From the NCBI RefSeq assembly GCF_000150275.1, contig NW_002060945.1:693872-757871 (forward strand): DNA of 64,000 bases, in the 5' to 3' direction. The position numbers and the translations under genes are program-made. Of this stretch, positions 1 through 64,000 are shown piece after piece. The stretch comes from Trichoplax adhaerens. Its lineage: Eukaryota > Animalia > Placozoa. How positions within the stretch are numbered: the first letter of the stretch is position 1; each line of letters begins with the position of its first letter. The notes beneath the pieces are model-generated. The model made no database searches, was not told where the DNA came from, and saw nothing but the letters and a program-made list of their open reading frames with translations.

Positions 1-2628
1 GTAGATAATGTTGTTTCCTCACTACTACTATTAACTAGTAAAGTTGTGCTGTTGTGTGCAACATGCCGGGTTTCTATTTGATCTTCCTGTTGATGATCCA
101 CTACCATTTGTATCACTTCTTTCTTTTCTCGATCTATCACTAAATATGGATCTTTAACTATCTCTGCCTTTTTTTCTGTACCAGACAAGTGTTTATTCTC
201 ACCGTGATCATTAGTTATAGAAGAATTATTATTATTCTTAGCATCGACACCATTGCCATCATGAGCAGCAGGAAGGTTTTTAATCAACTCTCTTTTGACT
301 GAATCTATTGATGTTGCTAACTTTTGATTAAGCACTTTTATAAAATCGCAAATCCAAGGGTTGGTACTGCTATCATCATGGATAAGATTAACTACTTCGT
401 TATTAGTATTTATAATTTTTGTTGATTGTAGATTCTCGATTATTCCATTTTGAGTTAGAATCCTTATTACAGATGATTTACCGGCATTAGAAAGACCAAT
501 AAACATAAGACGTACGAAATCATTGCGGCGTTTACTATCTATGACTATCTTGAACAAATTAGATAGGAAATTGTCCTCTGTCACACCTAAAACGGGACAA
601 CAAACAAGAGAAAATCTTTTACATTTCACTTAGAAATACATTCTTTTATTTTACTTATTTCTCACTGATACTTTCTGATTTCATTCATACGCGTATAGAA
701 ATTATCATTAAATTAGCTTTACATGTTTATTTATTGCAATGAAATTCAGAAGCTATTTACTACATGAATCATTATTTCATTACGTATTCTATTCAGCTGC
801 CAGTCCAGCTAAGAGCACAAAAATACAAATCTTTAGTCTGTAAATACTGTAAATATACTGTATATTACGTCACTAACTTTATTATACTAACCTTCTTTTT
901 TTCCATTTGCATGATTTTCGGTATCAACATTAACGCTTTGCTCTTGCATTTCTAAATATGTTAAACGACTAAATTAACTACTTTCAGCATCTAAATGATA
1001 CTTGAGGATCAGACAAGGTATTTGATACTCTTATTCATAATATTTCTAATATTGTAACTTGCCTTTTAGTTTGGCTATAATATTCTCTTCAATAAGAGCT
1101 TCCAATTGAGACGGGGTTGCTTTCATTTCTTCTTGATAATCAACAGACTTACTCTCATCTTAAACGAAGAATTTATAAAAATTTCGGAAATTTAACATTT
1201 AAATGATTACTCTTTGTCTAAATACGTACACACATAAAAATATTATTCAATCTATAATCATATCTATCGCACCACTTAAATCGTTATCTTCTCCCTCTGA
1301 TGATTCTATTATGGTCTTAAGAGTTGTTCTCAAGCTATCTTGAAAACAGTCGATACTGCCACCAATATCTTTATAGCAAAAAGATATCAACTCCGTGAAT
1401 TCTTAATTATATACAATCATTAAGCTAACAGTAAATGGCTCAGTAAGTTGTATACCGCGCCAATTCTGTATCGTGCCTTCATTTAAATCTTCAGTGAAGT
1501 CTAGAATTGTTCTTGCTCCAAACTGACATTGCCTGACGTTTTCATCGTCATCTATGATATCAAATAACCAAATAAAATAATATCACAGAGGAATTATAGC
1601 AAATAAAAATCGAATTTCTAATTCTTATCAGCTGACTATATCTTTGATTAGGGGTTACAGAGTAGCAAAAATAAACATATATACTTAAAATAACTGTAAA
1701 ATATTGATGTGAATGTTAAACTATAAGAATAGATGGCTGTAGTAAACTTATTCAAAGCTTACAATCTGATTTATATAACATTCCACCTGTTATGCTTAGA
1801 ACTTTTTCCTGGGCATCTTCAGGATCTTTGTTATTATTTAGTTTAAAATTATGTATATATATATATATAACTAATTATGATACGCTTATTTTTGAAGATA
1901 TTATTTAACTTCATAGTATAAATACTTTAGAATCTAGCTATTTTGTCTATTAATTTATAAATAAAATCGTGAAGGCCGTTAATGAATAAGAACTTTAATT
2001 CTCACCACTCAATTCTTCTATCATTTTTTCAATCGATTCTTCTGTGACTTTCAGCAATACTCTAGAGTCAGACCGACTACGAGTACTATTATTGTTTTTA
2101 TCTGTTAATTAAAGATCAAGGCAAAGCTTGTTAACGTCAAGTTCTGAAACTATGATAGAATATAAATTGTCACTATTCCCAAGAATAATGGTGAAATACT
2201 TACCGTTAGTTTCTTGTACTTCTTTCTCCTCAATTGAATCCGATAAAGCGTCCATCATTACTTTATCGCGTTTTGAGCTATTACCATTTTTCTGATATAA
2301 ATCTATAACCAGAACAAATTTTAATTTTGATGATAACTGAATAATTTAAATTTGGACGGAATTATTGACAGCAATCCATTTTGACAATTTTACCTATAAA
2401 TTCATCTATAGAAATTTCCTTAATTGGTGTTTTCGGAGTACTTGGAATAGCCCAAGAATACTCTAAATCGCTGCTGTCAATGTTACCATCTAGTAGAGTA
2501 CACACGGTATATCAATTAAAAGAGTGATTTTTGATAGTTTATTTATTGCTGTGGCATAATTTTGTTACCGGCTTGATCTTCATTTAATATTCGGTTAAAT
2601 TTCTCAAGGGGAATATCATTATTGTCAT
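1..2628 (-). CDS. Multi-exon ROCO-like (Roc P-loop GTPase) gene, 3' part runs off window; probably continues the TPR exon at 2768-4440
   Basis: Hand-spliced phase-1 exons 2569-2628, 2394-2489, 2204-2302, 2006-2101, 1763-1825 (tentative), 1456-1551, 1273-1368, 1063-1158, then 586-1 open to the window edge. The last exon reads ...RRNDFVRLMFIGLSNAGKSSVIRILT..., a hydrophobic strand plus GxxxxGKS P-loop resembling the Roc G1 region. G3/G4 and COR are not within the window. Confidence 0.7.
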
Positions 2629-2820
2629 CTAATTTATTAAATATGTTCATATTATAGTTTGAAAAAGAAAGAAAAAATTGAATTCGCTAGAAATTTGCCT
2701 GCGTATGATTAGAAGTGATCTTATTAACTTGCATCAATAAGACTACAGGAGTTTTCAATAATTTTACCTTGTGTCTCCAGTGTTGGCTTCCAAATATAAC
2801 TTGATGAAGTAAGGTTATTT

Positions 2821-4440
2821 TTATAAGTTTATTTTAGTTTGAATACTAGAAGATATCTGATGTGCAGTTGCTGCTTCAGAAAATTTCTCTTGTCTTTCAC
2901 AAATAGTCGCAATTTTATCGTATAAATTTGCAATAAATGGATTATTTTCACCAAATAATGTCAATCCAATGGTAAGAGATTTCTGGCACCATGATAAAGC
3001 ATCATAATGTTGGCCTAGGTCAAGGTATAGACTACTAATGCTATCATAAGTATAGGCCACATCGTAATTATTACCGAATAATTGTAACTTAATTTGGACT
3101 GATTTTTTATACATAGTTAAGGCAGTATCATAATCAGATTGCTTATGATAAATACTTGCAATTGCATGATATGAATGGGCAACAAGTAAATTTTCATCAT
3201 CTAATACTTTTAACCGAATATTGAGGCACTTTTGATGATATGATAGAGCATCAGAATAGTTAGCAAGAGATAAATAGATTTGCCCTAGCATGTAATAGGA
3301 TTGAGCAACTAATAAATGATTGTCGGACAATAGAGCTAATCGAATATTGAACGATTTTTCATGCATTTCTTGTGCTTCCTCTATCTTATCCTGATAATAA
3401 TAAATATTACCCATCGCATAATAGGATTGAGCAATGTATAAATTACAATTTCCTACTAATTTTAATCGTATATCCAAGGCCATCTGATACAGTTTCAATG
3501 CATCATCGTATCTGCTTTGTAGATAGTTAACGTTACCAATACCATGATAAGTATCAGCTATGTCTAAATGATACTTATTAAAAATTTCTAGTTTCATATC
3601 TAATGATTTCTGATAGATTTTAACTGCATTATTGCATTTAGATGGCGAACAATGGAGAGTAGCAATAGCATTGTATATGCCGACAAGACTGACATGATTA
3701 TATCCTAAAATTGCCAATTGGATAAGTAAAGATTTTTGATACATTGTCAAAGCGTCATCGTATTGATGTTGTTTTCGGTAGATGTTTGCGATTCCATGGT
3801 ATGAATAGGCAACATATAGATTTTCATCTCCTAACAGATTTAATCTTATATTCAATGATTTTTGATACATTACCAGGGCTTGGCTATTTTCGTCTACTAA
3901 GTAGAGGACAGTAGCAATGCTATGATAGGTGTCGGAGACATGGAGGTTACGATCATCTAACAATGATAATTTGAATTCAAGCGCCTGATTAAAATCCTCT
4001 AACGCTTGTTGATAATGATTTCTGATCGTGTTTAATTTACCGTGGTTATCGTAACATTTAGCTAAGCGAAGTTTATCTTTTACTTTTTTGGCTATCTTTT
4101 CTGCTTGAATACAATATTCTTGAGCATCGTCGTAATGATATTGTTCTCTTAAAGTGTCAGATATATCAAGAAGAATATCACATTGATAGCAGTCTTGTTC
4201 AATAGTAATATCTACTGGATCAACCATCTTATCCAATATTGCTTTGTAGTTGATTAGAGCACTTTGGTACTCTCCTTGTTGAAAATAATATCGGCCCATT
4301 TGTCGTTTCGATTGAATTTCTCGAGTAAGAAATACATTCACTTTCATGCCACCTGATCTTATTGCTTTAACTTTAGGTTGATTTTCTTCATTAGATGAAT
4401 CATGAGACCGCAATAAGTTGCCACCTTCTTGGTTTTCCAT
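2821..4440 (-). CDS. Intronless TPR-repeat protein (42-aa kinesin-light-chain/NPHP3-type TPRs)
   Basis: 539-aa ORF with about 10 repeats of VAxSYHxIAxIYxxQxxYDDALxMYQKSLxIxLxxLGxxN. A splice donor at 2767 lies 1 nt out of phase just downstream. Confidence 0.9.
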   Translation of the reverse strand: MENQEGGNLLRSHDSSNEENQPKVKAIRSGGMKVNVFLTREIQSKRQMGRYYFQQGEYQSALINYKAILDKMVDPVDITIEQDCYQCDILLDISDTLREQYHYDDAQEYCIQAEKIAKKVKDKLRLAKCYDNHGKLNTIRNHYQQALEDFNQALEFKLSLLDDRNLHVSDTYHSIATVLYLVDENSQALVMYQKSLNIRLNLLGDENLYVAYSYHGIANIYRKQHQYDDALTMYQKSLLIQLAILGYNHVSLVGIYNAIATLHCSPSKCNNAVKIYQKSLDMKLEIFNKYHLDIADTYHGIGNVNYLQSRYDDALKLYQMALDIRLKLVGNCNLYIAQSYYAMGNIYYYQDKIEEAQEMHEKSFNIRLALLSDNHLLVAQSYYMLGQIYLSLANYSDALSYHQKCLNIRLKVLDDENLLVAHSYHAIASIYHKQSDYDTALTMYKKSVQIKLQLFGNNYDVAYTYDSISSLYLDLGQHYDALSWCQKSLTIGLTLFGENNPFIANLYDKIATICERQEKFSEAATAHQISSSIQTKINL

Positions 4441-6389
4441 ACTAATATGATCTATTTTAAATAGTTACTGACTCAATATAAACTTAATCCATCTCTTCTA
4501 ATATAGCGATATTCTACAAATAGTCACGAAATTAGATCGTACACTTTATGTAGAATCTATTTTAACTCATGCACAACACATTACAGAATCGTCAAGAAGT
4601 ACTACGGCGATTTAATTTTATGTTATATTCTTTAATCAGCTTTGAAACAAGTCACGTGTTATTTATTTACTTGATTTAGTAATATTAAAAAATGGTCCAT
4701 TTTATTATTACAACAATGATCATAGCGAGTTGATCATTGCCTTTACACATAATACTAGAGAAATTTATAAATTTCAATTTAGATCCTTAATTTTAATACA
4801 GTTTTATCAGAAACGATCGATTTAAAATATTGCTAAAATAGGTTATTAACAACATTGAAAAATAGTATATTGTTTCGTATTAAATAGATCATTTCGCTAA
4901 TATATTGATTAACAGGGATGTTTACCTTCTGTCGTTAAGAGCGATGGAATAGCCGTTTATGATATTTAGTAATAGACAATGCTGCGCTCTTTTACTACAG
5001 CTGTTTGGTCATAAATAATACAGTATTAGGCGATATTATCTATTGACGTGTCTTTCAGAAATATAAATGAATACTTCTGTTTGGTATGGAATAGGAGCAA
5101 AATTAACCGCTATAATCAGATCTCATAATGGAATCTTAAATGATCGTCATCTACATAATAAACGGTACGATAATCTCGTATTTCGATAACAGTGGTCCCA
5201 ATACCCTTTAAAAATACGTAGTTGAATAATTTCAATTTGCATGTATACCCATATTACTAATAGCTATCTAGTGAAAAGATAACTTTAAGTAGTGCTAGTA
5301 ATCATAAATTACCAATCATTTCGATCAGGCCATTTTTACTGTTAAAGAATTGCATTGATGTTACAGACTTAACAAAAGGCCACTAGCCCAGTTTTATTCT
5401 CTTAATCAATGACAATTTGAATACTGTATGTTAATCACTGGGCAACTGTTTTGAAATAATATAGGAAATGTGTAGCTTAAACACTATAGTTATTGACTGC
5501 AATCGACTTCCTAATCAAGTGTTAACAAAGACCCCAAACAGAGTAAATTGTATATCTTATGGTATCATATTTGTATTGTCTATTCAGTAGAATTTATGAC
5601 ATTATTACTAATTAATTGATTGGTAAGATGAATTTTATGCTAGTTTCAATTTGCAGAATTAGGTGAAAATGTTAATACGATATACACGGATAATTATGAG
5701 AAGGTAATTGTACTCGTATATGAGTACAGGCAGTAACCAAGCCATAGTGGAACTCTACTACTTACAAACTTGCTCTTCGATGCAATCTATTTCAAAGTCA
5801 ATTGATTCTGTACATCTATGCATGTATTCTTACTGATATGCTAACTAAGTATATTTACTTACGTGTATTTAAAAGCCAGTTGAACTCTACAGCTTTATAA
5901 TATTGCTGTTTGATTTTACCTATTTTAAGATTAATTGGCTTTCACTCTATTTATTGTGCGCCACAATTCAATTCTTATAATCATATTCAGTATTTTCCAT
6001 TTCTAACTTAAATACCGTGACTGATAATTTAATAATATTTGGATGTTCAACCTTCGTAACGTAGCCAACTAAACATACTATTATTAATTAATGTAACAGT
6101 GCTTGCATGCGATTTTTTTAAAAGAAGCTTTGCTGGCTGTTAGTTCACTGTTGCTGACTATATGCACCGAACAGCATAGTATAAGAAGATGCAAGAATTA
6201 CTACTATTTATCGTCTAACATCAATATTTCCCAGGCGATTAATAAACATGTTGATAATACAGAGAAAATCGATGCCTGCAAATGTTGACGAGAAGATTGG
6301 CAAATCCGTATGTTTTACCATTTAAGGATACAATCAATGTTAAATAATAAAAAAAATCAATATATACTGTCGCGGGATATAACCGAGAA

Positions 6390-6692
6390 TCATATGAGTA
6401 ATTTTTCAATCTGTTTAGTCACCTTTTCATAAACTCTCGTAAAATCCTTGAATTCATAAAAGGATAGAGATTCAATTTCGAGAAGAGTAAGTTCTGAGTA
6501 AAATTTTTTGTTTTAGTAATGCCAGCACTGACTACCTACCGTAAATGGAATAGGTTTTACAGCGGTAACTATATCAGAACCTGCTTTCCAAGAGGGTCGC
6601 CAATTTCCATTCCCTTTCTAGATAGTGAAGATTTCTGGCTGATTTTCAGGTAATTTCATCTGAAGAAAGAGGTGTGGTGCTGAGCTGTTCAT
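6390..6692 (-). pseudogene. Decayed coding fragment, possibly TIR-like C-terminus
   Basis: 101-codon frame from ATG to TGA with two internal stops: ...DIVTAVKPIPFTVGSQCWHY*NKKFYSELTLLEIESLSFYEFKDFTRVYEKVTKQIEKLLI*. The family resemblance is weak. Confidence 0.25.
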
Positions 6693-7015
6693 AAGTTAGG
6701 ACTGAGATATACATACTGTGCATTGTTATAGTGCTTTAAAACGTTTCTTAACATACGCTTTTTTTGATTATGTTACAAAGTCAATATTCGCCGGAGTCCA
6801 CGATAAATCCCAACCAAATAGATTAATTAATAAAACTCTATTAAACTCCTTGAGATCTTAAAGTATACGAGCCTGCATTGCACAACAAGACATAGGCAAG
6901 AACTGATCTGGTTGACATTTCGTGTGTGCTAGAGTACTCACAAGTACCATGCGCGTAGGCATATCCAAATTTTTCTTTGATTTCTATGGGCTGTATTAGT
7001 TTACTAAGGGTCAAT

Positions 7016-7370
7016 TAAAATGGAAGCCATCTCATGTTGTCATTATCAGTGCTGTATTCGCTCCCGCCATTCCTTATCATCTATTCATCGGCTTCCATGA
7101 ACTTTCAGAATCCGGAAGTACTGCAAAGATGTTGCACCAACGTCATTAAAAGTGGGTATACTGTACTATTTTACTAAAGTACAGTATGTAAAATGGAAGG
7201 AAGCAATTCTCATCCTGTAACTTTTTGAGTTTCGACGCAGTATTTGTTCCTGTGATTCCTCATCATGGAAGTACTATACCCCGCTGTCGCTATCCATCGG
7301 TTTCCAAGAACTTTCACCCATACTTATCAAGACGTTGGTGCCACGTCTTAATAAGCATGGGTATATGTTC
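7016..7370. repeat. Degenerate two-copy tandem duplication (~175-210 bp)
   Basis: ctattcatcggcttccatgaactttca / ctatccatcggtttccaagaactttca; aagatgttgcaccaacgtc...gggtata / aagacgttggtgccacgtc...gggtata. Confidence 0.6.
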
Positions 7371-7399
7371 CAGTAAAATAAAATAAATCATTCATTCAT

Positions 7400-8370
7400 C
7401 AGACTCAATGGGCATCTATGCCGTACGAGTAAGATACTCATATCGTAAAATTACACATCTGTATACAACTACGACCACAAACTTTGTTTGGGGCCTATAC
7501 TTGTGTCCTACAATAAAGATGGAAGTGCATGCATAGTACACCACAAAGTATCACGACTCTAATCACGAGCGAAGGTTGGAACTAGCTGTACTCGTATCAA
7601 TGAGCCATCGCTAGTTTTCCAAGTGCAGTATCAGGAATATCAGATACATTCTTGCTCGGTTATGGAGTTACCTCCGATGGTGTAGATTCTATATAATAAG
7701 TGCAACAGATATTGGCACTTCTCTTTCCATGTCGACTTTTGCGAACATTGCAGTTTCAGCAAGCGTCCCCCCCAAAATCAATCCACGCTGATTGTATGAA
7801 ATGCTTGGCGAATTTGCTAATTGTTAGTACAGTACTGTACTTGTTCTGACCTCGAATATAGTCCATAGTCAATACCATAGATAGCCAGGTGGACCGAGTA
7901 GGTGCTAAACTGGTGATTATAGTCCCATCGGGAAACGCGCAGTTGATTGGCCCACAGTATGAATGAAGTAGGATCACATGTTTACAGTATCCTTTTGTCA
8001 TCTCTCGCAAGACCACGTTAATTAGTACAGTACAGTATCAGTATGTAGTATTGTATACTGTAGGTTATGTTATACAGGAGTAACAGTAGTGTACAACGTG
8101 TACATTGTGCAAGTGACGTGTCCTATTGTATCACTAGTTGTACTGTCAAACGGTGGGGTCGGCGGTTGACCCCTTTCAGGATTCACATTTCATTCGGCAA
8201 TCCATCTTGTTCAACTAGAAATAGAGTAGAGCAGTTATCCAGTAGACCGGACAGACCATGTGGACACCAAGTGAAAGAATTTCATCGTAAAAGACCGACA
8301 TCCTCCGCTAAAAATTAACTGCAAACCAGATACAAACGGTGACACTGGGAGAGAACGGTATGCTAAAGAG
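7400..8370 (-). pseudogene. Highly decayed LDL-receptor-related (YWTD beta-propeller/EGF) gene remnant
   Basis: GC-richer island. Frameshifted/stop-interrupted minus-strand peptides in order: PHGLS..VYWIT, RPHRLTV, DDKRIL*TCDPTSFILWANQLRVSR..AIYGIDYG, AWIDFGG..FAKVDME..II*NLHH, RDTLWCT..QV*APNKVCG. These echo LRP motifs (PFGLTV..VYWTD, DxRTC..FLLFAN, YWTDWG..MDG, ANKFTG). Confidence 0.45.
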
Positions 8371-11014
8371 AGGAAATAGGATATACTGTACCATCTAGTA
8401 TTAGATTTGATTACCATTACGATTATATCGATCATTATCATTCAAGTATAAAGCTCTGTATCCAAAGAGATTTGCAAACATCTGATGCAACCATTTGAAT
8501 TTCACGTTCATACCATTGACTTTTAGTCTCTAAATGCGATCGATTTCTCTTGGACAGCGTTGAGTGAACACTTCAACAAGTAGAATTGGATCAGATTTAG
8601 TCTTTGCAATGGCGTTATGTACCGTACAGCATATACGTTAAATATTGACTTAATATTAGCTGGAGGTCAACATGCAGCGTACAAGCTTCTGCGCTTACGC
8701 TTATACCGTACTTCTCGGTATCAAATGGTAGATTATACGCTCATTGAGTATCTGCTGGTAAAAGTAGCGCATTCAAGAATGAATCGTAGAAACCTAAAAA
8801 TAATAACACCCACACTGTCAGCTTACCTCTTACTGTACACGGTACAGTACAGTATATATGCATACGGATGTTTATAGGTAAAAACAGGGTATAATATCCA
8901 TATACTGTATAGTAACATCTAGTCATCTAGATATTCAGTTGATACAAGTTACACAGTTATCATTTCATTCGATAATAGCGTAATAGCGAAGAAGCCGAAA
9001 ATTACGCCTGACAAAAAAAATACTGCTCACAAATTCTTAGTCCTTGATTACACGACGTGGCCATTTTACCCCTTAACCGTTACCCATATAATTTTAATAT
9101 TAACCGCGAGGTATTGTACTAACTTGCTTGCCGTAAGCGTATAATAAGATCATGAAATCATAATGTAAAAGTGTTAATGAGATTATTCGATGTTACAACA
9201 CAGATATGTATATCTATATAGATCTGAATAGATGCCAATCTAAATTGAGTTCATGTTAAATCCTACGCTATATGATGATCTATGTAATCTGCTCTAAACC
9301 AGGGATCAATTTTTAGGGGACTACAGCAACCGGCGATACCTTATTCTCTCGGGGTTATCTATCAATTCTTTTTATTAATTGAACATGGTTTATTATTATG
9401 GCCGCAGAAAAAAGAAGAACTTGGCCAGTCGTCTTATAAGTGGCACAGCTTCATATCTACGAATTCTAAAACCAGGTTTAAAGTCCTTAAATCGTAAGTA
9501 CACAACCTGATACGGCATGATATGGATAGTAGTGATCAAGGTGCATAATGTACAGTGGCAATTTTAACAACATAACGATGACAAAGATTGTAACGAAATC
9601 TTTGACATTATAACTATCTAAGTCTATCTTACACTGGGATATATATTATCTACATGGCATACAATTAATTGCCATTTGAAGAACAGTACCATACTGGCTC
9701 TATATTGCAGTGTACGCATATATATAGCCTGTTGGAAGAATATAATAAATTAACTGTGTTGAAAAAGTTTCAAAAGACACTTCCCTTCTAATGGGCTCAC
9801 TGCTGACTCCTCACTTGCTTAACAAGCACTATGTATAATTGAAAAAAGTTCTCAACAAATAAATAAATAGATAGAATAAAGAATAAACTACTACGAGCAA
9901 CACTTTCACATTTCTAACTAAAATGGTTAAAATTGTGATTAATTTCTTTTTAAAAATAAAATAATTAGGGAATAGTAACTAATCCACTTATGGATTAATT
10001 TACAAATATCTATGTATTAGAATATATAATTATAATACGTTACTAAAAATTATTGATGACTTAATTATGGTTATTGCATTGGTGTAATCTTAAGTTGTAC
10101 TGTACAGTATAGGGAACAAATCAGTTTCAGTGAGCGTACGTATGTATACCTTATTTCGTAGACATGCTGTATATATGTACAGTATTAAAAATATGTATAT
10201 ATATATATATACGCATTGAAGATTCAGTGACTCCATATCACTACAATACTATTCAACGTTGAGGATCAATGCAAAACCTCGTATGTCATAATGACTTTAT
10301 AGATTTGGATACCTTTTATATGTACAGTATAAGTGGAGTTTATATGGTTATTCATAATCTGTACGTTATATCGTCCATTTTTAACGATTTTTATTAATTC
10401 TATTTGGTAATACAATTTACATCTATTCAAATAATATCAACTGATATCTACAAATCACATAGTACTGCTTATGTAGCTCGTTTTATTGATGTAATTCTGG
10501 GCTCTTCCTTCAAGTCAATGATGCTGTAACTCTTCTGCCTGAAAGGATACCTATCTTTCAAATATACAGCAGTCGATATGACTTGCAACTTTTAGTCATA
10601 GATGATTTTCTAAATGAGTAAAAATTGTCAAAAAGGATCAGAAAACATGAATCAACTCCTGTGAAGTACATTATACAGCCCAACACCTTAAATAACATAC
10701 AATATGATTTAGAATAAAATTGGGTGCATGATTTGATTGGTTTCACGCGCGTAGTCTCTGCGTTGAAAGATGATTAATTAATGCATTTTGATGACGTGTT
10801 AAAAATATGAAAATACAGCGCTACACTTGATTTTTTATTGACTATTAATTTATAATTAATTCATTTTTGTTTTCTTTCAATGATTAAAGTAAATGAATAA
10901 TTAATTACAGTGTCAATTAGTGGCAAAGAAGCGAAGAACCATGACGTGACGTGACGTACAGTATCGGAGTAATCGGGGTTATTATGAAGGGGCGTAACGT
11001 ACAGTACAGTACAG

Positions 11015-11586
11015 AGTACTGTACATCGAATTCGATCCCTTCCATTTCTCTATAATAAAAGCTGTTAAAATTGAAATTTACACAGTACTGTACTGTACAT
11101 CGAATTCGATCCCTTCCATTTTCTCTATATTAAAAGCTGTTAAAATTGAAGTTTACACAGTACATCGGATTGGATCCCTTCCATTTTCTCTATATTAAAA
11201 GCTATTAAAATTGAAATTTACACAGTACTGTACGTCGAATTGGATCCCTTCCGTTTTCTCTATAGTAAAAGCTGTTAAAATTGAAATTTACACAGTACTG
11301 TACTGTACACGAATTGGATCCCTTCCATTTTCTCTATAGTAAAAGCTGTTAAAATTGAAATTTACACAGTACTGTACTGTACTGTACATCGAATTCGATC
11401 CCTTCCATTTTCTCTATATTAAAAGCTGTTAAAATTGAAATTTACACAGTACATCGAATTCGATCACTTCCATTTTCTCTATAGTAAAAGCTGTTAAAAT
11501 TGAAATTTACACAGTACTATACATCGAATTCGATCCCTTCCATTTTCTCTGTAGTAAAAGCTGTTAAAATTGAAATTTCTCACAAT
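11015..11586 (+). repeat. Tandem minisatellite, 8 units of about 65+5n bp
   Basis: Core catcgaattcgatcccttccattttctctata(g/t)taaaagctgttaaaattgaaatttacac. Units differ mainly in the number of (g)tact pentamers; measured internal units are 75, 65, 70, 74, 80 and 65 bp. Confidence 0.97.
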
Positions 11587-11661
11587 CGTTGAAAAGGAGG
11601 CTTCCCATTGTAAGAAATTGCAATTTTAACAGCTTCTACTATGGAGAAAATGGAAGGGATC
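11532..11661. repeat. 55-bp inverted repeat with 20-nt spacer (MITE/fold-back-like)
   Basis: 11532-11586 versus the reverse complement of 11607-11661: 50/55 identical; spacer cgttgaaaaggaggcttccc. Confidence 0.9.
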
Positions 11662-11929
11662 TACAGTACTGTACACTGTACATCACCGTACTTTGTATTG
11701 TACTCTACTGTACTACATTGTAAAAAGTCAATGACATGAAGAGGAAAAATCTCTGTCTGTGTCTGTCAGTTAACAAGTCCATGATCAAGTCCATAGTTAA
11801 GTCAGTAGTGAACGGCATCGCAAACTGCTGACCTTCTGCTTTATTACGACTTACTTATGGTAATGTAAATGCATTTTTTTGCTGGATAGTAAGTACTCTC
11901 ATTGCTGCGAACGAAATACAGTATTGTCT

Positions 11930-14424
11930 ATGCAACCTCACCATCAACTCAGAATTGTCTGGATTTTTGGTACCATCAATGCTTATAATGCCCGTCGAAT
12001 CCATTTCATGATCTGGTTGTTCGTAAATAAGTTGTTGACATGCATGCACTGTAGCAGTGCTTTATTACTATACGCATTATTGTATGACTAGACAATGAGA
12101 TAGCGAATTTTAGGAAATTGTAAACTACTATTTCAATACAAAACCCTAGAAAGATCCCTAATTCGGAGGTCTTGCTTAAGATTACTGTAGTAACCAAATT
12201 AACTACAAAATTCCAATCCATTTAATACAAAGTAACAGAATTTATGTAACGTAGTATTGATATTTTCACGAGGATTTCATAGCATTGAATTCGTGCTAAG
12301 CTTAGCTATGATTTTACACTTGCAAAAAATTTCTGTTGCTTAGTGATCATAATTTGCATCAACAGGTTTTAAAAGACTACGATCTTACGGTTCCCGCTTA
12401 AAGTCAGCCTTAGCATTACAATATTACTCCAAAATGAAAAATAGTACTAGCGGAAAACGGGAAAGATGGCAGCAAATGAGAATATCATTCCGTCGTTATC
12501 TTGGATCGATGAGATGGTTTCACATTCCGGCAGCTGCAGGATTTGCCCTTGTTGGCTATCAACAATATCGTCATATCAGAGATAGAGAGAGACGAAAATT
12601 ACAAACTCAAACTCCAGAGGAATTAGTAATTCCTAGCTGGCAGGTACGTAGCATTTTCTCACGTCAAGTGACAAGAAAATTAAGTGTATCAATTATTATA
12701 AATAGGAATCAAGGGTGTGCACTGTGCAATAAAGTGTTTGTTAGTTGCTCTTTTACTTGGCAGTCTGCAGTGTTTGCGATTGTTTACCTTTCCTTTTGTA
12801 ATGACTCACATTACATATCCAAATTATATACAAGTTACCACCACATTCACCGTTATAAATAGGCTGCTTGGTGGAGCCCACAGCCTATAAATTGATTATG
12901 TGTTATATTATCTGTAAAATGAAATCCAGCGACTATCAAAGAGTTCGCTAATTACCAGTATGAGATAATATCGATCGTCATCAACACAAGATAAACGTAT
13001 AGGCCTTTTCTATTCTATTACACTGTACAGTATTATTAGCCATTGGAATGAACTGTAACTGTTGTGATTTAATTGCATACTTCACTCTGTACTAGGTTAC
13101 CTTGTTAAAGCAGTTACCCACCCGTTCATTATCTCGAGTTGCGGGAATGCTTACTGATATCACGCTACCAATTTGGTTGCGATGGGCAGCCTTTAGTGCA
13201 TACGCATGGGCTTTCAAATGTAACATGGAAGAAGCAGAAGTAGAGGATATTACTTGTTATGAAAGCTTTGGGAAATTCTTTACAAGGCATTTGAAAGACG
13301 GAGCAAGAGTAATCGACAAAGACCATGATCTTGTGAGTAAAATAGTGTACTAGAAAGTTATGATACTAGTATAAGCTATTTCAAAATTACATCCTTTTTT
13401 TCTACTCATTCATTCATTGAAATCATTCTACCTATTCTGGCGATTCCGCTCCGATTCAGCATAAATAACTTTATTATAACTGTACATATTACGTTAGCAT
13501 GTCTAACTTGTTCCTATTATTGCAATATGATATAGGTAAGTCCTGCCGATGGTCAAATCCTATGTTTTGGGGCAGTATGTGATGATAAAATTGAACAAGT
13601 TAAGGGGATCAACTATAGTTTGTCAACCTTTTTTGGTCCAGACTCAGAAATTGTAAAGTACTGTAGGAACAGCTCCGCAAATGGACATGTAAATAGTCCT
13701 ACTAAAAATGGTGCCTGTGTAGATAAATGTTTATATCATTGTGTCATTTATCTATCTCCGGGAGATTATCATCGCTTTCATTCTCCCACTGAATGGAAGA
13801 TCCAATACAGACGTCATTTTCCAGGTTAACGTTACAAAAATGTTACTTCCTTGATTTCATCTATTGTTCATTGAGTTACAGCGAGATAATACACAAAAGT
13901 CATTAGATTGAAATGATGATGGAATAATATGTATTAAAATTTTCTTCAGGTACGCTAATGTCAGTGTCCCCTCTTGCTTTGAAATTTGTACGAGGACTGT
14001 TTGCATATAACGAGAGAGTCAATCTTAGAGGTGAATGGAAGCATGGATTATTTTCGATGACTGCTGTTGGTGCCTATAATGTAGGCTCAATCAAGATAAA
14101 TTTCGATTCGGTAAATAAAGCATTCACAAATCTATAATACTATCTTATTTATAGTCTTAACAACAATTTATTTATTCATGAATGTTTTAGGATCTTGCAA
14201 CAAATTTGCCTGGTAGTTTTACGGAAGGCGTATTTAAGGATTTTCACTACGCTAAAAGTAGTGTCAGTAGTGTTGGAGTTGGCAGAGGTGAAAATATTGG
14301 AGAATTTAACTTTGGATCTACCATAGTTTTACTTTTTGAAGCTCCAACAGACTTTAATTTTACTGTGGACTTGGGCCAAAAGATCAAATACGGTCAAGCT
14401 ATAGGAACTAGTGGTCTTCAATAA
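11930..14424 (+). CDS. PISD: Phosphatidylserine decarboxylase proenzyme (mitochondrial type)
   Basis: Exons 11930-11969 (tentative), 12366-12643, 13096-13332, 13536-13824, 13950-14110, 14191-14424. Motifs [47 protein letters not shown], and [16 protein letters not shown] (G|S autocleavage/pyruvoyl site). Confidence 0.96.
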
Positions 14425-15837
14425 TCTCCAAACACTAAAGAAATGCAATGAATTTAAACAAGATATTTAACTATAAAATGATGATACTATAAAAATGCTG
14501 CAATGCTATATATTGTTAATACAGTGTATGGGATTTAGTCAAAATCAAGAGTTAATTTGAGTGGTGATACTATCACCAATTCTAATTATAAAAGGACCTG
14601 TATCTTTCTTATTAGCTATTTCTGCCACTTAAATGTAATGCTATTGTCGTGATATTTTTTAGAACGAGATGCGTTATTGAATGTCTTATTGTTAAATTTT
14701 AAAGGTTTATTGATTTATTATAAATATGACCCCACGTCTGCGACAATATTTTAGAAGAAATATATACAGACCGTTCCGAACGGTTTTGAAAATCGTTCTT
14801 TATCGGGGTGAACAATCGGTGCTATAAGTATGATGTGAAGAGTGATCGGTAGTCGCCATTAGCAACTGAGAAAATAATTAGAAATACCAAGATATACCAT
14901 ATCGGCGTATTCTACTCTCAATTGGGACCATATAACTAAAAAAGTACAATCTTTGTGATATTATGGGTAATACCATCAATGATCTATGAAAAGAAAATAT
15001 CGTCGTGATGGGCATTTTACGTTTTGACCGCCAGCTGATCCTTTCCATTGTATATGACTGATTTCTATTTTCTATTATTATCCTATTCGTGCACTGGCAT
15101 ACAGTATACTGTAATAGTTACTCAGCATTCGCTTGGTAATTTGTTTGGTTATTTTGCTATTTTATTGACGCATTGCTTGGTGGAAAAATGCACCCAAGAA
15201 AGCATTGATCATTGTGTAATTGATGTTAGTCTCTCATATTCTTTTCAGATGCGAGTCCATTTTTATAATTATTTTATTATTGCCATGCAGACGAATAGCA
15301 CAATCAACAGACGCACTCGTATACAGAATATAATGATGTTATCAAAACACTAGCTTTTGGACTTTTTAACTTAATTAAATACCTCACAACCCATGTATGC
15401 TATTAAGTTGGTCTACAAAGTGTCAATAAATTTGGTTTTAAAATCCTTTTTTGATAGTGAATGTAGTCGCTAACCACAGAGGTGAGGTTTCTTTTACTTC
15501 TTTTACCTCTACAGTATCGTAAACCAGGATCGTTGCTGTACGCATGCTCAGCATTTAGCGGGTAAATTCAAAAACGGTCAGTGGCAGTTTTTCACAGTTA
15601 TTCCTATAGTACATCTCATCTACCACGGTATTAATAGTATTCAGTACTGTACGCTTTGAGACTTCAGTAGCATAACAGTGTCTGTTAAGACAGCAATTTT
15701 GCCCCATCTTGGTGTTTCTTTGCCAGTCAGCCATCGACATTAGTCTTTGAAGAGTACAGTGAATTGTCAGAAATTGCGACTGCTTTCTTTGAATTTTTTT
15801 TGAACTATCCAGCCAATATCGGACGATAAAACTAGGA

Positions 15838-18800
15838 ATGGAAGTCAGTTCTAGCGGAATACATGCAGTAGCTGACCAAGCGAAAAGGTAAGAATCTTCT
15901 TTTAGTTAAGTTGTTGACAGACGCTTGTGATATTTCCACTTGTAAATTATTCTCGAATCGGTTGTCATGCCAGTGTGAAAATTGGATGAACGTGGATTAG
16001 AATAGTCAATGCAACATGATTTCAATAAATACTAGCACTTTTGTGGTATTAAGGAGAATAACCAGCTTTTGTAGTACCTTTTGCAAGCTTGATATTTGTA
16101 GCTCTAGCTATTCTATGCGTCAACGTGCAAGGAATGCATAGAACATTTCGAAAAGAATAGACAGTACTACCAAAGTGGGTATAATTAATTTAAATAACCC
16201 TGATATTGACGCCTACATTCTACGTTGTTACAAGTCACGGTCAAGATTGAAAGATTATAGTACTGCTAGTGTTTTTACATGAGCGTAACATCGACGACTT
16301 AAGCTATTTTATGCACCTTATCCTGTACACTAGGCTATAGTAGATTGTCATTTAGCTTTGATAGTGAGACAGTATTCTATCATGAACGAAGAAATACCCT
16401 TTGGACACATGCATGATACGCGGATCTAGCTGTAAGGCTATTCTACTGCAAACAGTAAAATGAAATACTCGTACTGCACATGACGAAAAATCAAGCAATT
16501 CCTACAGTCCTTGACAGCGATGACAGATTATAATGAATTATGAAACTACATTTTATGTATATGAAAGTATTCTACGACCTCCTAAAGAATAAAATGAGAA
16601 AATTTTTTTAAAATCCTTCACGTCAACAGTACAGTATACGAATTGTAGATTGCAGCGAGGATGACGCAAAATAAAATAATGATTTGTACCTAGACATGAA
16701 AGTAGTTTGGCTAAAATAATTTTACAAATCGTGAATTAATTATTATAAGAACTTTCAACCATTTGACGTATGTACTGTATATAATAGATTTTCCAGAGAC
16801 TTGTTCAACGATATTACCAATATAAAAGACACATTAGACAAAATTCATGCGCTTGAAGCAGAATCATGTACACAGGAAGAACTGCTATCGGCTGAGGTAA
16901 GCGTAAACGGTTACATATATAATGGATTTGAAAAATGTTTAAATCAATTCCCAAATGGCTATGTCGATCTCAACAGTAAGGAATATGACTACTTTGCATT
17001 TGATTGACAATAAGGATTCCATTAACGAACAGTTTCGTTCTACTAAAATTTTGTAATGGCTTAGCTTCCATAAAAATTACATTACTTAACGTCAAGATAG
17101 CGAAACACTCAGTTTAAAAAAAACGAGTAAAAGTCCAGCTACTAAATAATTGTAACGATTCTACACGTACTAACTGCAATCTATCTTTCTTTTTCACCTT
17201 TATAGGATCACTTAAAAAAGCTAAAGACTGCCTATATAACCAGTCATAGCAAGAAAGAATTATACGCTTTGCTAACCAATCCCAATCCATTACAGCTACT
17301 GAATGATATATCTGAAGATAGTGAAAACGGTAAAGATTTTAATGAATATACTGTAGTAAGCACCGCCAGACTATCTATAACTACTATGGAATAGATTTGC
17401 AGATACAGCCCAAGTAGTAAAAGAGTTTTTAAGGTCATAGTAGCCGAAAAAATTTTCTTATAAAGCGGGCGAACTGGTTCTCACATAATCTTCTCCACTA
17501 TGAAAGGAAGTAATGGTGGATGAAACGTATTATGACATTTTATCATATATAATAGGCTTAAATTAAAATACTCTATATCGTGATAAGACTATTTCACTAT
17601 TCGGCATGTTGTGTAAATAATTATTATACAAATAATTTTTTTAACTCTGGGAAAATGCCATTTCCAGTGATAGTACAAGAGCAAAATCAGTGTAAGGATT
17701 ACATACAAAAGTCTAAAGAAGAGGTAGAACAGAAGGAAAATCTAGCCAGCCAAGATATTTGTAATTATATCGAAGGTAAGGCGCAGGGTAAAGCATACAC
17801 CCAGAAACAATATCTTATCCGTATTACCATATTTAATATATGTAAGACTAATTGATCAAAAATGTATTACTATCTAGGCATTAAAATAACTTGTTCTTTA
17901 AAAAATATATTATTATTTATGTACTAAAACAACCTGTTCTTTAATCTATACCTTAAAATACGAATAGGCTTTGATCAACTCGTGGAATCACACAATCAAT
18001 TGAAAACTATTGTTAAAGAAGCACATGAAACAGTGAGTCAAAGGAATTCTTGATTTAGTTGTACTACTATTACCGTAGTTATGATTTGTGATTGTTCAAT
18101 AACGTCTAATGTATACTTAATGTGTAGTATCAACAACTTAAAGAACAAGAGGATCAGGAATCACTTGATTTTACCCAGACATGTATCGTACAGGTACTTA
18201 GTGATCGATTTATACGCTTAATAACTGGTAAATCTTCTATTTAAATTCACTGCTAGTCTTATTGTTATTAATAGGAAAAAGAACAATTGCGTCTTCAGTT
18301 GATGGAATTAAATAAGCAATGTGCCGAAACTCAGAATAAGAACAAGATCACTGAGGAAGAAATAGTTCAGCTAAAGAAACAACTACAAGACTTTACTGAA
18401 GATGAGAAGCAAACTAGCCGAAATCTTCACCAACTCGATAAGGTAGCAGTCTCCGCAGAACAAAATCTTGGAATGGCATCTCAGTCAGATCAATGGCTGT
18501 AAGCATCTTAAATACTGATCTTAATGCTATGATTAATCATTCGATCGTAGATCTGCAACAACTGACCTATTGCTCCTAACTACTTGTTCAATAAAACTAG
18601 GCATCAAATTTATACATCAGCATCAGATTGCAATAGGGTAGATTCAGTGTGGAAAGATGGTAGTCATTATTATTATACCATCTACGATGAAACACAAGAC
18701 CAACCTAACCTTAACCTAACTTTGGCGATAAGTTATATCAATTACGATACACAATCTACAATCACCAAAATGAAAATAACTGGAGCTCAGGTGATAAAAC

Positions 18801-19510
18801 CAACACGATACTAAAATTTGTTGGTAATTCAGCATATAGTTAACTTATATTATCTATCATTCTTTGATAGGTTGACATTCAAGACTTACCGATTGACGAT
18901 CTGGTTGAAGAAGCAGTTGAAAGAAATGATTTGATTATGTTGGTCAGCGATGTCAAGCGCCGATACTGTACCCGATTAACCTTCTTAAAAGAATTAAAAG
19001 ATCTACGATCCAGGTAATATGATTACTTGATGCTGTAATTTACACTGATAAATTTTATTATCTTCATGAAGGAAATACATGCTTTTTAAAACTGTGTATT
19101 GAAATTGCTGCTCATAGAACTATGTAAAACAATACTGCATGAACGGATTACCTATGTATAAACATGAAATCAGATAAATTAATTATGATCATGTTTGTAT
19201 AGATTTCCTGTGGACTATATCTCGTCGAAGCAGTTATTGCGGGTGATCATTGGTGCTTCTAGCAACATGATTTGTAATTTTCTTGTACCATGTACGTATC
19301 CGGCAGTTGGTCGAATTTCAATGACAACAATGGAAGGTCACACCAATCCGGAGATATTCTATCAGGCGAACGATGTTAGTTACTTTAGTTGCAATTTTAT
19401 CGTTATTACTTTCGGAAAGCTTGCTTCTTAATATATTAATTTCTTTGTAGATTTGCGGTACATTAACAGACTGGATTGCATTCTTAGAGCAGCAAGTACG
19501 AACACTGTAA
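15838..19510 (+). CDS. Coiled-coil + RWD-like protein, probable Zwint-1/Sos7/Kre28 kinetochore family
   Basis: About 11 phase-compatible exons (first 15838-15887, second 16788-16896, last 19451-19510). KKLKTAYITSHSKKELYALL resembles the Sos7 'KLRFSYxEQxTKExF' helix. A long coiled coil is followed by IDDLVEEAVERNDLIMLVSDVKRR and a ...FLVPCTYP... RWD-like segment. Confidence 0.55.
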
Positions 19511-21218
19511 TGAAATACTACCGTAATGTTTATAAAATTATGTTAGTAGGCAATTTGACAAGCTTAATTTTATTCTTTGTCACTATTTAAACAATATTTT
19601 AATTATAATACCTTAGCTTTGTTGACAAGCCTTATTCTGCTCTGATCTGTACACAATATGCTTCTTAATCAACCTTTATTCAAAGTTGATAAGGATGTAA
19701 TCACCCACCTCCATCTTGACGATTCTATAGAAACACTGCAATTAATAGAATACGTACAGAAGGTGAAAATTCTAAATTAACATATATATAGATTAATCCT
19801 AAGCTACTAATGCATTATAAAATTATTTTAACATTGTACTGTAAACCATACCAATACTGAAGATAAGTTTACTTAAACTTAATGTATCATGACTTTATGA
19901 TGAGATTTCTATCATTTGACTTAATGGAACAAAATTTAAAATAAATGCTAAAATCTTCTCTACGTGTGATTACTATGTTGTCCGTGGCAACTCCTCATAA
20001 GTGTGTATCTAAATTATTAGCAGATAGGTAAAGACAAGACTCAATCGTATAGTAATATAGTAGTATTTCTTAATCAACGATTTATCTCGTATTGACGGTA
20101 AAACTATTAACAGGTATCAAACTTTGTATCCGTATGAGTACATTTTCGCAAGCATCCTCATTTCATTAAGAAAGAATGCCAACTGGTTTTACTTTACTTT
20201 ATATCTTTACATCGCTACATTCATATTAAAAAATTAGTTAAGGTAGACGAAATGATTTTAATTTCATAACGTCCTTGGTAAATGCTCAATTTATTTAATA
20301 CAGTAATATGCACACTATGCCACCATATGCTAATCAAATGTACTACTGTACTTTATAATTGGATTTTAAACTCTTAATTCCAGGTAACCCACCAAAATAT
20401 CTACGTTATTATTAAATGAAAGGAACTATGAGTAAACCATTAAATCCTTGTGCACGAGTATATCATAGGAGAACTTGTAGGTCCTCTAGTTGTCCCAATA
20501 ACATTAGTAGAAATATTATACGCATAGTATAGTATGCACATTCTATATTATTAAAGGAAGCGACATAAATGGTCAACTTTTAATTATTTTCATAGGAAAA
20601 CATTATAAATTTCAGCTACATTGACAGAATAATTAATAGCTATTCAAGTATTGACGAAAAATATTCAGGATTGTAATTAATATCTATAATTTACATAAAG
20701 AAGGAATATTTGTTCATACTAGAATATCAAAAATGTGAAGTGTATATATGCGATAGAGTTAAGAGCCTACAATTGCTGAATAAGCAAGCCATCAAGAATA
20801 AAAAAACTCTATATTTAAGTTGATAATCAATTTTTTACTTAAAAGCCAATACAGTAAAATATCTAGATACCACTCAATTATCTATTACAAATGCAAGCGT
20901 TTGCATAAGACTGCTACAGCCAAAATTGATGCTTATACAAGAAATTTCTAAGTATTAAAATAGAGTCATTTCAGGAAAGATTTCAACAAGCTTTCAAGTA
21001 GAAATTTTAATATTATATATATATTTATAGATTATAATCGATGGTTTTCATGTTATTTATAACAAGTGTTAAATCATCGCCTATAAACACATGGCCAGTA
21101 AAATGGCCATATATCATATCTTTTGTTTAATAACAGGCAATAATTATAATTATCAATTAATACTAAAACAAAAATATAATCAACTAGAGGTAGGAAGGAT
21201 TAAGAAAATTATTTTTTG

Positions 21219-24163
21219 TTATTGGAGATTTATTTTATCCAGATAATCTAAACGGAAAAGTTGCACTCTCTGATTGTCTCGATCAGAGACATAAAGAACT
21301 CCCTGACTATCAAATGAGATGCCAGATGGTCGTTTAAAACAACCTTCAGCTGAGCCAGAACCACCAAAATGACATAAAACGCGTCCTTCTGGAGTTAATA
21401 CTTGAATTCTATCATTATTCGAATCTGCAATGACCAAATTACCTCTTTGATCAATGGCAATACCATGCGGTTCATGGAACTGTCCTGCTTCTTTACCGTA
21501 GCTGCCGAGTACTTTTTTTACTGTACCATGGGGATCAAATATCTTAATGCAATGATTGGCAGTATCGGTAACATGGATAAATCCTTCCTCAGAAGCTACA
21601 ACACCAATTGGTAGATCTAGCCGGCCATCATGGAAACCGATATCACGGATAAAGTCTCCATTGTACTGCAACATCTATTGATATAAAATAGGATACCAAT
21701 AATTAAGCTTCTGATGCTCGGATATTTTAAGATCGCTTAAATCATCCCATTAAAATAACTATATTTATCAAATAAATTTTACCTGAACTCTTTTATTACT
21801 TTCGTCAACCACTAGCAGCCTTTTATGTAAATAGGAAGAAATAGCTGCTGGTTGTGGCTTGTTTTCACTCCTGCCGCGTCTATGTAGCGCGATTAAACTG
21901 ATAAATGTACCAGTTTGCGTATATTTCCTTGCTTTATGATCGTCAATATTATGATAATTATACGTAACGACAACGAAACCATCTTGGGTTATAGTGATAC
22001 CTAAAAATAAATGAGGAAAGTTTAATTGTATTTTTTCTACTAAGAATTATAGTAATTTATCGTAGTAGTTAGTTCTAAGTTTAACTGCTTTCAAAGAAAG
22101 TGATTATAAGCGTTACAATGTCTGAAATAAATATCAGTTGCTAGTATTAGTGCACGAATATCAACGCTTAGAAATCTAAAATTTTTTTATAGCTGTCAGT
22201 CAGTATGCTACCTGAAATGGTATAAACGATGGCTTGTACGTTATTTTTAGCAATTATGATTACTTAATTGAAAAGTAAAGTTGGATTGTACCTTTAGGTT
22301 CAGCATTTCTTAATCTGATAGGATTGATTGAACTACCGGCATCTTTATCTTTGTTGATGATATGGACACAAGTATTTCCAGAATCTACTACATAAATGTA
22401 ATCGCTACTAGCAGCAACGGCAGTAGGACTGTGAAATTTCATCGGATCAGTAGGATCACCATTATCACTGATATATTTTATAAAGACTGGTGTAGGTCCA
22501 TCTTGAGTAGATTCCACAATTGGCTAGTGAAAATTGAAAAGAATAATTTAACTAAGATTAAAGATATCAATGTAAATTACAATAATTACACTACATAAAA
22601 TTATTAAGTACAAATCGTGGATAATAATTTAGCTCTATCAGCGTATTACTGAACTATCTTTGTTACTATCATACTTAAGCAGTAATCATAAATGCTATAG
22701 CTCAGTATCTGTGAACTTATTGTAAAATTTTAGCAATGGACTAACTAATATCGATTGTAGTTATAGAATCTAATATGAACTAAGACTGATACCGACATTA
22801 AAGTATACTAAAGGATCTACTGCACTGAAGAAGCTTGGAAATTGGTAAACGAGAATGATGCAAATTCACTAAGGTGATGCTGCCTAGCCATACTAAATAA
22901 CTGAACATTAATCTTAACGTGTATTTAATTTCATCTCAGACATATATAGTTTGTTTACCTGATTTTCACCTTCTTCTTCACAGGGACTAATCGTTAAGAT
23001 AATCTCGTCTTTTACTGTCATCGAATCTAGACTACTTTGTTTAATCAATTTGCTTCTTTTTAGCGATGATAAGGTAGCTGGAGTATCAATAATGTAACGA
23101 TTTTCTCCGTTGCTATAGCCAGATTTAGCTCTACCATTCATAAGTTGTTCATCTCCATAACCATTTAATTTAGTTTCACTAACTAATGTTGCTACAATCC
23201 TTTCCTTCGTAGCTAAATGAGCCTTACAGTCTTCTAATTGCCGCTGTAAACGATCAATTTGATCGCATAATGTAGTGATTGTATTCTCTTGTGCCATATT
23301 TGCAGTTTCAGCTCGTATTAATTCTTGTTGCATTGCAGAAATGATAGCATTTTTTTCAGCTACAATTTCATCCTGACGCTGTGGCAAGGTTTTATTGATG
23401 ATATCAGGTGAAACAGTAGAATCTGTAAAATAACATCATAAATTTTTAATAATACGATTGAAGCTAAATGCACATTAGTATAATTATTATATTAAAGTGC
23501 GTCCCTTTATCTAAATAAGGCTATCATTTCTACATTTTTACATCGTTGTAACTTACAAAAATCTTCCTGGTAGGCCTGCTGACTATTATTAGCGTAATTT
23601 CTAGTACCAATGTAGATCTTCATTGGCGATCCTGCACGTTGACAAGGCAAAGGTTGGCTCTTATCTTCAAGAGTATTCCTAACACGATAGTAGTTATTCG
23701 ATCGTGCTATACTGCTAAATTCTCGTTGTAATGGCTCTTGCGATTGATTCTTAGTAGATAATGCTTGTAAAATATCGTTGTTGCTTTCAGTTTTATGATT
23801 TCTGAATTGTTGAATAATTTGTTGGACATCAACCTCATTTTCATCCAGAATAGGGTTGTTAGTGTCTAGACTACGAATTCTTTTTTTGATATGTTTTGCC
23901 TCATAATTTTCGATAGCCTTGGTTAAATCAGGATTATTCAAATTTCTTATTAAACCTTTCAAGAATGATACATGTTGGACATCGATTAAACGACTGTTCC
24001 ATAGGATGCTCAAGAAGCCCATTGGATTACGAATTTTTCGTAATTCATCGTGTGGTACAAACGCTTTACATAGGGTAGTCAGTTTCTCAATATCATTATT
24101 ATTTAACTTTTCGGATAGTTCATCAAACAAGCTAATGAGATGAATCCTTGCTTGATTAGCCAT
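21219..24163 (-). CDS. Death effector domain - coiled coil - NHL-repeat beta-propeller protein
   Basis: Exons 24163-23557, 23422-22959, 22523-22292, 22000-21783, 21674-21219 with compatible phases. N-terminus LFDELSEKLNNNDIEKLTTLC..LIDVQHVSFLKGLIRNLNNPDL (DED). C-terminus has NHL repeats such as GQFHEPHGIAIDQRGNLVIADSNNDRIQV. Confidence 0.88.
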
Positions 24164-27100
24164 AATACAAAGTCTTCACAATTGATAATTTTAAAAAATC
24201 GAAATTCACAAACGATACCTGTAGTATTAAACCTGAGATATCACCGGAACGTAATTTTACTTGATTAAGATGAATTTATGATGATTTACTTGCCGATGAT
24301 ATCAAGTTAGCTTGCACATTGAGAATTATTCAAAGGACTAAAATTTTAAAATATTCCAAGCTTAGGTTGATCTGCTTAACCTGAAAAGTATGGTAATTAT
24401 CCAAGAATAGTAAAGCGGTGTACGACGGTAAAGTTGTTGGGTAAGAATTGGTAGTTTAAATTTATACTTTTAGTGTAACGAATGCAGATAGTATCTATTT
24501 AGTATTAATTACCCCAGCTGACCATTTATACAATATAACGGCTAATGAAGTTAAATTGTTCAAATGCTTAAGAAACACTCGTCGAAAGTGGAATGCTTCA
24601 TATATTTGGAAAAGTTGAGAAAAGCCTTCTGTAAATCGTAGCCCAATATAGCTAAATTGTTTATTACTGGCAAAAGACTTAAATGACTGATAAACCAATC
24701 CAAAAGGGGTGAATAGATGGAAATAACGCAATTTCGAACGGATCGATAGAATGGCAATAAAGAAGAAAATATTATAGATCAGCGACGGAAAGAGATTGAA
24801 AACGTTGCAGTTGCTAACCAGCTGTGGACAATTAGATGATAATCTAAATCGTAGAAGTAAAACCAAAATAGTAAGTTGTAATGGCTAACTTAGGTAACTA
24901 ACCAACTATAAAATTTTCCCAAGTATTCATTGAACGTAAGAAAAACAAAGTCGATCATGAGATTTGCTATAGTTAAACGGCGGTTGAAGCTAATTCTTGG
25001 TTATGGTTGATAATTTCATCAATCCGATCCATAAACTGCAAGATAAATATTCAATTACAGATTAATCTTCTTCTACTATGCTCTACAGGAAGAGTGCCTG
25101 CTGATGGATTTGTTTTGGTTGCTAAGATACCCTGTCCCTCATGTGATCAAACTCGGAAAGACAATAACAATGACGAAGATGTTCGGGTGGCTAAATAGAT
25201 CGCTAGCATAGCCAAGATAATTTCCTATTTTTATTCTAATTGTTCATCAAATTGTTCCATTAATGGTGTAATACGAATAATAGGCAAGTTGTTGATTTAC
25301 TAATATCAATACAGTTGTTCCATTGACTTTAAATGAGAATCTATTGACGATCTTGCAATAATATTCAACTTCGAATTAATTTGTGTCATGTCCATTCTGC
25401 CTAAGATTGCCTCGTTGTGATAGTTTAAAATAGATACTTAAATAATCTGATAGTCATTTTGACTACAAAGTGGTCAGCTGGCTTATCATTTTACCGTAGA
25501 AGGCACTTTCAGATGATATTGTCTATTAGCTAGTTAAATACCCTTATTAGTTATCGTATCAATTTGGCAACCTTACTGTTATAGCGACCTGTACTTGACA
25601 ATTTTCTTGGATAAGATACTAGAATTATACGAATAAAGAATAGCAATCATCGTTTAGCCTTATTTCTGTCATTTTCTACTTATTTTAAGAGGATATATCG
25701 AATGATTGATTAAATCAATGATAAGTTTGATCAAATTTATAAAGGATAGTATTTCTTTTGACATAAATTCGAACGTGCTTAGCGATTTGTATGGAAAATG
25801 CTGACAACTTCTATTCCTTGATTTACTCTTTCTTCAATGTATTGCAATCGGAGATCAATTAAAGGCTAGATGATAATCCTTAATGAACCTAAAAATTAAT
25901 GATTTCCATCAACTGTAAAAGTAAATTTCATGTATGAAAGTGAGATGAAAAAGGTTGATCGGTTATACTAATGGCCTAACTATAATTAATTATTTTCCTT
26001 CTCTTTAGTCTTTCTCTTACTTTTTTTTCTGACTACACAATATCACTGTTGACTCGATTTGTAAAACTAACTGTAAGTTGAGTATTTTATTAAGAAGCGA
26101 TTGTATGCTGAAATTTAGTAATAGTCCTAATACGAGTAGTTAGCTGCCACCAGCCTAACGAGTTCACTCCCTGATGTTATGACTGCTGCTCATCGAATAA
26201 GAACAAATGAAACCATTATTAAGATCATTCTATTGATAATTATACATTGAAATCAATAACTGATTTATAATAGCTTCATTCATCGTAATAGCCATAAGAA
26301 ATGAGAGAAATGATACTACATTAAGTACGGTAATTACCAATAATAAAGGTCAGAATGGGCTCTGAAATGGACACAAACGATAAAGTGCTTATCGTCTAAT
26401 TTATTATGATTCTTCCTAGGAATGAGTTATTTTATTTGGTTGGATTGATTTTTTCAGCTTTATCAATAATTAATTTAGCATGCACATAGTTTTATTCATT
26501 TCCTGTAGCTGTTAAAATGATAGATTGATATTATAACAATAGGTACAGGGTGTAGTACGGATATGTCATGAAATCAAAAATTGATAAAAATATCCATCAT
26601 TTATTTATAATATTAAAATTCATCAGCGAATAATTTCATTCTATTGTACGAGAAATTTTGAGTAAAGAGTGTTAAAGAGAAGGATAGGAAATCAATTGTA
26701 ACTTTTAGAACGAGTAGAATAATGTCGATCGTGAAAACTGTTATCCATTTCTACAAAATCATCTTAATATTACAGTATTTTAAAAACGACTAAACAGATA
26801 CAGCTAGAATTGATAAAGCTTTTAATATGAAATCGCACTTTCTCCAAATGAACTGTTCGGTTATGGATAAATGCTGTAAACTTCAGTAAGAATAAATTAG
26901 TAGTATTCTAGCTTATTTACTGATTGATATAATAATTAATGTTAACTTATGTTGTATCAAATCAAATAGTTGTATTATGAGACATAGTCAAGAACTACGC
27001 TAGTTCAAATAGATACTTATCTTCGAATCTCTTGAGATCCTTCAAGTATTTCCATCTGTTTACCCTCCCACTTAAAAATATCATTGATGATATTGTACCA

Positions 27101-27794
27101 AAATAAGAACTGTTTACAACCCTCTCAGAAACGGCATAATTAATTACCATATTCCTTTCCGTGCAACTTCCATTTTATTCCCAATACAAATTTAGGGATG
27201 ATAGTTATCGTGACTAGAAAGTAATTATGGTATAAATATAAGTTTTATCGCTAATGACATTCTACAATAATTGTAATGGTAGCTATAGTTTATCAAAAGT
27301 TAAAAGATTATTTCTTATTCATTAAATACTCATTCTTGCTTAATGTTCAAAGAAATTAGGGCTTGTTATACAGCTACGAATAGAACTGTTGAGATGTTTA
27401 GTTTAATATCATCCTGAAAATAGCAGATTATGAACCTGTATCAGAATTTATAAAATAGACAGCCTCTAGAATATTTGTTTTTTAACGAGAATGGCCGTTT
27501 ATTATAAATGCGATAGTTATTAAGCTGTTTTATCATTCATATGATCTCTTTGATGGTCGAAAATTTCTACGTACAAATTGATGATAATATCATTCACGCT
27601 TATAAAGATAGTAAAAAAACTAAGGTTCTACTGATACATCTTATAAGTACATCGTATGAACTGTTCATTTAGATTAGAAGCAGAGAATGAAATTTATATG
27701 AAAGATTTACTTCTCTAAATTATTACTAACTTTAAGAAAGCCTGGGATGATTTGAGCAATAAATTTATGCTAAAAAACAATACAAGATCACGAA

Positions 27795-27930
27795 AATGAT
27801 ACTTACCTAGATTACCAAATATATTCTCGCTAAGGCACTAAAACACCTGCAACTAGGATTACGAAATGATGCTTTATTTACCTGGATTACTAAAATATAT
27901 TCTCGCTGAGACATTAAAACAGCTGTAACA
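27795..27930. repeat. Degenerate ~75-bp tandem duplication
   Basis: ttacctagattaccaaatatattctcgctaaggcactaaaacacctgcaac / ttacctggattactaaaatatattctcgctgagacattaaaacagctgtaac. Confidence 0.7.
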
Positions 27931-28859
27931 GTTGCAATGGTACTCAAAGTTCAAGTTGTTCTATAACCATGGAGATCATAAATAAATTGAAAAATTATTT
28001 AGTGTAGAAAAAACGGGATATCCATCGATAGCTGTAATTAAAGTTGATAGAATGCAATCGTTGTCAACAGGATGAAGTTTATTAATGAATATTTCAGTTC
28101 AATACTGTTAGCAAATAAAAATAACAATATAAATAATTAGCTATCAATATAGTTTATTGCGTAGTAATAACTATTATTCAATCCATTGGAGAGGTAATAA
28201 CATGCCAAGAATCTACAATCTCTTAATAGTTATTATCCGAGAGAAATACAATCCATAAGGTATAGTATCATTCCAAATGTTTTATAAATCGATGAATATC
28301 ACATTTGATCAGTTTACACATGTTAATTTTATCACCTATTTTTAGTTTTTCTGTATTCTTATTCTTAAATTGAATAAGCTATTAATTATTGCTTATTGAT
28401 TACTTATTATATATCTAAATACCCTTCCAATCATCTTAATGTATTCAAGTTCTTCACAGATGAATTGCATGCTCTAATTTCTATTTAGTTACCACTTAAC
28501 AGTCAATTTGTTGTCAATTTATTATTTTGAGTATGCTGATGACTTACTTATAATATTCATAGACCAAGAAATTTACTAGATGATATACTAGCATTTATGT
28601 AAAATAGTGTAACGATACTAAAACTGCTGTTTATTAACCCAACTTAGTCAAAAGCGAGTGATAGTTTTTCAGTGCTAAATATTAACGTACTAATGAAGAT
28701 TGACAATAATGCTACCATAAAGTAGATATTTCTTTACATTTATACACTAAAAATAATGACAACTTTAAATGAGATGCAAGTACCATTTTTACATTGTATC
28801 CGTACATGTATTTTTACTCCTATAATTCAATTTCTTAAATCTATTCGTAGAATTAGTCG

Positions 28860-29092
28860 CATTATCTTGACATTATACTTATTTCGGATACTACATATAT
28901 TGAAAAATAAGGGATAAAAGAATAGATTATCTATTCTGGTAACACATTTCTATCGGTGTCTATGTGTATTACACTTGTATAACTCAACCTATTAAATCTA
29001 TTTACGGGATTAATCATTTTATCTTGATATCATTCTCAGTTCGTATATTACACATATTGGAAAGCAAGGAATTAATGAATAGCTTAATCTAA
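28860..29092. repeat. Degenerate ~75-bp direct repeat pair
   Basis: ttatcttgacattatacttatttcggatactacatatattgaaaaataagggat...aatagattatct versus ttatcttgatatcattctcagttcgtatattacacatattggaaagcaaggaat...aatagcttaatct. Confidence 0.55.
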
Positions 29093-29954
29093 TGCATAAA
29101 ATTGATATCCATTCTTTTAGTTATAGAATTATCCTAAAGTTTCGCGACTACGATTTGTGCACAGATAAGTACAAAGTAAATTTAGCTATAATTAAGTTAG
29201 TTATTCCATTTCTTTCTAGGCATACACGCATATATTAGGACTAAAAGATTAAAACACTGCCCACCGTTATTTGTCAAAAATATTCCGTTACAGATATACA
29301 TATGATGGGTTAATTGCTGTTTATTAATGTATTAATCTTCGTAATTATTTCTGTCTCTGTAATTAACAAAAAGCTGGAACTTATAATCAATATGGTCAAA
29401 GAAATGTTTGCAGATTGCATAATAATTTAGAAATACAGTGATATTAAAATAGAACTCAAAAAATTTGTAAGACTGTGATATAATATGGTGTTAGACTTTA
29501 AAATAGATACGACTATATGATGTAAATAATAATTTTTCAAAATAATTCAAAAATGGCAGTGTTTTGGGTATGGATGTCATTTAAAATGTATCATGGAAAA
29601 AGCTATTAATTTTACCCTTACATTTCAGTTCATTAATCAAGTAATCATTCTATTTCTGATCAATTATTGTGATTCCATTTTGTGCTTGAAAATATTTTAA
29701 AATTTCTTACAACTAATAACTTTATATTTGTGTCTATACTCTGCATAATTTAAGTAGGATATATATATATGATAGATGATTGATATCTTCTATGCACATA
29801 AAGTAAAAATCATAATCATCGCAATTGTGATGTAATCATAGTAAATTAATATAGTCGTCCAACATAGGTGATGGTGCTACATTCATCAGTCAGTACTAGT
29901 TTGCTTTTACAGTATCTTTAAATTGACCATCGTTAGGAAAAATTTTAATTTTTC

Positions 29955-30674
29955 TTAATCCTCTTTGACTTTAACCTCCGTTCTCCTACTCATAAACCTT
30001 ATTACAATTAATGGTAATACGATGGAAATGATAGGTCCTATCCAATATATGAGTAAATGCAGGTTTAAATCTTCAGTATTACAATGAGCAGTCATGGTTT
30101 TAGCCATAATTGGATTGATAAAAACATCGATATGGCCGTAATAGAGATAGGTTATAGCAACGACGTAAAGTGTTTGTGAAACTCGATTGAAATCTTCATA
30201 ACGACGAGTACACCAATCTAGTAAAAAGAGAAGTGAAGTACCTATAAATTCAATCCATGCGCGTTGAATTGGATCAAGACTTTGACAAGGATGATCTTGA
30301 TAGAAATGCTGAAAATAGTGATGAGGAAAGTAGTAAGGTGTAAAGAGATAAGCAGCGTAACCACCACATAACTGAGCAATCAAAAGAAGCAAATAGAAGA
30401 AGAAACGCCCGTCCAGAATAACAATTTCAGATATCCAACCTACATGACCAGTACATCCATCGAAGAAATAACATGTAGCTAAAATAACTGAGAACAACCT
30501 TAACATTCGAATAGGCAAGGAAAATTGATGATCGGTAAAATTCAATTCCTGTATACAACAACTAAGTTGAAAGATGGCCATAAATTCACCAAAAATAAGC
30601 CGACCATCACCCTTTAAAAATGGACGAACTAGACGACGTAATATTTGGCATAAAACAAAGGTAACGATTAACAT
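29955..30674 (-). CDS. Unorthodox aquaporin (AQP11/12-like), single coding exon
   Basis: Six hydrophobic helices; EFMAIFQLSCCIQEL, WIEFIGT, FINPIMA with the family Cys (NPIMAKTMTAHC), YWIGPI; basic/acidic C-terminal tail KVKED. Confidence 0.85.
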   Translation of the reverse strand: MLIVTFVLCQILRRLVRPFLKGDGRLIFGEFMAIFQLSCCIQELNFTDHQFSLPIRMLRLFSVILATCYFFDGCTGHVGWISEIVILDGRFFFYLLLLIAQLCGGYAAYLFTPYYFPHHYFQHFYQDHPCQSLDPIQRAWIEFIGTSLLFLLDWCTRRYEDFNRVSQTLYVVAITYLYYGHIDVFINPIMAKTMTAHCNTEDLNLHLLIYWIGPIISIVLPLIVIRFMSRRTEVKVKED

Positions 30675-31894
30675 CTTGCAATTAAAACAGGATTAAAAAA
30701 GATCCAGTAATCCAAGTGAATTTTTTCAATAAAATGAAGGTATAATTAAGGAATATTAAACCTCCAATGTCTAGTAGTAACTATAAATTCATTCATCCAT
30801 TGGACTAATCTAATTTAGAGTGGTGTTTTGTTGATGGATGAACAACCGTACGGCACGTTATGGCAGTTAACGGGACGCAGGGACGTCTAGACACTAGTTG
30901 CACCAGCTGGCTCAAATCCAGTAAGAGATCCTGATTGCGTTGCTAACTAACTGTCAATAAATTTTCTGTCTATATCAGGTATAAAAAATTCATCATGTAT
31001 TATTATACATCAACATGAGTCAGAATATGGCTACATTTCCTTGAATAAACAGTATTGGTATCGACTGTAGATTTAAGCCAATGACGGAATGGACGAGGAA
31101 CTAGGCTAATAATAACACTCCATTTTTTACAAGTAATAATAATATGTGCTAGAGTACACAATCTTTTATAAAGATTTACCCTAGATAATTCATTATATTA
31201 TAATTATAAACCACTGGTTGCTATCCTACTTCATTAAGATACTACCCCAAAGGTTATGTTTAGGTCTTATGCTATGATCTTCAAAACTACCCCTATTAAG
31301 TATTCCATACGATAGGTGTATATCATCAATGCTTGGCTACTGATTCTAAAGGAATAATCACAACATTCCATCCTATGATGATAGACAGTAGTTGATAAAT
31401 TGGCAGAATAAATTAATTCTTCTATCTAGTAGTACTAGAAGATATAAAATAAAATATCTGCAACTCTATGCCAACCCAAGTGGATAAAGGGCCAATATAG
31501 CAGACATACTCAAACAGGATCAATTTATCTATAGAACTGTATTATAAATCAAATGAGAAAAGTTTGAAGCTGCAACACTGTAAACTCTACCCAAACGGAT
31601 AGGGCATTGATACAAAAGTAAAACAAGACCAATGACTAGATACCACTGATACTCAAAGATGATCTACGATAACTAGATAATAACCATGTGAAATAAAACT
31701 AGTGCTTAGCTTGTATGTCGACTATTTACGGGTATCTAGTAGAGCATAAGTACCTAAACATGACCAGTACTACCGTACGAAGACCTTAATCGTAATCCTA
31801 GAAGACCGTCAATATAAAGTAATTTTTATTCAATGATATGATGACAACAAGAATTAATTAGTTATAGAATTTGATTTGGAATTAATAGACAATA

Positions 31895-32285
31895 CTAGTA
31901 GTTAACGGTCCAATCTATTGACGGTGCCAAATATCATCATAATTAGACGACAAGATCAAGATCTCAACTGTACTTACATAAGACCATCGATAGAATTGCT
32001 GTTTAACAATATAACAAGAATTATAGTATGGTTTTAGTTAGAAAATAGAATATAGATTAGAAATAATATATAACGTTAATGTTAACGGTCCAAACCATTG
32101 ACGATGCTAAATATCATTACAAGTGGAGGATAACATCACATGAAGATCTCGATCGTGCTTATCCTAGGCCATTGATAGAATTAGATAATTTTCATTCAAT
32201 GATATATCACTATAAGTGTTAAAAAATTGGGTATAATACTAGCGATTAACAGTCTAATCCTTCGATGATGCCAAATATCATCTTG
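31895..32285. repeat. Three degenerate ~170-180-bp units (also present at ~35830-36220)
   Basis: ttaacggtccaatctattgacggtgccaaatatcat / ttaacggtccaaaccattgacgatgctaaatatcat / ttaacagtctaatccttcgatgatgccaaatatcat. Confidence 0.7.
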
Positions 32286-33195
32286 ATTCAACATAAAGCT
32301 ACAAGCTAAGCCCTAAGAAACATTTCCAGATCGACAGGAATGATCGAATCAAACGGTTAGTCAATTTCTACTACATGTAAAATGATGATCATCATACTAA
32401 GATTTATAGTCCAGATATCGATAGTGCACGTCAAGCTATAGATTTTGACACAGTCATCCATTTTGAAGGCACTATCATTAATGTTTATAGTTAGCCCACC
32501 TCTGATATTTAGTCTAATTTCTATCATCAAGAATTATAAGTGAAATTTAGGTAATGTTATATTATTAATGCAGTATTATAATATTATCTTCTTTGTCGTA
32601 GTTCGCGAAGGTGTGTAAGTTATACTAATCAAATGGAAGACAAAATTTTTAATACGCTTATTTATAGCTAAAGCTATCTTTAGTAAGGCTGATCAAGTTA
32701 AATAGGAATTAGTATATGTTATATTTATTTAAAACGAACAAATACTATATCTGCTATCTCTACTACCTTCGAAATAATACGAATCTTAATTTTTCCAACT
32801 ATTAAAGTATGATACCATTAAATTGATAGTATTTATTAGAAAGTCGTGATCATGAAATTGTAAAGCAAAGTACGGATGGGATTCTAGCAGAGTCATCCTG
32901 AAATATGATAGAAAATTGTAATTTTTATTACCGATTGTTCTATACTTGGATTGCAGATGAAATAAACCGAGTGATTGGCTACTAACGTACACATCTGTAA
33001 CTAGATAGTTCATTCCTACTCTTAATTAGTTCATCGGGTCACTATCTGCTTGCCATTTAGGCATCTTGTAATAGAATCTTCTCTACTACTGTACTTATTG
33101 ATTGACTTTGCTGTAAATTTAAATGGAAAGCATCAATCTGCTCATCAGTTATCCTTAATTAGCTGATACTCGCATTCCCACAACTATTATTCATA

Positions 33196-33245
33196 NNNNN
33201 NNNNNNNNNNNNNNNNNNNNNNNNNNNNNNNNNNNNNNNNNNNNN
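33196..33245. other. Assembly gap (50 N)
   Basis: Run of N. Confidence 1.
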
Positions 33246-34743
33246 CGCATTATTCTTTGGCATTAGTCTTGGAATGAATAAAGTTAAAGTTAAAATGCCT
33301 TCTTTAGTGCTTTCGCCAATTATTCTAAAGAAACTGAGGAACTTAAGACTGAATCAACAAAATCAATCAAAGAATTTAAGGATGACTATATTTCACCGAT
33401 CTATCATTTAAACGCTAATGTCAAGCATTGCATTGAGAAGCTTTCAAACCAATCTGATAATCTAAATCATTCAGGTATTTTATATTAAAATAGATTTACT
33501 ATCTAAGATGAATAAAGTGACAGTAAAAATATAATCAAGAAATAATGCTGCTTAATCTGGTCCTTCATTTAAATTATTAAGATTTATTAGAGCCTTTACG
33601 TAAAGAGCTTATTAGAATAAAACTACAAGCAAAAGAAACCTCTCAAAGCTTACAACATGAACAAGAAATGATACAATTAGAATTAAAAATGCCATCAGAA
33701 TCTGCTGAAGCGCCTGATGTAAAAAGTATGAGATTTAAATCCTATTTCATAGATAAATATTAGTATGAAACTTCTTGCTAATACTGGTATCTACGGTACG
33801 TTAGCATATGTTGTAGTTATAACCTTGATTGATTGATTTTGTAGATCAGTATTCCGATATCGGAATACCTGAAGAAGCTATGCTTATGGAATGGCCAAAT
33901 AAGAGCTTAAAAGAGGCAATTTTACAAGAATTCTTAAGCCTAGACAACCAGTACAAAGAGCGATTAAACCAATTAAAGGAACAACATCAGCAAATTTTAA
34001 AGTTCGTATCTATTAGGAAATTTTAAGATTACAGTAGTAAATTATGTGCACGATATAACGTCTAAACACTCTTGTTAATTCTCTTCGCTTACCGTCTAGA
34101 TCAAGGTTAGGCGATTGGTCAGAAGAGAATCACTTGCAATTCGTAATGCTTCGAGAGCAATATCCGACAACCATGAGAAATAGAAGAAAGTTGCTCCTAG
34201 ATCGGATAAAGCGTCAGTTACCGACTATATCCGTTTTAGAATTTGTAAGAAAATTGCACTAGCTGTGCTAAATTGAACTGCAGTATAGGCGCAATAAATA
34301 CTATCTTAAATTTTATTATTTCCTTGTATACGTATTATAGGATAAACATGAGCGTTGGTGGATCGAATATAACTGGTATCATGAACGGCGAACTGAACTG
34401 CTACATAGCTGGTCTCGATCGCGTAATGAATTATTAATTAAAAGCAAAGCTCTACTAGCTGATGCTTGGTCAAATAATGAAGTAATTAAAGCCAAGGAAG
34501 TGGCAATAAGACAGCAAGAACGTCTTTGTCAAGAATTACACCAAAAAGTTTGTATAACTAATTAAACTCTCGTTTCTATAAAAATTAATCCTATTAATCT
34601 GTGATAGCATTGCTAGTGATTGCTGGTGAGAATATACCACCCAATTGATCGATCGTAAATCAATTACTTATCTTTCGTGACATGGCTTAAGGTTACGATA
34701 TGGCGTGAACAAAAATTAGAGCTGCTAAAATTAGAAGAAGAAA

Positions 34744-35318
34744 NNNNNNNNNNNNNNNNNNNNNNNNNNNNNNNNNNNNNNNNNNNNNNNNNNNNNNNNN
34801 NNNNNNNNNNNNNNNNNNNNNNNNNNNNNNNNNNNNNNNNNNNNNNNNNNNNNNNNNNNNNNNNNNNNNNNNNNNNNNNNNNNNNNNNNNNNNNNNNNNN
34901 NNNNNNNNNNNNNNNNNNNNNNNNNNNNNNNNNNNNNNNNNNNNNNNNNNNNNNNNNNNNNNNNNNNNNNNNNNNNNNNNNNNNNNNNNNNNNNNNNNNN
35001 NNNNNNNNNNNNNNNNNNNNNNNNNNNNNNNNNNNNNNNNNNNNNNNNNNNNNNNNNNNNNNNNNNNNNNNNNNNNNNNNNNNNNNNNNNNNNNNNNNNN
35101 NNNNNNNNNNNNNNNNNNNNNNNNNNNNNNNNNNNNNNNNNNNNNNNNNNNNNNNNNNNNNNNNNNNNNNNNNNNNNNNNNNNNNNNNNNNNNNNNNNNN
35201 NNNNNNNNNNNNNNNNNNNNNNNNNNNNNNNNNNNNNNNNNNNNNNNNNNNNNNNNNNNNNNNNNNNNNNNNNNNNNNNNNNNNNNNNNNNNNNNNNNNN
35301 NNNNNNNNNNNNNNNNNN
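34744..35318. other. Assembly gap (575 N)
   Basis: Run of N. Confidence 1.
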
Positions 35319-37214
35319 GACAGTAGTTGATAAATTGGCAGAAAAATTAATTCTTCTATCTAGTAGTACTAGAAGATATAAAATAAAATATCTGCAACTC
35401 TATGCCAACCCAAGTGGATAAAGGGCCAATATAGTAGACATACTCAAACAGGATCAATTTATCTATAGAACTGTATTATATATCAAATGAGAAAAGTTTG
35501 AAGCTGCAACACTGTAAACTCTACCCAAACGGATAGGGCATTGATACAAAAGTAAAACAAGACCAATGACTAGATACCACTGATACTCAAAGATGATCTA
35601 CGATAACTAGATAATAACCATGTGAAATAAAACTAGTGCTTAGCTTGTATGTCGACTATTTACGGGTATCTAGTAGAGCATAAGTACCTAAACATGACCA
35701 GTACTACCGTACGAAGACCTTAATCGTAATCCTAGAAGACCGTCAATATAAAGTAATTTTTATTCAATGATATGATGACAACAAGAATTAATTAGTTATA
35801 GAATTTGATTTGGAATTAATAGACAATACTAGTAGTTAACGGTCCAATCTATTGACGGTGCCAAATATCATCATAATTAGACGACAAGATCAAGATCTCA
35901 ACTGTACTTACATAAGACCATCGATAGAATTGCTGTTTAACAATATAACAAGAATTATAGTATGGTTTTAGTTAGAAAATAGAATATAGATTAGAAATAA
36001 TATATAACGTTAATGTTAACGGTCCAAACCATTGACGATGCTAAATATCATTACAAGTGGAGGATAACATCACATGAAGATCTCGATCGTGCTTATCCTA
36101 GGCCATTGATAGAATTAGATAATTTTCATTCAATGATATATCACTATAAGTGTTAAAAAATTGGGTATAATACTAGCGATTAACAGTCTAATCCTTCGAT
36201 GATGCCAAATATCATCTTGATTCAACATAAAGCTACAAGCTAAGCCCTAAGAAACATTTCCAGATCGACAGGAATGATCGAATCAAACGGTTAGTCAATT
36301 TCTACTACATGTAAAATGATGATCATCATACTAAGATTTATAGTCCAGATATCGATAGTGCACGTCAAGCTATAGATTTTGACACAGTCATCCATTTTGA
36401 AGGCACTATCATTAATGTTTATAGTTAGCCCACCTCTGATATTTAGTCTAATTTCTATCATCAAGAATTATAAGTGAAATTTAGGTAATGTTATATTATT
36501 AATGCAGTATTATAATATTATCTTCTTTGTCGTAGTTCGCGAAGGTGTGTAAGTTATACTAATCAAATGGAAGACAAAATTTTTAATACGCTTATTTATA
36601 GCTAAAGCTATCTTTAGTAAGGCTGATCAAGTTAAATAGGAATTAGTATATGTTATATTTATTTAAAACGAACAAATACTATATCTGCTATCTCTACTAC
36701 CTTCGAAATAATACGAATCTTAATTTTTCCAACTATTAAAGTATGATACCATTAAATTGATAGTATTTATTAGAAAGTCGTGATCATGAAATTGTAAAGC
36801 AAAGTACGGATGGGATGGTTCTAGCAGAGTCATCCTGAAATATGATAGAAAATTGTAATTTTTATTACTGATTGTTCTATACTTGGATTGCAGATGAAAT
36901 AAACCGAGTGATTGGCTACTAACGTACACATCTGTAACTAGATAGTTCATTCCTACTCTTAATTAGTTCATCCGGTCACTATCTGCTTGCCATTTAGGCA
37001 TCTTGTAATAGAATCTTCTCTACTACTGTACTTATTGATTGACTTTGCTGTAAATTTAAATGGAAAGCATCAATCTGCTCATCAGTTATCCTTAATTAGC
37101 TGATACTCGCATTCCCACAACTATTATTCATAGTTATTACCGTCATTCGTTCAAGATCGTGATAGTATCAATACAAGAAAGTCGTAAATACGTAAAGATA
37201 CAATTGAAGAAAAG

Positions 37215-40200
37215 ATGAGCGGTAGAGATTTTAAAGCTTTCGTTGCAAGTGCTAGATCAAGCGATGAAGGTACAATCAACACTATCGTATATTTTATTAA
37301 GAGTCAGTTTTGAATACAGGTATAGCTTAAAGCCTTTCCATATTTGACTTTTATTCTAATTTTAGATACACTAGCTAAGAAAATCCTTTTACTCGGACAA
37401 GGTAGTATGAAATATAAACCGGTTAACTATGAAAAATTGCTCCAAATAACTGAAAGAAAAAAGAATAACGCAAACAGAGAGTTACAAAAATTATCGGAAT
37501 TTAAAAAGAAAAAATTAGAGCATAAGGATAGAAATTTATTACAAAAACATCAGCGATTTTGGGTAGAGTATTATCATCACTTAGAGAAAGAAAGGAAACG
37601 CCTTCAAATCGAGGTAGAAATTGCTTGGTCTGATGTCTCAAAAAATAGGTTAGCAGTTTAAAGACCTAAATCTCTATCGTGATACCGCATTATTCTTTGG
37701 CATTAGTCTTGGAATGAATAAAGTTAAAGTTAAAATGCCTTCTTTAGTGCTTTCGCCAATTATTCTAAAGAAACTGAGGAACTTAAGACTGAATCAACAA
37801 AATCAATCAAAGAATTTAAGGATGACTATATTTCACCGATCTATCATTTAAACGCTAATGTCAAGCATTGCATTGAGAAGCTTTCAAACCAATCTGATAA
37901 TCTAAATCATTCAGGTATTTTATATTAAAATAGATTTACTATCTAAGATGAATAAAGTGACAGTAAAAATATAATCAAGAAATAATGCTGCTTAATCTGG
38001 TCCTTCATTTAAATTATTAAGATTTATTAGAGCCTTTACGTAAAGAGCTTATTAGAATAAAACTACAAGCAAAAGAAACCTCTCAAAGCTTACAACATGA
38101 ACAAGAAATGATACAATTAGAATTAAAAATGCCATCAGAATCTGCTGAAGCGCCTGATGTAAAAAGTATGAGATTTAAATCCTATTTCATAGATAAATAT
38201 TAGTATGAAACTTCTTGCTAATACTGGTATCTACGGTACGTTAGCATATGTTGTAGTTATAACCTTGATTGATTGATTTTGTAGATCAGTATTCCGATAT
38301 CGGAATACCTGAAGAAGCTATGCTTATGGAATGGCCAAATAAGAGCTTAAAAGAGGCAATTTTACAAGAATTCTTAAGCCTAGACAACCAGTACAAAGAG
38401 CGATTAAACCAATTAAAGGAACAACATCAGCAAATTTTAAAGTTCGTATCTATTAGGAAATTTTAAGATTACAGTAGTAAATTATGTGCACGATATAACG
38501 TCTAAACACTCTTGTTAATTCTCTTCGCTTACCGTCTAGATCAAGGTTAGGCGATTGGTCAGAAGAGAATCACTTGCAATTCGTAATGCTTCGAGAGCAA
38601 TATCCGACAACCATGAGAAATAGAAGAAAGTTGCTCCTAGATCGGATAAAGCGTCAGTTACCGACTATATCCGTTTTAGAATTTGTAAGAAAATTGCACT
38701 AGCTGTGCTAAATTGAACTGCAGTATAGGCGCAATAAATACTATCTTAAATTTTATTATTTCCTTGTATACGTATTATAGGATAAACATGAGCGTTGGTG
38801 GATCGAATATAACTGGTATCATGAACGGCGAACTGAACTGCTACATAGCTGGTCTCGATCGCGTAATGAATTATTAATTAAAAGCAAAGCTCTACTAGCT
38901 GATGCTTGGTCAAATAATGAAGTAATTAAAGCCAAGGAAGTGGCAATAAGACAGCAAGAACGTCTTTGTCAAGAATTACACCAAAAAGTTTGTATAACTA
39001 ATTAAACTCTCGTTTCTATAAAAATTAATCCTATTAATCTGTGATAGCATTGCTAGTGATTGCTGGTGAGAATATACCACCCAATTGATCGATCGTAAAT
39101 CAATTACTTATCTTTCGTGACATGGCTTAAGGTTACGATATGGCGTGAACAAAAATTAGAGCTGCTAAAATTAGAAGAAGAAATGGCTACGAAATTAAGG
39201 GAGAATGAAGCCGCTAAACTTGCAGCTGAAGTAGAACAAGAACAAAGAAAACGCTTAGCTGCCAAGGATAAAGTAATTTTAAGAAAATATTCGATTTTTA
39301 ACTGTACTGTATACTAATCATAACAATATTTATAGCATTGGCTTAATTTAGCCACATTGTAAATCGCAAATTAAAAACTAATTACTACATGTCTAAACTA
39401 TTCGCTATATGATATAGGTAACTGCTTATAAGAAAGATTTAGAAAAAAAACGTCGAGAGCAAGAGGAAGCTGATAAAATGAGATTAACTGAATTAAGAAA
39501 GATTTTGGCTGAACAAGCAGTAAAGGATAAAGCTAGGTAGTTAAATGATTTTGATGGTTCTACTCTTTAGGAATTAAAAATTGAGTGGTAATAGTATGTT
39601 TCGTTATCGATAAGTTTTTATTTCTATTAACTACATCATGAAAGAATTGAGTATCGTAAGGAAGAGCATCGAAAGAAAATAGAAGACAGGCGTTTAGCTA
39701 AAGAAGAGGTTATTAGGCAAGAAATTGAGAAAGAGGCAAGACTGGATAGGCTTCGACAGAAGGTACCGTATTCATTACTCTTTATTTGCAATACACACGC
39801 ATAACTCTATCTGAAGAGTAAATAGGATGAACAAGCCATTTCACGATTATGTAGATGGAGCGAATAAAATTTAAACTGTATAGTATCGCTAAAAGAATCG
39901 ATTTACGTTTATCGAATAAAAGATGGTAAAAAGTTTTCGTTTAACCAACAATCTACACGTAGGTTGAAGTCCATGTAGAAAATGATCCACTGCGCTTATT
40001 GCAGCCTACTGAGGTAATCATATAATGCAAAATTTGATTTGATTTCAGGAGCTATTGCAACTTCCTGATACACTACCATAATTCCAGATTATTAAAATGT
40101 ATTTTTGACCCTTTCAGGCCTATAATGCTAAGACAGCATATGCACAACAAGAATCCGAACTTCAAGATCCAATATTTTCAGTTTATGGCTATACGGATGA

Positions 40201-40468
40201 TAAAGTAATTTCTAGTTTTAAAATATGGATCTACTTATTTCTACTGTTTATTATTTGATAAACGAAAGAATACCATCAATAACACTATCACACTTTAATT
40301 TGCCAGATTTTATCCGATCCTCGTTATAAAGTAGAGGCAGCATTGCGAACAGCTGGTCTCCTAAAATCAGATTACGCGAGAATGGTCCTATCGACAGTAA
40401 CACCTCTACAACCGCCAAGACCAGATCAAGAAACAACTATGTTTCATCCTTCATTTAAGTCCATATAA
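37215..40468 (+). CDS. CCDC148: Coiled-coil domain-containing protein 148
   Basis: Multi-exon. MSGRDFKAF.., SMKYKPVNYEKL, LLQKHQRFWVEY, DWSEENHLQF, HERWW, VEVHVENDPLRLLQPT, C-terminal SDPRYKVEAALRTAGLLKSDYAR. Confidence 0.85.
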
Positions 40469-40555
40469 GATGTATCCATTGATGATATTCATACTGTAAT
40501 CATTGCTGTGATACCACTTCAACATCTTCTGTACATACTTGTGGAATGTTTCCCT

Positions 40556-40990
40556 AATAAAACTGTGCTTATATTTTGCATGTGTAATCAATAACGAACA
40601 GTGGAGAGATCGTACGAGATACTCAATTTAAGTAATTTAATTATACAAACATGTACATTGCCATAATCTTTATTTCACAAATTATTACTTTCCTCGTCAG
40701 TAACATAATATCGATTTCAGCAGTCACATACCCAAGTCTGTACTCTAGAAATTAGAAATCCGTTCCACGGAAAAAAGAAAAAGAAATAACTATACCGTGT
40801 AACCTTAATAAATAATAATGTCGTCTACGATACTTTATTAGTGAAGCCATCAAACACATTGTTAGGTATAGTATAACATTGTAGTTCACGGTAGGCGTTT
40901 ATGATGCGCATACTTGTTCAACATACATAGCTTTAATTAATTAAAGAATATGGCCGCAATACCAAGTATAATGTGTGCCTGGATATTTCA
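40556..40990. repeat. Degenerate blocks A (40556-40725) and B (40858-40990), repeated as B' (46189-46320) and A' (46786-46970)
   Basis: B tgttaggtatagtataacattgtagttcacggtaggcgtttatgatg versus B' tgttaggcatggtataacattatagttcgcagtagacgtttatgatg; A ...agtggagagatcgt...ttcctcgtcagtaacataatatcgatttcagcag versus A' ...agtgaagagatcgt...ttccttatcagccataacaaatttgatttcagtag. Confidence 0.75.
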
Positions 40991-41975
40991 GATCAAAACG
41001 TGGTTACTTTACATGTAGTTGTGGATATCTTTTGATACTACTAAAAGAAGGAAAGATTTCCTATATACAACTGTCATCTAGGTTAACTTTCTACAGCATG
41101 GTGTACGGTTGGAGTTGTACTGTACTGTATAGCAAAATGATCAGTAAAGCTAATTAGCTTGATTGTTTCTGCTAGTGAACGAACTCATCAAATAGAAAGT
41201 ACTGACTAGTGTTAGAAAAAAAGAGAAACGACCGTTCACTATACAACACTAGAATATGGCGGCTGACTATTTTGCTTGTCATTTTAACAGTAGTATAGTG
41301 TACATTTGTAACCGTACACTAAGCTGTTCAATACGGTGAACCAAAGTACAACAGTCAATACCGGGTTGGCTATTCTCTCTTCCGATTAAAAGTCCTAGAT
41401 GCAATGGCGTACAGTATACGAAATCTTACCCTAGAAACTAGAAAACCCTTCCTGCATAAAAATAAACAAATAAACTCCATTCAATCTGTTAAAGTTCTAC
41501 TGTTATATATAGGCTATAGAGTCATTTAGTTATTGTTATTGTAACGGGCAACTGAAAAATTACTTTCTATTCTACCTTTCACGATCAGACATTCTATTGT
41601 CTGGAAAATTAGTTTCCGATTGTACTCTATTGGCTTCCAACCCTGATCGCCTGTTGCTGAAATCTAATCAAAGTAACATGCAGAATATGCAAATGATGTT
41701 ATTGAATTACCTATATAGGCAATAGAGATAAAACCATTGTATCGGTAGTTTATATAAATTACAGTGTACACCCATAATTGAGGAAATTTCGACCGATAGC
41801 GTAAGTAAGATTTCCAAATTATTTGTCTATCTTAATAGTTTAGTATACGCTAATATATGTTATAAGTTTTCTTTAAATCATTCCTCTTCTATCACAAACA
41901 GGGCTCATTTCAAATCTAACGTACTGTCATATCGCTTACTTTATTCAAAGCGTACAGAAAAACCTTCCTATATCG

Positions 41976-44900
41976 ATGGATAAATACGATAAAGACCGAG
42001 ATTTTATGCGTGTAAGTAAAGGTAGCCTCATTCACTAAAGCAGCATAAAAATATACGTAAAGCATATACAGTACACATATCTGGTAGCCTATTCAACTAC
42101 ATTTGATAATCACTTCCGCAGTATAGGCCACAGATAACACGTTTTGATGTTGACGTTATAATTTGATATCTAGCAATAATGTACATCTATGAATTATAAC
42201 TAAAAAAGATATTAGAAATAGTCGTAACACATGTGTTCGTTAGAACTAAAAAATACACATTTATACGCGTATAGAAAATAGAGATTAAATATAATAATGA
42301 AAATATTGCAGAATAGCGAGATCTATACGCACATACACTAAAATTAAAAAATACATATTTATATGCGTATAGAAAATAGAAATTAATATATAATAATAAT
42401 GAGAATAATGATACATTATTACAGTCGTATAGGAGAAATATTTTAAATATTTGACGATATACGCCTTGATTACTTTTAGTAAAATAGGCAGCAAATCTAA
42501 TTTTTTGTGTCTTCAAGTTTGCACCTAATTAGTCAGAGTAAGCTTTGTCTAATCGCTCTACTTATTCGATTAATTAACAATGCTTTTGTTAGATGACCGA
42601 TTAAGATAGAATATACCTTACTAACGATAAATTATTCTTTGTTTAATGTAATTTTCTTTCGTCGTATTATTATTCTGTAAGTTATTGTGAACTTATAATT
42701 ACATTACGTCATCGTTTACTCTATATATGTTTGAACCGACAACTTATACTTATTCTTAATAAATCATTTGTTAATAAGTATCGATTTCACATTACGTGTA
42801 GCTACCCATTTCAAAATCGTGCTTTCTGCTTTCCATACAAAACCCTTACATGCATACATACATAAGGTTAAAAACCTGCCCAAATAAAACTTTAATTCTT
42901 GCTAAGCTTTTTCTGATTAAAGTATGCGTAATTCTTTTTAAAATACGTCCGTCTAAAAAGTGAATCAATTAAAAAGGGCTCCTAAACGACTAATATTTAC
43001 GCCTTATTTTGATTAAATTTACTAGTCGAGTACTGAATCTAAATCTACAAAGAATGATCTCGCAGGTATACAGTTATCTACACTCATTTATAATTACGAT
43101 TAATTAAGATGACTAAATACTCTTCTAATAAGTAAAATTTCTTTGTTAATCGATCAATTATTCAATTTCTTTAGAGTATTACGAAGGTTTAAAAAATTAT
43201 ATAGCTAATATTGATAGTCTACGAAGAAACGCGTATCCATTACCGGTACCTGGAAAAACTGGAGCTACTTCTATACCTAGCGTACAAGAAAAGTACCTAG
43301 CACCTGTAATCCAAAGGAATGGCGGTAAATTTTTATTGTAAACTGTAATATGTAATAAACGACTTTTTTGGCCTAAATACTAGAGTACGAGCATGAAGTG
43401 CTAGAAATCTTACGTTATGAATGATGTAATATTTTAAAATTATACACTAAACAAGATCGATTGTGCAAATGTAATCGTTGTGAGAAGACGTTCTACCTTT
43501 CAAAAGATGGCATGCAAGTTCATGAAGATCAATGCGTGTTTCATTACGGTAGAATTATTACTAAGAGAGGTAATATACGTATCTAATACCATAAATCGAA
43601 TTAGTATTTATCCTAAGATTTAAGTATTTTGGAGGTTGGAATGGTTATTTCAATGAGCGTGCATATAGCTGTTGCGGTCAACTAGTAGGAAGAACTGGTT
43701 GTACTACTTATAAGGTAGGTTATTAAGTATCCTATCGTTATTTACTGTTATTATTATTACTCTTCTGTCAATAAAAATAAGAAACTAGCGGTAATGTTGT
43801 ACAATCTGTATCGTTTAGAATCATGTGTTTCGATATTATGGAGACATGTCGTCCGGATATGTTACTACTGCTTCTTCGATAACAGCAGGAATTGGAGTTT
43901 ACGCATTAGATTGCGAAATGGTAAATGATTACAGTAAATGATCGCTGTACAAGTATGAGTTCAAACATGCTAACTCTCTCTTATTACTATCGAGGGTGCT
44001 TCTAATAACACTTTTAAGAGAAATTGCTTATATATTAAAATAATTATCTTTATTATACAGTGTTACACCTCTAATGGAATGGAACTATGTCGTATAACTT
44101 TGATAGATCATAATATCAAAATAATCTGCGATACTTTAGTAAAACCATCAGGGAGAGTTATTGATTATAATACAAGGTTAGCAGTAACTCTTTGTTTTTA
44201 AGACTACCTTCGAAGATCTTTACCTCGATTGATTATTTTATTGAAAAGTTTGTTTACGATAATTTCGAGTTGCCTTCAAATAGTTTACAGTAATTAAGAT
44301 TTTTCATATTAATACGTCCGATAGGTATATAATTTCATAACATAAAAACTTTTTACTTTAGATTTAGTGGCGTTACGGAAAGTGACATGGAAGGCATTAA
44401 CGTTACCTTACGCGACGTTCAAGCAACGCTCTTGAGCTACATTAATGGGGATACTATACTTGTAGGCCATGGACTCGAACATGACTTATTAGTGTTAAAG
44501 GTAATATCTTGTTTTTAGCTTATAATTGTATCTGTAAATGTTTATTTGACTGTGAGTAGAGTATAATTGAAAGACGACAGAATCAATAAAATAATATGTG
44601 TGTTGACCTATATTTTGAGAAAGATAGTACTACTAATTTTCCGCGTGTTACTGTAGTTAATACATGAAAAGATTGTGGACACAGCTTTGGTATTTCCTCA
44701 TCGTCGCGGTTTACCATATAAACGATCTTTGAAGAATCTTGCGCGTGATCATTTGGGACGTACTATCCAAAGTAGCGGTTAGAATTATAATAGCTCAGGA
44801 TATTATATTTTGCTATCACTTTCTGTAGCGATATACAATTAATATGTTACCTTACGATAGTAAATTTAATACGGATGAGATAAAATAATATTTATAGACA

Positions 44901-45075
44901 TTAATTTGGTATATTTCACAAATTTATCTTAGACAAAATTGGTCACGATAGTATAGAAGATGCTGCAACTTGCATTGACTTAATGAAATGGAAGATAAAA
45001 AACGATGAATGGAAGAAGCAATTGACGTTATTAAAGAACCTGTATTTTCGAAAACCTATTAATGAAATGTTGTAG
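41976..45075 (+). CDS. REXO1: REXO1/GOR-like DEDDh 3'-5' RNA exonuclease (short form; 5' end uncertain, core 43026-45075)
   Basis: Spliced peptide: [124 protein letters not shown]; stop at 45073-45075. Missed entirely by the ORF track. Confidence 0.88.
42246..42407. repeat. ~60-bp direct repeat pair (intronic)
   Basis: aaaaaatacacatttatacgcgtatagaaaatagagattaaatataataatgaaaata / aaaaaatacatatttatatgcgtatagaaaatagaaattaatatataataataatgagaata. Confidence 0.75.
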
Positions 45076-45977
45076 GAAAGAAAATTAGCTAGTAGGCTTC
45101 CATGTCGTAGCATTGTTACTGTCAACGTGATACTTTATTACCTTATATTTTACTACAACAAACTTGGTTATACTAAAGCGATAGATCTTTAATTTTTAAT
45201 ACGTTGCCTATACCGATACTATAACTCACGGTTCTTTTTAGTATTTGCCGAGATACTATAACCTACACAGCAATTAGCATTATGGCAAATTGCATACTTA
45301 GTACTTTTTCAGCTGTATGCTTACCAGTATGTCATTTTACTCAGTTAAGTTGATCTGATAAGCCTTGGTATTTTACTTACTTAAATTTAAATTTTAATCA
45401 TCGGTATTATTATCACTATAACATTCTCATAAAATACTGCTGTTTACGTATCCATAGATTAGCCGTTGTAAACAGGATTGATGGTTTATTGAGGAAATAT
45501 CCTATTTACATTACTTATCAAAAAGCGTTCATATGTGTGACATACTACAGTAACGCTAAGCATTACTGAGCATGCAGAGTACAGTAGATAATTACAGAGT
45601 ATATTTAAGACTATCAAATAATATTGCTTTTGCTGTAACACAATACTGTATAGTGTATATGTGGATTAGCTATCTGGTGATTCCTCTCTTGATCCCTCCT
45701 GTTGTTTTACGTTCGCAATAAATCTTATTCTAATCCTGAATCATTCTGCATCGTGTCTGATCGCTATTCTATGTAGTCTTAGACCTAGTATATGGCCGCG
45801 CATATTACAATATGTTCACTAAATATCGCTTTCGGTCTGCTGTCAAATATGTAACACAGCATACTCATTTTCTGTGCTATGCTATTCGCGCAGTACAGTA
45901 CATCAGAATCTTAGAATTCGCTAACTGTTAACTGAGTAATTTTCGGGTGGTTTAGATATAAACTTAGATGTGTAGTT

Positions 45978-46580
45978 CTTATTCTTATATCTTTGTTAGC
46001 TTATTACAAGATATTTTTTACTTATACTTTGTTATCGAAGATGTACTGTACAAATCTTATTATTATTACTACCATAAGGTGTTTTCTTTCCCTTTTTACT
46101 TAGTATTCTTAATCGAAGATATATAATTCTTCTTTTTGTCACTACTATAAGATGTTTTTCCCTTTACTCCGTATTCCTTATCAAAGATATTGTTAGGCAT
46201 GGTATAACATTATAGTTCGCAGTAGACGTTTATGATGTTGGTACTTGTTGGACATACGTGACTATATAGAATAAAGAATAAAACGACAACACAGAGTATT
46301 ATGTGTTCGCATATACTTTAATTTATAGAAGACGCACATATAAAGGCACGAAAGCAAACATAATAAAGGAATTCTAGCTTGGCTATCTAAATTTGAGGAT
46401 ATGATTGAGTGGGTTACGGTCTAAAAACTCTCTCTAATAAATTAGACTCATGCGCGTACATATAAACGTACTATACAAAAGCTAACACAAGAAAGGGATT
46501 CTAGCTTGGAGACTGAAGTTAGGGGCGTGTTAGAGAGTCATAGTCTAAAAGGTTCTCTCTCTGGCGAATTAGACATTGCA
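45978..46580. repeat. Cluster of degenerate tandem repeats (3 x ~70 bp at 45978-46190; 2 x ~120 bp at 46334-46575)
   Basis: Units ending ...tatcgaagat/aatcgaagat/tatcaaagat; and ...aaaggaattctagcttgg...gtctaaaaactctctc...aattagac / ...aagggattctagcttgg...gtctaaaaggttctctc...aattagac. Confidence 0.6.
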
Positions 46581-47258
46581 GATATGTAACACTTATTCAT
46601 TCAATACTAGCTGTCCAAAAGTTGTACTAGTACCTCATAGTTTTCCTAATTATAAAATCTACGGCAGAAAATTATAACTTATGACAAAAATCAATACAAT
46701 AGTATCAATTGATGACACTCACGTAGTAGTAAAGTCTGAGGTATTATTCTGAGATTTTTGTATATACTTGCGTAATATTTTCTTGATAAACTGTACTTGT
46801 ATTTATATTTTACACGCTTGTTCAATAAGAAAGAGTGAAGAGATCGTCACATGATATTTACAGAATTGCAGTATTTTATTCATACGAACACGTATTTTAC
46901 AAATAATAATAATCAATACATCATAAATTAAGCCATTCCTTATCAGCCATAACAAATTTGATTTCAGTAGTTAGTCATCATTCGTAACAGATTACTTTAT
47001 GTCAAAAGTATATTCCCGAGATATTAAAACAGCTTATTTGCTGTTGGATATTTACAATTAACTCAAATCTCTTCAAATATTATATACACATTCAGATTAG
47101 CTGAAGCGGTTTGGAAACATTGTATCCAATTTGTGTTTAGTTCACGGGTTAGCCAACACCCTTGTGGTTACAAATTAACCGCGGTATCAAGGTGGGATTA
47201 CTTAACAGGCAGCTATGTTTTAGTAGCCGCAGAAATTATGCCAAAGTAAAGGCACGCA

Positions 47259-49524
47259 TTACTTCTCATTATTAAACAATCCAGGAAACCAGTAAAGATC
47301 TTCACTTGCATTTTGCGAGTCAATCCAAACCATGCCTTCCTTGATAAGCTGTTCCTATTAGAAGATAGAAAAAATTGCAATGTTAAGTCAATAGCGATAT
47401 TCTAGTTCTTAATAAATTACGATAAATGGACGGCATTTTTTTAAAACGTATGCGTACCAGGCTTCTTCGCGCTCTATCAGTTGGCCATTGAAATTCATCG
47501 CAAAGAGTTTTAATACTAGCATAACCAGTATCCTGCAGGGTTGGCAAATTATAAATTATAATTACAATTACTTTGATTGACAGGTTCTACGGTACGCATG
47601 TAATAATAATTTTTCACATTTTTATATGAGCGTACACCTATAACATACCATAGCTGATTGTAAAACTGCGGTATTATCCATGCTAAGCTCAACTGGAACA
47701 GATTGTACCAAGCGTTGACTACCAACTGCAATGACTTTGAAACCGTTACCTAGTGTACTTAATTTTTTAATCGCTCGGGAAAGGTCATCGCTACATCGAA
47801 TAACGGAAGACTGCACGTTATATATTTGTGTAACTCTATAGTACATATATCGAAAGTAAAATGAAGCTATCATACACAGTAACATCTTCTCGAGTTTTGC
47901 CGTGTGCTTTTGTTAATCGAACTCTTAACTCCTCCAGGGGTATTATGCCTGAGCAAAAATATTTATATTACTGTATTGTGATCATATTAGTGAAATAATA
48001 TCGGAGACTGCTTTACAACTATAACCTCCATTTCTCGGTCTAGTAGCCATACAAACTTCGATAACTTGAACTCCAAGCTGGTAAATAGATCAATTCATAC
48101 TATTTGTTATACAACAATAAGAGAAGCAGATTCTAGTAATAATAGTTTGGCTTACCTCGTAATAAAAATCTCCAACATTAAGGAGCTCAGCCCAGAATCC
48201 TTTACTAGCTGTTGTGTAGATGGAGAAAAAGGAAATAGACAAGCAAGAAATGAGATAGGATTCCCACCTAAAGTACTGTAGATCTCAGAAGAACGCCATT
48301 ATGCAGCTACATTTTTATCATTGTTAAACAATAAGAGAGGTTATCATAGTAGGTTTGTGGTCACTAGCGACTAGAACGGTACTGGTTACTATTAGCTTGC
48401 TTACATGCTAAAGGATCTACACCAATACGGGCACACATTTGTTGAAAGTGGTTACGAAATTGAGGATTTTTTCGGATTTCATTTCGATGTTTGGCCGCAA
48501 AATCGCTCAATTTTGTACGAAATTCTTCTAATTGTTGGGACATCTAAACCCATTTGGATACGCCGGTGTGATATGCAAATTTATAGTTAGTACGACTAAT
48601 TCTAGTTATCATAGATTGTTACTTATTCGTATAATAAGGCAAAACGGACAATCATTGGTGATTACATCACTTTGAAGAAGTGTAAGCGTAGTGAATCAGT
48701 GTCTCATCTGTAATACTTAATGAACGTAATCACTAGCAGTAAGTAGCTCCATCTTTGTCGCTAAAGTCATTCATTTTTGAATCAGTTGACTCTTATCCGC
48801 AGTATGAAATGAAACGAAAATGGTAAGTATTACTGCTACAGTATGTACATTGTATATTGTACAGCTTGTGGATAAAGTCCATTTTTATAGCAGAGGCATA
48901 ATCCAGGAAAGAAATGTTTACTTGAATCGAATTTAAACTAAGAATACTAAAATGTTACTGAATATTTTAACGAATATGCATTATTGACGTTTCCTTTATA
49001 CCACATTATTATTAATTTGAGGTACTTCTGGTCATCTAAACAGGTCCATGTCGATGGCATCATCGTACTGTATACTGTGCACTGTACAGTAGAGTGATTT
49101 ATGTCTTTCATAACAGAACTGAGCGACCAGCTTATGCTAGGATATCTACTGAAGATCCATTTCAAATTACAATTTATGACTAGTTGTTATTATCGTTATA
49201 AATATATCATAACTTTGATAATAATACTACATGTAATCGTGCAGTTCTACACAGTCAAGGAGCGGAGGAAATGTACCTGAGATACTTGAGTTTCTGCAAT
49301 TTCTGTACCTTTCTCAGCAAATTTGGCCTACAATAATTATCAATAATAAATTACATCCATTAAGATAGTATCATGTCTAAGCTATCTTTGAAGAGTGATT
49401 AAAGCGATAGCTAATTTACAATTGGTGGATCGACATTCATTTCGTCAATGCTCATCCATTCAGGTACCTTTGCTAGTTTACTCTTATTAATCGCTGCTAC
49501 TCCACCAACCCCTCGTCGTCTCAT
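47259..49524 (-). CDS. SNF8: ESCRT-II subunit VPS22/EAP30
   Basis: Spliced peptide [127 protein letters not shown]. Confidence 0.97.
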
Positions 49525-50749
49525 TTTTCCCTTTTAATACAATATACCTTTTGACAATAACAACGTTAAGTGAAGGATAGCCAACCTTGGGATATTGCAA
49601 CCTTTGTTTCAACTGAATAGCCGCAGTATAGTAGACGGAATAGTTAAGGACAGTAAACTTGTTTTATTATAGCCTGAAATCTAAAGGTTGTACTCCCTCA
49701 ATTTCCTATGCTCAATACAATCCAATGATCGTTATTGGAAGTATAAGAAATATTTCTTGCCTATCTTGGTGGATATTGATCAGTCTTCGCTGCCCTGTAT
49801 CCAAGTGACCGTGTGGCTGTAGAATATCGTACTGTACCGTACCGGTTAGTGGCAGGGACTACTAAAAGAGAAAGAGTATTTACTGTCGTAGTCCTTGGCT
49901 ACTCGATACAGTACTATGCTTTAGAAGCAATAGTACCAGTATAGCGTCTACTATCTAGCAGTCCATGACTGTACCAGCAATCCCTTATAACTGTACTGGC
50001 GATCTCATGTCAGTAAATAGGTATCGTAAAATGCGATGGCCAACTATTTCAGTGGTCATTTCAGCTATATTGCATGTCTGCAATGACGTGCTAGGTTAGT
50101 TTTGAATCGTTGCCTACAGTAAAATGGCCAGGAAAATGTTATGCCTCTTGAGTGGCCACTTCTCATTCTTCTGTCTTACAGCAGTGCTTTGGCTGTCCGA
50201 GTACAAGCAGTGTCAGATCAGGGACTTTGAAGAAGAGAATTTCTTTTTAAAAAGTACCTGATTAGGACTACTAAATGGAGAGAAGGCCAGGAAATGATCG
50301 TTTAAAGAGACAAAAAATGCTCCAAAAAGGTGCTGGCCGACTCTTCCTGGTCGTTTCCACTGTACTGCAACTTGCAAGCATACAATATACTATACAGTAC
50401 TACAGTAGTTAGGCCCCAATGCAGTACAGTACTGTACACTGCTACTGACTGTACTACCATCGACGACGTTTTATCCCAATGAACTGCTAGAAAGAAAGAA
50501 CACCCAAAATAATAAGCCCCTCGCATTGACAGTACAGTATTCTGCACTAAACGGTTACTTCTCATCTCTCTTCTAGTAGTTGGCATAGAAGTACCAGTTA
50601 CCTCTATGGTAGTTTCTGCCTGAGTGCAGGCTGTATCAAGACATGGACTTGTAAAATAAGAGGATTTCTTTTCCAACCAAGGTGTAAAAAATAGGTTTTT
50701 TTATTTTTTGACCTCGATGGGCTGACCACTGTCACCAGTGACCATACAG

Positions 50750-51220
50750 GTCTACACGATACAGTATGTACTGTATATCATACTGTAATGAGCCACCAAG
50801 TCACCAAGATGATTTTTATAGTGTGCACTGTGCAGTACACTATCAATGAAACCTCTACTGTACTGTACAGTGTACAGTACTGTACAGTAGAGGTAAAAAA
50901 ACTACAGTATTGAGTACTGTACAGTACTGTAGGGAAATACTGTACAGTACAGTACTTTATTGTACAGTACTTTACAGTGTACTGTACAGTATTTGAGGCT
51001 ACTATACTGTACTGTACTATACTGTATCATGTACTGTACATGTACAGACAGACAGTACAGTACAGTACGGTACAGTAACAGTACTGTATAACTTCAATCG
51101 TCGTCGATTTTGGAGGGGACACCTTCAGTACTGTACAGTACAGTACCGTCACCGCACCGTACAGTGTACAGTGTACAGTACTCTCACATGCACTGTACTG
51201 TACAGTACTGTACAATACAG
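50750..51220. repeat. Low-complexity TACTG/CAGTA pentamer-palindrome field in the SNF8-SARNP divergent intergenic region
   Basis: Dozens of tactg, cagta and tactgtacagta units in both orientations. Confidence 0.9.
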
Positions 51221-51265
51221 CGAAGCCCAACGACGTGGTCTAGGTGCAACGCCACACGTGAGATA

Positions 51266-54081
51266 ATGGAGTCGACACTGCGAGTAGAAGATGTGAAAAA
51301 AATGAAGGTATGTACGCCAATGGAGAATTCTTCTCTATCATTTCGACCTATTAGTTCTAGAATATATCATAGCTTTTGTAATCAGTTATCTGTGGTATTA
51401 CATGAGGTAGCTGTCACCTTATTCGTGAGCATTGCTACTAGTAATCAAATACTGCATCATTGGATGACAAATCTTGTGTACTGTACAGTGTCCAGCACAG
51501 TACGATGCTAAGCTTGTTTCTATGTCCAACTTTGGATTGAACATGAGCGCTTAGCATTAGCCTTAGCTTGTAGGAATGATCTCAAAATTTTAGTGACTCG
51601 TTATGCTCATGTGGATTGGATAGTCTTATTAATCATGCTATCTCGCTCGACTAAAACTGCAATAGGTGACACAGCATTAGCTTACGCCTTGCGAGCTACT
51701 GAAATCGTGTCATACACTAAGTCATGACCGGGGCCTCATTGCTGTTGTTGTTGCCAGTGTTTCTCACTAAGCGTTATAGACCTTTACTAATTCCAGCGTA
51801 TCTAAACTTGCTTACATAGCTTGTCCAGGTCCAAACTCTTTCATTCTACTATAATGTTTTCTAGTATACATCGTTAGCAATACAACCAACTACGGTACTG
51901 CTTGCAATAAAATTCCATGTTGTTAACAAATATTTTTATACTGTATATAATGTACAATTATGATTGGCGTCTGACTAAAAGTTGGAAATAAATTTCAATG
52001 TAGGTTTCAGACTTAAAACGAGAATTAAAGGTGCGCAGTTTATCCACAACAGGGAGTAAAGAGAAGCTCATCGCCCGTTTGGAAGAGGAAATCGAAACTG
52101 GTACATATAACTGTGATAGCATGATATCGATATACGTACGCTTACTAAAGCTTTTCTAGACCTACAGTAAACGCGATGAGAGCGAAATAGCTGTTTATCA
52201 ATAGGATCGTAATGCGTACATCCATGGTCACTCTATTACAGCGACTTGACTCACTATTCTAATTAGAAATGACCAATTAGATTAAAGCTTACTCAATTCG
52301 AAGAAAGTTTTTCTCGTTGATTTCAAGTAGCAATGACGTTTGTAGGATAATGGATAAAGCAAAGTAGATGCTTATGAATACGATCGCAACAGATAAATAG
52401 TTATTGGGTTCAATGATACTATATGTGCTAGTAACTTGCTCTATGCAAATACTTACCAATAATCACAATAAGCGCTGTAATTCACTATATTTGATAAATT
52501 GTTCAGTAGTTTAACATTTGTGAGGGTAACATTTACTGCTCATCTATCACTCCGATATAGAAAATGTGGCCTTGGACGATGACAACGTTGAAGAGAGTGG
52601 CAATGTAGAAGATCTTGGTGAAGTAAGTAGGCCGAACAAACTTGGCATGATCATTATAACTAACGATTGACTCTATTTTTCCTTGAACACCTTACGCTGC
52701 TTATATGTCACCTAGTCTGCGTAAAACGTGAAATATATTGACGCGTATGCCATAATTAGAATTCCTTTACTTTCATAATTAGGATGATGATCTTCTAGCC
52801 GGTAGTACTGCCAATACTAATGACCTGTAAGTAGATGTCTTTATCGTTAATGCAATTATATCATCAAACATTAATGTTATCATTGCTTACTGAAGGAAAG
52901 ACAATGACAATAATAAAGCAGAAATCAAGGTTGACGTCAGTTAACTAATAATTTAATTATTGTAGCGTTCTTTTCACCTTAATGATGTCTAAATATTTAA
53001 ATGTCATGATATACAGTAGTCCCTTTTTACTAAGTTTATATCTAATATAAAGTTCCTTATCATATCTGATAGGATGAAGAAGTAAAAAATGTGAGCGGTT
53101 CTGCTGACAACTCTGAGGAAAAAAAGTTAGTAATCCAATACTTTAAGCTATTAATTGACGTGCGGACGATCATCTTGCCAAAATGTCCTATAACTCTTCA
53201 ATAATGTAATCCCTTCTACATCAATTATTTTGCACTGTACTATAGTGTGACAACGAAGCCGATATCGGAAGCAGAGCGCAAAGCTGCAAGGGCTGCTAGG
53301 TTTAATATCCCAACCTCACCTGAAGAGGCAGCGAAAAAGGAAGCCAGAGCAAAACGGTTAGAGCTACAGCATATTTATATATCCGCTATAAAAATATAAT
53401 ATACTACCCTCATAGTAAGAACATTTTAATACACGCTTCATCTATGTTAACATTATTTTCTAATCATAATTTATATTTTGCAGGTTTGGAATAGAAGGTA
53501 CAGGTGACAATCAATTTAAGCTACGATGAGAACTATTAGAGTACTGTAGTATCAGTTACTTATGATAAATTGAAATCTGCCTTACAGAATCATCAACTAC
53601 TTCCACTATAATACTTAATCCTGAAGAGGTAGGTTACATCGTAATATTGGTACATGATTATGCTTCGTAAGAGTAATTGTGAAAATATACTCTGATTTAT
53701 TGTTTCAGCATTTGGATAAATTAAAGAAGCGAGGTGAACGTTTCGGAGTTTCGGTGTCCCCAACAATGCAAAAAGTGAGTATACTGCATTTATAAGGAAT
53801 TGGAGTTATTGCAGAGATTTAAATTGCCGTCTATTGTATTGTAATAAGATTGATCAGGTAGATCGGCTACTAAAAAGGAAGGAGAAATTTGGTGCAGCTT
53901 CTGTAGCTGGCGGTGATTTAGAGGTATGTAGTTGAATACTGTAAAGTATAGTTGCTCAGTATGTGCTCACATCTTCAACTAGATTCAACTTAATTATAGT
54001 TATAACATCTCTCATTAATTTCCACTGCTTTGTATACAGTCTCGAAAAAAGATGCGAGCAGAACGCTTTGGAGTGCAATAA
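51266..54081 (+). CDS. SARNP: SAP domain-containing ribonucleoprotein (CIP29/Tho1)
   Basis: MESTLRVEDVKKMK|VSDLKRELKVRSLSTTGSKEKLIARLEE (SAP domain); acidic linker; repeated RAARF, RAKRFG, KKRGERFG, KRKEKFG, KMRAERFG motifs; stop 54079-54081. Confidence 0.92.
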
Positions 54082-55829
54082 TGAATTAAGAACCTTGTTA
54101 AATGGACCCTACTACTGTCGTGCAACAGTTCTCTCCGGCCTTTAGAATATGTTTACTTCGAATTTAAGATTATGTTTTATCACCTTTTGCTGCAATGTCT
54201 ACTTCTGTCTGGTTAGGAATGACATTTGTAGAAGAGCATACATGTAGGGTATAACATGTACATAGAAATTGTTGTTGATATATTCCTATTTTAATTTAAA
54301 TTAACAGTTTTCTGCCTATGTTACCTTAAATATATATATTTTAAAAAGTTACCGATTCCAATTGTATTATTTAGCCTAATGATGAATTGATATCGATAGG
54401 CTAGTTTTCCTGTAATGTTAGCATTAGCATTACTATTTTAGGATCGGGCGTACAAATACGTTCTTAAATCTAGCTGTGTAGGTATATTGCTACGTCTGCA
54501 TTGGGCTTTATATCGTAATCTGTGTTATACAAACGCAAATTGTTAAATGCAGAGTAACTAAATATCTAATTGTAAGTTGTATAGATGCTATCCTAATGAG
54601 TTTACATTTGCCTGCTTGACACGTATTAGTTTATTCAATCACACTGTATAAACCCGTGTTGCAATCCTTCGGTTTTAAATATTTGTATTTTGGCCGTACA
54701 TGTCGTTTCCGGTACTCTGCATTTACAAAAATGCAAATACACTTTGTCGATTTTTGTATTGTAAGTTATTTTGTTGTATTGGATAATAAATTGCTATCTC
54801 GTCTCGTCATTTACCTTTAGCCTATTGTGCAAGATGAAATTTAGAGTTACGCTTTGAGTTGGTATGTGGAAGTTTTTATTTATCATATTAGTGCATGCAC
54901 CTCCATAGTTTTTAAGATTTTTCAACTTGTCTGAAACACTTTATTAATTAATAACAATCTGTATACTGTACTGTACATTGCTTCTTGATAAAGCTATTGC
55001 ATTCATAGCATGCTAACGGAGACTTCATGCAAACCATTCCATGAAGGATTGGATTGCTATGTCTAGGCATGGACTACTAGGTCATTGCTAGCAAGTTATT
55101 CTCTATCTTACAACTAGCGATGAAAAAGAAATGAGTCAATATCAATTCTTATGACGACGAGCTGATTAAAAAGTTCTAGAGTTTTTTTTCATCTCGATTT
55201 CCGTTATGCCTACGAGATTGTATCATTATACTCGTACTTACTTATTTTTGTTGATCCTAATTGGCATCACCGACCCAGTTATATGGTATAAACAAGGACT
55301 TCTGAGACAGATGCTATCTATCTAGTCCCTGGTATACAGTAAGTCTGCCTAGCAATGCTGCTGTAGAACCCACGCTCGTTATACTTCGCGTACTAAATAC
55401 AGTCTACAATACGGACTCTGTATTCACTTGTACTTTTTTTACTTTATATTAATTAATTATCGCTGTCGCTTCGCACTGAGTATACCTAACTCCTGTAATA
55501 GGTGTTAAACCTGTTCGAATCAAACCATTTAAGCTACAATCAAATCCTTATTATTCTTACTACATCCGGACACCATATTGTGCGGAAGCGTTTGTATACT
55601 ATACAGTAGTATATCGTACAACACTGCATATCCTAAGGATTTTGCGCATAACTGAGTAACTTACTGGTCTCTAGTTAACTTGTGAGGACTCTGAGTCTAC
55701 CGTACAGTGTACTGTACACTGTACGGTGCTGTACTGTACCGCAATTACTGCTGGGCCTCTCACCTTTGCCGTACAGTATTCCAAAACAAATTAATTTTTT
55801 TTGCCAAGACCGCTGCCACTATCGATATT

Positions 55830-55924
55830 ATGGACATTGTATTAACTACTGCTGGTTATTAACGCCAAGCAAAGACCTCACTAGATTTGTATTAAGATAT
55901 TAAGGATAAATGCATCATCCATGA
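55830..55924 (+). promoter_or_regulatory. Two candidate uORFs upstream of SMG5 (55830-55862; 55910-55924 overlapping the start as ATGA)
   Basis: ATG GAC ATT GTA TTA ACT ACT GCT GGT TAT TAA; ATG CAT CAT CCA TGA. Transcription start unknown. Confidence 0.4.
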
Positions 55925-58900
55925 GTCGAGCTCATAATCTTAATAAAGCGGATTGCAGGCGCTTATACCGGTATACAGTAATTACTAATTAATTAATTTG
56001 ATTTGACTTTTGATCATGTTCAATAAAAGTAAACAGTCTACGTAGTTTTTTTCCTCTCCTTCGTTTACAATATTTGCAAATACGGAGTTGTAAATTGTTC
56101 TGCAGCCAGTTAGTAACACTTAATGATGATCTAAAACAGTGTGATAATACATTTAACTTCTGCATACTCTTAGTATTGTAAGTTAATGATTACTAAAGTT
56201 TGTGCGATAAGCGTTAGTCAGGCTCTGGCTAGGTCCTTGTGTGAGCTCAAATAGTGATATTACGATGACGTACTCTTACACTTGTATGCGAGATTTGGTA
56301 AACTTGTAATCGTTGCAATTATCTACGCTTAAATTGTCTTTATTCTCTATCCATCTATTCAAAATTGATCAACAACCTCATCAAAATACTAACTAATCCT
56401 TGTAAGATTGTTGATATTTTGTATTCACATTGACCTCTCGTTTAGCAATGGTGTAGATATTGCACATCGTGTTGATCACTCCATCAAGGAGATCTCGATT
56501 GCAGCACTTTTACAGCCTCCTCATGTGGATCATCGTTTGAGGTAACACCTTGAAATTCAAAATGGGTACATGCGTACCTACGAATTATATCATATTATTA
56601 CAGTATACTGTTAGGCTATGGAACTGTAATACGATGATATTACTGTATTTTCTGTAGTGAATGTGTTAGAATAAAGCCTTATCAGCTCGATCTTAACGAT
56701 AAAATTTTAGAGTACGAACGGTAGATGCACGTATTAGCAACATTTCCTATTTCTGTGTTATCATTTTTTACTCTACGTATGAATCGTAGATTAAATCATA
56801 TAGACTATGAATTATTTAATGTTACGTCATATCTGTGCAATTAATCTTAATGTAATGTAATGAAAATCTGTATCCTTAATGATTTCTGTTTGATCATAAA
56901 TGAGCAGCTTTAATACTTGTCTAATACGTAGTCTAATTTAAAATTCTTTTATTGATGCCAAAGGTTAAGAGCTATATGTGAACAATTGCTATTGTCAGAT
57001 GATGAAGATATGGGAAAGATGATTGAAGATGTTATGTGGAAGAAGGTATATTACAACGTTATTAGCAAGGGACGACTGAATAAAGAGGTATAGTAAAATA
57101 CCAGGTGCAGTAATTTAGTTATCGTTTATTATTCCGAAATATTTTCTAAAATTACAATCTATCTTTTTTAAAATTTTATCCTAAGAAACTAAGATTAACC
57201 CTTTCTTTGTCGCTGCAACTTAGATGTAGATGCCAATGAAACGTTGTTCTTTATTCACTCTTACTTATCGCCTATATTTTTATATTTACTCCTATCCGGA
57301 TAGGAATTACATGAAGATCTAGATACAAAGACAGCGTTTGCAAATTATTTGTTATCAGCAATAGATTTTTACAAAAGCTTTTTAAGAAAACTAGGCCAAG
57401 CGTTTAATATTGATTTAACGTGCGTATTCTTAGATAATATTGACAGTACTGATGACGATACTGAGACAGCAGGTAAGCTATATTCCAATGTCGAGCACTT
57501 AAGCTTATTATTTAGAATGTGATTGAAATAGAAATCTAAGTTTAAAACTAACTTAATTACGAGTATATAGCCTAACAAAATATCGTCGTTTCCTTTTAAT
57601 GCTTTCAGATTAGTATGTCTTGTTATAGTACAGATCTTTTAAGATTAACGGCATCATGATACCCTTTTTAGCAATAACAATTACATCTCCAAAAGTTGAT
57701 TGGGCAAAAGATGCAAGCGGACGATGCTTAATTTACATTGGAGATCTAGGTAAACGATATTCCCTTGTCAGTACTTTTACCTGCCCAAAATGGAATACGT
57801 AGTAATCGAGGATACCTAACTAAACTAATATTGGATTCTATTTTGATCTTACTTAACGGAATTTTTTTAATTATTATTTAAATTTAGCTCGCTACTACAC
57901 AGATTATGATAGTGTTAAAGGCCATGAGATAGCTTTGGAACATTATCATAAAGCTATGTGTTTTCGTCCTGACTGGGGTATCTAAATTTACATTCTGTTG
58001 TTTAGTCATAGATATTTATATCTCTATTGTTTAATAAGTCAACCAACATTTTTCCTCGAGCCTATGTCATAAATAGCATTAGTATATTTTATTTTCTCTT
58101 CTGTTATATATAGGTATATCTCATAATCAACTGGGAACCTTACATGTCAATTTTAATTTCGGCCTGGACACTATTTATTACTACATGAGATGGTAAGATT
58201 ATGCCGGCATTTATCAAAATTCCAATGACCTTTAGTCTCTAACAATATATTTTCCCTTTAGTCTATATAGCACAGTACCTTTTGATGGTATCATTAATAA
58301 CGTTAAGCGCCATATCAGCAAAACCTATAAGGAAATGCTTCAAATGCTTCAATATGGAGAACCAGAAACAATTACGCGGTAAGTTTGTTACAGTTTTTGC
58401 ATCTTTTACTTAGTGGAGTAGATAATGTGGGATTACGGTACATTGTAATAATTATAAACTTGTACTACGCACAATTTATGGATGACTGCATTCAATTTTA
58501 TATATACCTCAATACTTTTATTTCTATTCCTTTGTAGGGAATATATTTTGAAAAGATTAGTTATTAATTTTATATATCTTAACAGTAATCTAAGTCCAAA
58601 TACCAGGTAAGAGATACTGAGATTGCCTTTAAGTTATTCATGAATAACTACGACGATTATGAATTTTTGTAATTATCATTTAATAGTATGACGATTGAAC
58701 AACTTAATGAACTTTGTGAGAAAGTAATAAAAGATTTTAAAGAATATACTGCATACGGTTTTGAGTTTTGTGAAAACGAAAGTTTATACTCCGTCAAACC
58801 GGACGCGGATTACGATCTTGTAGACTGTAATATTCTTTTTAAGTTACTGGCCGTTTTATATATGTCAGAATATAATCTGTCGCAGATGGGTAAGCATTGT

Positions 58901-61900
58901 TTATGATGTTATTTTTTTACTGACAGGTAATTAAAATCACCAAAGTAGTGATACTGCACTATATGTTTCTTATATTAAATTAGCCTTTCATTTTGCTATT
59001 TGAAGGTGCACCCCAGGAAACTATATCTGTTGCAATCATTATCGCTGTTCTAACTAGAATAGCCCAATGCGTTACGTACTATATAACCTATGGAGAGAAT
59101 GAACAAGACTTAGATGATAACGATTCAGCATCGAATGCACTAAAGACCAGTGAAGGATCTAGCGATTGCCATGAAATGAATAACTACAATAGTGATAATG
59201 ATAAAGATGATCCTCAAACTAAAAAAATGAAAGCAAAGAAACTATTATACAAGAAAGCTAGAGCTAGAAGACGACGTAAAACTAGTGATTCCGAAGATGA
59301 AAGTAGTGACAACAACGAAGATTATAGTGATAGCTCATTTTCTGGGAGCATATCGCATCATAGTGATTCTGAATCGCGTTCACTTCAAGTCTCTTCTTCA
59401 AGTGAATGGTCAACTGACAGTGAAAACAGTGAATCTGAATTAGTTACAGATACAGAGGAAAATATTATTGAAAATAATACAGCCTCTGGAGAAGTTCAAC
59501 CAGTTATAAATGTTAATAATCATACGATTGGTGACGTTGTTGATAGTACTGATACTGTAAATCCTGAGGGGTCAAATCGCAATGACTCAGAATGTGAAGG
59601 TAATTAGAGCTCTAGCTTCGATAATTATAAAACGCCAACCATGTATTATTCTTTAAATGACCCCATAATAATACATTATAGTTGCAACCGATCAGCCAGA
59701 TTTTCACGTGGACATCGAGAAGCAGCGAAGACTACGCAAAATTAGTAATAAATTGCTTAATGTTTTAAAAATTGGAACAGATTGGCTGATAAGCCATGAG
59801 GAAGTTCTGGATAAATATCAAGAGGTACAGTGAGCAAATAGTGTATTTATTTCTGATATTTTTAGATTATAAATTATTATTTATTTCTTCCTTTTTCGTT
59901 ATATTTACTCCATTATTTAGGATCTTGCTCAGTTTTGGTCTGATTATGCGACGCTATTAAACTGCATTATCATGACTTATCCTCAAGCAATCCAACAAAA
60001 TTTTGATCAAATTGACCCTTTACCGGAGGACATCTACTTATTAGGTTTTAAGCCTTTAGAACGTATTCACATTAATATTAAGCCTAATAGCCGAAATTTG
60101 CAAAAAATCGCTAAATCCGATCTGGTAACGTATTTAGATAGATAGAAAAGATCAATAATTATTTTTAGCCGTTCATGCGCTAAAATATTAATCCTAAGAT
60201 TTGTATTGTTATCAAGACATTCAAGCGTTTAAACTATTTACTGCAGTTTGGATTTTACTTAGCATATCACAAGGTATTTAATTCAGCTTTATACTATCGT
60301 AATATCGTGTATTCTGCACATTTAAATACTGTATAGTTAGTACACGACAGAAACTACTTAATTTATCTTTTCGACTTATGGCTACCATTTTAAGGATGAA
60401 AATCAAATTAAAGTCATAATTAACTTCTATTAACATTTATAAGCCAATGCAAGGTTTAATTTGGGTAGCAAATGAATGTCAATTTTATGGGCCGCTTCAA
60501 TTAGCTGAATATAAAGCAGAAGTTACAGTACAGATAAGCAAGGAAGAAGAAGACAAGGTAAAGAGAATTGTGCCAATAAAGTCTTTATATGTATCTATCA
60601 ATTCATCGAAAGCTAATCTTATTACGGTCGTATTCTAACGAAAGGCAAAGGCTAAACGCCTTCAAGCTATGAAAATGATGGCGCAAATGAAATTGAAGGT
60701 AATGCTATTTGCATTGAAATTAATTAGTAATATGCGATATATGATAAACATTTGCTATTTTATTCGATTATAGTCAGACGTAGAGTCACTTGAAGCTAAC
60801 GTTGCTTCACGTGATGCAAATAAAGGAGTTACAATATCGCCCTATTTAGTACCAGATGCTTTCGCGTTTTGCAATTCTCTCAGAGCAATCCAAGACTTCA
60901 GCCATAGCGGACAACTAGTCATTATAGTGCCTCTAGCAGGTTGTATATGTAATGATCTAAAATATGCTAACTTATAACATTTGAAATTCACGAGTTTAGT
61001 TTTACTTTGAAGATTAGATGGAACTACTTATACAGTATAACCAGTAGATTAGCTGACTTAACAAACATAGATTTTCGATTTTTTCGATATTTACCATATC
61101 TAATTTGCGAATAATAGTTGTACAGTCGCTTGATAATATGAAAAAGATAAGTGCCCAAGCCAGGCAGGCAATAAAATATTTAGAAGTTCAATTTAAGAAA
61201 GGCAACAGGTAAGGATGACGAGATTGAATCCTTTACTTGCATTAATGAAGCAAGATGATTATTGCATGACAGTTTATGCTTTTCGTGAGGAATTTTGGAT
61301 TATTTTAAACTTCTAATGTTTTCATATGGTAATATAACTACATTTATCATCTCTAGATTTACCTTAATATTACGTTGCTTTGCATAAATAATTATACTGT
61401 ATCTTGTAATACAGTAGATAATAGGTTATCTTTCTATCTGTATACATTGTTGGTGTTCGCTATTGTAATACTATCACTTGTTCTACCATGAATCATTTAC
61501 TTTACTTTGCCTCTTCAATTTACCTACATAACAAGATGGCTAAGAGCGCAAAACGATAATGAAATGTCTTCAAAGATTAAAAGGCGGAAAAACCAAGGCC
61601 AAGAAAACTGGTAATACTACTGTACTTGCTGTTGAAATTTCTTAGTTTTCGATTGATTTTGTTCTTAGCGTTTCTTTATATGTGGATAGTCACAATGGTA
61701 GTTTCTGTCAATAATAAGATATTATTAGCTAGCTGATTTCATTGATTCCAGTGAATTGAGTTCAATATAATTGCTGACCAAAGGCCGTTTACTTTTAGGA
61801 TTTATGAACAAATCATTGATTGCTGTTGTTACTTCAGTGAAGGCAAACAGAATATGGTAACACTATTAACAGGCATTGACTTACGAAATGAAGAAATAGC

Positions 61901-62012
61901 TGCAAATAAAGGCTTAGATTCAAATATGCTAGAACTTGCAAAAAAGCAAGATGTCAAAATAGAAAACATTAAGCTGTTTACCAAAAAATGGAAATCGTAT
62001 AAGCGTAAATAA
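55921..62012 (+). CDS. SMG5: Nonsense-mediated decay factor SMG5 (EST1B)
   Basis: RRLYRNGVDIAHRVD, LRAICEQLLL..IEDVMWKKVYYNVI, RCLIYIGDLARY, GISHNQLGTL, acidic RRRRKTSDSEDE insert, PLPEDIYLLGFKPL, AMKMMAQMKLK, PIN domain SPYLVPD..VIIVPLAVVQSLDNMKK..ARQAIKYLEVQFKKGNRWLRAQ..VTLLTG. Confidence 0.93.
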
Positions 62013-64000
62013 AGTGAAAATTTGATAAAATAGAAACCTGTTTAAATGTAACTGAGCTATAGTAAATACTTAATCTTAAGAGTAGATTAATACTTGAACT
62101 GGTTGAATTGGGTTGAGCTGGACTTTTCTTAGGAGGCTGTAACATATAACATATATCTATACACCCGACATATGCTTGAAAGTATAATCTCAATTTATGA
62201 AATGTCATATGATGATAGCGGCCACATGTTAGCTGTTAGTTTCATGACGCATGATAATGATGGATTAATCCGTCGTACATTTGATATCTTAATGTACATT
62301 TTTGGGATTACAAGAATGATAGTCTTTTGATCTAATCAATAAGCGAATATATAGCTATCATAGATATATTAGAATGTTATTCCTTCTCAGATAACTAGCT
62401 GAAATTGTGTGAGCCTGTGCAGAGCTAACTTGCCCTAATTGAAAAGGATTACATATGATAGATTATAAAAGGTTTGACGTGCGTTACCAAGGATCTTTGA
62501 ACATAGTAATTAACTTAATTTAGAAGACATTTCTTCAATTGTCTTACAATTTGTCTTAAAATATACATAGAAGAATTGTTCTAAAAATTAATTATTTTTT
62601 AGAAGCTAAATCTCATAAACTGCAAGGATTTTGTATTATCATTTTATGATGATATACTATAGTCGTTGGACAATATATTCGTATCCCGACTCTTAGAGTT
62701 AACATGGATAAAAGACTAAAAGTATGATTATATTCGTTTTAGTGGATAGATAATTTCGGTACGCTATAGAAAATTTTCATACAACTTCTGGTAAAATTAA
62801 CTCCATTGCAAACTGAATAGTAACGTTCAAATTAAGCTACATTTATAAATTGTCATATCATTATCATACATCATGAAAGACATCAAGAGTAGTGCTTTTG
62901 CAGTTTATTTATAGGCTGCACAATTCTAAATATAGAATCCGAGAAAGCAAAACTCATTGAATCAGCCTTCTATTTTAGAATTATAATAACAGGAACTGAG
63001 ATAACTTCAAAGAATTTTAAAATCCTGAAACCGTCATTAGATATAAAATCACTAAATTCGCAATAAATTGCTTAGAGTAGTAAAAAATTGGCAACTCAGG
63101 CTGCTAGTTTTGTGTTAAATGTCATGAGCTATGATCACCTTGCAAATGCGCGCACAATCATGTGTAATAATTATAAGTATTAATAAGGCTCCTTTTGATG
63201 ACTGCTAAAATTGATTTCTTACTTTCATCAATTTCTATTGTCCTTGACCTTTAAAGTGTTATTAACGATAATGAAGGGCTGTAATATAGCTATTAGCAAC
63301 CATGGCAATATTTTACTCTAGTAATGAAAGTAATGATAATACTTTAATTTACATAATAGTTCTCTCGAAGTTTATTCTCCCGCAAGCTATTATGGCAACG
63401 GAAGTAGAAGTGGAATTTATCGTTCCTGACCCCACAATTGAAAAAGGAATAAGGAATAAAATTATTATGATGCTAATTTAAAACTGTATGATTAAAAGAA
63501 AAAACGTTGACACGTTACTGCCCCTATCAGGAAAATGAAAGAAGAAAACTTACATGATAGCTACGACAATTCAGAAAGAAATCTCTTAATAAATGTAGTA
63601 ACATCTTGCAATAATAATATTTATCAATTGACAGGGTAATGACTTTTATCCTTATGAATGGACGCCCTATAGCAGTAATCACATTCCATTTTTTTTATTT
63701 AAAGATCAATATGTGAAACAGATGATTGATTTCAAACAATAACCATATTAGATTATAGAATTAATATTGCATGGAATTGATTGATATTGGTCGATATTGT
63801 ACACATTCTTCTAAGCTATTGAAAAAAGATATGTCTAGAAAATGCTATAATAAAAGAATAATAGTTAAGAACATGAAGAAAAATAAATTCAGAAATAAAA
63901 AAAAACTAAAGTGACCGTACGCATGTGATAAAATTTTCCCTATACATGTTGGAATCTATCGAAAAATAACAAAAATTAAAAGTTCATGAGTATTAAAAGT

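What the first reader, a model, noticed from the sequence alone, without database searches (positions are those of the whole stretch)
1063..2628. Array of symmetric ~96-nt phase-1 cassette exons between a TPR domain and a Roc-like GTPase
Seen: eight short minus-strand exons, each starting AG|AT and ending in phase 1. Lengths are 60, 96, 99, 96, 63 (or 96), 96, 96 and 96 nt, so any subset can be skipped in frame and nearly every junction encodes Asp (G|AT). The peptides are highly diverged, yet three align by position (SRVLLKVTEESIE / ARTILDFTEDLNE / LRTTLKTIIESSE), implying serial exon duplication and rapid divergence. Established: ROCO families are expanded in placozoans, and one-repeat-per-exon shuffling has been described for ROCO genes in brown algae as a possible immune-diversifying mechanism. 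Inference: this may be a modular, combinatorially spliced or recombining variable linker in a TPR-Roc receptor-like protein, with a repeat unit I cannot assign to a named domain.
Basis: partly seen in the sequence, partly recalled or inferred. Interest (0 to 1): 0.8.

Follow-up and report, generated by a model that had tools for sequence, protein, structure and literature searches.

The report
Duplicated mini-exon linker in placozoan ROCO gene
The short 96-base exons are real and transcribed, and they encode an acidic, probably floppy tether between the TPR and GTPase parts of one Trichoplax ROCO protein, but they are spliced almost invariantly, so this is a neat case of exon duplication, not a diversity-generating machine.

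Summary
Spliced RNA contigs from three studies reproduce seven of the eight proposed minus-strand exons base for base. They add a ninth phase-1 exon (951-892) and join the chain to a 2.3-kb Roc-COR exon that runs off the window's left edge. The fifth exon is skipped in the dominant form of all three runs; one run includes a 39-nt version at low depth.

All four runs lack one base at window 2827. The stop that ends the TPR ORF therefore comes from an extra base in the reference, and TPR, linker and Roc-COR form one gene. Public models already cover it: P0006 (1564 aa) and Trichoplax sp. H2 RDD42787.1 (P0152, 1629 aa).

At least five paralogues have a single phase-1 intron where this gene has nine or ten phase-1 exons. 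The units share length, phase, AG|AT...G|GT borders and in-register similarity (z 7.8). I read them as serial duplicates of one symmetric exon. The roughly 230-260 aa product is acidic, predicted disordered, and has no relatives outside its own orthologue cluster.

Combinatorial splicing, copy-number change and paralogous arrays were not found. The same scan noted the one-base frame problem separately (s1-733006); it is explained here. Interest is modest.

The parts
2768..4440 (-). First coding exon: start ATG at 4440, about 11 kinesin-light-chain/NPHP3-type TPRs and a short tail. It ends in phase 1 at CAAG|gtaaaa (2768).
   Evidence: ORF and Pfam TPR_12 at 8.7e-80. Contigs run continuously across 2768-4000, and the joint 2768 to 2628 is present in 3 RNA runs. 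The H2 model reads through in frame.
2827..2827 (-). One extra base in the reference assembly. It creates the apparent TAA stop at 2823-2821 and the one-base frame offset between the TPR ORF and the exon chain.
   Evidence: 'Left out 1' at L003 8827 in all four runs, at full depth (table 4). The H2 protein continues ...KINFKNNLTSSSYIWKPTLETQ|D.
2569..2628 (-). Linker exon E1, 60 nt, phase 1-1, AG|AT...G|gt.
   Evidence: Joints 2768>2628 and 2569>2489 in X4, X9 and X10; borders.
2394..2489 (-). Linker exon E2, 96 nt, phase 1-1.
   Evidence: Joints in 3 RNA runs.
2204..2302 (-). Linker exon E3, 99 nt, phase 1-1.
   Evidence: Joints in 3 RNA runs.
2006..2101 (-). Linker exon E4, 96 nt, phase 1-1.
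   Evidence: Joints in 3 RNA runs.
1763..1825 (-). Alternative cassette exon E5. It is skipped in the main form. The RNA joint gives a 39-nt version (1825-1787, donor ACAG|gtggaa). Both public gene models use a 63-nt version (1825-1763, donor GATT|gtaagc).
   Evidence: Joint 1551>2006 in X4, X9 and X10, and a minor joint 1551>1787 in X4 only. Models P0006 and P0152. The acceptor-side joint was not seen.
1456..1551 (-). Linker exon E6, 96 nt, phase 1-1.
   Evidence: Joints in 3 RNA runs.
1273..1368 (-). Linker exon E7, 96 nt, phase 1-1.
   Evidence: Joint 1368>1456 in 3 runs and joint 1158>1273 in X9 and X10.
1063..1158 (-). Linker exon E8, 96 nt, phase 1-1, with a GC donor (AAAAG|gcaagt). It is missing from the reference gene model P0006.
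   Evidence: Joint 951>1063 with ends CT..GC in X4, X9 and X10.
892..951 (-). Linker exon E9, 60 nt, phase 1-1 (AG|AA...G|gt).
   Evidence: Joints to 1063 and to the Roc-COR exon start (L003 6584-6586, window 584-586) in 3 RNA runs.
1..586 (-). Start of the single 2301-nt Roc-COR exon, with the P-loop GLSNAGKS. It continues 1714 bases left of the window (L003 6586-4286) and then splices to a short C-terminal exon at L003 3585.
   Evidence: Open frame. Pfam Roc and COR-A. One contig spans L003 4286-6585, and loose ends at 4286 in 3 runs match L003 3585 downward.

Best explanation
This is one transcribed gene of the large placozoan TPR-Roc-COR (ROCO) family. Its layout is a single TPR exon, then nine constitutive short exons and one rarely used one, all phase 1-1, then one large Roc-COR exon and a short tail.

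Shown:
- The exon chain and its junctions.
- The in-frame continuity of TPR, linker and Roc-COR.
- The near-constant splicing.
- Paralogues have a single phase-1 intron at exactly this position.

Inferred:
- A symmetric 96-nt phase-1 exon arose in that ancestral intron. It was copied in tandem several times, long enough ago that the intron and most of the exon similarity is gone.
- The product, about 233 aa in the main form and 261 aa in the H2 model, is an acidic, largely disordered tether. Each 32-aa unit has a polar first half and a short amphipathic helix-prone second half.
- It works as a flexible spacer or hinge that sets the distance and freedom between the TPR sensor and the Roc-COR switch. 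It is not a generator of receptor diversity.
For: - Canonical GT/GC-AG joints at all exon borders in contigs of three RNA studies. All four runs lack the base at 2827.
- The public H2 model RDD42787.1 (P0152) reads the same chain in frame.
- All exons are phase 1-1, and eight begin AG|AT after a G.
- In-register similarity of the six long units has z 7.8. The E4-E6 pair has p about 0.003.
- Paralogues L005, L011, L012, L033 and L030 have one phase-1 intron of 80-249 nt between the TPR exon and the Roc-COR exon. In four of them the acceptor lies, as here, 31 residues before the P-loop glycine.
- In 17 family proteins the gap from the TPR to the P-loop is mostly 19-90 aa, against 314 aa here.
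- The linker has net charge -34. Its mean hydropathy of 0.395 lies below the charge-hydropathy boundary of 0.46. Every unit is net negative.
- The AlphaFold single-sequence model has pLDDT 33, with one short helix per unit.
- There is no Pfam family, no Atlas neighbour and no word-search relative outside the own cluster.
- Strain differences in the linker are 7 non-synonymous to 1 synonymous. The TPR has 1 to 4 (Fisher p 0.03) and the Roc-COR 11 to 10, as expected for a weakly constrained spacer.
Against: - Pairwise similarity between most units is not significant on its own (mean z 0.18 over all pairs).
- Exons and introns share no DNA repeats. Duplication therefore rests on length, phase, borders and positional pattern. 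A shared structural constraint could mimic part of that.
- The disorder call rests on composition and on a single-sequence model, which also scored the neighbouring TPR low.
- The function as a passive tether is inferred only.
- Contigs drop rare variants, so low-level exon skipping cannot be excluded (notes).
- T. adhaerens and H2 differ at only 3 linker residues, all in E8. The time depth for any evolutionary-rate argument is therefore shallow.
Confidence: 0.62

Rival explanations
1. One reading: the symmetric exons are cassettes that are included in many combinations, or recombine. This would give a population of TPR-Roc receptors with variable linkers, as proposed for the LRR exons of brown-alga ROCO genes.
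For: - Every exon is phase 1-1 and a multiple of 3, so any subset can be skipped in frame.
- One exon (E5) really is alternative and has two candidate donors.
- The H2 model uses another donor/acceptor pair at E8/E9 that adds 7 residues.
- The linker shows a 7:1 excess of non-synonymous differences.
- A precedent exists in PMC11378527.
Against: - Contigs of three RNA studies under two organism labels give the same chain E1-E4, E6-E9. No other skipping joint is listed at a 5% threshold.
- The DNA-like run X1 is colinear with the reference, and H2 has the same units, so there is no copy-number change.
- No second array exists in the genome or among family proteins.
- The units lie in a spacer, not in the ligand-binding repeat domain.
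Confidence: 0.12
2. The units are working motifs and not a passive spacer. They would be repeated acidic amphipathic helices acting as multivalent docking sites. The target would be either the protein's own kinesin-light-chain-type TPR groove (autoinhibition) or a partner.
For: - Each unit keeps an amphipathic helix-prone stretch at the same offset (residues 13-25 in E4, E6 and E7) despite otherwise free divergence.
- The unit length is held at exactly 96 nt in five exons.
- The TPR domain is closest to kinesin light chain among natural solved proteins. From my own knowledge, that TPR domain binds short acidic peptide motifs.
- Phosphorylatable Ser/Thr sit next to acidic residues throughout the linker (sequence).
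Against: - No binding test was run.
- No motif is invariant across units (alignment A1 has a single invariant column).
- The differences between strains are mostly non-synonymous.
- No relative of the unit exists elsewhere, so there is no conservation signal.
Confidence: 0.16
3. The exons arose independently by exonisation of intron sequence. They look alike only because phase-1 compatibility and splice-site consensus filter what can survive.
For: - No DNA-level repeat among exons or introns.
- Most pairwise peptide scores are at the chance level.
Against: - Five exons of exactly 96 nt and two of exactly 60 nt.
- Eight of the nine constitutive exons start with AT, although phase compatibility does not require it. 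Paralogue acceptors are followed by CT, CC or TT.
- In-register similarity has z 7.8.
Confidence: 0.05

Closest known systems
Placozoan ROCO expansion (Civiero et al. 2014, PMC4104024; retold in PMC11378527): at least 17 ROCO genes in T. adhaerens with LRR, TPR, CARD and death domains around Roc-COR
   Same: The TPR-Roc-COR architecture is the same. This gene is one member of that family and is already present as public gene models (P0006; RDD42787.1, named 'Nephrocystin-3').
   Different: My genome search finds 67 matches, which I read as about 45-50 Roc-COR loci. That is well above the published 'at least 17'. This member is unusual in having a 230-260 aa orphan linker of nine or ten mini-exons where most paralogues have a single intron.
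One-LRR-per-exon arrays of brown-alga ROCO genes (Zambounis et al. 2012, PMC3341825; Teng et al. 2024, PMC11378527)
   Same: Both are ROCO genes. Both have tandem, equal-length, symmetric exons upstream of the Roc domain, generated by exon duplication.
   Different: The algal exons are 72 bp, phase 2, each encodes one LRR of the binding domain, occur in many genes, and show several splice variants and positive selection. Here the exons are 96 nt and phase 1. They encode an unassigned, probably disordered spacer, occur in one gene only, and are spliced almost invariantly.
Symmetric exons encoding disordered regions that arise by internal tandem duplication (Schad, Kalmar and Tompa 2013, PMC3632108)
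   Same: The exons are phase-symmetric, tandemly duplicated and encode a region predicted to be disordered. The one alternatively spliced exon is also symmetric.
   Different: That rule was described for the human genome. This is a placozoan example, and here the ancestral empty phase-1 intron can still be seen in paralogues.
Solved prokaryotic ROCO proteins (C. tepidum Roco 3dpu/6hlu/8r4b; M. barkeri 4wnr)
   Same: A profile of the placozoan family matches them at E 1.7e-8 to 2.6e-7 around the switch II region.
   Different: The single sequence finds no solved relative. This Roc has an insert of about 170 aa between G1 and G3. It reads WEFCGQ where paralogues have WDFGGQ/H, and ASYID where they have ASHGD or GTHAD.

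Membership tests
ROCO proteins (Roc GTPase followed by COR) | A Roc (Ras of complex) domain | tested here: met
   Pfam PF08477 scores 27.7 bits against a cut-off of 27, which is marginal. The family profile A3 matches solved ROCO proteins at E 1.7e-8.
ROCO proteins (Roc GTPase followed by COR) | A COR domain directly after Roc in the same chain | tested here: met
   Pfam COR-A PF16095 scores 36.6 bits against a cut-off of 35.3, at residues 441-586 of the same 772-aa exon.
ROCO proteins (Roc GTPase followed by COR) | Canonical G motifs (G1 GxxxxGKS/T, G3 DxxG, G4 NKxD or THxD) | tested here: inconclusive
   G1 GLSNAGKS is intact. G3 is ExxG (WEFCGQ), against DxxG in 22 of 23 aligned paralogues. 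G4 is ASYID, against ASHGD or GTHAD.
ROCO proteins (Roc GTPase followed by COR) | GTP binding and hydrolysis | not testable with these tools
   This needs a biochemical assay.
Exon-shuffled, alternatively spliced receptor arrays of the brown-alga ROCO type | Each exon encodes one unit of a recognised ligand-binding repeat | tested here: not met
   None of the six units matches a Pfam family; the single listed hit (GATase_6, E 0.081, 13.4 bits against a cut-off of 27) is noise. The whole linker gives none at E 0.1. The units lie between the TPR domain and Roc.
Exon-shuffled, alternatively spliced receptor arrays of the brown-alga ROCO type | Several splice variants with different exon combinations | tested here: not met
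   The same chain is seen in three RNA studies, and only E5 is alternative. Contigs can miss rare forms.
Exon-shuffled, alternatively spliced receptor arrays of the brown-alga ROCO type | Similar exons in many genes of the genome | tested here: not met
   The unit profile finds only its own six exons in the genome. Against 150 family proteins its scores do not exceed those on reversed sequences.
Tandemly duplicated symmetric exons encoding a disordered region | Same intron phase on both sides of every exon | tested here: met
   All nine constitutive exons and both versions of E5 are phase 1-1. The junctions are confirmed by RNA.
Tandemly duplicated symmetric exons encoding a disordered region | Units related by duplication | tested here: met
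   Five exons are 96 nt. Borders are shared (AG|AT...G|gt). In-register z is 7.8. The paralogues have an empty ancestral intron. Support is moderate, because there is no DNA-level similarity.
Tandemly duplicated symmetric exons encoding a disordered region | The encoded region is intrinsically disordered | tested here: inconclusive
   The charge-hydropathy plot says disordered. pLDDT is 33, but from a single-sequence model. There is no experimental test.
Kinesin-light-chain / NPHP3-type TPR domain | Tandem 42-residue-type TPRs matching TPR_12, TPR_10 and TPR_NPHP3 | tested here: met
   TPR_12 at 8.7e-80 in 8 stretches and TPR_NPHP3 at 148.8 bits against a cut-off of 100. Kinesin light chain 1/2 structures match at E about 1e-12.

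The most novel reading that the evidence does not exclude
The array is a tunable regulatory module. It would be a chain of acidic amphipathic units that dock one after another in the protein's own kinesin-light-chain-type TPR groove, or on a partner. The optional exon 5 and rare skipping would set the tether length, and so the threshold at which the TPR sensor releases the Roc-COR switch.
Probability: 0.1. Interest if true: 0.55.

Novelty: new member of a known kind. Interest (0 to 1): 0.3.

Why it matters
The locus is a clean example of how a multidomain signalling gene grows. Paralogues still keep the ancestral state, one phase-1 intron between the TPR and Roc-COR exons. Other paralogues have a death domain between the TPR and Roc. 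This gene has filled the intron position with serial copies of a symmetric exon.

It corrects the reference. One extra base makes the gene look like two. The reference model also lacks a GC-donor exon and contains an exon that is usually skipped.

It shows that the placozoan TPR-ROCO family is about three times larger than the published minimum.

It does not show a new diversity-generating mechanism.

Tried and rejected
- A profile of the six units against the whole genome found only the six exons themselves. Against 150 family proteins it scored no better than on reversed sequences.
- Pfam on each unit and on the whole linker gave nothing. ESM Atlas features gave no usable hit. The word search with the linker region of P0152 found only its own cluster.
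- AlphaFold on P0152:500-870 as a single sequence gave mean pLDDT 33. That is too poor for a fold search, so none was run.
- Direct and tandem DNA repeat searches over 800-2800 gave only short chance matches.
Paralogue structure was therefore read only in the 0.9-1.4 kb held upstream of each Roc-COR exon.
- The only more distant orthologue found (P0001, 53% identical, from two metagenome contigs) starts inside the Roc-COR exon. It says nothing about the linker.
- I considered a degenerate death domain as the identity of the linker, because P0008 and P0010 carry one between the TPR and Roc. I rejected it because there was no Pfam signal at E 0.1.
- Complex prediction (TPR against linker) was not run. 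The main explanation does not claim binding, and a negative result would say nothing.
Exons were searched one by one by reference. The joined analyses used the public models P0006 and P0152 that the tools returned.
Full report
**Where this is.** The window lies at 693872-757871 of a 9.66-Mb contig in a genome of 105.6 Mb and 1414 contigs. The proteins it encodes are public Trichoplax adhaerens models, and their nearest relative is from Trichoplax sp. H2. I fetched L003, which covers 6000 bases left of the window plus window 1-4000. Window position equals L003 position minus 6000.

**Checking the observation.**
- On the minus strand, an ATG-to-TAA ORF of 539 aa (4440-2821) is followed by short open stretches and then by an open frame with a P-loop at about 500.
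- I laid contigs of four public runs on L003:4001-10000, which is 6000 letters.
- Run X1 is unspliced and colinear with the reference, so it looks like DNA.
- X9 is on record as RNA. X4 and X10 are guessed to be RNA, but their contigs are spliced. The three come from three studies and two organism labels. They carry joints with GT-AG ends, and one with GC-AG ends.
- Those joints give exons 2628-2569 (60 nt), 2489-2394 (96), 2302-2204 (99), 2101-2006 (96), 1551-1456 (96), 1368-1273 (96), 1158-1063 (96, GC donor) and 951-892 (60).
- The chain then enters one exon that starts at 586 and runs to 1714 bases left of the window.
A ninth exon of the same phase class follows.
- The fifth exon (1825-1763) is skipped by the main contig of all three RNA runs. 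X4 alone has a weaker joint from 1551 to 1787, which implies a 39-nt version. The acceptor-side joint was not seen.
- Every exon is phase 1-1. Eight junctions read G|AT (Asp), one reads G|AA and one reads G|GT. In X9 and X10 a base change at 586 turns that last junction into G|AT too (table 5c).

**One gene, not two.**
- All four runs lack one base at window 2827, at full depth (table 4).
- Without that base the TAA at 2823-2821 is out of frame. The TPR exon then reads on to CAAG|gtaaaa at 2768, ending in phase 1.
- The H2 protein reads ...KINFKNNLTSSSYIWKPTLETQ|DDNND....
- This explains the separate note s1-733006, that the TPR ORF is one nucleotide out of frame. The cause is an extra base in the reference assembly.
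- The reference model P0006 (1564 aa) bridges the frame problem with an artificial intron, omits the GC-donor exon E8 and includes the 63-nt E5.
- The H2 model P0152 (RDD42787.1, 'Nephrocystin-3', 1629 aa) includes E1-E8 with the 63-nt E5. At E8/E9 it uses a different donor/acceptor pair that adds seven residues. The three RNA runs support the GC-AG joint at that junction.

**The flanking domains.**
- The first exon matches TPR_12 (8.7e-80, eight stretches) and TPR_NPHP3. Among natural solved proteins it is closest to the kinesin light chain TPR domains.
- The large exon matches Roc (27.7 bits, cut-off 27) and COR-A (36.6 bits, cut-off 35.3).
- The single sequence finds no solved relative. A profile of 15 family members matches the solved ROCO proteins 4wnr, 3dpu, 6hlu and 8r4b at E 1.7e-8 to 2.6e-7.
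- The Roc of this member is divergent. G1 is intact. G3 is WEFCGQ where paralogues have WDFGGQ/H. G4 is ASYID where they have ASHGD or GTHAD. About 170 low-complexity residues separate G1 from G3.

**The family, and where the exons sit.**
- The genome holds 67 matches to the Roc-COR exon, which I read as about 45-50 loci. Each is one open frame of about 700-800 aa, 30-43% identical to this one. The literature reports 'at least 17' (PMC4104024).
- I mapped public family models onto the loci. In L005, L011, L012, L033 and L030 the TPR exon and the Roc-COR exon are separated by a single phase-1 intron of 80-249 nt.
- In four of those loci the acceptor lies, as here, 31 residues before the P-loop glycine.
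- In 17 family proteins the distance from the last TPR to the P-loop is mostly 19-90 aa. In this gene it is 249 aa (P0006) or 314 aa (P0152).
- Two other long-gap members, P0008 and P0010, carry a weak death-domain match between the TPR and the P-loop.
- The mini-exons of this gene therefore occupy an ancestral phase-1 intron. Only phase 1-1 exons can be added there without breaking the frame.

**Are the units copies of each other?**
- For: five exons are exactly 96 nt and two are exactly 60 nt. All are phase 1-1. Eight start with AT after the acceptor, whereas the paralogue acceptors are followed by CT, CC or TT.
- For: The in-register sum-of-pairs score of the six long units is 33, against -312 +/- 44 for shuffles (z 7.8). 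E4 against E6 has p about 0.003.
- Against: most pairs are not significant alone, and there is no DNA-level repeat among exons or introns.
- I take serial duplication of one symmetric exon, long ago, as the best reading.

**What the linker is.**
- It has no Pfam family, no Atlas neighbour and no relative outside its own cluster.
- The unit profile finds only its own exons in the genome, and nothing above background in 150 family proteins.
- The linker has 62 acidic and 28 basic residues in 261, and every unit is net negative. Its mean hydropathy is below the charge-hydropathy boundary, unlike the TPR, Roc core and COR parts.
- A single-sequence AlphaFold model has pLDDT 33 and places one short helix in the second half of most units. 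This is weak evidence.
- Differences among the four runs are 7 non-synonymous to 1 synonymous in the linker, 1 to 4 in the TPR and 11 to 10 in Roc-COR. Linker against TPR gives p 0.03, and linker against the rest gives p 0.05. This fits weak constraint. The numbers are too small to argue for positive selection.
- H2 and the reference differ at three linker residues, all in E8.

**Verdict on the interpretation.**
- Real and supported: the exon array, its symmetry, the flanking TPR and Roc-COR, and an origin by duplication.
- Not supported: combinatorial splicing, recombination or copy-number change, and paralogous arrays. Three RNA studies show one chain with one optional exon. The DNA-like run and H2 have the same units.
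- Contigs drop rare variants, so low-level skipping remains possible.
- The most likely role is a flexible acidic tether or hinge between the TPR sensor and the Roc-COR switch.
- A role as repeated docking motifs, for example for the protein's own TPR groove, is possible but untested.

**Known or new.**
- The gene and the family are known. The phenomenon, symmetric exons duplicated in tandem and encoding disordered regions, has been described for the human genome (PMC3632108).
- The brown-alga ROCO arrays (PMC3341825, PMC11378527) are the nearest analogy. They differ in phase, in unit type, in number of genes and in splicing.
- In four literature searches I found no description of this array.
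- I file it as a new member of a known kind, of modest interest.

**Method note.** Exons were searched one at a time by reference. All analyses of the joined linker used the public proteins P0006 and P0152 returned.

Noticed in passing
window 2827: The reference has one base more than all four public runs laid on it. It splits the TPR-linker-Roc-COR gene into an apparent 539-aa ORF plus a chain that is out of frame. The H2 orthologue is in frame.
   Followed up: yes
window 586: C>T in runs X9 and X10, at the first base of the Roc-COR exon. It changes the junction codon from G|GT (Gly) to G|AT (Asp), the same junction residue as in the mini-exons.
   Followed up: partly
window 952-1062: A GC-AG intron after exon E8, confirmed in three RNA runs. 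The reference gene model P0006 misses the exon. The H2 model avoids the GC donor by using a GT 4 nt downstream and an acceptor 17 nt upstream, which adds GNRLTYL.
   Followed up: yes
L003 4286-6586 (window 586 to 1714 bases left of the window): This Roc domain is divergent. G3 reads WEFCGQ where 22 of 23 paralogues have DxxG, and G4 reads ASYID. About 170 low-complexity residues lie between the P-loop and G3. The 53%-identical orthologue P0001 reads WWEFGSN. This could be a weakened or pseudo-GTPase.
   Followed up: partly
whole genome G000 (loci L005-L033): There are 67 matches to the Roc-COR exon, which I read as about 45-50 loci, most of them one uninterrupted 700-800-aa frame. Several lie in clusters (C1392, C1389, C1404, C1414, C1372, C1368) and some carry stops. 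The published count is 'at least 17'.
   Followed up: partly
P0008 residues 428-786; P0010 residues 424-670 (locus L006): In these paralogues the region between the TPR and the P-loop holds a weak death-domain match (18-20 bits, cut-off 22.6). In locus L006 the candidate linker exons are also phase 1. The ancestral intron position may be a module-insertion hotspot.
   Followed up: partly
L003 3553-3585 and about 3386-3472: After the Roc-COR exon the transcript splices (G|gtatgc...ttttag|AT, phase 1, Asp again) to a small exon. Loose ends in three runs confirm this first joint. The public models add one more exon, giving a 44-aa tail. The second joint was not checked.
   Followed up: partly
L040 and L041 (metagenome contigs, ENA): Two metagenome assemblies hold a Roc-COR exon that is 53% identical to this one. 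It is presumably from another placozoan lineage and has a stop inside the low-complexity insert.
   Followed up: no
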